From: Owenia fusiformis
Lineage: Eukaryota
NCBI GenBank assembly: GCA_903813345.2
Contig: CAIIXF020000001.1
Span: forward strand, 23,684,001 to 23,748,000
DNA length: 64,000 nucleotides
Direction of reading: 5' to 3'
The notes under the pieces were generated by a model. The model was not told the origin of the DNA, searched no databases, and saw only the letters and a list, made by a program, of their open reading frames with translations. Positions 1 through 64,000 of the stretch are shown piece by piece. Made by a program: the position numbers and the translations under genes. Position 1 is the first letter of the stretch; every line of letters starts with the position of its first letter.

Positions 1-22
1 GTTTGGATTTTAGATTTCTTTT

Positions 23-56
23 ACTTCCGGGTCACATGACCAAACATCAAAATGGC
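23..56 (+). promoter_or_regulatory. Motif cluster immediately upstream of the ALIX ATG: ETS-like site, E-box/CLEAR-like site, YY1-like site
   Basis: ACTTCCGG (23-30), GTCACATGAC (31-40; one mismatch to the CLEAR palindrome GTCACGTGAC) and CAAAATGGC (48-56) overlapping the start codon. Function is inferred from motif match only. Confidence 0.4.
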
Positions 57-3000
57 CGGTGAATTTATTGCAGTTCCTCTGAAGAAAACCTGGGAATTAG
101 ATCACACTAAGCCTCTTAAGAATTTTATTTCAAACACATTTGCTAACGCAAGTCCCGAGGATTATAACAATGCCATTTCCGAGTTCAACAAACTTCGTAA
201 TCAAATGATATCGAAGTCTTTAGACAAACATGAATCTGCCCTGGAAGTTTTGTACAGGTGAGTTGTCAAAAATGATTCATTTCTATGTGACACTGAAATT
301 CATGATTAACTTATCAAATCAACTACACCATAGACTTAAAGAAATACCATGTCCAAGGCTATATTTTATTTAGAGCTGTTGTCTATAGTGTTGTCACGAT
401 AGACTGTATCCTTCGTCTGAATAAATTCAGACCGAATATCATCATATTCCGTCTGTTGGATACTAAGATTTTCGACATCTAAAAAGTCACTCGACTTTTT
501 TGTGATTTTGAATCACAGAAAGCATTCTGAAGTTTCAAATTGGCGCCATGTTTAATTTTTGGCATCCGCCTAATGTATATCACTTACCTTTTATTGATTC
601 TTTCATGTTTCGCAAAAACTCAGTTTGACCAGAGTACTCTGTCTCACTGCTCGAATTTTCTTGAAAAATGTCTATTTTCTAATCACCCGGACACCATACG
701 GTATACTTGGACTCGCCCAAAACGAGGGGTGTCCAACGCAAGATGGTAAAGATGAAGACATGTCGAAACTCTCAGAGAATCTATTCCATAATTTCAACAT
801 TGCTACGCGGTTTTACGAGCGACATTGATGCATCACCAGAATCAGCTTTGGCGATGCATATCGCGATGTATCGATTAATCGCGACAACATTTATGCTTTC
901 ACTTTGAAAATGTTTTAGCTTGCCAAAATGAACCAATGACCTCCAATTTTAACATTTGTTTTCACACACCGTTTTAGGTAGTATTATTTATTTGCTGCAT
1001 TCAGTATATTCACTGCATAACGTTCGATGTGCATCAATCTTTATTCCTACAAATTACAGACGCAACGATCTGCAATTATGGCACATTGCGACAATACTAG
1101 TTGTCTATTATGTGTTGTACTCTTGTCGCAATCTAGCCTAACCGATGGACATTTTCATTTATTATTAGCAATCTTCCTGAGTCAACATTTATGTACATTG
1201 TGAAAAATTATTGAAGACTTTCTGCTCAAAAAATTCCACTGATATATAATTGCATGGGAATTCTATAATCGTATAATAGTAATTCAACTTTCAGTAGAAG
1301 GTTTCATCATATTCAGCATCCAAGGTGGTTATAATTAAATAAATACCTAAGCTATATATTCTGTCTTGTGACATCTAAATGGTGTATCCTTCGAGAAGAA
1401 CTTCATGAAACCAATCAAAAGTATCAAAATATTTGTTTCATCACTTGTTACATGGAAAGGTATGTTGTCATAATCATAGGGAGAGTCCGTTTAGTGACAT
1501 GATATCTCTGCTTTGATAATATCATAGCATCATACCATTTGCCTAACATGCTTGATTTATTTTGAGATCTATATTTAGATCCCAGCTATACCATGAAGAG
1601 TCTATCCTCAGTATACTATTTCTAATACATGTACTTGTAATCTGTATTGTTTTTCAGGTATTATGACCAGTTGGTAGCCATTGACTCAAAGTTACCTATT
1701 TCGGAAAATCAGGTATGTTTAAAGTGAAGATTTTATGAAGTAAACAAGCTGAAGCTGAAGAAAATATGTTTACGAGAACATCAGAAAAAGAACTAAAAAA
1801 TGAGAAATAAATAGGTTGGGATGAAATGACAAAGGAAAGGTGAATTTTGATAGATTGTTTTTACATTTAAAAGACATATTAAATATTTTTTCTTTTACAT
1901 ACTACAGATATCAGTATTTTTAATGAGGTCTGAAAAGACTGGATCCTGAAAAATTGGATTAAAAAATATGGTGACCAGAAAAATTGTCATAGCTATTCTA
2001 CGTTCAGTATATACTTGAATAAGATGTCTTTAAACATTTATTTGATAACAGGATCTAACTAAATCAGGCAATACTGTTTATTCAAGTATTTATATGTAGC
2101 TACATAATGTTTACTTAAAACTTGTCAGAGTGCACTAAAATACTCTTTGATCTGTATTATGTATTTACATTTAATATATCTATTCTGTTAATAGTGATAT
2201 TTACAAAAATAACCTGCAATTTTCTCTAATATAATTTCAGGCAAGCAATAGTTTACTTATACATGTAGTCAGTACATATTTTTTCTCAAAATCAAAATAA
2301 GTCCAAATCATACACTGAGTCACATGCAAATGATGAACTGTTCAGACCACTTATACAATGAAGAAGTGTACTAATAATGCTATATGTCATCATAACCCTT
2401 TACATTCTTGTCATATGTACAGTGAAACCTGTGTAAGTAGAACTCCTTGATACCTCTAAAAAGTGTTCCACTTGGAAAGTACAATAAAACCTTTCTAAGT
2501 GGAACAAATTTGGTACCTAAAAAGTTTTCCACTTGAAAATTATTCCCTTTACAGAGGTTCAGTAGAAAATTAGTCATGTGACTCTGATATTGTTCAGCTA
2601 TGCAGATGTTTGAATTTACAGGTTTTTCTGCAGATTAATCATTAAACAGTTCTTTATGACTTTTTACAGCTGTTACTTTTTTGATTTCAATTTTTGAGAA
2701 ATATGCTCTGACTGTTATATGCATGTTTTTCAGATAAGAATAAACTACAAATGGCAAGATGCTTTCGACAAAGAATCATTTTTTGTTGGCAAAAGAACAC
2801 TGAGTAAGTATATTATAAACCGATGCAGATACAAGTTCATCTATTTGAGGCATTGTCCAGGTGTGGATCTGAAAATCAAGTGGAAAAACGTTTGCCCCAA
2901 AGTAATACCAGTTTGTTACCTAAATTGCCCGATGTAGGGAGAACCATATTTTGTGACTCCCACCCCCTCCCCCCAAATCTGCCAGTTGTGTCCATTATTG

Positions 3001-6000
3001 TTTTCAACGTTTTTTTGCATGGATTTGTTAATTAATATATGGTTCAAGTAATTGTTTCTGAGTAATTTTTGCTCCTCTGAGATAAAAACACAATACTCCA
3101 AGTTGTCATACTTGGTTACTCCTAGTTGTCATATTTGGTTACTGCAATCAATGAAATCTGACCCAGTATTATTGACCTTTATAACTAAGGAATCACTTCA
3201 TTTAATTACTGTACTTAGTGAAAATTTCTTCAAATCAAATTTTTTCATTTCATCCCTATGTTCAGTCTTTTTGATATTCCTCTTTTCCTTCAGCTTTATC
3301 CAGTGCTGCATATGAGAAAGTATGTGTGTTGTTCAATATTGGAGCTCTTCAGAGTCAGATTGCAGAGTCGCAGAACATGGAGTCTGATGATGGTCTTAAA
3401 ACCTCTGCTAAACTCTATCAGGTACAAAATGATTAATTATATTGAAAAATAGAAGAAACATTTTGATATAATATATTTAGTGCCTTATCATTTCAATGTT
3501 TTATTCAATGAATTATGTTTTTTATGAATTTTTTATTCATTTATAATATTTTTTACAAATCAGTTCTAACTAGTGTTGTCGCGATGTGCCATAATCATAC
3601 ATCGATGCATCGGCAATTTTCAGTAGTAAACATCGATGCACATCGCGATGTACATCGAGAAAAAGTCAGATAAAAGTGCACTGAAATACCGAACGCTAAT
3701 GCACTAAAATACCGAACAGAAAAAATTAATAAGAGTACGCTGGTACATCCGAGAACTTCTAGTAGCGGTGAAATGAAAGTAAACTAATTTTTTTAGATTA
3801 ATGGTTCATTTTGACTATCTAAAACAGTTTTAAAGCAAAAGAGTATCAGAAAACATTGGAAAATGAAATAAGACATTAGAAAGGTAAGCGATTTGCGTCA
3901 AAATAAGATAAGAAAGGGTGATTTTTAGCAAATTTAAAGCTGGACTGCGCTCCGAAACGCAATCTTGGGTTGTTTCGGGGGTGAACTTTATCATTTTGAG
4001 CTTAATGAAAGATTATAGAATGATGAACAAATGGGGCAAATCTTGTGTAGAAATACTTACGATAAATGTGTCATTTCAAAGATTATTCATTGAATTGCTT
4101 TGATCGGCACCGACGATATGATTTTGGAAAAGTTTCTAAATGAAGAACGTGACGTCACTTCCGAATCATAGCATTCAAAATAAGTAGCGTTTAATTACTT
4201 TCGACATTCATAAGAAGACGGTTGTCTAGGGGTACAATTCTCGCTTAGCACGCGGGAGGCCCGGGTTCGAATCCCGCATTCGCCTTTTTATTTATTTTTA
4301 ACTAAATGATTGTTCTTTGATATAACGCAGAAAAAAACAATTTTTATTTACATAAACTTTATATTAGAGCTTAAAAATGTAAAAACAATATATGTCAACA
4401 TATTGCGTTTTGGAGCGATGTGCAGGTTTAATTTTTTAAAAAACATCGATGTTTTGTTTCAGACATCGATGCATCGCCAGAATCAGCTTTGGCGATGCAT
4501 TAATCGCGACAACACTAGTTCTAACTATGTAAAAGTTATCATTTGCTCAACATATGTCATTGTGTGTGTTATATTATCTCTTGAAAAACCCATTTTGAAA
4601 TATTTTTGATTGTTCTTGAATTCAATTAAGGTAACTATTGTCTTCAATGATGTTATCTAATTGCAGCAAGCAGCTGGTATATTCAATTACCTGAAGGACT
4701 GTGTGTTGTCCCATGTCCAGCAAGAGCCAACTCCTGACCTTCACCCCGACACTCTGTCTGCCATTGGTGCATTACTATTGGCCCAGGCCCAGGAGTGCGT
4801 GTACAGAAAAGCTGCTATAGGTATATTTATATCATCATTTGTTATATAAAACAGTGGAACATTGGGATATTCATGGCTTGAATAATCACCCATCTTGTCA
4901 ATCTCAAAATTGATTTACATGGACAGAGTCAAGAATGGGTCTGTAGGTTCAATTATAGTGAGAACCAATTTTGGCTCACAGTTGGTCAACATTCTCATGA
5001 CTGTTACTAGGGAGGTTAAGCTACAAATTTTAAGGAGAATTTCAACATGAACCTTTGGTATTACGACCCCCATGAATTACTGTCCCCATATCAATCGGTT
5101 CTTGCAAAGGCCTAAAAACAATAACAACTACATGTATTTACCTTATACCTTTATGCTCAATCAGACAAAAGGATACAACGAAGGAGAGAACTACATGTAT
5201 TCCTGTAGGATCATAAATCTACACATTCACATACAAGTTGTATAATGATAATACACACACAAAAATATTATTTCAGATAAGATGAAGGACTCTATAGTTG
5301 CCAAGCTAGCACATCACTGTTCTGACCTTTACGCTGATGCAATGAAACAGCTTCAGCTCCATTCATTGAGAGAGCTTTGGCCTAAGGAATGGATCTCTTC
5401 TGCTGCTGCCAAACAAGCAGGTTTTCATGCAATGGCAGAGTACCACATGGCTAAGGATGAGGGGACTAGGAAAGCATATGGCCATGAAATTGCTAGGCTC
5501 AAGGTTCGTTTGATTTCCGATTATGTTTGATTTTTATTCACATTTATTTGCACAGTTATTTTCTTGTATCAATTTTTTAGGATTTTTAAGTTTCCTGAAA
5601 TAGGTCGGGCTAAATCCCAATTGATGCAATGTTTAAAAATCTTTAAAGTTAACTTACTCTTTGAAGAATCGCAATTTTCATGTTAAATCACAATAGATAT
5701 CAACAAGACCATCTGGTTGCCAATAGAGTTTTGCATTAATCCAATTAATTGGAAATATTTAATAATCAGGAATTAAGTGACTTTTGTCCAATTTGCTTGA
5801 AATTGTACAGGTACCTTAATTGCAAAACAAGTCACTAAGATTCAAAATGGCTGCCATTTTAGTTGCAGCAAAATCAGGTTTTCAGCTTGTCTTTGGTCAT
5901 AACTCCATAAGTATTCCAGCAATTTGCTTGAAATTATACAGGTACCTCTATTTCTAGATTATCAACAATGTCTACAAATTTTGTCAAAATATGTAACAAA

Positions 6001-9000
6001 AATTCAAAACGGCCGCCACTCTTATTACAGAAAAATCAGGCTTTTAGCTAAGTTATCAATAATGTCTACAAGCTCCTCCATATTATAATAAATAGTATTC
6101 ATGCCCAATCAAAACCTCTACTGCCATCTATTTTTCCCATTTATATGTCAATTCTATTCTATTCTACAAGTAATGTTATACCCAGAATACTTAACTGTTC
6201 AATTTAGAATTGAAACGTTTCATCCTATGTCTTTCATACTCATGTTTGTTTGTAGCATTCATCAGAATTGATGCAAGCATCAGCGACAAGAGGGGGTGGA
6301 ATATTCCCTTTCAAGAAAGAGGAGAACAAGATCAACCTGGCCCTGAAAGAAGCTGAGAAAGACAACAACTTTATATACCATGATAAAGTACCAGACAGGA
6401 ACACACTATCAGCTATTGGAAAAGCACCTGTTGCTAAAGCTTTACCCATACCAGCTCCAATGAGTAAAGATTTTAAAGGTATGTTCTTATCAATTGTATA
6501 AATGTAAAATAGTTATCTAGCCCATTTTGAAAGTTTGCCTTTTTGAATGGCCTAAATGGAGTGACGGACATTAATCACACATTTCAAATAAACTGTACAT
6601 GTATATCTTTATATTTGTAAGTTATCTGGAACAGATTACTCGCATTTATACACTCTCTTTTATGAATTTATTTTTTGCACAATCTCTTTTATGATTCCTG
6701 TTTTGTAATACATTCTAGTTCATGACTCTTTTACTCTCTTTTAATACTCTTGTTTATGCAGTCTTTTTTATGACTCTCATTCACACACTCTTTAATTACT
6801 TTCAGATTTATTTGAGAAAATAGTTCCACTAGCAGTCCATCAGGCCATTACAACATTTGATAACAGGAAGGCAGAGGTAATCAACATGGAAGTAGGGAGA
6901 TTGAGAGAACAGACACAACTTCTTAACAGGTACATCAATTGCATAGAAAGATTTGTTTAAGTCAATTCAATTTCTTCACCTAATATCTATCCAGCTTGAT
7001 ATGGTACTGTAGCTATTTTCATTTCTTGACATTTGACAGCTTTTCCATTAAACATTTTCGTGCATTTAACTTTTGAGATATGACAAAATACAATTACTTT
7101 ACAGTTTACCTTATTAAATCCTACCCATTTGATCGTACTTTGGTATTGTTGTAATATTGTTATTGTAATTTGATGATATTGCTATTGTAACATGATAAAA
7201 TTGCTATCTGATGATACTAGTATTGCTATCATTATTATAGTGTGTTGGCCTCCCTGAATCTCCCTGCAGCTATAGAGGATCTCTCTGGAGAAGCTGTACC
7301 AAGCTCCCTATTAGAAAAAGCCAGGACTTTGAAAGAGAATGGTGGAGGAATAGATTACATAAATAAACTAATGACAGATTTACCAGAATTATTGACTAGA
7401 AATAGAGAAATCCTAAATGAGGTAAATGAGTTATGAACGTGTTTGTTTCATTAGTTCTAGAATTGAAACAATCAGTTCACATATATAATGCCCATCTTAT
7501 TCTTTAATGAAGGTCCCCTGGCAAACAGTTAGTTAACGAAAACATGTACTCATTCTAAAAATTAGACTAAACATCCATTATGGGAGACAGATCACATTTT
7601 TACCAGGAAATGATGTCACAATCTTAAGGACTGATAAATTTCTACTTTATGTGACATGGCATTATTTCACAATTTTTGTTGTCTTGTCAACTTTTTTTGG
7701 AAGGTGTTCACCGATTGGCATTTAGCGGGTGGCAGTCAGCATTCTGTGTCTGTAACAAATGGCAGGTTGTGACATTTTTGCATGTTGATACATTGTTTGT
7801 GTCTGTTTCAGTCTACGAAACTACTAGATGATGAAGAAACCTCTGACAAACAATTACGTGAACAGTTCAAAGAACGCTGGACAAGAACGCCATCTGTAAA
7901 CCTCACAGAACCAATTAGGCAGGAGGGGAACAAATATAAAGGAATCTTAGACACGGCTATACAAGCTGATCATGTGGTCAAGGAAAAATATAACACACAT
8001 AGGGAAGGAATCGTCCTACTGTCAAAATCTGACGTATGTTCATTCAAACAATTTTTTCACTTAAAACTACATTTATTTGGTAATACAATCAAAAGCATTC
8101 ATTGAAAACAGATTTGTATTGTTTTTGTCATCAGAGGAAACATGTGACAGTTCTTCACAACTTCACATCCCGAGATGGACCCTATTTATACAATTGTTGA
8201 ATTGTAAAATTGTAATATTATAGAATTCTGCTTAAGTTACTTGATGAATCACACTCTTGTGTTATATTTACTGTAGGCTGAAATAGCAAGTGCTCTACCA
8301 TCGGGTAATCCTACAGCTGCCATGAAGGACCAACCCTTTGTTGTTGCCCTCAAACAACTTATGGAACAAGTAGAAACTATGAAGGCAGAGAGAGATGTTA
8401 TGGAGAATGAAATCAAGGAGGCTAAATGTGATATGGGTGAGTAAAACTATAGCATATAACAATATTGAGAATAAAGATGAAATGTTGACTCTAAAATGGA
8501 ATATTAAAGAACCTAAGCATTTGCAAAAGGTGTCCCTGATATATCTCAAGTTGGACAGAGTTTTCAAAACTATCTCATGTTTTATTTTTTTAAAATTATT
8601 TTCCAATTTTTAGAGTTTCCAAGTATAAAAGAAATATTTCCATGTGTTGTATATCTTGTATTTTTCATTCTACAGCTGCCAAGTTTCTGGGTGCATTAAG
8701 TGCAGATGGTGCAATAGAAGAAGATCTTATCTCATCGCAAGAGTTAGAGGCCATGTATGGACCTCTTAGAGAGCAAGTCCGTGACAGCGTTACCAGACAA
8801 GAGACTCTCCTAGCTGATATTCAGGTGATTTATAATATTGCAACACAAATGATATCCATGATTTTAATGACCTATTAACAATGGTTGAATTATTTTTATC
8901 CATGCTTATTTTTAACAGTCTTGATTTATCAAATATCTATCAATGTGCAGTGAACCAGCATGGGACAATCATACCTAGTGCTTGGGAATAAAATTGAATT

Positions 9001-10893
9001 TTCAGGCACCAGAAATTCACTTTATTGTGAAATAAGGCCTTAAGAATATAACATTAATGATCATTATAATATCATTAGAATGATGATAACAGAATGGTTG
9101 CCTGTCAGGTCCTGACATGTACCTGAGATTGTTGAAAGTTTTCTTCATCACTAAATCTGAGGAATTCAACATCTCATATTTTCCTAAATATAGGAAGCAA
9201 TCTCTGATACTATAAGTAATATACAAATATTTGAATGTGTGTTGTTAAATCATTTTTAAATTAATTTTAACAATATGTTTTTTTATTCCAGAGAGCAAAT
9301 ACTGAATTCTGCAATGCTAAATCTTCAAACCAAAGTGCTGCAACACGAGAGACAATGCTTAAAGACTTAGCTGCTGCATTTGATAATTACATGGAACTTA
9401 AAGGAAATCTAGAAGAAGGAACGAAGGTAAACATTACAAATATATATAAACATGGAATATTATTTAACTTAAAAATGGATGGAGCTCAATGAATATTTCC
9501 AATTTAAACAATACACATTTCTAAATTGAACCTCTATCATTTCCAGTACTCACCTTTCTCATTGAAACAATTATTTTTTGAATGTTTCATAAATTTTTTG
9601 ATTGGATTTTCTCTATCTATATCCATGGTATTGAAATTAACTGTTGATTGTATGTAAATATTGGATATTGTTCAGAGCACATAACATACAAGAAAAATTT
9701 CAATTTTTGATACTACATTGTATTTTACAAGCTTACCATTACACATAGCTTTAAAGTGCTAATAGGCTCTACTCTGATATGTTCCAGTTCTACAATGACC
9801 TAACCCAGCTGTTAGTGAGGTTCCAGAATAAGGTGACCGACTTCTGTTTTGCTAGGAAGACTGAAAAGGAGGAATTAATGAAGGATTTACAAACTAACAT
9901 AGCCAACCAACCCACACAGGCTCCCCCGGCTGCACCTTCTTACCAAAAAGGTTAAACAAAGTTTTATAAATACTTGCAATCTATCATGGATTTCCATCTG
10001 CCTGTATACATATATATTTGTATTGGTTCCAATGTATGATGCATGTATAGTTAAAAAAGTGTATTACAGTCATTCACAATTTTTATTGCAGTTCATTCTA
10101 CTATTAATGATTATTATAATATTGCAGTAATTTGCAAATTGTATTTCAGCTCAAGCTCCTGCAAGACCTCCCCCACCCACTCTGCCTACGTCCCAGCCCA
10201 CACAGGCCTCAGCCCAAGCCCCCCAGGCCTCAGCTCCAGCCCCCCACCAGGCTCCACAGAGGCCAAGCCAACCACCAACAATTCCACAAGCCGCTCCTCC
10301 ACAGTCACAACAGCCCCCAGCTTATGGTGAGTCGGAACATTTACTACATTTCAGAATATTCTGAAGAAATTGCCGATTATTACAATTTCAAATATTAAAG
10401 GTGCATAATTCTGAATGTTAACTTATTACTAGTTTGAAATATTTATGAATGTTAACGTCCTGAAGTATTTTCTTATTGGCAACCCTATTATATATTAAAA
10501 TGTCCAATTTTTAGTCTTAAGCATTTATTGCACACTAAATACCACAGCTTCAAGCATTTAGATTTGACCAATTACTCTGTTTTCTTTACAGGCCAGGGAG
10601 CCCCACAACTCCCCTACCCTGCCAACCCAGGTTATGGTGGCCAGCAGTACCCTCAGGCAGCAGGGGGTTATCCGCAGTATGCCCCTCCAGCCATGCCCCA
10701 AGGATTCAACCCATACGCCCAGTATGGACAACAACCTCAGTATGGACAGAACCCTTATGGTGCTCCTCCCAGTGCACCACCCCAGGGGGCTTACCCCCCA
10801 CAGCAGCCCTACCCAGGTCAACAACCTGGCTATCCTCAACAACCTGGGTATCCTCCACAGGGCCAGTACCCCCAGCAACCTCAATGGAGATAG
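52..10893 (+). CDS. PDCD6IP: Programmed cell death 6-interacting protein (ALIX): Bro1 domain, V domain, Pro/Tyr/Gln-rich tail; ~891 aa, 16 coding exons
   Basis: Exons, all GT-AG and phase-consistent, total 2676 nt: 52-257, 1658-1712, 2734-2803, 3294-3421, 4667-4820, 5277-5503, 6256-6478, 6806-6929, 7241-7421, 7812-8033, 8277-8436, 8676-8824, 9292-9426, 9788-9950, 10150-10326, 10592-10893. Recognisable ALIX motifs: [98 protein letters not shown]. Confidence 0.97.
386..1099. mobile_element. hAT-like non-autonomous DNA transposon (MITE) in ALIX intron 1
   Basis: TIR TAGTGTTGTCACGAT ... ATTGCGACAATACTA; 8-bp TSD GTTGTCTA at 378-385 and 1100-1107; same terminal family as 3571-4517. Confidence 0.8.
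3938..4427 (+). mobile_element. TTAA-flanked (Kolobok-like) non-autonomous element, copy 1, containing a tRNA-like cassette
   Basis: TTAA at 3934-3937 and 4428-4431; imperfect termini AGCTGGACTGCGCTCCGAAA / TTTGGAGCGATGTGCAGGT; long reverse-complement similarity to 62573-63060. Confidence 0.7.
4215..4284 (+). pseudogene. tRNA-derived sequence (tRNA-Pro-like body, AGC in the anticodon loop), probably non-functional
   Basis: GTCTAGGGGTA A-box-like segment, CTCGC-TTAGCAC-GCGGG anticodon arm, CGGGTTCGAATCCCG T-arm/B-box, followed by TTTTT. The acceptor stem pairs poorly and it lies inside a repeat. Confidence 0.65.
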
Positions 10894-12796
10894 GGCTCAG
10901 TTCATCGGGTATGGACCAGTCATGTGTATCACCTGCAGAATCCTTCAACTCTCAACATATCCCACACACTTGTGCACCATATGGTGACTACAACCACTTT
11001 TAGGAATATTCAATCGATATAATTCCAAAACACTAGAATGATGTTGCAAAAGGGTCTATATTTCAAATTGGACAATACAACACCCCTTCCCTAGATAGAC
11101 TATCATATTCACATTTTCCATGAGTTCTATCAATGCGTGCAATTTGATATAAAATCCCACACTGAAGACAGATTGGATCTCTGAACCAGCATTACATGTC
11201 ATTGGTGTAGTATATGAATTGTGCATAGAATGGAACTTGTATAAAGTGACCCTTAGATTTATAGTGTTATTACTTGATGGACTATGAACAATGTTGGTGA
11301 AGGATAAACAACAGGTGAAATGCAAACAGATATTAAAATGCTTTATTATTCTCATTAGCATATACTTTTGTATCAATAAGTATATTAGACATGTCAGTCT
11401 TGAGATTAGAATACGGAACAAATGATATGTAAACTATGATTTTCAAAAGAATCCAGTGATGTTCTCACTCTTAGTATGTCTTACATGTATATGTGGTAAA
11501 AAGAAAAAAGTCATTCTCTGGAAATTTCATTCAAAGCTCTTGTCATCTATGTATGGCAAGTCATTGTTGCATTAAATCAGTAATATTTCTTGTAGATTGC
11601 AGTTCATAGAATTATTTATTATATTATTTGTTTCATTGAAAAAAGTTAATATGATCTGTTTACATGTGTTGTTCATTCCTGAATCATTAGGAGTAGAATT
11701 AGAATTTGTTAAGAGGGTGAGGGGCTAATTTCGATGCCATTTTAGGGTACTTTGACTTAAAGGATAGTTTCAACATCTTGTTGCTTGGCTCTAATTTTTG
11801 ATCCAGGGAGGCCCTTTTTTAGCATGAATGGAATCTTTATTTTTTTACCATAGTCAAACATGGTTGAAATGGAAGTTTTAGGTGCTAACAAGTAATGTTG
11901 ACTTTACCCCAATTCTAATGTCTAAGTTACCTCATGCATTGTCATTGCTCCTTTCACGCTAGTTGTCATGCAATAAGTTTGTATTTATATATAGGGCTTC
12001 ATGAATATATCTTCTATATCTGTTTAATATGGCATTGTGTAATATTCCACATCATTTGATGTCTATATGAAAATTGAATGTTTCTTAAATTTACTAAATT
12101 GGAATTTTTGTATTGCTTTTTCTGAATGATGAAGTATTTATTGACAATAAAATTGTATATTGTTTTTTGAATTATTTTTGTTGTAAAGTGGACATTCTTG
12201 ATATTAGTTATAGTTTTGTATGAAGCATACTGGCATAAGCAGCACTGTTACTGGTTTATACTTTGCCAAATTTAAACTTTATTGCCAAACACTGGACTTT
12301 GCAGTTTAACATTGTTATAGTTTGAAGAATTGATGGAATTTCAAACAAGATTGATTGTTTAGGTGAAATCAAAATGAATGATGGAAAATATGTTATACAA
12401 ACTATGAATATTAATATTTAAATTATCTTATATGAGGATAACTCCGTTCAAATTCATGTTATTCTCTGATATTATTATGTTGCAATGTAAAATTAAGTCG
12501 AACCAAATAAATATGTAAATCATGTATATAAAATATTCTACATTTATGTTATATAATGAGCAAGAATAAACGTTGTTAAAGTAGAATGAGCAACAAAGAG
12601 GCCTTTTTTGTTTGGTTGTAAACTGTAAGCACAGTCTTTATGTAAGAACTCTCAATTCAATCGTTCATAATGATGTTTCCAAACTGGTCTCTAGCCTAAT
12701 TATCTTGAATTTTTTATTCAAAGGTCTTCACTGATGTCTTATCAATGATATTAAGATGTCCAGGGTAATAGTAATTACAAGGGTAATTATTTAAGG

Positions 12797-12951
12797 AATA
12801 AATAATGACAGGCCATTCAATATGGTGAAATTCAGCATGAGTTGGACAGAATGTTGCACAAAGCATGAACCGAAGGTGAGTGCATTTGCACTGACATTCT
12901 GTCCAACGAGTGAAGAATTTCACCATATTGAATGGCCTGTCATTATTTATT
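12797..12951. repeat. Short fold-back palindrome (MITE-like) between the convergent 3' ends
   Basis: AATAAATAATGACAGGCCATTCAATATGGTGAAATT ... AATTTCACCATATTGAATGGCCTGTCATTATTTATT, plus inner GTTGGACAGAATGT / ACATTCTGTCCAAC. Confidence 0.85.
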
Positions 12952-12959
12952 ACTATCCA

Positions 12960-13848
12960 AACATAAAACAAGGCACAGACGTGAACAATATCGTACCTAA
13001 AACACAGCATTGTGGTCTTGTTGACCAAGAAAGCAAGATGGCCACAGAAAAGTTAATCAGCTCTAGAACTTATCACTGTGTAACATATGTAAATTTGAAC
13101 GGTTTGGCTGGAAACCTGTAGACAAGTCTTGAAAGTGAAGATTTTAGGATGGAAAATCCAAAATGGCCACCTTAAAATTTACCCAGAATGCCCAAAAACC
13201 AATCAGTTCTTGACGTTGATAATGTAGAAACATCCCTGAAAATTTCAGATGAATCCCTTAAATGGTTTGGCTGAAAATCTGTAGACAAGTCTTGAAAGTG
13301 AAGATTTTAGGATGGAAAATCCAAAATGGCCTCCTTAAAATTTACCCAGAATGCCCAAAAACTAATCAGTTCTTGAAGTTGATATGTAGAAACATCCCTG
13401 AAAATTTCAGATGAATCCCTCAAATGGTTTGGCTGAAAACCTGGAGACAAGTCTTGAAAGTGAAGATTTTAGGACGGAAAATCCAAAATGGCCACCTTAA
13501 AATTTAACCAGAATGCCCAAAAACTAATCAGTTCTTGACGTTGATATGTAGAAACATCCCTGAAAATTTCAGATGAATCCCTCAAATGGTTTGGCTGGAA
13601 ACCTGTAGACAAGTCTTGAAAGTGACGATTTTAGGACGGAAAATCCAAAATGGCCACCTTAAGATTTACCCAGAATGCCCAAAAACTAATCAGTTCTTAA
13701 CGTTGATATGTAGAAACATCCCTGAAAATTTCAGATGAATCCCTCAAATGGTTTGGCTGGAAACCTGTAGACAAGCTGAAAAGTGAGACGCCGCCCGCCC
13801 GCCCGTCAAGCTGACTACAATATCGTACCTTTTGTTAGGTACGATAAG
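12960..13848 (+). mobile_element. Helentron/HINE (pearl-like) element with a ~162-bp internal tandem array
   Basis: About 4.3 copies of a 162-163-bp unit (GAAAGTGAAGATTTTAGG at 13131, 13294, 13456; variant at 13618), then (CCGC)n and terminal hairpin ATCGTACCT-TTTGTT-AGGTACGAT; ATATCGTACCT also occurs near the 5' end (~12988). The 5' boundary is approximate. Confidence 0.75.
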
Positions 13849-15535
13849 AAAAACTTGTTCAGAGAATTGGGGATTTAGGTCATTGAAATAACCAAACTTG
13901 CTGTTATTTTCACCATTCCCATGTGTGACGTCATAATACAACACAATAAATGTACGTACCTGGAAGCAGATTGAATAGAGCACGGTTGTGCCTGTATGGA
14001 GAAATAATGAACGTTCATTATTGGCTATGCTGCATTCTGATTGGTTTAGAAATTCAAATAGAGCACAGTCATGTTTGAATGATCATTATTACAACTTGTA
14101 CTGCACTCTGATAATGATCTTATCACACCAATAGCTGTCACACCCTTTCCTTGCAGTTTGAATATATACATAAGTCCCAGCTCCGTAAGAATCTTAAGTT
14201 TTTGTTTTGGTAAAATGATTTCCTAATATTGACTGAAGAATGAACAAACTAGACTTTTATAGGTATAATAAATTAATTCTATATTTTCATCTGAATAGTA
14301 AATACCAGTTGTCATTTCATAAGATAAAGAATCAATCATATCGACAAATATATGTTTTCTCATTTATTCAGATAAAATTCAAAAACCTTGGCAACCTAGT
14401 ACAATGTCTCAAGAAATAAAGAGCATACAGCACAGTATATTGTAGGCCTATATGAGTCACTACAGAAATGCTTGCCATCTGTGTGTTAAAAATACTTGCT
14501 AGAAGCATGGTTATTCGTGTTCTCTTATTTATAAATTGACAATTAGAGATACAACAATATCATCTCATTACTCTCTCAGGAGGTTAAAATATCTAATTTG
14601 CAATATTCTGCATTCTCTATAACAGACAATCATAAAAAAGTAAGAACTCTTTTAATTCATAGAATAAATGTTGACATTACCACAGGATTAGGTATCGGAA
14701 GATTTGTCCCCTATGGGACCAAACCTTAATGACAGAGTGACAGAAATCAAAAAGAAATTGTGGGATAATAGGTTTGTAATTAACTTCCTGCCATTGATTA
14801 AGTTGTCTCCATGCATTAAGTTGTTCACAGACTTGCCAAGGGTACCATTTAAATTATAACACACTCATAACAGCCTCTAAGGCATGGGTTTACCTAAAAA
14901 CCATCCCTACATATCCTTCAGGAAAATTTATGAGATGCATTGTGTGTTTATAGAGAACATGTATTTAGTTTATTGTATATTTACTGAGTAATTACTGTTT
15001 TAAACATGATTGTAAGAGATACAATGGCATCATCAACAAACTTTATGTATGTAAAACTGATGATGGTTGTTAGTGTCCCAGTACTCCTTCTGAAAATCTC
15101 CAAACTAATTCAAGTAGCCCTAGGTTTTCCTTGTTTTTATGAATCTGCTGATTTACACTGGAAGTCTTGTGTTTAACCATTAGCTAGATCCCTTTTATTT
15201 ACACTGACTTGATGTAAGACTTACTTATACATGCACATGTATATCACTGAACTGGTACAATTTGTCATGCTATGGCACCCTTTTTCACAAATATCATCAT
15301 CAAAAGACTAAGGGGCACATAAACAAGGTTGTACTTTTTTAATTGCTTTCAAAATATTGCCCATGGGTACTTTAGTAGGGTTTCCTATACATATATCTCT
15401 GGCATGTACCAAATGTGGACATACTTTCAATAACATGAATCCATTCCAAATCACAGTAATGTTCAGCAATTTATGGTTGATAAAATATAAATAATGAACA
15501 TTTCAGATGTAGTAAATGTCTCTGATGTTATCACT

Positions 15536-18500
15536 TCATCTTTTGGATAGCATTGTTCTTAGTGCCTGCACCTGAAAGTTAAAAAAACAATACATGAATA
15601 AAGTAAATCATGGCATTAACATGCAAAGTGTTATTTGCCATTTGCTTGCCACCAGTCATTTGTTACAGATTCCAACTGCTGAATGATGAACACCAACCAA
15701 CAAACACCATCCTGTCCACCAAACACTGTCCACAAAAAGTTGGAGACTATAACAATATGTCACCCCATGTGTTGGAAACATTAAAAGGCACAAGAACATG
15801 TGTTGAAAATAAATTGACATAAAGAATCAAATGTTTCATCAAATTGAAGAACATGCAAGTCCTTTGTGATTAGAGAACAAATCTTAAAATATCTCAAAAT
15901 TGAGACTTCAACAAGATTTCAAAGTAATCCAGGAAAAGGTTTATATAACCTGACTGTTCAAAGTGCATTATGACATTTCCTATTTGAAACTGATATAGCC
16001 GACAAGGTGGTGTCTATTTCATGTCACTTTTATCATTTATATGAACAAAAACTAGAAATAAGTAAAAATAAAATACAAATACAAGTTGCAGTTTTCATTC
16101 TGCAGAAGCCTACTAATTTAATGATGCATAACACTTCAAACTCCATCACATACATGTAGTTGCACTTGTTATTATTTGTTGCAGAGGGCAAACATCAAAC
16201 ATTCAATCTGAATGCCAGTCATAATATAAGCTCTTAAATAGTACCAACAGTAGTACTAAATAGTACCAAGCTCTTAAAAAATTGGAGACTATAACAAAAT
16301 GTCACCCCATGTGTTGGAAACAGTAGTACTAAAATTGTTGATATATTTGTACTTTGAAAATTTTAGAAAATATCATTACCTCATTTTCTACGATTTTCTT
16401 TTTCTGCAGCATAGTCTGTGCTTTATCCCGGTCTCCAGCTTTGACTAGGTTAACAGCCTCATTGTGGTAGAGTCCTATTGACCTCTCTATGCTCTCTAGA
16501 TAGCCTGTAACAATGGCAATGATATTATCCAGATTTTCAATTCATTATTCATATATTCATTCCTAGATATGTTTATATATACACATAATGTAAAATAAAA
16601 AAAGTGTTATAATTACTTCTATATGCTGGCATGCCTCCTTGTTGTAACCTTGATTTCTGCTGATCTATATTTTGTTGCAATGACCTTGATTTCTGCATGA
16701 GGGCATCTTCCTGGCCAGCTGACAACTTGCCCCTCAATGAAGAGATCTGTATAGTATAGTAATATAAAATGTGCAATCCATGAGATAAGATAGTAATTAT
16801 ATTTAATTTAAATGGGAACTTCAATTACTTGACAAAAGCATTGCCAATTTCAGTCAAACAGAAGCATTCTCTAGAGCAATTGTGCCACTTCAACTTTCCC
16901 TTTTTTTTTATTAAAGTCATATTTTTATATAGAATTTGACGTTATACATAAAACTATTTAAATTACCTGTTTTTCCAATAACTGTTTCTCATACTTCAAC
17001 ACTTCATTACTGGTAACTGAGTTACTTCTTGGGGCTGCTACTGGGGCACCTTGTGCTGCCCTCTTTACTTGCCCAGATGAACTACCTCCTGGAGACACGG
17101 CTTGATTGGTTGCTCTAAAAAATATCCAAAACATAAAAAAAAAATTAAACTTGTAGATAAAGTCTGACTCAAGATGCTTGAATCTTGTTGTTTCTTGAAC
17201 ACTTTGGAAGTAATCTTGTCCCATTACAAGTCTCCTGTGCCTGTTTTGCTAACATCATGAGTTTTAAAGGGAATGTAAGATGGTGTTTTGTTATGCTCCA
17301 CAAATAATCAAAATCAGAAAACTTGGTTAAGATAATCCTAACCCCCCTATCACACCAAACTAGTTCTTACCCGTTCTTGCCAGTCCTACAAAAATGTTGT
17401 AAAACGGGCTCAATCTGGCTGTGGTCGGGATATATGTCTTAAATAATTAGACACTTTGTTCATAAACAATCTTCAATACGTCCATCTCATTCGCAGTTCG
17501 TTCAGATCGCACCACGTCGGTGTGCAACGTAGTATAAACCGTCCCTCAGTCTAGAAGGTCATCATGACCTGATTACAGAACGGTATGGTCGCCATCGAAT
17601 TTTGAATCGATTCAAAATTCTAAATCACACACCCCGTCCGGGAAAGTCCATGAAGTTCGTAAACAGACCATAGAACATTGTAGCTACGTTCATTCAGTTC
17701 GCACACAGTTTAAAACCGATTCGGCAATGTTTTGACGATCACCCGAACATTTTGAGCATGCTCTAAGTGCTGGAGGACCTACTCGTTCTAGTAGTTTCAT
17801 GAAGTTTGTAAACAGATCCCAAATGGTTCTTAGTGGGTTCTTAGTACGTCAAATACGTTCAAGTTCGTGCACAGTTTGAGCCCGTTTTCGAGAACGTAGT
17901 GAAAACTAGTTTGGTGTGATAGTAGGGTAAGGATATAATACATTTCATAGATGGAATCCCATATTTGTTGAAAACTGTAAATCATTTTCAATTTCTGAAT
18001 ACCTTGTTTTGCAGGCTGGTCGTTATATTTCCAAAATAGGTTTTTGAATATATCATACAACGGTAAAGATTAAAAGGTGGATTGGATCGAGTGGATTGGA
18101 AATCTTCAAGATATGGAATTTCTTAGAATTTTTTCTATTGATCTCCCTCCAAGAAGATTATTGTTCTCCCCAAATAGCATAGAGTAATCATCAACTAATT
18201 GTAGTATGCATTTGTTTGTTGTTGTTTTGTTTTGATTCCTCAAAGGGACCCAAGTGATCACAAAATACTTTGTGGAATGGAAATTTTGCTAAGAGGGAAA
18301 TCTTCAAAAAAAAGAAATTCCTTATTTTGAGGATTCCTGAATCCACCTTTTACATGAATCCAATACACTCGATCCAATCCACCTTTTAATCTCTACGAGG
18401 ATGGTTTCTATAGCTTCATTGTTAGTTAGATATGTTTTCATGGTTTGTGTTTACTGATCGTAGGTATGTCTCTCATAAACTCATAGATCTAGAACTGAAA

Positions 18501-21500
18501 ATGGTTGGATTATGCCCATCAACACATGTTTTCTGAAGGAAGAGACTGAAATTTGGTCTCTATATTAAAGGCAGAATCAGATTTATATGGGGTGACACTT
18601 AATATGTACAATTTGCCTTCCAATTTATTCCTTATGATCTCAAATCCATAATAATTTTGAGAAGCAGACGTAAAAGGATTTTGGCGATATTGAGTGTCAA
18701 AATACGGCCCAATTTTTATACCCACCCGATATATATGAGACATTTCCAATTCAGTGTGTAAAAACGTTACAATATCAGTAAACATAATTTAAGAAAAATA
18801 AAATAAATTTATTTCATTCACTAAAAATACTATTTTACAGAGAGTGACTAAACATAAATTATATGAACATAACAATAAATACATGTATATCATCAAAATT
18901 CATCTAACTGCTAATATAAGAAATTACAATATGTAAAATCTATTTTCCAGGACGGATACATCATCACAATACACATGAACTGTATACTAATAAAAATATC
19001 ACAATAGCTTAGTAGGATGTTAATAGGTCGGTTACTTGTACACAATAGAGCAACATACAAGTTAATAGTATATCTTTCTGTTTAGGAAAAGATCATACTG
19101 GAGTGTTAAAAGGCATTTTATGATGAGGCATCTCATTAAAAGCCATTTCATGGTGGTGTTTTTAAAATCAAAGGATTTCATGATGGAGTATTTAATGACA
19201 AGGCATTCCATTAGAAGGTATTTCATTACAAGGTATTTAGTGATTGGGCATTTAATGACAAGGCATTTCATGATGGGGCATTTAATGACAAGGCATATCA
19301 TGATGGGCATTTAATGACAGGGCATTTCATGATGGGGCATTTAATGACAAGGCATTTCATTATTAGGCATTTCATGATGGCGGACTTAATGACAAGGCAT
19401 TTTATGATGGGGCATTTCATGATCGAAAATTCATTATAAGGGATTTCATAATGGGGCATTTAATGACAAGGGATTTTATGATGGGGCATTTAATGAAAAA
19501 TCGAAGCCATATCATCAACTAAATATTTTTACCCTGCTAAGTGCTAATACATATGCATTGTCCTCATGAGATCACAAACTAAGATAAACTCCCCTAAATT
19601 AATCTGCTCTGTAGACATCAAACATGGAAAGCCTTCTACATTTCTCATTTTTAAATCTTGGATAATATTAAGCACCATAAATATTTGACTTATATTCAAT
19701 TTAGTATAAGATCACAGAAAATCATATTCCAATAGTTCCATTAACAACCAGAACAACGGCAACGCCAAAGCGTAGCGAATCCACTCGAACAGAAATGGCT
19801 GGCATTTTTACAAACGAAATATATAGCAAACTTTAAAATGGTGGCCAATTTTCATAATGGCCGCCTTCTACCAAAAATGTCATTAGACAGTGTGCCATGC
19901 TTATAGTATTCACAAACCAAATATGAACAAAATCGCTCCACTACTTTTCAAGTTACAGCAAAAATTGTAAAATAACGAGTAAAGGCCGAGTAAAATACGT
20001 TTAAATGGCGGCCATTTTTCAAAATGGCCACCTTCTACCAAAAGTGTCATTAGACAGTGTACCATGCTTATAGTATTCACATATCAAATATGAACAAAAT
20101 CGCTCCACCACTTTTCGAGTTATAGTAAAATACGTTAAAATGGCGGCCATTTTTCAAAATGGCCGCCTTCTACCAAAAGTGTCATTAGACAGTGTGCCAT
20201 GCTTATAGTATTCACAAACCAAATATGAATAAAATCGCTCCACTACTTTTCGAGTTATAGTAAAATATGTTAAAATGGCGGCCATTTTTCAAAATGGCCG
20301 CCTTCTACCAAAAGTGTCATTAGACAGTGTGCCATGCTTATAGTATTCACAAACCAAATATGAACAAAATCGCTCCACTACTTTTTGAGTAAAATATGTT
20401 AAAATGGCGGCCATTTTTCAAAATGGCCGCCTCCTACCAAAAATGTCATTAGACAGTGAGCCATGCTTATAGTATTCACATACCAAATATGAACAAAATC
20501 GCTCCACTACTTCTTGAGTTACAGCAAAAATCGTAAAATAACGAGTAAAAGCCGCCATTTTTCAAGATGGCTGGCATGTGCTTTTTTAATATCTACATTT
20601 CTAGCTTTATCAATGTCCTATATAATTTTTTTACATTTAAAACATATTGCTATTACAGTTTTACATATTGCACCTAAATTACTGTAAAATTGGCACTAAA
20701 ATGGCCGCCATTTTTAAATGAGCGGCCATTTTGAAAATCGGCTTTCGAGCAGAATTTCTACCCCCATAGGGTATATGTGTACAAAATATGAACAAAATCG
20801 GGCCAACGGTATTTGAGTTATTGCCTGGACGTACGTACGTACGGACGGACGGACGGACAGAGGCGTTCCCTATATCCCTCCGAACTTTGTTCGATGGGAT
20901 AATTAGCGTAAGGTACCATGTCTTAATAAACTTGTTGTTTGCTAAAACAGTAACATTCTAGAGAGTGTGAACTGATTGAATTGTCCATTACATTCGGTAT
21001 GATATCCAGTTGCATTGTCCACCATTATAAGCTATGTTAACTAGTTGTACTGTCATCCAAACTGATTGTCAGCAAATGCCACATACACTTGAGCTGGTCT
21101 TCTTTCTGGAAGACAAGTACAGCCAGTTAACACACCAATATCACACCATAAATACACCATTATCAAACTAAAGTATAATTTCACCATCAGTTTTCCAATT
21201 TCTCAAGATTATAATAAAAAGCATAATTAGTAAGCATAGCCGTAGGGACCGGGGGTTCGGTGGGTTCGGACGAACCCCCGGTCAGGGTTTCCTAAAAAAT
21301 ATTTGTGGAAAACCAGAAACATTAAATTCAATTTATATGACCAGTAAATAAAAACATAATAATGTTGTACAATTCTCTCCCAAAGTTTGGCAACCTTAGG
21401 CAAGGGTTGGGATTGTCTAATTTTGAGAAGACCCCGGATCATCATGACATTATGCCAAGAAATAACAATAATTTCGCACAATTAAGCTGCTTCATATCCG

Positions 21501-24500
21501 GTGAAATAAACCAAATGTCTTAATACTAATAAATTGATTTAGTTTTGCAATATTTCGATTTACTCTTTAAATCTTTTTCAATCAACTGAAAATTTTTCCC
21601 ATAATTATAAATAAATTTGTTCAATCAATTTAACATAAAATCGTTATTTTTTATTTTAACATAAAAACAACTACTTATTGTCTTACTACTGATGAAAATA
21701 CATTTTCTTTCAAATCTGTGCGCCTTCGTTTTGTTTTATTTTTAACAAAAAAATCTTGCCTGGAGCTGATTAGTCCCCAGGAGCAAATATCAAATAATAG
21801 AAACTTTTTGAAATGAGTTAGTATGAAAAGCACACATGTACGAGTATTTATCATTTATAAACACAAGCATTTGAATGGGTAAAGCATTTATTATCCATCA
21901 CTTCGATTTCTTTTGTGATGTGACTGCTATATTTAGGCCATAGCCAAGATTTCTCAAAAGAGTTCTACTTTTGCTGAATTTCAATGGACATTTGTAACAC
22001 GCATGCTCCCTTATTCACGTGTACACCTCCATATACAAGTTGACCCAGAAAAATTACCCTCTCATTTTAGTATAAACCCAAACATGATTTTTTTAATTTA
22101 TCTGCGTATATAGACTGTTTAAATTCCAAGTTTTAAAATGATCACATTTTCCATCCAGGTATGGTCTAGTGATATTGTCCAAAAATGTTGAAAATGCAAT
22201 TTTCTGAAATTGAGATTTCTGTCTTAGTCATTATTTGCGCCATTTCTGGATTGCTTTCATACACATTATCAATAGAATGTAAAATCTACCCTTTAAACAA
22301 TTCAACAATCTCGTGGAATTTGATGCACTGACTGCTTATTAGGTAAATTCCAATGATTTATGCATTTAACTCTCTATATACACAAAGAAACATGAAAAGT
22401 CCTTTAAATCTGAGATATAGTTATTCCCAAATTAAGGGGTGATGTTTTTGGGGTCACCTCACCTGTACTTCGACTTGGATTTGAATTTTGAATTTTATAT
22501 TTTCAATTCAAAGAAAGAACAAATGGGTATTTTTAGCACTATAGTAGGTGTCTTTTGTTGTAAGGCATTGCAATTTGAAAGAGGTTTAATTTTAGAGACT
22601 ACGGAGTACAATAGATATCGTGTTATTTCAATTTGGTCAGTTTGGAATTTCAGCCTATGTTTCATTTTTTACAAAACTAATTATCAACTGCCACTTCTAT
22701 CGTCAAAGAGTATTCACGTAGCTATAAAGACTTTTTGTACGCCTCTTAATTCTTCTTCAATTCAGTAACTAAATGTAAGGTCATTATGAATGAACACTCC
22801 TCAATTATAAAATTATATACCAAATAAAATATTTTGATTTGGAGTTTTTTTAGAAAAATCATAATCTCAGTATTAAATTGTGGGAATCGCATGTTTCAGA
22901 ATTTGACATCTTTGTGTGAACTTTGCATCGTCGGTTCCCACGCTCAATCATTACGTTCTATCCCGAGGTGAGGATAGGTCCGAAGCTTGATGAAGCAAGA
23001 TGTGAAGTTTATGTGAACTCTTAAGTCTATCTCCCTAAAGTAGCTCGTTTTAAAAAGATGCATATGTTCCTTAAAGATGTGTTAAGATTTGCCCTTAAAC
23101 TTAAGGGGTGATGTATAAATTATAAATATATGTTTACTCTTGATGTGAATTTCATTAAACAAATGTAATATTAAAATCATGATCTTGCCTTCAGATTTCA
23201 GGATATCTATTGGGTTAAAGATTCACCATTATTTTAACATAGAAAATCAAATTGTCTAACTTTTTCAAATTCAATTGTATCTTGCCAAAACAAAATGGAG
23301 GTATCGGACATGATGTCAATTTATTTTTTTTGTGGAGATTTGTGGATAATATAACAAAAATGAACCCTTGGTCACCAAATCCTGGCTACGCCACTGGTAA
23401 GCCATTGTTTATGTGAGTAAAATGAGTAGTTGAATTCCTCATCCTTATACCAATATAGTCAAGATTGGTTGAGAAACATGAAATTTACAATTTAACCAAA
23501 TTGAAATGCCTTTGCATCCCATTTCCAAAACAACATCATCAAAACGCAAAAAAATATCAGATCCTAAACTAAAGGTCCCCAGCTTTAAATTGGTATCTAA
23601 CATGTTCTCATACTTCTAAATAAGTAAGCATGGGTCACAGGGTTTCTTAACAACTTATATATATCTATAACCCATCATATGAGTAAAAGCTACAAAGTGG
23701 GGATTAGGACTAAATTAGTTTTATTAGTCGAACAATGAACTTTTACACTACTACTTAATAAATGCACTTATATTAACAAGAATGCATGTACTTACTGTTT
23801 CTGTCCGATAGGAGGAGCCTGAAAAATAAAAATTAATCAAAATTAATAAAAAAAATTATTTTCAATGAACTCTTGAACTTTAATGAGACAACACATCAAG
23901 TCATAGCAATAATCTTATCATCTGCTCATAAACTTGAGAAACATAAACTGATAAATGACATTTTGATATTAAACCAGAACAACGGCAACGCCAAAGCGTA
24001 GCGAATCCCATCGAACAGCCATGGATTGCATTTTTACAAACAAAGTATATAGTAAAAATGGCAGGCATTTTTCAAAATGGCTGCCTTCTACCAAAAGTGT
24101 CATTAGACCATTTGCCATACTTATAGTATTCACATACCAAATATGAACAAAATCACTCCACCACTTTTCGAGTTATAGTAAAATACGTTAAAATGGCGGC
24201 CATTTTTCAAAATGGCCGCCTTCTACCAAAAGTGTCAAAAGTGTCATTAGAATATATATAAAATACATTAAAATGGCGGCCATTTTTCAAAATTTTTTTG
24301 AAAATGGCCACCTTCTACTAAAAGTGTCATAGGATAGTGTGTCATGCTTTTAGTATTCACATACCAAATATAAACAAAATCGCTCCACTAATTTTCGAGT
24401 TATAGTAAAAAACGTTAAAATGGCGGCCATTTTGAAAAATGGCCGCCTTCTACCAAAAGTGTCATTAGACAGTGTGCCATCCTTATAGTATTCACATACC

Positions 24501-27500
24501 AAATATGAACAAAATCGCTTCACTACTTTTCGAGTTATAGTAAAATAGGTTAAAATGGCGGCCATTTTTCAAAATGGAGGCCATTTTTTAAAATGGCCAC
24601 CTTCTACCAAACGTGTCTTTAGACAGTGTGCAATGTTTATAGTATTCACATACCAAATATGAACAAAATCGCTCCACTACTTTTCGAGTTACAGGAAAAA
24701 TCGTAAAATAACGAGTAAAGGCCGCCATTTTTCAAGATGGCTGCCATGTGCTTCTTTAAAATCTACATTTCTAGCTTTATTAATGTCCTATATAATTTTT
24801 TTACATCTAAAACATATTGCTATTACAGTTTTACATATTGCACCTAAATTACTGAAGATTCGGCACTAAAATGGCCGCCATTTTGAAATGAGTGGCCATT
24901 TTGAAAATCAGCTTTCGAGCAGAACTTCTACCCCCATAGGGTATATGTGTACAAAATATGAACAAAATCGGGCCAACGGTATTGGAGTTATTGCCCGGAC
25001 GGACAGACGGACGGACGTACGTACGGACGGACGGACGTACGTACGGACGGACGGACGGACGTACGTACGGACGGACGGACGGACGGACGTACGTACGGAC
25101 GGACGGACGGACGGAGGCGTTCCCTATATCCCTCCGAACTTCGTTCGATGGGATAATTAATAGTAACTGATTTTAGAAGATATCAATGCTACTACTAGTA
25201 TGCCAAAAAATCATCTCAGAACACTTCTGATTTAATGCACAAGTTCATAATTTTATATTCAAAGGGTAATTTAGCCAATCACTAACACCTACTTTGGCCC
25301 TGTCTAATCTCAAATCAGTTGATTGACTGTACAGGGGAAAATCACTTACATTTCCTGAGAGTATAGTTCGATCAAACTTATCAATCACAAGCCACTTCTC
25401 CTTCACTTCTTCCACTTGTATGGCTGAGAATGGGTTACGTATCCTGACCTTCACCTCTAATTTACCACCAATGCTTTTGCGGCCATCCATCAACTATAAG
25501 AACAAATATACTCTGATGATTAAACAGATCTACAGATTCAAAGTTTGAGAAATATTTGGCTAGAGACAATCCTGTATTAAGCATCATTCATCGCGATTAC
25601 TGTGCACCCTTTATTTTGTCTTGGTCAAACAATAAATAAATAAGAGGGGGTATGGTATTCTAGAATGAGCATTATCAGTTTTAAATGAGAATGAGGTTGT
25701 ACATGCAATTTAAATCAATTCTTTTTTTCATATGTGACAACAGAGAGGATTGGCTCCCAGGGTTCCAACTCAATATTCTGCCATATATGGAGTCATGTCG
25801 TGATAACAAAATTCAAAAATTAAACAGCCACCAATTTTTCACTTCAGAATTTGAAAAGATTTGTCTTATTTCAAAAAAAAAAAATTTCAAAACACAAGAA
25901 ATGATCAAGATATAAGTACTGAAGTTCATTCATATGTTTTTCGCCATAGAAACCAACACTGAACAAATTGCTTCAAGATTAAAAATATTGCGTTGGATTG
26001 GAACCCTGGGACCTTAAATCATCTTGTGAGATACATTACTATTGTTCATCAGTAACTGATGTACTGTATATACTTACATCAAAACTTTCATGGAGAATAC
26101 ACTTAGACTCTAGTGGTGCTAACTTGATACTTGCAGTTCCTAGTAACTTGTCACCTTTGAAGAAACCTCTACAAAAATACATTTCATGGTGTAAAATACA
26201 ACTACAGTAAAACTTGTAAATCCAAACACCTAGCTAATCTTGACGCCATCCATCAACTATAAGAGCAAATATACTCTGATTATTAAATGCAAAGTTTGAC
26301 GTCATTCCCCTTGACACCAATGTTCAAAAAACTTGAAATGTGAGAGAGTAACCTGTCTAATCTGAACACTTCATAAAATATCACGTTTCATACAAAATTT
26401 TTAAAGTTAAATATTTGAAAGTTAAACACTGCTTTGCCATGATATCAAAACTTTTGAAAAAAACTTAAATGGTCTCAATCATAATTGGGCTTCCAGCATG
26501 ACTAAATTCAGTTGAATCGAATATTCAAATTACTGGAATGCCATGAAGCTATGTGGTCAAAAGAATATTTATTGTCCAAAATCCAGAATCTTGCGAATGC
26601 AAAAACCTCAAAATAAAACACTTCCTCATACGAACACTTTTATCCGGTCCCAATGGTGCTAGAATTAGACAGGACTGTTTTACTGTATATTTATTCTGTA
26701 CTAGTGTAATGCATTTGTTGACCTTAAGATGGACTTGGTAATTGCTGAATTTAGTACATGTACAGTAAAACCTCTAATCTGAATACCACTGGGGCTGGTC
26801 AAAAGTGTTCAAATGAAAGGTGTTCACTTTTCAAGATCTTATGAAAGTCTGTGGCAGATTATAAAAATTGGTCTGAAAAAGTGTTCAAATTAGTTTCTGG
26901 ACAATGCAACTGATGACTCCTGTAGAGATGGAAAGTGAACACTGGACTACTGTAAATATTAATATATTCATACTGAGATGAGATTCTAATATTGGACATC
27001 AGAAAGGAATTGATAACATTTCAAATACTATTTTTTGTTCTCTTTTGAAAGTGTTCATATTAATAGTTTTTTTTCTATACATAATTTTGCATGCCAATAT
27101 CAAATCATGAAAACTTAAGTAATGCTGTATTATAAATGTAAGCATTGGACATTTAACAGTTGGAATGATTATGAATAGACATTTCAGTGACACAAACATA
27201 TATCTTACCTTTTATAAAATATTTCTAACTTTATGGCTTTGCTTTTGACGACTCTGGCAAATGACCTTGACTTTCTGTTCATTTCTATCTTGAAAGACTG
27301 ATTGTATTCTGCAAAGTACATCAGTAAATGACTTATTTATTCCATAGTTGCAATATTTGTTGGATAAGTGTAACCAGTGGAAAATATCATATTTTGGCAA
27401 AAGTTCACTAAACCATGAAATACAGCTTTTAAATAGATACTGCGCCATGGAATACTGCGCCTTATCCCATAGTTGAGGTCAGATCTATAGAATAGCACTT

Positions 27501-30500
27501 ATTTGTCATGATATTTTGCAAATGCGTTGAAAAAAAGCAATCTGTGGAATACATAGAATATTCCACAGATATCACTTTTTTCTACAGATTTGAAAACTCC
27601 CACCAATATGACGTGCATTGTTATATGGTTACATCGCTTACATGGTGATTTTAATGACATCACAAATATGCAAATAACTAATGTTTTGGCTATATTTCAA
27701 GTGACAAAATAAAACTGAAGTAGCCTAATAATGGAATTGAGTTATTTAAAAAAACTGAATGTTGTTTTGAAATGCTTTTTAAGGTGAATTATGGGATAAA
27801 TAGAACATCCTAAGATTTTTTTGTGATATCATTTAATCAACTCGTTGATATCAATATCTTCACTCATTAGCTACACTCACTCGTTCAGATATTGATATCA
27901 ACTCATGGATAAAAATGATATCTCTCAAAATCATAGGATATCCTATATATATTTGATGGTTCTTGTTTTTTTTCTTCTTGGCTCAAAACAAGACTGACGA
28001 TAACAATGATTGATCAGATATTTGGAAACATTTGATAAGAACCCTTTAGTAATAGAACATCCTATGATTTACTCGTGATATGATTTTATCCACTCTTTCA
28101 CACAGTGCTCGATCATGCAGATATCATATCTATTTGTGGATAAAAATCATATCACTCACAAATTATAAGACATACTCTACATACAAAGTACTTTATCAAA
28201 TAATTAAATAAACTTAGATTGATTAACTTCTTAAATATCAATATTGTTTATGTATAATGTGCATTTTATTATTTGAATGTTTCTATAACTGATTCAAAAC
28301 ATAAAAACAATAGCACTGTTACCTGGATTATTTGTATCTTTACATGTGTCTGTTTTATCCTTTTGGGGAGATTCCTGAAATCAGTAGACATTTACAATGT
28401 TCAATACAACAAAGATTGCTCTGATCTCTTTTAAACAAAGGTACACACAACAATCTTTCAAAAATGCTAAGCAACAGTAACATCTGAATATAGCATATAT
28501 AAGGGTTATGTACTGGGAGGTTTTGGATATATGGGGTTTATCCAGAGGGAGATATGTACCCAATATCCAAACCGACCGTACATAACTGCTTTATCCTATA
28601 CCAAGTAGAGTTTTCAGGGGCATATGGCCATTTCAATAGTACAAGGTGTAAAAATAAACAAATCATTCATATGCAAAGTCATTTTATTGCATTTCCACTA
28701 CTTACCGGAAGCGGGAAGATATGCACCGGAGTGGGAAGATATGCACCGAAGCGGGAGATATGGAGGTTCTGGATATGGAAACCTCAAAATCAGGATACGG
28801 GATATATCTTTACAACTTATCTCCCTAAAACTCTACTTGGCATAGGATAAACGTATATAGTATATTTTATCATTAATAATATTTTTAAAACCAGTAACAA
28901 AATATAAAAATGCTTTCAACAGTGGTGGAATCAAATTTCTTCAAATACATACAGTTACAATGTTACTTACTTTTCAATTTCCCTATTTAGATACATAAGC
29001 AAGATCATTAACTAAAGATGAATAAATGTGAAATGAAGTATTGTCTTGTATTTCATATCTACTGAGGTTCTAGGTACATAACGAGCGGGAATATATAGTG
29101 TATCTAGGGACCGGGATGGATACTATGAGGTTATATAATGGTTGATTCCGTATATCGTGTTTATACTCAAGTGAGTATAAACACGATATACAGAATCAAC
29201 CATTATATGATCTTATTATCCCACCCTAATCTTAAATCAATAAAACATTAATCTAAATTAAGCAGTTGTATATCAAGTCGAAGAGTTGTATACGCTGCCC
29301 AGGAGTTGTATACGCTATCCAGGAGTTGTATATCGTTCTCAAGAGTTGTATACGATGAGTGTTGGTTTTATATTGCAGTTATACAATGCTATTATACAAT
29401 CATATAAAGCATTTAGGGTGGGATAAAGCATGTATCCCGGTCCCTAGATACACTGCTCCTTAATTTATTTTTAATTTTTTTTCAAATGTTTTTTTTATCA
29501 AAATTTTTTTCAAAATTTTTTTCAAATTTTTTTTCAAAATATTTTTTCAATTTTTTTTCAAAATTGTCAATTTTTTTTTTCAAAATTATTTTTCTTTCAA
29601 TTTTTTTTTAAATTTAATTTTTTCAAATGTTTTGAAAATCTCGCAAACTTTAAGACCAAGAAAACGCCTAGTACCTTAAGTATGTTTTGGAATTTTGGAT
29701 CTTTAAAAGGTATGATGTACCTAGAACCTCAACATGTATGAAATACATCTGTTATGTACGGTCGGTTTTCGATACAGGGTTTATCCTGGGAAATTTCCCT
29801 CGGGATAAACCCTGTATCCAAAACCTCCCAGTACATAACCCTTATGTATATTATGAAAGATTTTATGACTTACATTTGGGAATGGGAATTCATATGTGAC
29901 ATAAGTGTCCAGTTCTTCAGGGGAATAGCCAGAGGGGAGATGCAGCTGGATCCCTCGTATAATCGTCAACTCAACTTCATTGTCGCCAAGATCTGTACAT
30001 GATCTAAAATATATCAATTTACACAAAAAACAATGAAATAATGTTTTGAAAAGCTATGATTTTATGATATACCAGTTTGTTTTGCGATATGATAACAGCA
30101 AAAGCCTTGCTGTTTTATACTCCATATTTTTGCATTATGTAATCGTATTGGTGTTGTTCATCAAATCTAGAAAATTCACCAAACTCAAGGGAGAATTTCT
30201 AGAAGGGTTGTAACTTAAAACGTGTCGTAATTTGAAACATTTAGAACTGAGATACGACCAGTCGTAAGTTCTACGACCGCTGTGTTTTTGGAAGCCGTTT
30301 TATCTTTGCCGTATATGATTGAACTTACAACTGGTCGTTTGTATTGTTATATCACATGACGCTCATGTGATTTATTTCATGATTAAAAGCATGCTGGAAT
30401 CGGGAAAATGAACAGAGGGGGAGCAGGCGACTTCTGTTAGAAAATTCAACAAATCTGGAAGATTTATTTTTTCAGGACAAAGTCTATCATTGAAGGGTAT

Positions 30501-33500
30501 CATTACTCCAAGTAACTAAAGAATGTCTCTAAAGGTTTCATTGAAAATTACATGGAAATATAATTATAAAATATCAATTATGAACATATCCAAAATGAAA
30601 TTAGGTCATTAGGACATTCAGTTCAGTGCCTTTAACCATGGGCATCATTCTAAATATCATGTTAGGGATATGTTAGTGACCATTTAAAGTATGTTGACCA
30701 TTCAACAATCGATATATCAAAACATCATTAAGCTAGGACACAAGGGCAACATATATATCATAAAATAACCCCTTAAAAAACATAATATCATATGAAAAAT
30801 TGAACATTAATAAATAAAAGGTGTTCTCAACAATAGTAGCATGATCACCTCAGTTGGTATACAGGAGGCATTCAACCTAGAGCCTGAGGGTATATTAAAA
30901 CATCATTAAGGTAGAATATAAGGGCAACATAATGAAAACACAAAACCAAAGTATTCATACTACCAATTTTTGGTTTTAGGGGCCTAAAATGTTTTATCCT
31001 GACTTGAAATATTTGCCCCCCCCCCCTTGTTAGCTTCTGGATCCGTCAGTGCTGTTGTAACAACAGCCCTGAACATAGCCAGGATTTCTCAAGTGGGGAT
31101 CTCATTTTGCTTTTCCATACAGATAGGCATTCACATTGCATGCGCTCCCTAATTCACTTCTTCATCCCTCTATACAGGAATTTGTATGCAACCCCCCAAA
31201 AAAGTATATCGGCTAATTAGGGAGGGGTGCATTGGCTTAACATGGCGTTGACTATTGACTTAGCGTCGGGATACCACCATGTACCTGGAATGTTACCATG
31301 GTGAGAGATACAAAAAATTTCCCCAACGTTAATTTTTGGCAACCCAGCTAAATCACTCCAATAAACCCTTATGATAGTATTTGCACAGAAAAACATCATG
31401 TTTTTAAATATTCATACGTTAAGAAAATGACAAATGGACTATATACAGTATTCTGATTATAGATACAGATTGAAGGTTTATAATCTTATCAGTATTCTCA
31501 AAATTCAGGTCTTAAAAGGGGTGTTTGAACTAAAATGGTAGTATTCATATGTCCCTAAAAACAGACACATAAGTCATATTTTTCATTATAAAGAATGTCT
31601 ATTGAATAAATTCACTGGGTGAAACTTGTTTATGTTGCTTCGATAAATCACAAAAGAAGAATTAAATAGAAAGGGTCAAGAGTAGGGAGGGCTCACTTGA
31701 AGCATGGGTCATGAATGTTTTAATAAGAACACTTACTTTTTAGTTCAATTTCACATGGAAGGGTCACATGATGAGAAAGCTGATTTCTCCATAATGAAGC
31801 ACAGTTGGAGCTAGGCCAATGGTGTACAATACCTGTAAATGTTTTCCTAAGACTATTTGCAATCTTGAAATCCAGCTATTTCTATCTATTTGTTTATTAA
31901 GAGGCCACTCAAATACAACAAATACTTTTGGCATATGTTTGAAATACCAGAATCCATTTATTGTAACTCTTTTTTGATACAATTTGTTAAGTTCAGACAC
32001 AAAGTTAACATGCCTGCATTGAAATCAGAGTCTTAGCACTTCATTTGTTACCCTAGGTACATTCACAGGTTTTTAAAAGTATTATGGGGTCAACGTTTCT
32101 TTACATTCCAAGCTGTTTCTTTTGATAAATAGTTTTACTGCTTGAAAACTGTATTATCAAGACATTTAACCTAGACGTTGCCCTTATAAATGTTTTAAAT
32201 ATTTAGTAAAAAATAAAAACTTCACTTTTATTCAATTTCACAATCCATATAATAAAAGAAAGTCAGCTACGGTAATTATTTTGAGATGCATCCCTATAAG
32301 GCAGAAGGTTTCTAGTCAACTCGGACCCTTAAGTCAACTCGAACCCTAGTCAACTATGTATTTTTCATATATTTTTCCTCAGTTCGAGCAATAAAATGAA
32401 AAGTAATATAGAGGTCTATACTAAAACATTAATCATATATTATTGTTAGACAAAACAATGGTTGATAATGTGGAAAAAATTCTGACAATTTTGAGTCAAT
32501 CATAAACCACTCAGCCTGATTGTGAAATTATACCAGTAGGATTAAATATTGAATAACCAAGAGTTGATGTTACATGAAACTGATTTTATATTACAAACAA
32601 ATAGTATTTGACAATAAATTATGAAATTCAATGTAAACTAAATTTTGTTGGCCTAAATTCTTCAAACCAAGTTATAGTTATAAACATGTTAATTAAATTG
32701 AAAGCCAATGATTTTTAATGAATTACTTAACAAAGTAAAATATTAAAGTTTCAAATCAGATGATAATACAATGTTTGAAAAATTTGCAATTTGTACTTGG
32801 AATTCTTGAATTTATTAAATCAAAATATATTTCAAATTCCCCACCCATTCAATATTTTATCAAGATCACCAAATTATTTAATCTTTGTATCTCCATTATA
32901 TGCGCCTTGAAGTTTTGAAATATGAAATAAAAATGTGTTATGAAATAATCATGTAGCCATATAGTTCAGAAAAAGTAAAAAATTTCAATTATTCTCTCTA
33001 CAGGCCTTGTTGCCACTTTAAACAATCTCCCATCTTTAATCTCAAAAGAGCCGCCATTAAGGTATGTAGTTAGTTCCGTAAATCTACCATTTTTGAGATA
33101 TATGCAAAATCTCTGTAAGTTTAAGAAAGAACAATGAACTTATGAGTTTGTAACTTACGGAATTTGGAGAAATAGACCCCAGGATGGTGGCCAAAATTAG
33201 TTTGATAACTTTCAATTTCAACTAAACCAGGTAAAATCTGGATCTTTTGTCATACAAACTAATTACGTTATGATTATAAAAAGATAAAAAGAAATGCTCA
33301 AACATCAGCATAATGTAGGCTGAATAAGATGATGATGGTCTCATTCATCAGAACTGTCAATCTATGACAAAATAATTGTATTTTGGGCAAGGATTTCAGC
33401 TTCAAATTCCAAGGCATGAAAACCTCCTAACTAAGTAATCCAAGATGCTCAAACAGGGGATGATACTAATACCTGGGAAGAGTAGATTGCATTGAGTTAA

Positions 33501-36500
33501 TTTAATCAATGGTGAATACTAGAAAAACAGCGACTCCACGGAGTAGCAAATCCCACCATTTTGAAATTCAGCTGCCATTTTGAAAATTCTTCCTCGAACA
33601 GAGCTACTGTGTCCCTAGGCATTATCATATAAAATTTAAAACAAATCCGTTCGCTGGTATTAAGAGTTATCAAAATTTTATGTTTTTTTACGAAAAATGG
33701 TCACCATTTTGAAATTCAATGGCCATCTTGAAAATTCATTTTTGAAGAAAGCAACTGTGTCCCTAGCCATCATCATATAAAATTTGAACCAAATCCGTTC
33801 ACTGGTATTTGAGTTATCAAAGATTATGTTTTTTTAACGAAAAATTGCCGTCATTTTGAAATAAAGCGGCCATCTTGAAAATTCTTTGTCGAACATAACA
33901 AATGTGTCCCTAGGCATCATCATATAAAATTTGAACCAAATCCGTTCACTGGTATATGAGTTATCAAAGATTACGTTTTTTACGAAAATTGGCCGCCATC
34001 TTGAAATTCAGCCGCCATCTTGAAAATTATATCTTGAACATAGCAACTATGTCCCTAGGCATAATCATATAAAATTTCAACCAAATATGTTCACTGGTAT
34101 TTGAGTTATCAAAGATTACGTTTTTTACGAAAAATTGCCGCCATTTTGAAATTAAGTCACCATCTTGAAAATTTTTTGTTGAGCATGGCTACTGTGTCCC
34201 TAAGCATCATCATATAAAATTTGAACCAAATCCGTTCACTTGTATTTGAGTTATCAAAGATTACATATTTTTACGGAAAATGGCCGCCATTTTGAAATTA
34301 AGTGGCCATCTTGAAAATCTCTTTTTGTGCGAAACTCCTTTGTCCCTAGGCATCATCATATTAAATTTGAACCAAATCCGTCAACTTGTATTTGAGTTAT
34401 CAACGATTACATTTTTTTACGAAAAATGGCGGCCATTTTGAATTGAGTGGCCATATTGAGAATTCCTTCCCGAGCAGAGGTCCTACACTCATAAGGCATA
34501 AGCCTATAAAATTTGAACCAAATCTGTCAACCGGTATTGGAGTTATCGCCCGGACACGGACGAACGAACGGACGGACGGCTTCTCTATATCCCCCTCGAA
34601 CTTCATTCGGTGGGATAATTATGCTAGAGTATTTCTTTTCTTAAGCATTTCTTTTTAGTTGTTTACATTTGAACTTTATCAATTTGCATGGTGAAATGTT
34701 TGGAATCCAGCTTCTACATGGTTAAGCTGAAATTGAAGGTATATCTATGCTGAACAAAGTTTTTCCACAAACCTGCTGTGGAACAGTGATAGAGAAAACA
34801 ACAAGGTTTACCTAAATAAGTCAATGTTAGTATTGTTAATTTAATATTATATTATCATACACCAATGTTAAATTCTAAAAAATAATAAAAACAAACATAC
34901 AAGTAAAGAGCACTTTAATCCATCAATGCAATAGACCACGACTATTATTAGTTCAATAACTCAGATGCGAGTAGGTAGTTCCAGCTTCACCATCAGGTGG
35001 CTCGTTCGGGTCAGATAGCATGTCAGGAATAGTAGAAAGTTCCCTCTAATTTAAATAACATCTGTTTTCTAACAGTTATGCAAATTAAAATATGCCCAGT
35101 AAAAGAAAATTTTATCCGTCCAATACAAGGAAAGATATTTCACTTTTTGTGATTTCATAACATGGGGTCTATGGGGGATCTCCCTAAACTAGAAGTCACA
35201 TTTTCAAAAAAATAAATTTTCGAAGTTGATAAACAATTTACGAAACCATATTTCTAGATGGACTTTTACATGTAGATTTCAAATATGACAACCTGAATTT
35301 TGAATATTTAATGACATAAAACAAGATTCTTTTCCTCGCATCTAGTCTATTGAAATAAAAATGGTTCAGGAATTTTACTTCACAAATACAGTAAAATTAT
35401 CATTGAAAAATTATTTCCAAGTATTAAAAGATGGTGTAATGACACTATTTTTGAAAGAATGGGTGGATAAAAAATGATGACATCTTCAAACATTCTGTAT
35501 AAAGACCTTGCTTTAAACACAAAGTTAGGTTTTGATATTATTCACCCATTCCATGCCAATTTTCTTCTTTAGGATACATTTGAGTTTCAAAGTACTTTTT
35601 CCATAATTTCCAACGTACAGTTTTAGGCTTAAATGGTTCGTTAAAGTATATAACATCTCCTCCTGCTAAATATGCAGACCACCATCCAAATGATCCAGTT
35701 GACATAATTGTGTGGTTCATACTGGATAAAATGCCCATGTCATATTCAGCAGTCAAACCCCAGGGGGTATGTTCAAAAAATGTATTTTCCCCAGGGGGGT
35801 TAAAGTTTTTTGTAGTCCAATCTCGGTCATCTGTGGCTACTACATATACAATTGGGGTCTTATATCTTGTAAGTGTTAAGTTTATAGCCTTTTGGAAGTA
35901 AGAAACAGGCGTGGCTTTATAACCAGCATTAATAACTGCAGGATCATAAGCACGATCTCCTCGACGGCAATGAATTCCAACATAAGTTATTTCACCATGC
36001 ATTGAATATTTCTTCTGCAATCCATCCAAATAGGCATTTATCTGAGATTTTATGAATTTGTTAAAGACATACAAGCTCCTTATATGTGACTGGTACTCTT
36101 TCCAGAAGTACATGTATGTCTGTACACCCCCCTTATGTAGCTTTATGTGGTACTTCCATTTTAAGTTCATAAACGAGTGATCATAACTTATATGCTTTAT
36201 AGTTTGTATTTTTGCTCCAGATGCCCTGAAACTGATATAATCCTGTGCTGTGTATGTTTTGATATGTGATATATTAAAAATCCGTATCACCTCTGTGTCA
36301 TAAGGTACATAGAGCGTCATGTTGTTAGCGATTGCTATAGAAAAGGCAGCTGCAAATTGGAAAAGTTTGTTGCCAAGCCGTCCCAAACCATGTTCTAAAT
36401 ATAGTCGGCGAGGCTTATCATCAGGTCTGGGTATATCCACTTTGATTTGTTTTTTAGCTGGAGGTTTCTGAACAGTTTTTTTAACTTGAGGTTTTCTCCA

Positions 36501-39500
36501 TATCCTCTTTTTAGGAACATTCTTAATTTTGATTGGATTAACTTCAACTGTTTTATTTTCCATTATAGTTCTTTGATCAATTTTGGATGTAACATTGGAT
36601 GTAACATTCTGTGGTACTGGATGGTGTTCATCAAATATTGAAGGGGCTATTGAACCGACGTGGTTTTTCTCTGTTTTCTTATATGTATCAAAGAATATTC
36701 CTGAGAAGAAAGAAGTCCTACTGACTTCTCTCCTATATCCATGATGTTCGGTTGGAATGAGAGTGTTTGTTTTGTAGTTTGAGGTGAACCATATCATCAC
36801 CACCAGATAAACCCCACATAGTCCTAGGAGTAACTGAAGTGTCAGTAGCATTGCAGAGAGTGTTGTTTTTCTCATTCTGTCCATCATGATCATTTATCTG
36901 CTATAAATCAAAAGTAAATATCTTATTACTGCTATTACCCTTGGTTATATTTCATCACTTGACTGGGAAAAAGATTCCCTGGTGTCAGTTTGTTCTAGAC
37001 AATCTTTAGAATAAATTGATCTTGTTGATCTTGTTGATAAATTGATCTTGTTTTTCTTGAATTCACCATTTGGAATTAAAATGATGCCATTTAACCAATT
37101 TTGAATAGGGGGAGGGGTAGATATTTGTATTTTAACATAATAGAAATTGTAAGCAAAAAAAATCACACTCTTATAAAAAACATAAAGCAGAAGGATGAGC
37201 AAGTTTTTGCTTGTATTAGGCTGAAAATGATGTCAAATTTATATACTTCTTTACATTGCTTCTAATTGAGCAATTTCATTTCAAAAGGTTGATATCACAC
37301 ATGTGGGCTGTAACAACATGAATCTATGCTTTTACTGGTGATCCACTCGATTAAGCTTGTTACCGATGTCGGAACATCGAAGCTACGATTTTTTGATTTT
37401 TTTATTTCACACCTTGTAGGCAGAATTCTCACGACATTTTTAATCAAAAACGTGTATCAGTGACATATGTTTAAGAAAATGTACACATTTGTGAACAAAT
37501 AGTTCAGAGGCCTAATTCATGAAAGCTCCGCAAGCTTGCGTGTCCGCAATGTATTTGCGGACCTATTGCGTGTCCGCAATTTATTGCGTTACGTCGTATT
37601 CACAAAGCTATCCGCAAATCCAGGGCGTGTCCGCATGTTATCTCCGTGTCCGCAAGCCATCTCCTTCACCGGTGTCACTAATTAGGACACCTATGTCAGT
37701 TAGACCCCTTATAGCGACCCTTGTAAATTTTGACCTCGGGTTGACATTCTGCTTCAAAAAATGGCTGACGAGGTCGGAAAACAACGCTCGGAGGCTTTCT
37801 CCAGTATTCAATTAGAAGTTATGATGGACATCATAGAAAAAAAGTATGATGTGTTGACGTATTCTCTAAGTCATGTAAGTGATCTGCTAACGCTTAAAAA
37901 AGAATGAGGCATGGGATTGCATTGTGAGGGAGGTAAGCTTAGATCACCAGTAGGCCTATCGGCGTCTTGAACCAATAATTTTACTTCCCGTTAGATAATA
38001 TATTTAGAATTTGTTGCTGATATGCGTTAAATTGAGTAAAGTTGTAAATGAAATTATCTTATTGACCTACAGTCAATTTATCTAAACTGTAATTTCTTAT
38101 AGTATCGGAATAAAATAATATATTGTATTCTATTGCACTGTTGTATCTCCCCGGGTGTATCTCAAACAATATTTGCACTGATTTAATTCCTCACTGGTCG
38201 ATATCAAGCGAAGGTAACTGCCGTCACTTTCGCATTCGAGATGGTAAGAGATAAACCCACAACCACGACCACGGAACCAGTATATACAAAGGCGACCCCA
38301 AATGACTTCAATGGCCTTCAGGACTGTCAATAGATGGCGAAAAATTCAGTAGGTTTAATAGCATACTTTAACATGTAAAAAATGTTCCAAAAATCTCCAA
38401 AGATAAATTTTATTGAAAATATCCAAAACTTCTAATTTTGAATCTTAAACATGTTTGTAAATAATGATGAAGGAAAATATGATATTTATTTGATATATGT
38501 AGAGAATTTGAAGATTCAAAACAGCAATATTTACACATAAACCAATAGGCCAGTTGTGGAGAACAACCTAGTAGTTAACTGCCATCTATACGAGTCCTGG
38601 CTCCCATTGTTTCTACACAGTTATTCATAAAAACACTGGAAACAAAAAAATCTAAAAATTCGAGCGACGCTTGCTTCATGTCTGGTTGTTCTTCGTCCTA
38701 GGATCTAGAATGATAAGTTCATCATTATTTACTCTAAATTGCGGTAAAAGTGACGCATTTTGTAATTCCCTGCATCCCCCAATAAATATCTGTCAATCGA
38801 TGCTTTCCACACCATATTACTAATATACTGGATGAGCGTGGTGTAAAAGTGGTTTTGAAAAGTAGCAAATTTCTCTTCATATAGGTTATTTGTGGTTTAT
38901 TATTATACATTGATTCTGAAATCATTGGTGTCTAGTTTTTCAGCGTTTTGGAAATATTCAGATTTATACCCCCCTGGTGTAATTTTAAGGGGGGTACTTG
39001 GAAAGCCATATATCATTCCTAGAATATAGAGCCAATCATCTTGATTTTTCCAGGTAATCATGTACTTATCATGTCCTACCATTATGACAAGTTTCATTAA
39101 AGTTGATCAACTGGTTGCTATGGAAATGGAGATCATATGTTAAAAAGCACACATTTTCGTCAAAATGTAAGATACCCCATGAGACAAAACACATATTATT
39201 TTCATGAAACTGGAAGGAATCACCATGAAACCATTTTAGAAAACTTATTCAAAGTATATTTGATAATATTAAATCAACTGCTGTTTTATCTTATCCACAC
39301 AGTGGAATCTATTGCTGATGAGTATATGGCAATGCAAGTAAATTTAGAAAGGGGATGTGGCACTTTTCCAAAGAATTCTTTATTTGTGTTCAACTTTTTG
39401 AAGAAATTAAGTAACCATTTGTCCTGAAATTAACAGATATTATTCACATCATTATGTTTGACTATCATGGAAAATTTCATCAGTGTTGGATAACTGGTTA

Positions 39501-42500
39501 CTATGGTAAACAGATTTATACCCCATTGGTATGATTTTAAGCCATCTATAATTCCTAGAATATACAGCCATTCATCTTGATATTTACAGGTAATCATCTA
39601 CTTATAATGCACTACCACTATGACAAGTTTCATTAATGTTTAACACTTGGTAGCTATGGTAACAGAAATAATTTATTAAAAAATACACATTAAGGAGATA
39701 CTATGTATAATTCCTGGAATATTCAATTAATCATCTTGATATTTATGGGTAATCATCTGCTTATCATGTCTTACCAGTATGACAAGTGCCATCAGTGTTG
39801 GTCAATTGGTTGCTATGGTAACAGAAATCATTTCTTAAAAATTGCACATCAAGGGGGTACTATGTATAATTCCCAGAATATTTAATCAATCATCTTGATA
39901 TTTACAGGTAATCATCTGTTTATCATGTCCTACCAGTATGACAAGTGCCATCAATGTTGGTCAATTGGTTGCTCTGGTAACAGAAATAATTTGTTAAAAA
40001 GTGCACATTAAGGGGGTACTATGAAAGCCATGTATAATTCCTAGAATATTCAATCAATCGTCTTGATATTTACGGATAATCATCCGTTTACATGTCCTAC
40101 CAGTATAACAAGTGCCTCAATGTTGGTAATTTGGTTGCTATGGTAACAGAAATCATTTGTTAAAAGAGTACACATTTTTGTAAAAATCTAAGACTCATGT
40201 AACCTTTGACATTAAGCACATAATATGTTCATCATTTTGGGAGAAATAAGCATGGAAACATTTCATAAAACTTATCACATCTCATCAATCACAACAGTGG
40301 ACGCTTTATTGCCATCACTGGTCATCAACGTGTTACGCGGTAAACACGATACAAAAATATGTCATATTCTGCAACGAATATAGCATATTCACTTGCGGTG
40401 TATGACAGATTCACCTGCGGTATATGGCATACACACTAACCAATGAGAACGTGATACGGAAGTGTGCAATTGTCAATTGCATCGATTGAACGAACAAGTA
40501 AAACGTTGTAAATTATTATAGTGATTACTGAATCAACAGTACTGTGTATCGAATATATTAACTTAGCAGAAGTATCAGTCACCAATCTCGCGTAATAAAC
40601 TTACTCAATCAATCCAGGATTCCTATATTAGTACTCGACGCACAAACTATATTGGTAATCCAGCGTAGTTTTACATTTAGAGTCGATTCTCGCAACCAAT
40701 CAAATCAAGGCTTTCTGTATCACGTTTTCACCTGCAGTATATGTCATATTCACCTGTGGTGTATGGGATATTCCACAAGTGAGTATGACATATTCCGCAA
40801 GTGAGTATCGGGTATTCACTGAAATCAGTGTATCGCATATTCAATGCGGAATATCGCATACTCACCTGCAGAATATGCCATATACCGCAGGTGAGTATGA
40901 CATATTCACCCGTATCACAAATACCGTGCAACCATGAATGTATGCCATATACCGCGTAACACAACGGACATGTTTTACACTCAGAGTAATACATGCTGTT
41001 GTTCTCAACTTTTTTTATGTCTGATGGTTTTTTTCAACTGTTAATTGTTTTTAGAATTCATTAAGAAGCATTTCCAATATTTTTAATTGGGTGTAATAGT
41101 TGTATATATCTCTTAGTTTGTTTATTACAAGTGACGTGGTAACTTGTTGATGGCAAAATAGAGCCAAATTGGCCAGACCAACCCATTCCACCTGATGATC
41201 TCATAGACATATAGTCACATAAAGATTGCAACGGATGCTTTGACAGAAGTAGACGTTGAAAGATCTATGAATGAGGATTTTGATGCAAATGATATAAAAG
41301 ATGACTAAGTGAGATCAGCTCATAATTTACTGCATAGTTTTATTATCATAAGCAAATACAATATATCAAATGGCCCAGATGAAATATCCATTGATTAAAT
41401 ATTATCAGACATACTCAAAATAGGTTTTTAAAAATGTTTTCATGCTAATTCCTCCCAATTTGATGAAGATTTTCAATGTCTTAGGGTGTGTCTTAAAATT
41501 TTACGAAATGTGTACTTTTTTAACGAATAGATTTCTACCCACATTTGACCCACATTGATGAAACTTGTCATCATGGTAGGACATGATAAGTAGTAGATTG
41601 TCTGTAAATATCATAATGATTGTTTTGATATTTAAGGAATTATAAATGGCTTTCATAGTACGCCCTAATGTGTACTTTTTAACAATGATTTCTGTTACCA
41701 TAGCGACCATTTGCCCCGCATTTATGAACTTTGTCATAGTGGAAGAACATAGTGAGTGGATAACTACCTGCCAATAACAAGATGATTGGTTAGATATTCT
41801 AGGAATTATATATGGCTTTCATAGTACCTCCCTTAATGTGTACTTTTGAAAAAATGATTTATGTTTCCAAAGCAACCAATTGATACACATTGATGAAAAT
41901 TGTCATGGTTGTAAGACATGATATGTAGACGATTACCTGTAAATATCAAGATGATTGGCTGTATATTCTAGGAATTATAGATGGCTTTCATTGTACCTCC
42001 ATTAAAAATCATACCAAGGGGTATAAATCTGCATAGTATAGTAACCAGTAAACCAACACTGATGAAACTTTTCATGATAGTCAAACATAATGATGTGAAT
42101 AATATCTGTAAATAACAGGACAATTGGAATATTTATTTTTTTCAAAAATTTGGACACAAGTTAAGAATTCTTTGGAAAATGCCACGTCCCCTTTCTAAAT
42201 TAATTTGCATTGCCATATAATCATGAGCAATAGATTTCACTGTGTGGATAGGATAAAACAGCACTTGATTTAATATTATCAAACATACTCTGAATAAGTT
42301 CTCTAAAATGTTTTTATGGTGTTTCTTTCCAATTTCATTAAAATAATATGTGTTTTGTCTCATGGGGTGTCTTACATTTTGACGAAATTGTGTACTTTTT
42401 GATATATGATCTCCGTTTCCATAGCAACCAGTTGACTAACTTTGATGAAACTTATTACTTTTGTAGGACATGATAAGTACATGGTTACCTGTAAATATCA

Positions 42501-45500
42501 AAATGATTGGTTGTAAATTCTAGGAATTTTACATGGCCTTCCTAGTACCCCCCTCAAAATCAAACAAGGGGGGTATAAATCTGAATATTTCCAAAACGCT
42601 GAAAAACTAGACACCAGTATTTTCAGAATCAATGTAGAATCATAAACCACAAATTACCTACATAAAGAGAAATTTGCTATGTTTCAAAACCACTTTTACA
42701 CCACGCTCATCCAGTAATATAATATCATTTCAAAACAGTTAATAATGATTGAAAGAAATATTCAAGAAAAATCTTCTGGTTTTCTTCGCACGTAAATCTC
42801 TGTTTCTTTTTAACATTTCTCCTTAATCTGATCTAGATATCATTAAAGGAATATACTTTGTTTAGATCGATAACTAACAATTTCTAATGAAAATATTCGG
42901 GGAAAACGAGTCCTTCAATTTGGGGGATCCTCTGGGGATTTTTCAGTGTTGTTTATATATTGGTTAATTTTAGCGATCTTTTAATACCGTAAACTCACCA
43001 TATACTTCTGAAATGGCTCTCAGGGAAATTTTCGGAAAGTTAGACCGGGGAAACCTCGAACCCCCGGTGGCTACAGAGTTGTATACCATCTAGACAGGTG
43101 AATAATGATAAAAGTTATAACATAATCGAGAGCGAAATCTACTTCAAAATATATCCCCGGGGTGATATTGAAATTAGCAGGATGATATGGATATTAGATA
43201 TGATACACTCCCCTCCATAAGTTTGGCAACCGTTCTTGTGTTCATGGATTGACGATGACAAATAGCTACCAGAGGGTACTTATTATTCATATTCAAAATG
43301 TACATAATTGAAGTTGCGGTGTTCCGCAACATTGAAAACCTTAAAATCTACTCATAACACATTGCTTTTACATCCATATTTGAACGTCTATATCACTTTC
43401 TAATTTTTATTTTATTTATTTAGAAAATTGTCCTGATGAAAGGACGATATATGAAATACACATGTACGTATTTCGATCGATAAAAGCTAATGTTAAATGT
43501 GTTCTCAAGGGGATTGATTACACTGAATTTTCAGAGAGTGACTTGCGGTAAGTACAGAGGTACCGCACGATAATGACGTAATTCTCGCGGTACCGCAAGA
43601 TATCTGCGGTGATGCTGATTTTGCGGCCCTTTTGTGAATTGGAAATAGCGGTACCGCAGGGAGTTGCGGAATTCCGCAAGCTTGCGGAGCTTTCATGAAT
43701 CGGGCCTCAGAAGACAACAGAATCGTCGATTTAATTCCTCACTTAAGTTACAGAAACGGTATTTCGAAAAACAATTAAGATCTGCACTTTTAACCCAAAA
43801 CTGTAACTTAAGTGAGGAATTAAATCAACGATTCTGTTGTCTTCTGAGCTATTTTTCGCAAACATGTACATTTTCTAAAACATATGATACTGATACAAGT
43901 TTGTGAGAAAAAACATTGTGGGGATTCTGCCTACAACGCATGAAATAGGGAAAAAAGAAAAATCATACCTTCAATGTTCAAACATTTTGCTACCGAAATG
44001 AATCGTTTCGGCAACCAGCGTAATCGAGCGGATCACCAGTGGCTTTGATATTATCCATGTACTTTATGCCAGATATGCATTTGGTTGGGAAGCTATTTTG
44101 TTCCAACAAGGTTAGGAAAGACATTTTATTTCATTCTCAAAAATTGGTAGAAAGGAACAAAAAAAACAATTGCACTAAAAAACAAAAAATGTTTATAAAA
44201 TATGTATTAATAATTTTAGCATTAATTTGTTGCCAATCAGTCAACATTACATCAAGGGCTGTGTTTTTTTACAGAATGTTTTCAATAATTAGTTTAAGAG
44301 AAAAACATTGTTGAATTCAGTTCACCATATCAATACCTGTCCTTTAATAGTGTCAAAATTAGTTGGAGTACAGTACCTGTAAGCCTTAGGCAATTTTAAA
44401 TTGCTAATGCTAATTCATTAGCATATATGCTAGCTCTAGTATGAATTAGTTTATGCTAGTAGCATGTCTTTCTATACTGCATAATATCATTATCATAATT
44501 AGCAGGAATAATAATTTGAAACTATACTTCAAATAATTTTTGCTCATTCTACTTTAGTTTGCTTACACTTTACAATTGAACAATATTGAAAATTTTAATA
44601 ATCCTATCCCCATGTTGAAAATAAAAAATAGATCTATAAAAATCATGTCAATCTTTTTCCCGACAATTTCATTCTTATTTCTAAAAAATCTGATCAAATA
44701 AAGGAGATATCAAGATATACATGTAATTAAGATTAAATCTTAATAACTTCTATATTTGATGCAGAAATGTCACAATCAATTTGAACTGAAAATAACGTAA
44801 ACATCAAAGGATAATTCCGAAAAAGACATCTTTGTTTGACCTTTTAAAAATAGCTATAGCACGTAATGATGAAAGTAAAAATATTGAAAACTTTTTGGGA
44901 AACTTACGTTCAGTAATTATAGTCTTCATCTGTTGTTGCCCTTTAATTATTGTTATTTTCCGTGTCCATTATGCTTCAAATATTAATCACTTTGTTTATT
45001 TGAATATCCTACATAGTTCCATTCGCCACAGTTGCAAATTATGATGATCACATCAGTCACTTCATTCCTGAACTTATGTAGCATCCTTTCATTAGAAAGT
45101 TTAACATTCAACATTTTCATCCAACCATTGAACACTGTGAAAAGAACTTGTACTGTTTTTTAAAGATCGTGTATAAAGTAATCTTAGCCATATTGTAGTC
45201 TTAGCCAGTGTAATAAAATGGGATATTAATAACACCCCATACAGTCTCAGCCTGCAGAAAACACTCAGTGTGGATAATATGAATGCTTGGTTGCAGAACC
45301 AATTGTCATTTAAGGTAGTCCTTCAATGACTATTGCGCAGTCAGTTCACACATTGTAAATCCTGCTCTTGTGTAAGCTCTCGGTAGGCGAGAATTAATAT
45401 TGTAAATACATCAAAACTCTGCCCTTCATAGCTATCCCGAATGGCTTTGGGTATCATGCTCGGCTCGCAGGTGGGAAAATCTGGGTTCGAGTCCCACTGT

Positions 45501-48500
45501 GACAATTTTATTTACATTTCTATTTTTATTTTTATTTTCATCCTTTTGGAACCACTTTGTACTTTTTTGATACTTTTTATATGACACATAATTATATTTA
45601 TTAGGTTTAGACCTTTATATGGCAGATTTAGTCATTATACAATGGAATAACATAATTAATTATTTTAATTAAATCAATTTCTTTCTCAAGATCCGGTCTC
45701 AAGATTCTAGTTTTCACATATTTTGTTATATATCAGTATAACTTTTAAAGATTTTTTTTAAAGAAAATCTGATTTGTAGAAAAAAACTGATACACTGTGA
45801 AGTGCAAAAATTAGCTAAAAGTTACTTGGGAGTTTATATCTGCCCTTTAATTTAATTTAATCTTCATTTGACCTTTAAAATGACCCTGGGTGGGGTCCTG
45901 TGAGATTGCTTGCAATATTGATATTGCTTAAGAGGTTGCATAAGCACGAGGTCATTATTTGTCTATAGGTATGTCTGGCTATAGGTATGCAGGCCAGTAG
46001 CCAGGGGGGGTTCGCAGGGTTCGGGCGAACCCCCCCCCCCCCCCCCCCCCGGTCAAAAATTATTTCAAAATCATGCAGTTTTTCACCATTTTGAGCAATT
46101 TTCAAGTGATTTTTGCCATATTTGGGCCAAAATTGTCAAATGTGAACCCCCCCTGGAAATTTTTGAAAACTGAACCCCCCCTTGGCAAATCCTGTCTACG
46201 GGCCTGGTATGTCATTTGACCACCAATATCACGCTATTTGTCTTTAAAGTACAGTTCTCTTTCAATAGCAATTCTATGTAACAAAGGACGCATGTTTTTC
46301 TAAGTGTCAATGTCTAAAATAGCGAAGTTCAATAAAGTCCATTCCCCAATTTCATTTTTATTTTTCTGCACTCTTATAATACTATTTGTATGAGAAATAT
46401 TTGTTTTCTAAGTTCATTGGCTTTACTTCAATGATTGTGAATAGAATGAAAAAATAAAAATACAAAGCCTTTTGTAAAAACATCCGAAAACAACTCATTT
46501 GCAGGGTCATTCATAAACAACGCCCTATTTTCTATAGCCTTCTACTTTAAAGGCTGTATATAAAGTTATAATATTAAAATGAATGTGAAGAAGACTAATC
46601 TACAATCCATTATCATGCCATTTTCTCTAGGTTTTTACACATAAATAGTTGCTTCAAATACATTTATCAAATACATTTATTCAATTTAGAGAAAAAAATG
46701 AAAATCATTGTGGAACTGATTGATTTGGAGTAATTATAACAACTTATATTATTGCTCGCCAAAATATGGTGGTTATTGAAACACAATATAAAAAATAAGA
46801 TTTGACAATATTTCGTTAGTCATCTTTAATGATTCGACATTCTACACACTAGCGAATCAAGAAGCCAACAAGGGGGGTGGCCTAAAGGAGGAGGGAAAGT
46901 ATCGCAACAGATTTCGGACAGTCATTTGTTAGATTTTGACTATTTTTAACAGGTGCATTTGTTAAGCCAATGTATTATATCCAGGAAAAGCACTCATAGA
47001 GATGATAAAATAATTTCTACTTTGAGACAGGGGAGGTGCAAACAACCCACCCACATGTTTTTTCTGAAACGTTGTCCTGATTTTCAACCCCTTCCACCCA
47101 TGCATTTTAAATTTTTATTGCATCAATATGTTGCGTTTTAAGACACAGTAAAGACACCTTTAAAGGAATAAGTAATCCCTGTTTGATAAAGTGGAAAACA
47201 ATATTTCCCATGTTATTTTCCCATAGGGAAAATTCATGCGATCCATTGCTTTCAGCTAATTTTGGTCATCCATAATGGATATCTTTAAAACCCCTGAAGG
47301 AATTACTTATTCCTTTAATGGGGTTAATGGGGCTTGAAAATCAGGAAAACATTTCAGAAAAAAACATGTGGGTGGGTTGTTTGCATCTTCCCCATTTCAA
47401 AGTAAGTAATGCATTGGCCTAACATATGCACCTGTTTAGATCCTCAGAAAATAGCCCAAATTTAACATATGAATGTCCGAAAACTGTTGCGCTACTTTCC
47501 CTCCTCATTTCAAATCTGGAAAAAAATGTCCACACCTGTGCAGGATTTTTTTTTGAAAATTTGTGGTCCATTTTTGACAATTTGGCTTAAAGGGAATGCG
47601 AAGTTTCATGTTCTAATTTACACGCTGGCTACTTATAACCATCATCTATCACCTCAGCTAACTCATTGGACATATCGTGTTTGAACTAACATATAATTTA
47701 AGTTCAAAGTACCCATATCTGGATCGCTGCTGCCTTAAAATTGATGCCTGGGAAATGTCGCTATATAATCACGTCATACTCGGATCGCGGAAAAAGAACA
47801 CATTTCACTGATATTTTATAAGTGTTTCTGTCCGCTTAACATTGTTGCCGCATGTTCATGTCCATACCATGTCATATATTTGAAAAAGTTGTTTCAATAT
47901 ATTCTTCATAGAAATTGAATTGTTGCAATGTCTTTTTTCAAATGTTTGTATTTATTTTCTCCAATGTGATATAGCATAGGCTAGGTAGAAAAATCACTAA
48001 ACTTATGAGATATCGGCTGCGCGATTCGGAAGTCATCGCATTATATTCCACTTGAAAAATATCCACAAGAATTATTTTATATAATGATAACACTGTGTCA
48101 AAAAGGATAAATCTGTTCAAATCCTGTAAATGCTTTCTTGTATATTTAACCAATAAATGAGGTAAAATGCATTAAAATATACAAAATGGCATTTACACAT
48201 AAATGCATTACTGTGCATCAATGGGGATTTATTTAACTAAGATTAATGTGGCTAATGTGTTGGCGTATTTGTGGTGAAAATAAGTAAGTTATATCATCGG
48301 CTGAACGCATCCAACTAATAGTTGCATTTACCATATTTATGTATATACACGACATACCATTTAAAATATCAAAATCTATGCTAATGTTCATTAATGCGCT
48401 GATGAGCATTTACGGCACATCATTATTAACCTTAAGGTTTACGTCGGCAAATAGGCATACTGCCGCAATTGCTTTCTTACCTAATCATAAATGGTAGATT

Positions 48501-51500
48501 TCTTCAATCTGTAGTATTCTATTCAAATATGAATAGGTGCATATCGGAGAATGAAAGAAATAAAACAAAAAGTAGTAATCCAATGAAACAGTAACTCCCT
48601 AAAGTGTTTAGCCATTTAAATTCTGATGAAAAACGCAAACAAAAAAACGAAAAATCGATGTCGTCTAAATGATACGTATGTAAATGTCAATCTCCTAAAT
48701 ATTAAGATTGGCAATAGCTTTACAAGGACAGGCCACTGTCATATTTTCAAAGAATAATACGTAATGTTTAATTTTTCTCAGTTGTTAAACGACCAATTTC
48801 AATCATCATATCACCGTAGCGACATTCGATATGACAAAAAAGCTTTTCAAAATTCAATGGTATTTCACCTTGGATCATGACAAGAGAAGGCTCATAACAT
48901 TCAGTGATGCGGGGAGACGATGGGGTCGATTGTAGTATGATATTCCATTTCAACGACGATAAGGCAATCGCTGTATTGATAGTACGCCAACACTTTATTA
49001 TATATTTATTTTTTGTTAAAAACAATTCCTGATTTCGAGCTTGAATTTAATTATATAACATCCGTGGTAAGTACAGTTCCACAGTATTTTTGAAATAATG
49101 ATTTTCAATTTAATGGCATACAACCTTTTGTTTTTCTATATCGGAAAATAAGTGGAACTTTAAAAGCTTCAGTCACGTTTGTTCAATGCGACCACACGGC
49201 GATCGTATTTCCCTGAAATCAGTAAATTTCTGCGGCAAACATAGGAAAACTACAGTCGACTTAAGGTCACTTTGCTGTCTACATACACGACATATCCAGT
49301 TTTTACAAGGCGTAGAGTCGGAGTTATAACTTTTTCTTTCCTGTGGTCACCATAGATATCAACAAGCAGCAGGCAAATCGTAGGTCTCACGACGGCCGTA
49401 CGTCGGGTTCACGGTCGACTTGCGGCTGCGCTTAGGTTACAATTGACCTTTCCGAACCATAGAACCCCTTGTGGATGCCTTCAAGAAAAACTACGCACCT
49501 CGTAGGGCCGCCTTACGCTGATTGTGCGTCATCATTTATCAGCCGTACGGGAATCGTAGTTTTTCCTCATAATCAAGATACGCCATACGGCTATCTTAGC
49601 AAATGTGACTGCTAAATTATCTGACTGCAGAAATACTTAGGCAACCGTAGAAATCCTTCTTACCACAGAAATAATAGACCGTACGGTCCCCGTAAAAATG
49701 TGACGTGAGGCTAAGAATCCATGATAGTAATTGAATACGGTTTTAGAATTTAATTTTAAAATTTTAATTTCTTTGAATACCTGTGTTAAAATAAACATAA
49801 ATGCAATGAATATTAAAGTACGAACACGTATTTTTGTAATGAGACTAGCAAATTAAACCATTGCATTCTTGGAAATTCAAGATGGGTTGGTTGAATTAAT
49901 TCTATTATGTTTTATTCAAATAGTTTGCATTCGCCTGATAGAATTAGCATTTTCTGTTTGCATTTAGCGCTAGACCTAATAAAAGTTAAAAAGTCACAAT
50001 TGTTTCAAGTGTAAATAAAGAATAAATCTAACCCGCATTCCATGTCTAGATAGGTAAAAAGCAATTCCGAAAATGCCGGCGTTAATATTCTATTGAAATC
50101 GTTCTTTATTATGGGTGGTATATACGTACTCTTTTAGTTCCTTTGAAATGATTTCTTTGGTTTTGGAATGGCAACAACACGGCATTCATCTTTTGATTCA
50201 AAAATGGCGCTTGGAATGCCAAGGCATCAATCTGGCATCAGTGACGTCATAACAATGTCGTAAAGAACCACTTTACGGTTGAAATGGCAGCTCAGTGGTC
50301 CAGTTCATATGCAAAACCCGGGGCTTAATAACAATTAAAAGGATAATGATAGAACAATAAAACTAAGTTGGATTGAAAGATATATCTTTATTCTAACTTA
50401 TTATCAAGTTTAAGGGACAAAAGTTCGCATTCCCTTTAATAGGCCCAAAAAGTTCCAATAATGCCCAAAAAAGCCCCCTAATCACGGCCCCACAAAATTT
50501 TTGGGCTACATTGCTACGTAGGACCTCATAGCAACCATATCAAAATGATGTTATTTTTACAGCTCTTTCATGAAATTAGATAATGTAAATGGGTACACAA
50601 AATATTTGATGTCCATTGTTCACTAATTTCAATGACTGATGAATGATGAAGATGCACTTATGACTGGTTGTAAGTTTAATTATACATGTGCTGTATGACG
50701 AAGATACGAAGGCCTCTAAAGATACAGCGTTCGCAACTTACGACCAGTCGTAAATATTCAAACTTACAGCGGCTCATAAGTTAACAAGAAGTGTTGTGAA
50801 AACAGCCAACAGAATCCCAAAACATAATCAATTCTAGATTTTCATATAAAGACACATCCCTGAAAATTAAAATCAATCCATCAAATGGCTTGCTTGGAGT
50901 CACATAGACATAACTTTACACACAAGATTTCGGAATGGAAAATCCGAAATGACTCCCTTAACATTTACCAAGATTGCACAAAATCTAATCTGTTCTAGAT
51001 TTTCATACCAAGAAACATTTCTAAAACTTTAAGGTCAATCCGTCTCATGGTTTAGCTTGAAATGTGTAAACAAGACTAACAGACAGGATTTTAGGATGGA
51101 AATACCAAAATGGCTGCCTTAAACCCGGAATGCCCAAAAACTTATCAGTTCAAGATTCTCATACACAGAAATACATCCCTGAAAATTTGAAATCATCAAA
51201 CAGTTCACCTGGAAACAGGTAGAAAAAACTAAGTGGGAAGCCCTGACCACCCGACTGGCAAACTGATCACAATATAGCACCCAAGGGTGCGATAAAAATT
51301 AATGACAAGAAACCTGCACGTATTAATGAATGTAGTGTACACCACCACTGCTCAATTTAAAGATGGTTACGTTGGAGCTTTTTAAATATATCTCACACAC
51401 TAGAAGCATATCAGAAAATCATACATCTATTCATTTTGCCATTTGTTAGTAAACTTTCTCATTAAAATTTTTTTCTAGCAGAAATCATACCCTCCCCATC

Positions 51501-54500
51501 TCCACTCATTTTGTCCAATTTACGGGCGTGAGTTGCAAGGAGTTCTCATCTGCTATTTAATTAGTTTTTCATGGCCTTCAGTAACCTTTTAAGGGTAAGA
51601 TTTTTCAATTTTTCAAATCATCTATTAGCTTCTGAAGGTCAAAGATCAAGGTCATTATTATTATATTATGGTCACCTCATTCAAATATGAATAGTACCTT
51701 CTACTATCCATATTCATATCTTAACTGCAAAAACAGCAACTCTACGGAGTAGCAAATCCCACCGAACAAAACATATTGATAAATAGCCTCCATCTTGAAA
51801 ATTTCTTCTTGAACAGAGCTCCTTTGTTCCTAAGTATCAGCATATAAAATTTGAACCAAATCCATCCTCTGGTATTTGAGTTTTCAAGGATTTCATTTCC
51901 ATTTTGAAATCCAGCTGCCATATTGAAAATTTCTTCTTATCAGAGCACCATTATCCCTAAGGCATCACCATAAAAAATTGAACCAAATCAGTTAATCGAT
52001 TTTGGTTATCAAAAATTTCATTTTAATGACAAATGGCAGCAATTATGATAAATAGTGACCATCTTGAAAATTTCTTCTTATCTCTAAGCATCAGCATATA
52101 TTTGAAATATGTAAATCTGTCCATAATGTTATTTGATTTATCAAAGATAACATTTTTTACTAAAAATGGTGGTCATTTTGAAAAACAGCTGTCATCTTAA
52201 AAATTTCTTCTTGAACAGAGCTCCTTTGTCCCTAGGCATCAGCATATAAAATTTCAACCAAATCCATCCATCGGTTTATTAACCATCTTCCAAATTCCCT
52301 CTTGAGCAGAGCTTGTTTGTCACTAAGCATCGACATAAAATTTGAACCATATCTGTCCACTGGTATTTGAGTTATCAAAGATTACTTTTTTTACATAAAA
52401 TGGCATGAAAATGTCTTTTTTAACATAGCTCCTTTGTCCCTAGGCATCAGCATATAAAATTTGAACCAAATCCATCAATTGGAATTTGAGTTATCGAAGA
52501 TTATGTTCTTTTACGAAAAATGGCAGCCATTTTAAAATTCAGTGGCCATCTTCAAAATCTCTTCTCAAGCAAAGCCCTTTTGTCCCTAGGCATCAGCATT
52601 GTATTAAAGATTGCGTTTTTTAAGAAAAATGGCAGCCATTTTAAAATTCTGCAGCCAAAATCTCTTCTTGAGCAAAGTCCCTTTTCCCTTTGGCATCAGC
52701 ATATAAAATTTGAATCAAATCCATCCACTAGTATTGAGTTATCAAAGGTTACATCTTTTACAAAAAATGGTGGTCATTTGAATTGAGTGGCCATATTGAA
52801 AATTCCTTCTCGAGCAGAGGTCCTATATCACTAAGGCATTAGCCTATAAAAGAATCAAATCCGTTAAAGGCTGATATCGCTAAAACCACCATTTGTTCAT
52901 TATTTTATATTCTCTCATTAAAGATCAAAATATAGATATCTCAAGAGAGGTGCAGCTTTAACTGATATTTGAGTAGGATGAACAAAAAATGAATGAACGG
53001 ACGGACGAACAACTTCTCTATATCCCTCTCGAACTTCGTTCGGTGGGTAATGAGTTGGCCATAAAATAGAGCAAGGTTTCTCATAGTTTTGGACTACAGA
53101 TAATTCCCATATTTTCATATGACACTTGCAATATACATGTACATCTTACATAAAGTATTCACTTATCTCAAAAAACTGGTCGAGTTCAAAAGTTGTTAAA
53201 TTATCAACGTTCAACTTGCTTCAATTTGACGTAACTTGTTCAAAATCATCTATTGGCTACCAGAAGTTCATGTACATTTGACCTTCATTGACCTTGACCT
53301 CAAATACCTCTATAATGGATCACTGCGAAATTAGAAGAAGCTATTTTTAAAGACTAATAAATGATTTGAAAGTGATAAATAAACTAAAATAAACATACTG
53401 CACAAGTGAGAATTGCCTTGTCTCATAGTGGAATCTGGGAACAGGGTCTCCATGTTTGTAAGCATTCTTTAAAGCATCAAGGTCCTTCCTACAGTTCTCA
53501 CTCATTTTATCAAACCTGTAACAAAAAACAAGTATTTCATGAATTAATTGAGAGTTTAAGCTAGCGATATTTTTCACAACTTAACTGTGAACGCAAAGCC
53601 GATGAAGAAAATGATATATATATGATACATGTTTTAGCTTCAAATATCTTACGAAATGAGCATGTTTAAAATATGTATCATAGAAAACCAGCTGTATAAC
53701 TATCAATGGCATAGTATACGATGATTTGTAGTCTAAGTAATGGACAAAGTAAACACTGTGACCGAACAATTGTTTTATGTGAGAAAACTACATGCATTTG
53801 TATAAGGCGATTTATACGTACAGGTTTCACATTATCTTTCTCATGGTCTCCACTACTGGAGCAACCATGTAATGGTGATGAGAGTTTACAATAAATTTGA
53901 GCACACCCAGTTGAAAATTTTGCATTCAGTTGAAAATAAATTTGCACCAAGTTGAATGGAAACTGAGAGTGGATCTATAAGCAAACATTTCCAATGGCCC
54001 ATGGCACATGTTTAGTTCCTAGTTCTGAGAACACTACTGTACTTTTGTAAAAGCTCAATTATGGGAAACTTTTAACAAATGATACAAAGGTATTTAATTG
54101 AACATTATGTGATCCTCATCCTGGTTGGTCAATACATAGTCACATGTTACTATTTCCCTTCGAAAGTTGTATTCCCTCAAACATGAGAGGCAGGAATACA
54201 GGGTGATCATTAAGTTCTGGGAATTGGTCTGCCATTTCAAGATTTCTCAACCATTTGAGTTGAACTTTTCAGCAGGTGCACATTGTATAATTCTGAATTG
54301 ACAAGCAATGTTTCATATACATATCATATCTACAATTTATTTTATTGCAATTACAAAAAAAGTAAAAGTGGTTCGCGGGTCAGAAAATTTTGACTGATGT
54401 TAATTTGAAAATTTTCTGCCAAAACATATTCATCTTGCCTAGATGGCTGCTTCAAACTACTTGGACTAGAGGCAGAACAGTACTCTTGAAGTCATTTATT

Positions 54501-57500
54501 CAGAAGTATTCTTCATTGCTGAGACGATCATTTCATTTATGATTGTTTCCATTTGCCTGGACGCACATGCGTTGTTGACAAACTTAATCCATAAAGATGT
54601 GTTCCAGTCCTCCCTTTGGTATCCCTTGAAGATTTGCTCAAGTTGTTGAAATCAGTCCCTTATCGGAATCAAACTTATGACCTCTCATATAATGCTTTAG
54701 CACCCAAAATGTAGTGAAGCCTAATGGTGCTTCATCTGGTGAATATTGTCTGGTGAATATGGGGCAGAAATAACTTGTGTGAACCCTAATTCTTCAAGAG
54801 AAGTATGGGCAGCTTGAGTAATGGGAAGGAGCATAGTCATAATGGAAGATAACTCCCCGCTATTTTTAGTCACGATTGTGACTTTGAAGTGCTGATGAAA
54901 GATACGAAAATAGAGCAAAGTACACTATTATATTACAATACAGATGTTACTTTAGAAACTAAAGTTAGAAGTATTTGGAAATGTAAAAAATCACAGAAAT
55001 ATGTCCACCAAATAGGTATTTATTAACCTATACTTTTGGATCAAGCAAAATTTGAATTCATTTTTATTTTACTTGACCCGCTACGCCATTTGCCATGTTG
55101 CTATAGTAACAATAATTATCCATTATGACATCAGATGACAATGAGACTGTTTTATCCAACCCAAAATTACATTCCCCATTTACCTTGAAAATTTCAAGTA
55201 AATTGGTTGAAAAATAATGAAATGACAGACAAATTCCCAGAACTTAGTGATCACCCTGTATACATTTCAACTATTGCCTGCTGTCGACGTCACATTTGCA
55301 ACTTCTATTAACCTTGGGAACATCCGCATGTCACCACTGCACACCCAAAAAACAGAAAAATTAGGAAACGAACAAATCAGCCTTCATTGAGGAACAGGAC
55401 AAATCAATTTTGGGTATATAATAAAACAAATAGTGACTGCCTTATTTCAAGCAATAGTATATAAATGATTTCCCCACAAGAATATCCTCTTAAACATACC
55501 TTTTAGAGGATATTCTCTTGGGAAAATAATTTACACTATTGCCCTTAATGGCAGTCACTATTTGGATAATATATCATTGAATCATTATCTGATAATAGTC
55601 TATAGAGTATATATTCATAGGTGTACATACTTAGTTGCTGTTGAGACGTCTCCTAGCTGCGTGAAGTGTTCTGAGTTACTTGTGGATGTCTGAATGAAAA
55701 GGAAATACAAAGTACTTTACAATTATTGCCTTTTCTCCATTTTGAACAAACTAACAGGTAATACATGTTACATACAATGACTTCCATCAAAACGTCAGTC
55801 CTCACTTAAGTGTCAACTTGTGACTAGCTATGTGTAGACATTATATTGATATGTTACGAACGTTCACTGCTTCAACTCCCAACTCTATATATAAGCCTAC
55901 TTCTAATTGGTTGATTCTTTATCTTAGATAAACCCGAGAATACAAACTTTGACATACCCTGATTTGTCGAATTAGAGTATCCTGTAGCTTGGTGTACATC
56001 TCATTCCTGTCTCCCTTTATCTCATTCTCGGCACAGTCGTCCTCTTGAACAAACTCAAACTCATCATCTGCAGTAGCATAGGGCGACTTAGGGATCTACA
56101 ATATATTATAATAGGTGAACAGAGATCATATATTGATGCTACATGCTGAGAAAAAATACAATAAAAATGCCTTCAAATCAAAATATGTAAATCCAATCAA
56201 AAATGAACCATTGTCAACCTACTGATTTCAGCATTTAGTAAGATAGTGCTTTTTACAACATTGTCAAATAGGGGGACTTAGGGATCTACAATATATTATA
56301 ACAGGTGCTAAGCAAAAATACAATAAATATGCCTCCAAACAAAAATATGTAAATCCTATTTATATCAGAAATGAACCGTGTCAATCTACTGATCTCAGCA
56401 TTTAGTAAGATAGTGCTTTTTACAACATAGTCACATTACTTGTTCACTACAGGTCTTTTAAAGTGGAATTAATGGATCAAGCTTCCTCTGAATGCTTTGT
56501 ATTTTCTATGCTCTACATAAAGCTCAAGGCTCAATGTTCTCCACGACTACATGTATTCTGGTGTATCACAGGATGTCACAAAAAGTAGTGCATTTACACA
56601 CTGGATTTATCAAAGCCATTCATGGATTGATGGACTATGAACTTCAGGGATATTTGTACTATATGGAATATCATGTTGATACTAAATGAAATTATTAATG
56701 CAAAATGAATTGAGTATAATATGCACAGATACCTGTTTCATGTCCACAGGAAGGCCAGCTTCGGATGCTTCTATCATCTGATCAAACCCCTATAAAACAT
56801 ACCGCATTAAATTATTAACATCACTAAATTTAGTTTTAGTTATCGAGAAACTATTGCTTAACTAGAATGTGATAAAAGAATACTAAAATTGAACCTTCTC
56901 TTCTGAATATATCAAAACTTGAAAAAACTACTTTCCTAGCAAGCAGTATGACAAGTTCAAAATTGAAAAATATTTACCTTTTCAAGTTTCAAGTTGTTTA
57001 GTGAGAGAATTACAGCTATTTACAATCTAAGGGATGCCAGTTAAAATAATAAGAGTTTTGGAGAGACACTGTACCTTAGAAAGCCTGAGATATTTCTTGG
57101 CAAGCTCAATATCTCCCTTAGACTTAGCTTCCATTGCAGCAGTTCTAAACTCCTGCTGTCGTCTCTTCAAAAACACACTCTGCTGCTCTGCCTTTGACAT
57201 GGCTGACATACTGCGCTTTAATACTGAAATAAGAAACAACCCAGTTCAACGATTTTTGAACAAAATAACAGTGAAAAATTCTCAGAATATGCATGTACTG
57301 AACAATGGAAAGTATAAAATGAAATAATATAAACAAAATTTAGTGATTTCATTGTCTTCTGTTTATTGATTGTCCATTTCAAAGAAAAAAAGTTGAATAT
57401 GAAGAATCTTTTGATGTTACTTACTTTTTTGTTGTGAAGGCGAAACGCTGGGTGCCTTCTGTGGTGTTCTGTTAGGTGAAGGGGTCCGTTTTCCAGGTGA

Positions 57501-60500
57501 AACTTGACCTGGAGACCCCCTGGCTTGACCAGGTGGTGCTAGCTGCTGTGGGGCAGGCCTCTGAGGAGAAGCTTGTGGCATAGAGGCCTGGCTTGGTATT
57601 GAATCAAACCCTGGGGGCGTGGGCAGTTCTTCATAATCCACTGGTCTCCCTGCCTTGTGGCTTTTAATTGCATCTATATATTGCTAGGATAACATAAATA
57701 TACATTACACATACACTTTTTATAATGATTAAATTTAGATACTTTTAGTGAATAAAAGCATCATTAAGTCAATCTAGATTTCAGCTTTGTCTACACTACT
57801 GTAAATAATTAGAAAAGTACATGTAACATTAGTATAGGGGACAAGAGCCCACATAGCAGTACAGCATATCACACTACCCTACCATGTGACCACATTTAAA
57901 AATGATACAGGGTACGGTTAAGTTGCAAATGGAGCGGGTATTCTCTATCTTTGTCCATTGGGCTATTCTGGTAATAATACGTGGCAAACTGCTCGATGAA
58001 TCTATACAATGTCCTCCATTTGCAACTTCGCTGTAGCCTGTACTTATTTTAAAGGAATACAGGATACAGTATGGGGGTATAGTAGTGTGATATCATACTT
58101 TCAAACATCTAATAAGTTGTTGGAACTAGTCTACTCTTGCATGTGTAAAAATTTCAAGTTGAACGGATAGAATTTTGATGACAAGATTTATGGAATAATT
58201 CAAAATGGCTACCAAATAATTAACCCAGCATGCCCAAACCAACAATACAATACCTACATGTACATGTACCTACTAAGTGCAATAAAAATACTAATGCATG
58301 AATAGAATTTAATACCTTGACGATTCTTCCATGCCGCCTTGCTTTACTGTTATTGCCTTCTGCCTTAGCCTTGTCTTCGGATTCCTTATACTTGGCCAGT
58401 CTCTGCTCCAGGGCCTCTAACACAGACTTGGGAGCTTCTGGGGCATTAAAGATCTCCTTGGCCTCTAAAGGTTTATAAACAACAAATTGTGTGTTAGTGT
58501 ACCTTGTTCATCATTAGATTACTAACAAGTTTTGGCTGTTTAGAAAAGAGAAAGGGAATATTTTTTTCAGTATCCTTTTTACCTTTGATAACTTTTAAAT
58601 CACCATCTGTATGCTAATCTCACAACACATATTACACCAACAGTATATTTGTTGTCTTCCACATGGAAACTTACAAATCAAATAATAACTACACATACAA
58701 GGTTATGCTATACAGAATTTTACCCACCTTCTTGTGTGGTCTCTGGGAGTGCCCCCTCAGTTCCCCCTTCTGCACCTTGACTGGAAGCTGGTTTATCTGG
58801 ACTAGCTTGGTGGGAATCACGTTCAATTTGCACAGAAGGAACTGTCATAAAAGAAAGAACTGTCATAAAAGAAGGGAACTGTCATAAAAAGAACTGTCAT
58901 AAAAAGGAATTGTCATCATGAAGATTTCTTGGAGCAGTTAAGATTGAATTGTATACCAGTTGGCGCGATATTCCCTAATGCAGTCTTAAGTCAGATTGAA
59001 ACAAAGTCACACCCTGGTCACGAAAGAAAGAATAATGAAAACAAGTATCTCCAATTATCTTCTTAACATTTTTGAATTTTGAAAATACGTACAGCGAGTT
59101 TTTTAATTGCAGTAAGTAAGAGAATATTATATTTTAGTGTTATTTAATTTATTTACCTTTGGCACCTGGGGGAGGAGGCATCTTTGATAGATCAACTGAT
59201 TGATTATTCTCCACAGCTTTAATGACATTCTCAAATTGCTGAAACACATCACATATTCATAAACACATATCATATATTTACATACTGACACTACATGTAC
59301 ATACCATGTGAGATCGAAGTGATTCATTTAAGGGATAACTTCTTTTGTCCCGATTGTTGAAAGGATTTTTCAATTTTATATTATACCCATTGAGATCAGT
59401 GAAAACATGACTGCCATTTTAAAGTTTACAACAAGGCATTAACATGCAAAATGTCACCACCTGCCATTTGTTACAGACACCAACCATCGAACACTGTCCA
59501 CAAAAAATTTGGAGACTATAAAACTATGTTTTGGAACAATTATGCAACTTCACTAATGTAAAGCTGTACAACTCCTTTTGATTACATACACTAGAATGTA
59601 GGGTTATTCATTGAATTGAATGATATTATTCACAATACAAATTGAACTCTTACTTTCATAACTTTGAGATACTGGGCTGCAGTAGTGTTGTCTCCTGCAC
59701 GTTTAGCTTGTATGGCTGCTTGTTTGTACTGCTCCTTTCTCTCAACTAACAGTTTGTGGGTGTCACTTTCTTCTTTATCTTAAAATATAGTAAAACTTAT
59801 TACAATACTGATATCATACAAACAATGTGTTTTATGATTGGTTTCTTCCATTGGAAATGGAATCTCTCCTCACATTTATGAAGGAGATTGGAATTGGGAT
59901 AAACATAACAATATATTTGGATAACTACTAGTAAGTAACTTCAAGAGGCAATAAAGGTCAATTCACATGTAAAACATTTCATCAATGTGAGTTTACATTC
60001 CTGTTTGTAAAAAAAAGATTTTTATTACAGTCCTAACCATGAACTTGGGCTAGTTTATTTTAAATAAATAGTTTTGTAATTATGAATCAAATTTAAAGGT
60101 TAAGATAAAGGAAAAACTGTTTATAAATGTATATTATAATGGCAGTGTAGTGTAGTGTAATATCTCGTAACTAACCATGATTTGTACCATCGCACTTCTT
60201 GCTTTACAATGTACAATAGAAATAAAGCCCTTAAATCCAATGTATCTATTTTACCTGGTGTAGAATGAGATGCTTGTGCTGATGGTGTTGTCTCTTGATC
60301 TGTAGTGGGTTGTATGACTCTATCAGGGGGTGCTGTAGGAGATAACTGTTTTGGTGGGGCACTAGGCTCTACTGGAGCAGTTGGGAAACTGGTTGGGTGA
60401 CCTAAAATATATTGTTCATTATACCACAACAATTTACACTATGTTGTATAGAACTACCACACAGAATCGTAGAGTTGATACATTGTATACATTTTGACAA

Positions 60501-62519
60501 TTCTTGCCATCATGATGAAACTGTCATCTCATGGAAACTTGATAATTATAAGTGTATATGTATCAGTTACAAAATCATACAAATTCATAATCTATTTTGG
60601 TAATAAAAAGGATCTTTTTAGTTTGTACTACAGTCTAAGCAATATATCTCCTTTCTGAGACAATAAACATAATTTTTGCAATAATAAAGCCTAGTACATG
60701 CAGTTTATCACCACATTATTGTATTATACAGAGCAGTCAAACCCAATGGACGGGGCAGTGTACATACTTAAAGGAACTGGAGGTCGATTCCCAGGTTCTA
60801 TCGGCCCTCTAATGGGTTCTGGTTCATTGGGTGTCTCCCTGGGTTTGTCTGGCTTCTGGGTACTGCTTCCTCCTGTGGCTACTGGTGGAGGTATGTCATC
60901 TTCACAAACAGGTTTACCAGCTTTGGCAGTCTTTATCTGGCCCTGTAGGGTCTACAATCATATACATGTGAGAAATATTAATTTTGTAACATAGGTTTTA
61001 GGTTGATATAAAGATGGCAGCAGTGATACAAAGAAGTAAAATAGATTGATCACCCTGCCATCTTTATTACTAAATTCTATTAATTACTATATTTCTATCG
61101 CCATTTAGCCTACATGTAAAGAAGACTATGGGACACAGCGGTTGCAGATGGGAAAACTCTCAATTTCATGCAAGTCTTTTTTACAATGAATTTCAAAACA
61201 GGTCACAGGTACTAACTAGACATTACAATAATGTGAGCATGTTTGGTTTTATGAAAGCTAACACATGAGGCTATCTCAGTGGTATGATAATGAAATACTC
61301 ATGGTATGTTGAGGTGTGCTACTTCCAGAATTTTGTTAAGAAAACATATAAGAAGCCCAAAATCTATCTGCAGTCACATAATCACTGCTTCAGAAAACTG
61401 GGATGAGGAGTTTATATTGCAGTAAATTGATTAAGATACCATTGACACATAAATGCCTACCTTTAGTCCTCTCTCATATCTTCTTTGCTTAGATCCTTCA
61501 TTTGCTTGCTTGGCATTTGCTATTGCAGTCTGGTACATGGTGAATCGCTCTTCAAGGGTAGCAAGGACATTAGTGCCACTAGGGGGAGGCCTTGGGGCTG
61601 GGGTAGGGGATTGAGTGGGTACAGGGGCTGGCTGTTCATTCTCTGGACTTAAGTCATCCAACTCTGCCTTTAATCAAAAAAAAACATAATAATATTGTCT
61701 TAAACACGCACCTTTTCAAACATACTTTTCCAGATTGCTTTTCAAACTGTTTTTATATCATTTCATGGAAATATATGAGAATCATAGAATTTATTTTAAC
61801 TCATTATGATATAATACTAACAATTCAAAATCGTACATCAGATTGAATAGATACATCACTCACCAGTAATTCAGGGTCATCAAGATCTATATCATCGTCT
61901 TCTCCATCATCATCTTTCATACACTCAGCAGCCATCTTATCAATTTGAGACAAATGTACTGGGCCTGAAACAAGATATAAATCAAATTGACCATGATTGC
62001 CAATGTCCCAGATAAGGTTAAACTCACAATCCTTTGTGTGTGATCTTGTGTACCAGTCCATACTTTTGACTTTGCTACTCAATATTGCATAAAATATCAC
62101 AGTATTGTATTAAATTTTTATTATATTTGCACAACTAAACAGTAAATCCAAGGAGTCTTGATATTAAAGCCAAAAACATAATGCATACAATAAAATCTGT
62201 GTCGTGGAACATCTTGGGTATATCATTCATAATAGTGTTTCACTTTTTTCATAGAGTTTCACTTATAAAGCTTCATTTTATATTAATCTAATCTATATGG
62301 TAAGAGGATCTCACTAGTAGAAGTGTTCCACTTATTGAGGTTACCTACTTGCAGAGGTGTTCCCTTTTTACTGTAATTTTTACCTTTGGCAGGTTTTGCA
62401 GTTTTCTTTGGGGAGTCATGTCCCTGTAGTGCAGCTAGCTCAGCCTCTAATTCTGCATCATTGTCCAGATCCCCATATAACTCATTCTCCATTGCACTCA
62501 AGTCAGGAGTCATCCCCAT
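15536..62519 (-). CDS. CC2D1: Coiled-coil and C2 domain-containing protein 1 (CC2D1A/CC2D1B, lethal(2) giant discs homolog): 4 DM14 repeats, C2 domain, C-terminal helical extension; ~1000 aa seen, probably 5'-incomplete
   Basis: Minus-strand exons, GT-AG and phase-consistent, total 3003 nt: 62384-62519, 61864-61964, 61461-61667, 60768-60951, 60255-60401, 59654-59778, 59157-59238, 58728-58841, 58316-58464, 57425-57683, 57075-57223, 56733-56789, 55958-56095, 55631-55689, 53399-53515, 29874-30003, 28323-28374, 27209-27308, 26078-26168, 25350-25493, 23796-23818, 16967-17114, 16617-16746, 16380-16504, 15536-15571. Motifs: DAELEAELAAL; DM14 repeats (LEERFTMYQTAIANAK..DIPPPV; LEQRLAKYK..EELPTPPGF); C2 region LDTYVTYEFPFPN, KDTNNPEY, LMDGRKSIGGKLEVKVRIRNP, KEKWLVID. 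The first visible exon follows a TTTCTAG acceptor. Confidence 0.95.
17342..17927. mobile_element. PIF/Harbinger-like MITE
   Basis: TIR CCCCCCTATCACACCAAACTAG ... CTAGTTTGGTGTGATAGTAGGG; 3-bp TAA on both sides (17339-17341, 17928-17930). Confidence 0.7.
18061..18397. mobile_element. MITE with ~40-bp terminal inverted repeats
   Basis: AGATTAAAAGGTGGATTGGATCGAGTG ... CACTCGATCCAATCCACCTTTTAATCT; TSD not resolved. Confidence 0.7.
19108..19497. repeat. 15-bp minisatellite with alternating 30-bp higher-order period
   Basis: Degenerate units AGGCATTTCATGATG / GGGCATTTAATGACA repeated across ~390 bp. Confidence 0.85.
19746..20902 (+). mobile_element. Helentron/HINE-like element, family A, copy 1
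   Basis: 5' ACCAGAACAACGGCAACGCCAAAGCGTAGCGAATCC; ~135-bp tandem units (AAAATGGCCGCCTTCTACCAAAAGTGTCATTAGACAG); (ACGG)n; 3' hairpin CGAAC-TTT-GTTCG followed by ATGGGATAAT. Confidence 0.8.
21069..21105 (-). CDS. Candidate alternative terminal exon of CC2D1 encoding (Q)KKTSSSVCGIC* (CaaX box)
   Basis: Acceptor TTAACTGGCTGTACTTGTCTTCCAG| then A AAG AAG ACC AGC TCA AGT GTA TGT GGC ATT TGC TGA; the phase (2) matches the upstream 23-nt exon 23796-23818. No transcript evidence is available here. Confidence 0.55.
21235..23396. mobile_element. 2.2-kb non-autonomous DNA transposon with 5-bp TSD
   Basis: Imperfect termini CATAGCCGTAGGGACCGGGGGTTCGG ... AAATCCTGGCTACGCCACTG; GTAAG at 21230-21234 and 23397-23401; related to 45990-46206. 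Confidence 0.65.
23796..23818 (-). CDS. 23-nt CC2D1 microexon (APPIGQK)
   Basis: TTTATTTTTCAG|GCTCCTCCTATCGGACAGAAACA|GTAAGT; required to join the phase-0 end at 25350 to the phase-2 start at 17114. Confidence 0.8.
23972..25158 (+). mobile_element. Helentron/HINE-like element, family A, copy 2
   Basis: Same layout as 19746-20902; subterminal inverted repeat ATCCCATCGAAC / GTTCGATGGGAT; long (ACGG/ACGT)n microsatellite ~24997-25113. Confidence 0.8.
27797..28180. repeat. Two adjacent degenerate fold-back palindromes
   Basis: AATAGAACATCCTA(A/T)GATTT start at ~27799 and ~28051; first arm pair GTTGATATCAATATCT / AGATATTGATATCAAC. Confidence 0.6.
28497..29850. mobile_element. ~1.35-kb multi-layer fold-back element filling most of CC2D1 intron 28375-29873
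   Basis: Outer arms TAAGGGTTATGTACTGGGAGGTTTTGGATA / TATCCAAAACCTCCCAGTACATAACCCTTA and ACCGACCGTACATAAC / GTTATGTACGGTCGGT; inner pairs TGAGGTTCTAGGTACAT / ATGTACCTAGAACCTCA and GTGTATCTAGGGACCGGGAT / ATCCCGGTCCCTAGATACAC; near-perfect hairpin 29133-29208. Confidence 0.8.
33517..34619 (+). mobile_element. Helentron/HINE-like element, family B, copy 1
   Basis: 5' AACAGCGACTCCACGGAGTAGCAAATCCCACC; about six ~146-bp units (GTCCCTAGGCATCATCATATAAAATTTGAACCAAATCCG); (ACGA/ACGG)n; 3' CGAACTTCATTCGGTGGGATAAT. Confidence 0.8.
35538..36893 (-). CDS. Galactoside alpha-1,2-fucosyltransferase-like protein (glycosyltransferase family 11, FUT1/FUT2-like), 451 aa, intronless CDS nested in a CC2D1 intron
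   Basis: Intact ORF; type II anchor ([25 protein letters not shown]), Lys/Pro-rich stem, GT11 motifs [58 protein letters not shown]/CAG tandem acceptor at ~36898-36903 just 5' of the ATG implies a spliced 5' UTR. Confidence 0.93.
   Translation of the reverse strand: [451 protein letters not shown]
37761..37932 (+). pseudogene. Frameshifted first exon of a Myb/SANT-like DNA-binding protein (Harbinger second ORF)
   Basis: MADEVGKQRSEAFSSIQLEVMMDIIEKKYDVL..., frameshift in the A-run near 37900, then KNEAWDCIVRE|GTAAG; resembles the R-x-x-x-F-S ... K-x-x-A-W-x-x-I pattern of MSANTD/NAIF1-type domains. Confidence 0.65.
38828..42714. mobile_element. TA-flanked element with very long (~1.3-1.4 kb) terminal inverted repeats
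   Basis: TA|CTGGATGAGCGTGGTGTAAAAGTGGTTTTGAAA ... TTTCAAAACCACTTTTACACCACGCTCATCCAG|TA; mirrored ORFs 39137-39427(+) and 42142-42363(-) share MRQNTYYF; ~120-130-bp subrepeats within the arms. Confidence 0.85.
40331..40961. mobile_element. TGT...ACA element with 5-bp TSD (Ginger-like MITE or solo-LTR-like), innermost layer of the nest
   Basis: TGTTACGCGGTA / TACCGCGTAACA; TSD CAACG at 40326-40330 and 40962-40966; internal ~22-23-bp repeats ATATGTCATATTCACCTGCGGT. Confidence 0.75.
45428..45503 (+). pseudogene. Degenerate tRNA-like sequence
   Basis: TGGCTTTGGGTA A-box-like segment, TGGGTTCGAGTCCCA T-arm/B-box, T-rich tail; no intact cloverleaf. Confidence 0.4.
45990..46206. mobile_element. Short MITE with 5-bp TSD
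   Basis: CAGGCCAGTAGCCAGG ... CCTGTCTACGGGCCTG; GTATG at 45985-45989 and 46207-46211. Confidence 0.8.
46886..47506. mobile_element. Fold-back element with ~210-bp arms and a small TTAA-flanked insert (~47160-47318)
   Basis: GAGGAGGGAAAGTA / TACTTTCCCTCCTC; TGCAAACAACCCACCCACATGTTTTTTCTGAAA with its inverse at ~47352-47385; insert TTAAAGGAATAAGTAAT / ATTACTTATTCCTTTAA. Confidence 0.75.
47591..50435. mobile_element. TTAA-flanked (Kolobok-like) 2.8-kb element with a nested MITE at ~49165-49712
   Basis: TTAA|AGGGAATGCGAAGTTT ... AAAGTTCGCATTCCCT|TTAA; inner AGCTTCAGTCAC / GTGACGTGAGGCT GC-richer block. Confidence 0.7.
50783..51296 (+). mobile_element. Degenerate HINE-like element related to 12960-13848
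   Basis: Shares GATTTTAGGATGGAAA, GAATGCCCAAAAAC and ACATCCCTGAAAATT; terminal hairpin-like GCACCCAAGGGTGC. Confidence 0.6.
51724..53051 (+). mobile_element. Helentron/HINE-like element, family B, copy 2 (more diverged)
   Basis: Same 5' motif (AACAGCAACTCTACGGAGTAGCAAATCCCACCGAAC), similar tandem units, ACGG repeats and 3' CGAACTTCGTTCGGTGGG. Confidence 0.75.
54199..55258 (-). mobile_element. Decayed mariner (Tc1/mariner) transposon
   Basis: TA|CAGGGTGATCATTAAGTTCTGGGAATT ... AATTCCCAGAACTTAGTGATCACCCTG|TA; minus-strand remnant LEELGFTQVISAPYSPD resembles the mariner YSPDL motif. Confidence 0.85.
55427..55563. repeat. Short fold-back palindrome
   Basis: AAATAGTGACTGCC / GGCAGTCACTATTT; GAATATCCTCT / AGAGGATATTC. 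Confidence 0.75.
56078..56430. repeat. ~190-bp tandem duplication spanning a CC2D1 splice acceptor
   Basis: GACTTAGGGATCTACAATATATTATA at 56085 and 56275; CAGCATTTAGTAAGATAGTGCTTTTTACAACAT occurs twice. Confidence 0.85.
57897..58052. repeat. Small inverted-repeat element
   Basis: AAGTTGCAAATGGAG / CTCCATTTGCAACTT with flanking TACAGG / CCTGTA and TTAA ends. Confidence 0.6.
58837..58916. repeat. 15-19-bp tandem repeat of a splice acceptor
   Basis: GAACTGTCATAAAA four times plus one degenerate copy; on the minus strand each reads TTTTATGACAG|TTC. Confidence 0.85.
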
Positions 62520-62572
62520 CTAGAAACAGTATACAAAAAATGTACAGTAGAACTTGAAGAAACCATAATTAA

Positions 62573-63060
62573 ACCTGCACATCGCTCCAAAACGTAATAT
62601 GTTGACATATACTTTTTTACATTTTCAAGCTCTAGTATAAAGTTGGTGTAAATAAAAATGTTTATTTCTGCGTAATATCAAAGCACAATGATTTAGTTAA
62701 AATAATAAAAATGTTTGCGTGGGATTCAAACCTGGGCCGCCTGCGTACTCGGGGAGCACTCTACTGCTGAGCTACCAGTTAAGTACGAACAAGATGAGCA
62801 ATTTAACGCTACTTATTTTAAGTGTTATAATTTGGAAGTGACGTCATGTTCTAAATTAAGAAACCTTCCAAATATCATATCGATGCTGACAAACGAAGCA
62901 ATTCAAAGAACAATCTTTATAATGACACATTTATCTTGAGTATTTTAACACGAGATTTGCCCCATTTGTTCATGATTGTATAACCTTTCATTAAGCTCAA
63001 AATCATTAAGTTCATCCCCCCGGAACAACCCTAGAATGCGTTTCGGGGCAAACAGCAGCT
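62573..63060 (-). mobile_element. TTAA-flanked (Kolobok-like) element, copy 2, with a tRNA-like cassette at ~62713-62780
   Basis: Reverse-complement match to 3938-4427 (ACCTGCACATCGCTCCAAAACG; GGAAGTGACGTCA; AGATTTGCCCCATTTGTTCAT); minus-strand TAGCTCAGCAGTAGAG ... GGTTTGAATCCC. Confidence 0.7.
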
Positions 63061-64000
63061 TAAAAAAGTTGACAATCTTCAGGAGATAGCCTAAAGTGCA
63101 TGTTCATTCAGTTTAACATTGTTGTACATACATCATTGCGTATCACTTGTCAATGTCATCTCAGTTTTATATAATTTCGCATTCATGACACATAATAGAC
63201 ACTTTCAGTTTAAAACACTCTCATCTCATTCTCTGAAATCTGTCATCTTAATCTATACACCTATCATCTCTTCTACCCCATCAAATACTAAAATTGATGA
63301 CTTGATTTCCCATTACAAATCAAACTATAGAGTCTAGGCTAGGAGTTTTCTATGGGGAGGATTTCCCTTGTAGGTACAAAAAAGCTGATAAAGATGAAAG
63401 AAGTTTGTTCAGAAGTACATGTGGTCTGCCAAGTCTCTGATGAGTTGTACTATCAGAGTTGAAACAAATTTCAGATACACAAAAAAGGGGTAGGGAACAT
63501 GAACTAGCTCTGTTGAGTGTTCTTCAAAGCGAAGATAGATAAACTGGTTTACAGTGCTGCCATCTTTTTTACATAGCACCACACTCTATTTAGCTCCCAC
63601 CACACCCTACTGGCAAATCATGATTGTTACCACAGTTTAAACTTGACTGAATATACAATAATAGCATGTAAAAAGGATAAAATATAACATAAATATGATT
63701 TATCACAATTGAACGGTAATGCTGAAGATGTTTGCACCACACCCTAAATATTTCCTGGTGAGAGCCCTGGAACCTGTATCAACACCTGACATCTATTGGT
63801 TGCCAAACCTGAAATAATGAGCTTCTATTCTTCAAGGTCTACATAGCACAGGTGTCACGGGTCAGACATTTTTTGGGTTGGTTGGGTCAGAAAAAACTTT
63901 GTGGGTTGGGTAATTTCGGGTCGAGTCAGAAGAAAACAGAAAAATGAATTTGACTAATTATCGAACTCTCTACATTGTTTGCATGTAAATAAGAATGCAC

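Follow-up and report, generated by a model that had tools for sequence, protein, structure and literature searches.

Proteins of the Lgd/CC2D1 family govern when and where CHMP4/Shrub polymerises, with consequences for Notch trafficking, nuclear-envelope sealing and human intellectual disability. The best-described members, Drosophila Lgd and mammalian CC2D1A and CC2D1B, carry four Shrub/CHMP4-binding DM14 repeats and one C2 domain, and belong to the same family as the Owenia fusiformis protein considered here. According to PMC4697852, Lgd, CC2D1A and CC2D1B are found in both cytosolic and membrane fractions, and their C2 domain binds phospholipid. They differ from the form proposed below in that no lipid anchor is described for them, and in their ends: arthropod proteins stop right past the C2 domain, while CC2D1A has a long extension (PMC4697852).

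A second regulator of ESCRT-III offers a functional likeness. BROX (Bro1 domain and CAAX motif containing protein), like the proposed CC2D1 form, binds CHMP4 and ends in a CaaX box; PMC7995964 names it as a Bro1 domain/CAAX motif protein. In PMC8657813, the farnesylation-site mutant C408S disrupts the association of BROX with the nuclear envelope and abolishes its repair function. A prenylated form of CC2D1 should, by analogy, operate as BROX does. BROX nevertheless has a Bro1 fold rather than DM14 repeats and a C2 domain, lies outside the CC2D1 family, and has a constitutive CaaX box, not one supplied by an alternative last exon.

Alternative 3' exons that produce an isoform-specific CaaX box are established elsewhere: they distinguish K-Ras4A from K-Ras4B, the brain form of Cdc42 from the ubiquitous one, and RPGR exon 1-19 from ORF15. 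In K-Ras4B, membrane binding is modulated by basic residues and Ser near the farnesyl-Cys. As in the present proposal, the choice of last exon in these genes sets whether or how the protein is lipidated. K-Ras, Cdc42 and RPGR are, however, unrelated to CC2D1, and the Owenia tail, with only three Lys, is Ser-rich.

The gene in the window (the whole stretch of 64,000 nucleotides of Owenia fusiformis DNA that was analysed) is the CC2D1/Lgd gene of this species, and the gene model is correct. Removal of 24 GT-AG introns restores, exactly, residues 22-1021 of P0001, the protein deposited for Owenia fusiformis; one of these introns is the 6681-nt intron 23795-17115 on the minus strand. P0001 contains four tandem DM14 repeats (Pfam PF21528, four stretches, E = 9.6e-63) and a single C-terminal C2 domain (Pfam PF00168, residues 705-820, E = 2.7e-10). 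The exons that matter here are these:

25350..25493, minus strand: last C2-domain exon, ending ...TILSGN in phase 0, common to both forms (gene-model reconstruction).
23796..23818, minus strand: annotated 23-nt microexon, which codes for APPIGQK and begins a Gln codon with its last two bases (P0001 model).
16967..17114, minus strand: exon that opens the long helical tail (ATNQAVSPGG...), with the competing acceptor (P0001 model).
15536..16746, minus strand: remaining three long-tail exons, 16746-16617, 16504-16380 and 15571-15536, the last including the stop (P0001 model).

The stranded Owenia fusiformis RNA runs X13, X14 and X15 were mapped to the window. The joint 25349/23817 is carried by 25, 22 and 21 reads in the three runs; its shorter side, 22 letters plus one that fits either side, amounts to the whole microexon, and no read continues into the intron. 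The microexon (23818-23796) ends in phase 2 on CA, and its donor GT at 23795-23794 would feed both of the alternative downstream exons.

Within the 6681-nt intron, the initial annotation had described an acceptor (TTAAC, pyrimidine tract, AG) followed by 37 nt in phase with the microexon. These elements are present exactly as described, together with a donor-like site inside the exon that had also been pointed out:

21106..21130, minus strand: candidate 3' splice site, with a branch-like TTAAC, a pyrimidine tract and AG at 21107-21106 (sequence and weight matrix).
21069..21105, minus strand: coding part of the candidate alternative last exon, 37 nt ending in TGA (sequence, phase and motif match).
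21081..21086, minus strand: internal donor-like GTATGT, which if used would make a 19-nt frameshifting (poison) exon (sequence).

On the minus strand, the TTAAC occupies 21130-21126, 21 nt upstream of the AG, and is followed by the tract ctggctgtacttgtcttcc. Scored with a weight matrix built from the gene's own 24 acceptors, the site reaches 6.45, which is near the median of the real acceptors and ranks seventh among the 300 AG sites of the intron. The first A of the candidate exon completes the Gln codon begun in the microexon, and KKTSSSVCGIC and a stop then follow in frame. Read in this phase, the translation of 21104-21072 ends in VCGIC before the TGA, with Cys at position -4 of the C terminus. 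The CaaX ending claimed for this exon stands; its description as polybasic was an overstatement, the tail being mostly Ser-rich with three Lys in its last 13 residues.

Counterparts of such an isoform, whose occurrence in relatives the initial annotation had raised as a question, exist in seven mollusc species and in five further relatives. We collected 173 full-size CC2D1 proteins and classed them by tail length. Fifteen were short-tailed (11-79 aa), and eight of these end in CxxX, compared with none of the 104 tail-less and none of the 52 long-tailed forms. The eight come from Crassostrea virginica, Mytilus edulis, M. trossulus, Mya arenaria, Dreissena polymorpha, Potamilus streckersoni and Pomacea canaliculata, and six of them (five species) are labelled "isoform X2/X3/X4" by NCBI. 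Among 133 further CC2D1 representatives, a CaaX box ends four of ten short-tailed forms as well as the fragment P0247; these five relatives include one that is crinoid-like and one that is coral-like. Among the proteins collected there was no annelid short form, Capitella and Lamellibrachia showing long forms only. Two other candidates were discarded: P0310, ending in CKKI, is truncated and has no C2 domain, and P0002, ending ...SSCME, is a gene call cut inside the long-form motif, not a CaaX box.

The mollusc short isoforms resemble the Owenia protein in architecture, with four DM14 repeats and a C2 domain (Pfam, P0031 and P0001) and the same linker after KWLVID; their predicted CaaX ends lie 29-37 residues past KWLVID. 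They also resemble the candidate form in where and how they end. When long and short forms from the same species or near relatives were compared in Mytilus, oysters and Pomacea, they split at the equivalent of the end of the Owenia microexon, and comparison of the crinoid-like P0197 with Antedon likewise shows a shared linker after which the short and long forms diverge. After the split the short forms add 9-11 residues; the Owenia exon would add 11 after the microexon. Across 11 distinct CaaX tails, Ser stands at -3 from the Cys in all 11, and position -1 is I, V, L, M, A or T, that is, hydrophobic or beta-branched. The Owenia exon matches this tail motif, with S at -3 and V at -1. This comparison was made on protein isoforms.

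The mollusc isoforms differ from the Owenia candidate in being annotated predictions and in their last residue. The mollusc boxes are CTIS, CAIL, CTLM, CMIM, CVVL and CSIA; over all 11 tails compared, X takes the values S, L, M, A, T and V and never Cys, whereas the unannotated Owenia exon has X = Cys. By the X-residue rule, X = S, L, M or A in molluscs implies a farnesyl group in some of these proteins and geranylgeranyl in others. We found no papers that discuss the mollusc short CC2D1 isoforms, which are database predictions.

The proposal of the initial annotation that an alternative-last-exon switch selects either a long helical tail or a short CaaX end is supported by these data, mainly by the comparison with other animals. 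We think it quite likely that the candidate exon is real, and nearly as likely that the 37-nt stretch is an alternative last exon of Owenia CC2D1/Lgd orthologous to a CaaX-coding terminal exon widespread in animals.

The strongest competing explanation, though an unlikely one, is that a pseudo-exon has arisen by chance in a 6.7-kb AT-rich intron, its AG, short frame and CGIC being coincidental, and that it is never spliced, the nearby reads being unspliced pre-mRNA. Several observations would fit. Cys at -4 in the phase of the microexon follows from ten of the 300 AG sites of the intron (3.3%). Over all 24 introns, four of 527 tests (good acceptor x phase) give a short canonical CaaX ending, the candidate included, so that three others stand behind decent acceptors elsewhere in the gene, in a different intron or phase. 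The deposited Owenia annotation holds the long form alone and leaves the 37-nt exon unannotated. Judged by itself, the candidate exon is only mildly beyond chance: for the 23 good acceptors of its intron and phase, about 0.13 short canonical CaaX endings are expected. Even this low expectation, however, does not take in the further features that the peptide shares with its orthologues, namely Ser at -3, a hydrophobic residue at -1 and a length of 9-11 residues. A six-frame search of the 64-kb window gives four matches to S-x-[IVLMAT]-C-x-[ILVMA]-x-stop, one of them containing an internal stop, and the candidate exon is the only match in the right intron and on the right strand. Given this family-specific motif and the orthologous isoforms, the sequences make a chance origin appear unlikely.

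The RNA reads bear on the same question. Among the 15 listed of 357 RNA joints, a joint from 23796 to 21105 is absent, and so is the canonical one from 23796 to 17114. Sense depth downstream of the stop, in X13, X14 and X15 respectively, is 3, 11 and 1 at 21032, 4, 11 and 0 at 20967, and 5, 6 and 0 at 20944. This coverage past the exon is thin, never exceeding 11 reads and almost nil in one run of the three, and could be of pre-mRNA origin; the sense background of pure intron bins, 0.5-3.2, overlaps it in two of the three runs. Against this, depth changes across the acceptor: just upstream, at 21150, it is 0 in all three runs, compared with the 3, 11 and 1 at 21032.

A slightly less probable reading accepts the exon as real and translated but leaves its tail unlipidated or gives it another use, as a degradation or binding motif; the short form would then simply be one that lacks the helical tail, comparable to the arthropod proteins and to mammalian CC2D1B. 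Arthropod proteins do end 1-8 residues past the C2 domain (the 104 tail-less forms), and PMC4697852 states that neither Lgd nor CC2D1B has the C-terminal extension found in CC2D1A. The Cys is also not universally kept, because 7 of the 15 short-tailed forms in the 173-protein set and 6 of the 10 in the further set have no CxxX end, and because isoform X2 of Babylonia areolata, ending ...KSSISTLS, has Ser at the expected Cys position. What speaks against an unlipidated tail is that 13 proteins of distant animals all have the Cys at precisely the fourth position from the end, 12 of them with an aliphatic a2; at the level of sequence, this conserved Cys at -4 with an aliphatic a2 is a signature of selection for a CaaX box. 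The Owenia box, CGIC, has the aliphatic Ile at a2 and Cys at X, a residue that the initial annotation had held to be compatible with farnesyltransferase. Predictions agree with it: in Supplementary File S2 of PMC9231725, CGIC is scored 1 for prenylation by all four predictors (SVM-ESM-1b, FlexPepBind, PrePS and Freq) and positive in both cleavage columns, the models being based on yeast, with farnesyltransferase of that organism as training enzyme. Our literature search found no link between CC2D1/Lgd and CaaX, farnesyl or prenylation; within the part of the CC2D1 co-mentions that it covered, those with CaaX were unrelated.

A poison exon, in which acceptor 21105 and the internal donor AGT|GTATGT at 21087/21086 would insert 19 nt, frameshift exon 17114 to a stop after about ten codons and so act as a nonsense-mediated-decay switch, is very improbable: the donor-like site does score within the range of the gene's real donors (5.44; range 2.2-10.6), 3 of 24 of which are GTATGT, but it falls in their lowest quarter and is equalled by 15 of the 342 GT sites of the intron, its letters are simply the Val-Cys codons demanded by the conserved motif, RNA coverage runs downstream of 21087 at least as far as 20944, as suits a terminal exon and not a 19-nt cassette, and the orthologues code for a protein end.

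If the 37-nt stretch is an alternative last exon, the microexon donor at 23796 would have two fates. Spliced to 17114, it would yield the form of 1021 aa, about 145 of which make up the helical tail. Spliced to 21105, with intronic cleavage and polyadenylation following, probably near the ATTAAA at 20590, it would give a short form of about 888 aa that ends 29 residues past the C2 domain in ...SSSVCGIC. The Cys at -4 would then be farnesylated, GIC removed and the Cys methylated, so that in the short form the C2 domain and all four DM14 repeats, which bind CHMP4/Shrub, would be tethered to a membrane. The long form, like the arthropod and mammalian proteins that have been studied, would be soluble or only peripherally bound. 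The invariant Ser at -3 from the Cys may serve as a regulatory site. We infer that Owenia uses this junction, as we infer prenylation, anchoring to a membrane and any phospho-switch.

Comparison of the tails across animals makes it probable that CC2D1/Lgd, which regulates membrane scission, possesses an old isoform, so far undescribed, that is anchored to membranes. A more far-reaching version of this idea, which we regard as about evenly balanced between right and wrong, is that the alternative last exon is older than the split between cnidarians and bilaterians and gives CC2D1/Lgd, which is treated as a soluble ESCRT-III regulator, an ancient second form with a prenylated Cys after an invariant Ser. 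This form would keep a pool of the CHMP4/Shrub chaperone lipid-anchored at one particular membrane, for instance the nuclear envelope, the endosome or the plasma membrane; phosphorylation might switch this pool. It would have been lost in arthropods and perhaps in mammals. Such losses would explain why the second form has gone unnoticed, these being the sole groups studied; work confined to flies and mammals would then have overlooked part of the biology of the family. If true, a conserved lipid-anchored isoform would answer directly, and in a way open to testing, how CC2D1 is targeted to membranes in most animal phyla, and CC2D1 would join BROX as a CHMP4 binder with a CaaX box. The locus would also be an example for annotation, since a functional terminal exon with only 37 coding bases escapes standard pipelines and ORF tracks.

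The region downstream of the exon bears on where the short transcript would end:

20585..21068, minus strand: stretch that would serve the short form as 3' UTR and that extends into a transposon-derived copy (poly(A) hexamer and sense RNA depth).
19746..20905, no strand assigned: multi-copy repeat of 135-bp tandem units, with a second copy at 23972-25159 (read depth in the hundreds, with loose read ends at the borders of the copies).

The first poly(A) hexamer, ATTAAA at 20590-20585, is 478 nt past the stop and inside the multi-copy repeat, and the 3' end of the short form is not mappable with these reads because of this position. The repeat, which lies outside the exon, probably supplies its poly(A) site. 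A repeat origin of the exon itself was rejected: the copy stops at 20905, and nothing else in the window matches 20906-21250. A further run, X1, behaves as DNA, with reads contiguous over intron-exon borders and an even depth of 6-15, and served as a guide to copy number only; in it the exon region is single-copy (contig depth 11.7).

Among 30 significant matches from 36 candidates to the 48 residues encoded at 25493-25350 (minus strand), the best was P0001, a 1021-aa protein deposited for the annelid Owenia fusiformis (98% identity). Pfam assigns P0001 four DM14 repeats plus one C2 domain, the architecture of CC2D1/Lgd. Exact word matching, combined with a splice search, placed residues 22-1021 on the minus strand, from 62519 to 15536, in a model with 24 introns, GT-AG in 24 of 24. 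Because this model rebuilds the protein letter for letter, the gene structure drawn in the initial annotation is right.

Features of the CC2D1 3' region
25350, minus strand: end of the C2 exon (...TILSGN), spliced model
23818-23796, minus strand: 23-nt microexon (APPIGQK plus two bases of a Gln codon), spliced model
23795-17115, minus strand: intron of 6681 nt, spliced model
17114-16967, 16746-16617, 16504-16380 and 15571-15536, minus strand: four helical-tail exons, spliced model
21130-21126, minus strand: TTAAC branch-like motif, then a pyrimidine-rich tract and AG at 21107-21106, sequence read
21105-21069, minus strand: 37-nt candidate exon, completing the Gln codon in the microexon phase and then reading KKTSSSVCGIC-TGA
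21086-21081, minus strand: internal donor-like GTATGT, sequence read

Within a 23.4-kb CC2D1 intron (53398-30004), on the same strand, lies an intronless 451-aa ORF (35541-36893, minus strand) that matches Pfam Glyco_transf_11 (fucosyltransferase family; E = 1.3e-24) and appears to be a nested gene. Just past the CC2D1 3' end, on the opposite strand, are long open frames with a high content of Pro, Gln, Gly and Tyr (10131-10893, plus strand), probably an exon in a gene for a low-complexity protein.

The candidate exon sequence was confirmed: the branch-like motif, pyrimidine tract, AG, 37 in-phase nucleotides and GTATGT all occupy the positions claimed for them. Scored with weight matrices trained on the 24 splice sites of CC2D1 itself, the candidate acceptor reaches 6.45 and ranks seventh among the intron's 300 AG sites; leave-one-out scores of the 24 real acceptors span -2.0 to 14.9 (median near 6.7). 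A repeat origin was rejected, as the neighboring multi-copy element stops at 20905 and nothing else in the window matches 20906-21250. That element, which combines a (CGGA)n tract with tandem units of 135 bp, occurs in two copies (19746-20905 and 23972-25159); RNA depth over them is in the hundreds, mostly in the CC2D1 orientation, with many reads diverging where the copies begin and end. A short palindromic element of high G+C content (ccctgaccgggggttcg...) sits at 21240-21300, some 140 nt before the candidate acceptor, and again at 46006-46034; it is multi-copy by depth in the contig run X1 and is transcribed mainly antisense to CC2D1.

Three bivalve CC2D1 proteins among the first matches have a CaaX end shortly after the C2 domain. 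Two further protein searches gave 185 significant matches from 753 candidates and 197 from 372, the best 120 being taken from each, and tails were tallied from the C2-end motif KWLVID.

Tails of 173 full-size CC2D1 proteins (at least 485 aa) from the matches listed in these searches
No tail (end 1-10 residues after KWLVID; mostly arthropods): 104 proteins, CxxX end in 0
Long helical tail: 52 proteins, CxxX end in 0
Short tail, 11-79 residues: 15 proteins, CxxX end in 8
KWLVID motif absent: 2 proteins, CxxX end in 0

CxxX-ended proteins among those 173 (eight proteins, seven species)
Crassostrea virginica X2: CTIS
Mytilus edulis X3 and X4, M. trossulus X4: CAIL
Dreissena polymorpha X2: CTLM
Mya arenaria X2: CMIM
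Potamilus streckersoni: CVVL
Pomacea canaliculata X2: CSIA

The mollusc isoforms stand in NCBI predicted protein sets, and their sequences are therefore already public. Seven short tails have no CxxX: those of Sinanodonta, two Elysia models, Priapulus (a 587-aa model), a fish CC2D1B model, a partial Bulinus long form and Babylonia areolata X2 (P0060). The last ends ...KSTKSSISTLS, retaining the motif with Ser in place of the expected lipidated Cys, which reflects either natural loss of the anchor or an error of sequence or annotation. Arthropod CC2D1/Lgd proteins in the tally stop 1-8 residues past KWLVID and have neither the helical nor the CaaX tail, so Drosophila cannot show either form.

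An exhaustive HMMER search with P0001 gave 1566 matches and added 133 further representatives. In this set, drawn from the best 150 of the 1566, 4 of 10 short-tailed proteins end in CaaX (P0193, CMLS; P0197, CSAS; P0234, CSVV; P0283, CLLL), as does the fragment P0247 (CAVT). BLAST against the named proteins gave P0197 64% identity with the crinoid Antedon, and P0247 65% with the coral Acropora. A sixth CxxX end, CKKI of P0310, was set aside; that protein is truncated and has no C2 domain. Together with the eight proteins from seven species, the CaaX-ended HMMER matches bear out the suggestion in the initial annotation that such isoforms be sought in relatives.

When short and long forms from the same species or near relatives were compared, a common post-C2 linker was followed by divergence.

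Linker, then short versus long continuation
Mytilus: ...PAKPAVSKS, then SQVSGVCAIL-stop versus KSSGTMCLEVLKYEKQ...
Oysters: ...PPKQAVNK, then GQAKSSICTIS-stop versus SQGTTSLEVLKYEKQ...
Pomacea: ...ITPATSG, then EQKSKLCSIA-stop versus KVAKEGTMCMEVL...
Crinoid-like P0197 versus Antedon: ...SKGRTSQ, then SSSICSAS-stop versus NSAPRDSVAVLKW...
Owenia, after the microexon: candidate KKTSSSVCGIC-stop versus long-form ATNQAVSPGG...

Owenia would part into short and long forms after the microexon, as its relatives do. Alignment of 11 distinct short tails on the Cys (P0031, P0035, P0025, P0019, P0010, P0056, P0197, P0247, P0193, P0283, P0234) placed Ser at -3 in 11 of 11 and a mostly basic residue at -4, with I, V, V, A, T, L, I, I, V, T and M at -1; in the Owenia candidate these positions hold Ser (-3) and Val (-1). 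The shared motif argues for orthology of the CaaX exons over convergence.

Reads from X1 and from three stranded RNA runs labeled as the same species (X13-X15) were aligned to 16300-25600. CC2D1 is expressed, with sense depth of 4-11 and antisense depth of 0-0.07 in exon-bearing bins. The joint 25349/23817, from C2 exon to microexon, was crossed by 25, 22 and 21 reads in the three RNA runs; since the short side of these reads holds the whole microexon and no more, the microexon donor is used. The alternative-last-exon switch of the initial annotation has counterparts in the isoforms and motif of relatives, whereas the 15 of 357 joints listed include none from 23796 onward, canonical or alternative, and hence not 23796-21105. 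Downstream of the stop, sense depth in X13/X14/X15 was 5/6/0 at 20944, 4/11/0 at 20967 and 3/11/1 at 21032; it was 0/0/0 at 21150, immediately before the candidate acceptor, and 0.5-3.2 in repeat-free intron bins at 18788-19720. The X1 contig at 20901-21262 has a depth of 11.7, as in other single-copy pieces (6.5-15.3), and X1 behaves like DNA. The RNA pattern, in small numbers and with one run almost empty, fits an exon starting at 21105 and extending, in some samples, into a 3' UTR. Past the stop, the first poly(A) hexamer (ATTAAA, 20590) comes after 478 nt; because it lies inside a repeat copy (19746-20905), which probably supplies the short-form signal, the short-form 3' end is unmappable with short reads.

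Splicing at the internal GTATGT, which would yield a 19-nt frameshifting cassette, is possible: its score of 5.44 exceeds that of 4 of the 24 real CC2D1 donors and is equaled or surpassed at 15 of 342 intron GT sites. We do not favor it, as GTATGT supplies the Val-Cys codons required by the tail motif and RNA coverage goes on past it. As for chance coincidence, the Owenia CaaX exon on its own, without the relatives, is only suggestive. Cys at -4 in the microexon phase occurs at 10 of the 300 AG sites of the intron; acceptors scoring at least 4, over all 24 introns and three phases (527 tests), gave CxxX in 19 and a short canonical CaaX in 4, the candidate included, and about 0.13 of the latter is expected by chance for the 23 acceptors of that strength that this intron offers in the microexon phase. 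The family motif extends beyond CaaX, and the candidate alone matches it in the right strand and intron (S-x-[IVLMAT]-C-x-[ILVMA]-x-stop; four matches in six frames of the 64-kb window, one with an internal stop), which makes coincidence unlikely. Comparative evidence thereby supports the interpretation as an alternative CaaX last exon. We consider it likely that the candidate exon is real, and place somewhat less confidence in prenylation of its product in vivo.

A final L in CaaX directs geranylgeranylation, and S, M, A or C farnesylation; the Mytilus, Potamilus and P0283 forms would by this rule be geranylgeranylated. Among entries of the yeast farnesyltransferase predictions (PMC9231725, Supplementary File S2), CGIC is positive in 4 of 4 prenylation models (SVM-ESM-1b, FlexPepBind, PrePS, Freq) and both cleavage models, CTIS, CAIL and CSIA are positive in all of these, and CMIM and CTLM in all except FlexPepBind. 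Lipidation itself is inferred.

In the proposed mechanism, donor 23796 would choose between the distal acceptor 17114, giving the long form, and the proximal 21105, which with intronic polyadenylation would give a form of ~888 residues: four DM14 repeats, C2, a 29-residue Ser/Lys-rich linker and CaaX. Farnesylated, trimmed of GIC and methylated, this CHMP4/Shrub-binding protein would then be tethered to a membrane. The invariant Ser at -3, beside the anchor, may be a regulatory (phosphorylation) site and, speculatively, may tune binding. BROX, a CHMP4 binder, is the closest functional parallel. Passages of PMC4697852 describe CC2D1A and CC2D1B in cytosolic and membrane fractions alike, and a C-terminal extension of CC2D1A absent from Lgd and CC2D1B. 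No link between the CC2D1/Lgd family and prenylation was found in titles and passages of the full-text literature outside subscription journals; the CaaX-tail pattern, its breadth, its motif and the Owenia exon appear to be previously undescribed.

The first long-tail exon of many molluscs (e.g., proteins P0038, P0021, P0023 and P0057) begins ...S-G-T-(T/M)-C-(I/L/M)-E-V-L, resembling the short-exon S-x-x-C-a-a-X; the internal Cys is absent in oysters and Owenia. The CaaX exon may have originated by duplication of this tail-exon start. The post-C2 linker of Mytilus trossulus (P0041 versus P0038) also has a further alternative mini-exon, with ETKKGM present or absent, in the same region as the 23-nt microexon of Owenia.
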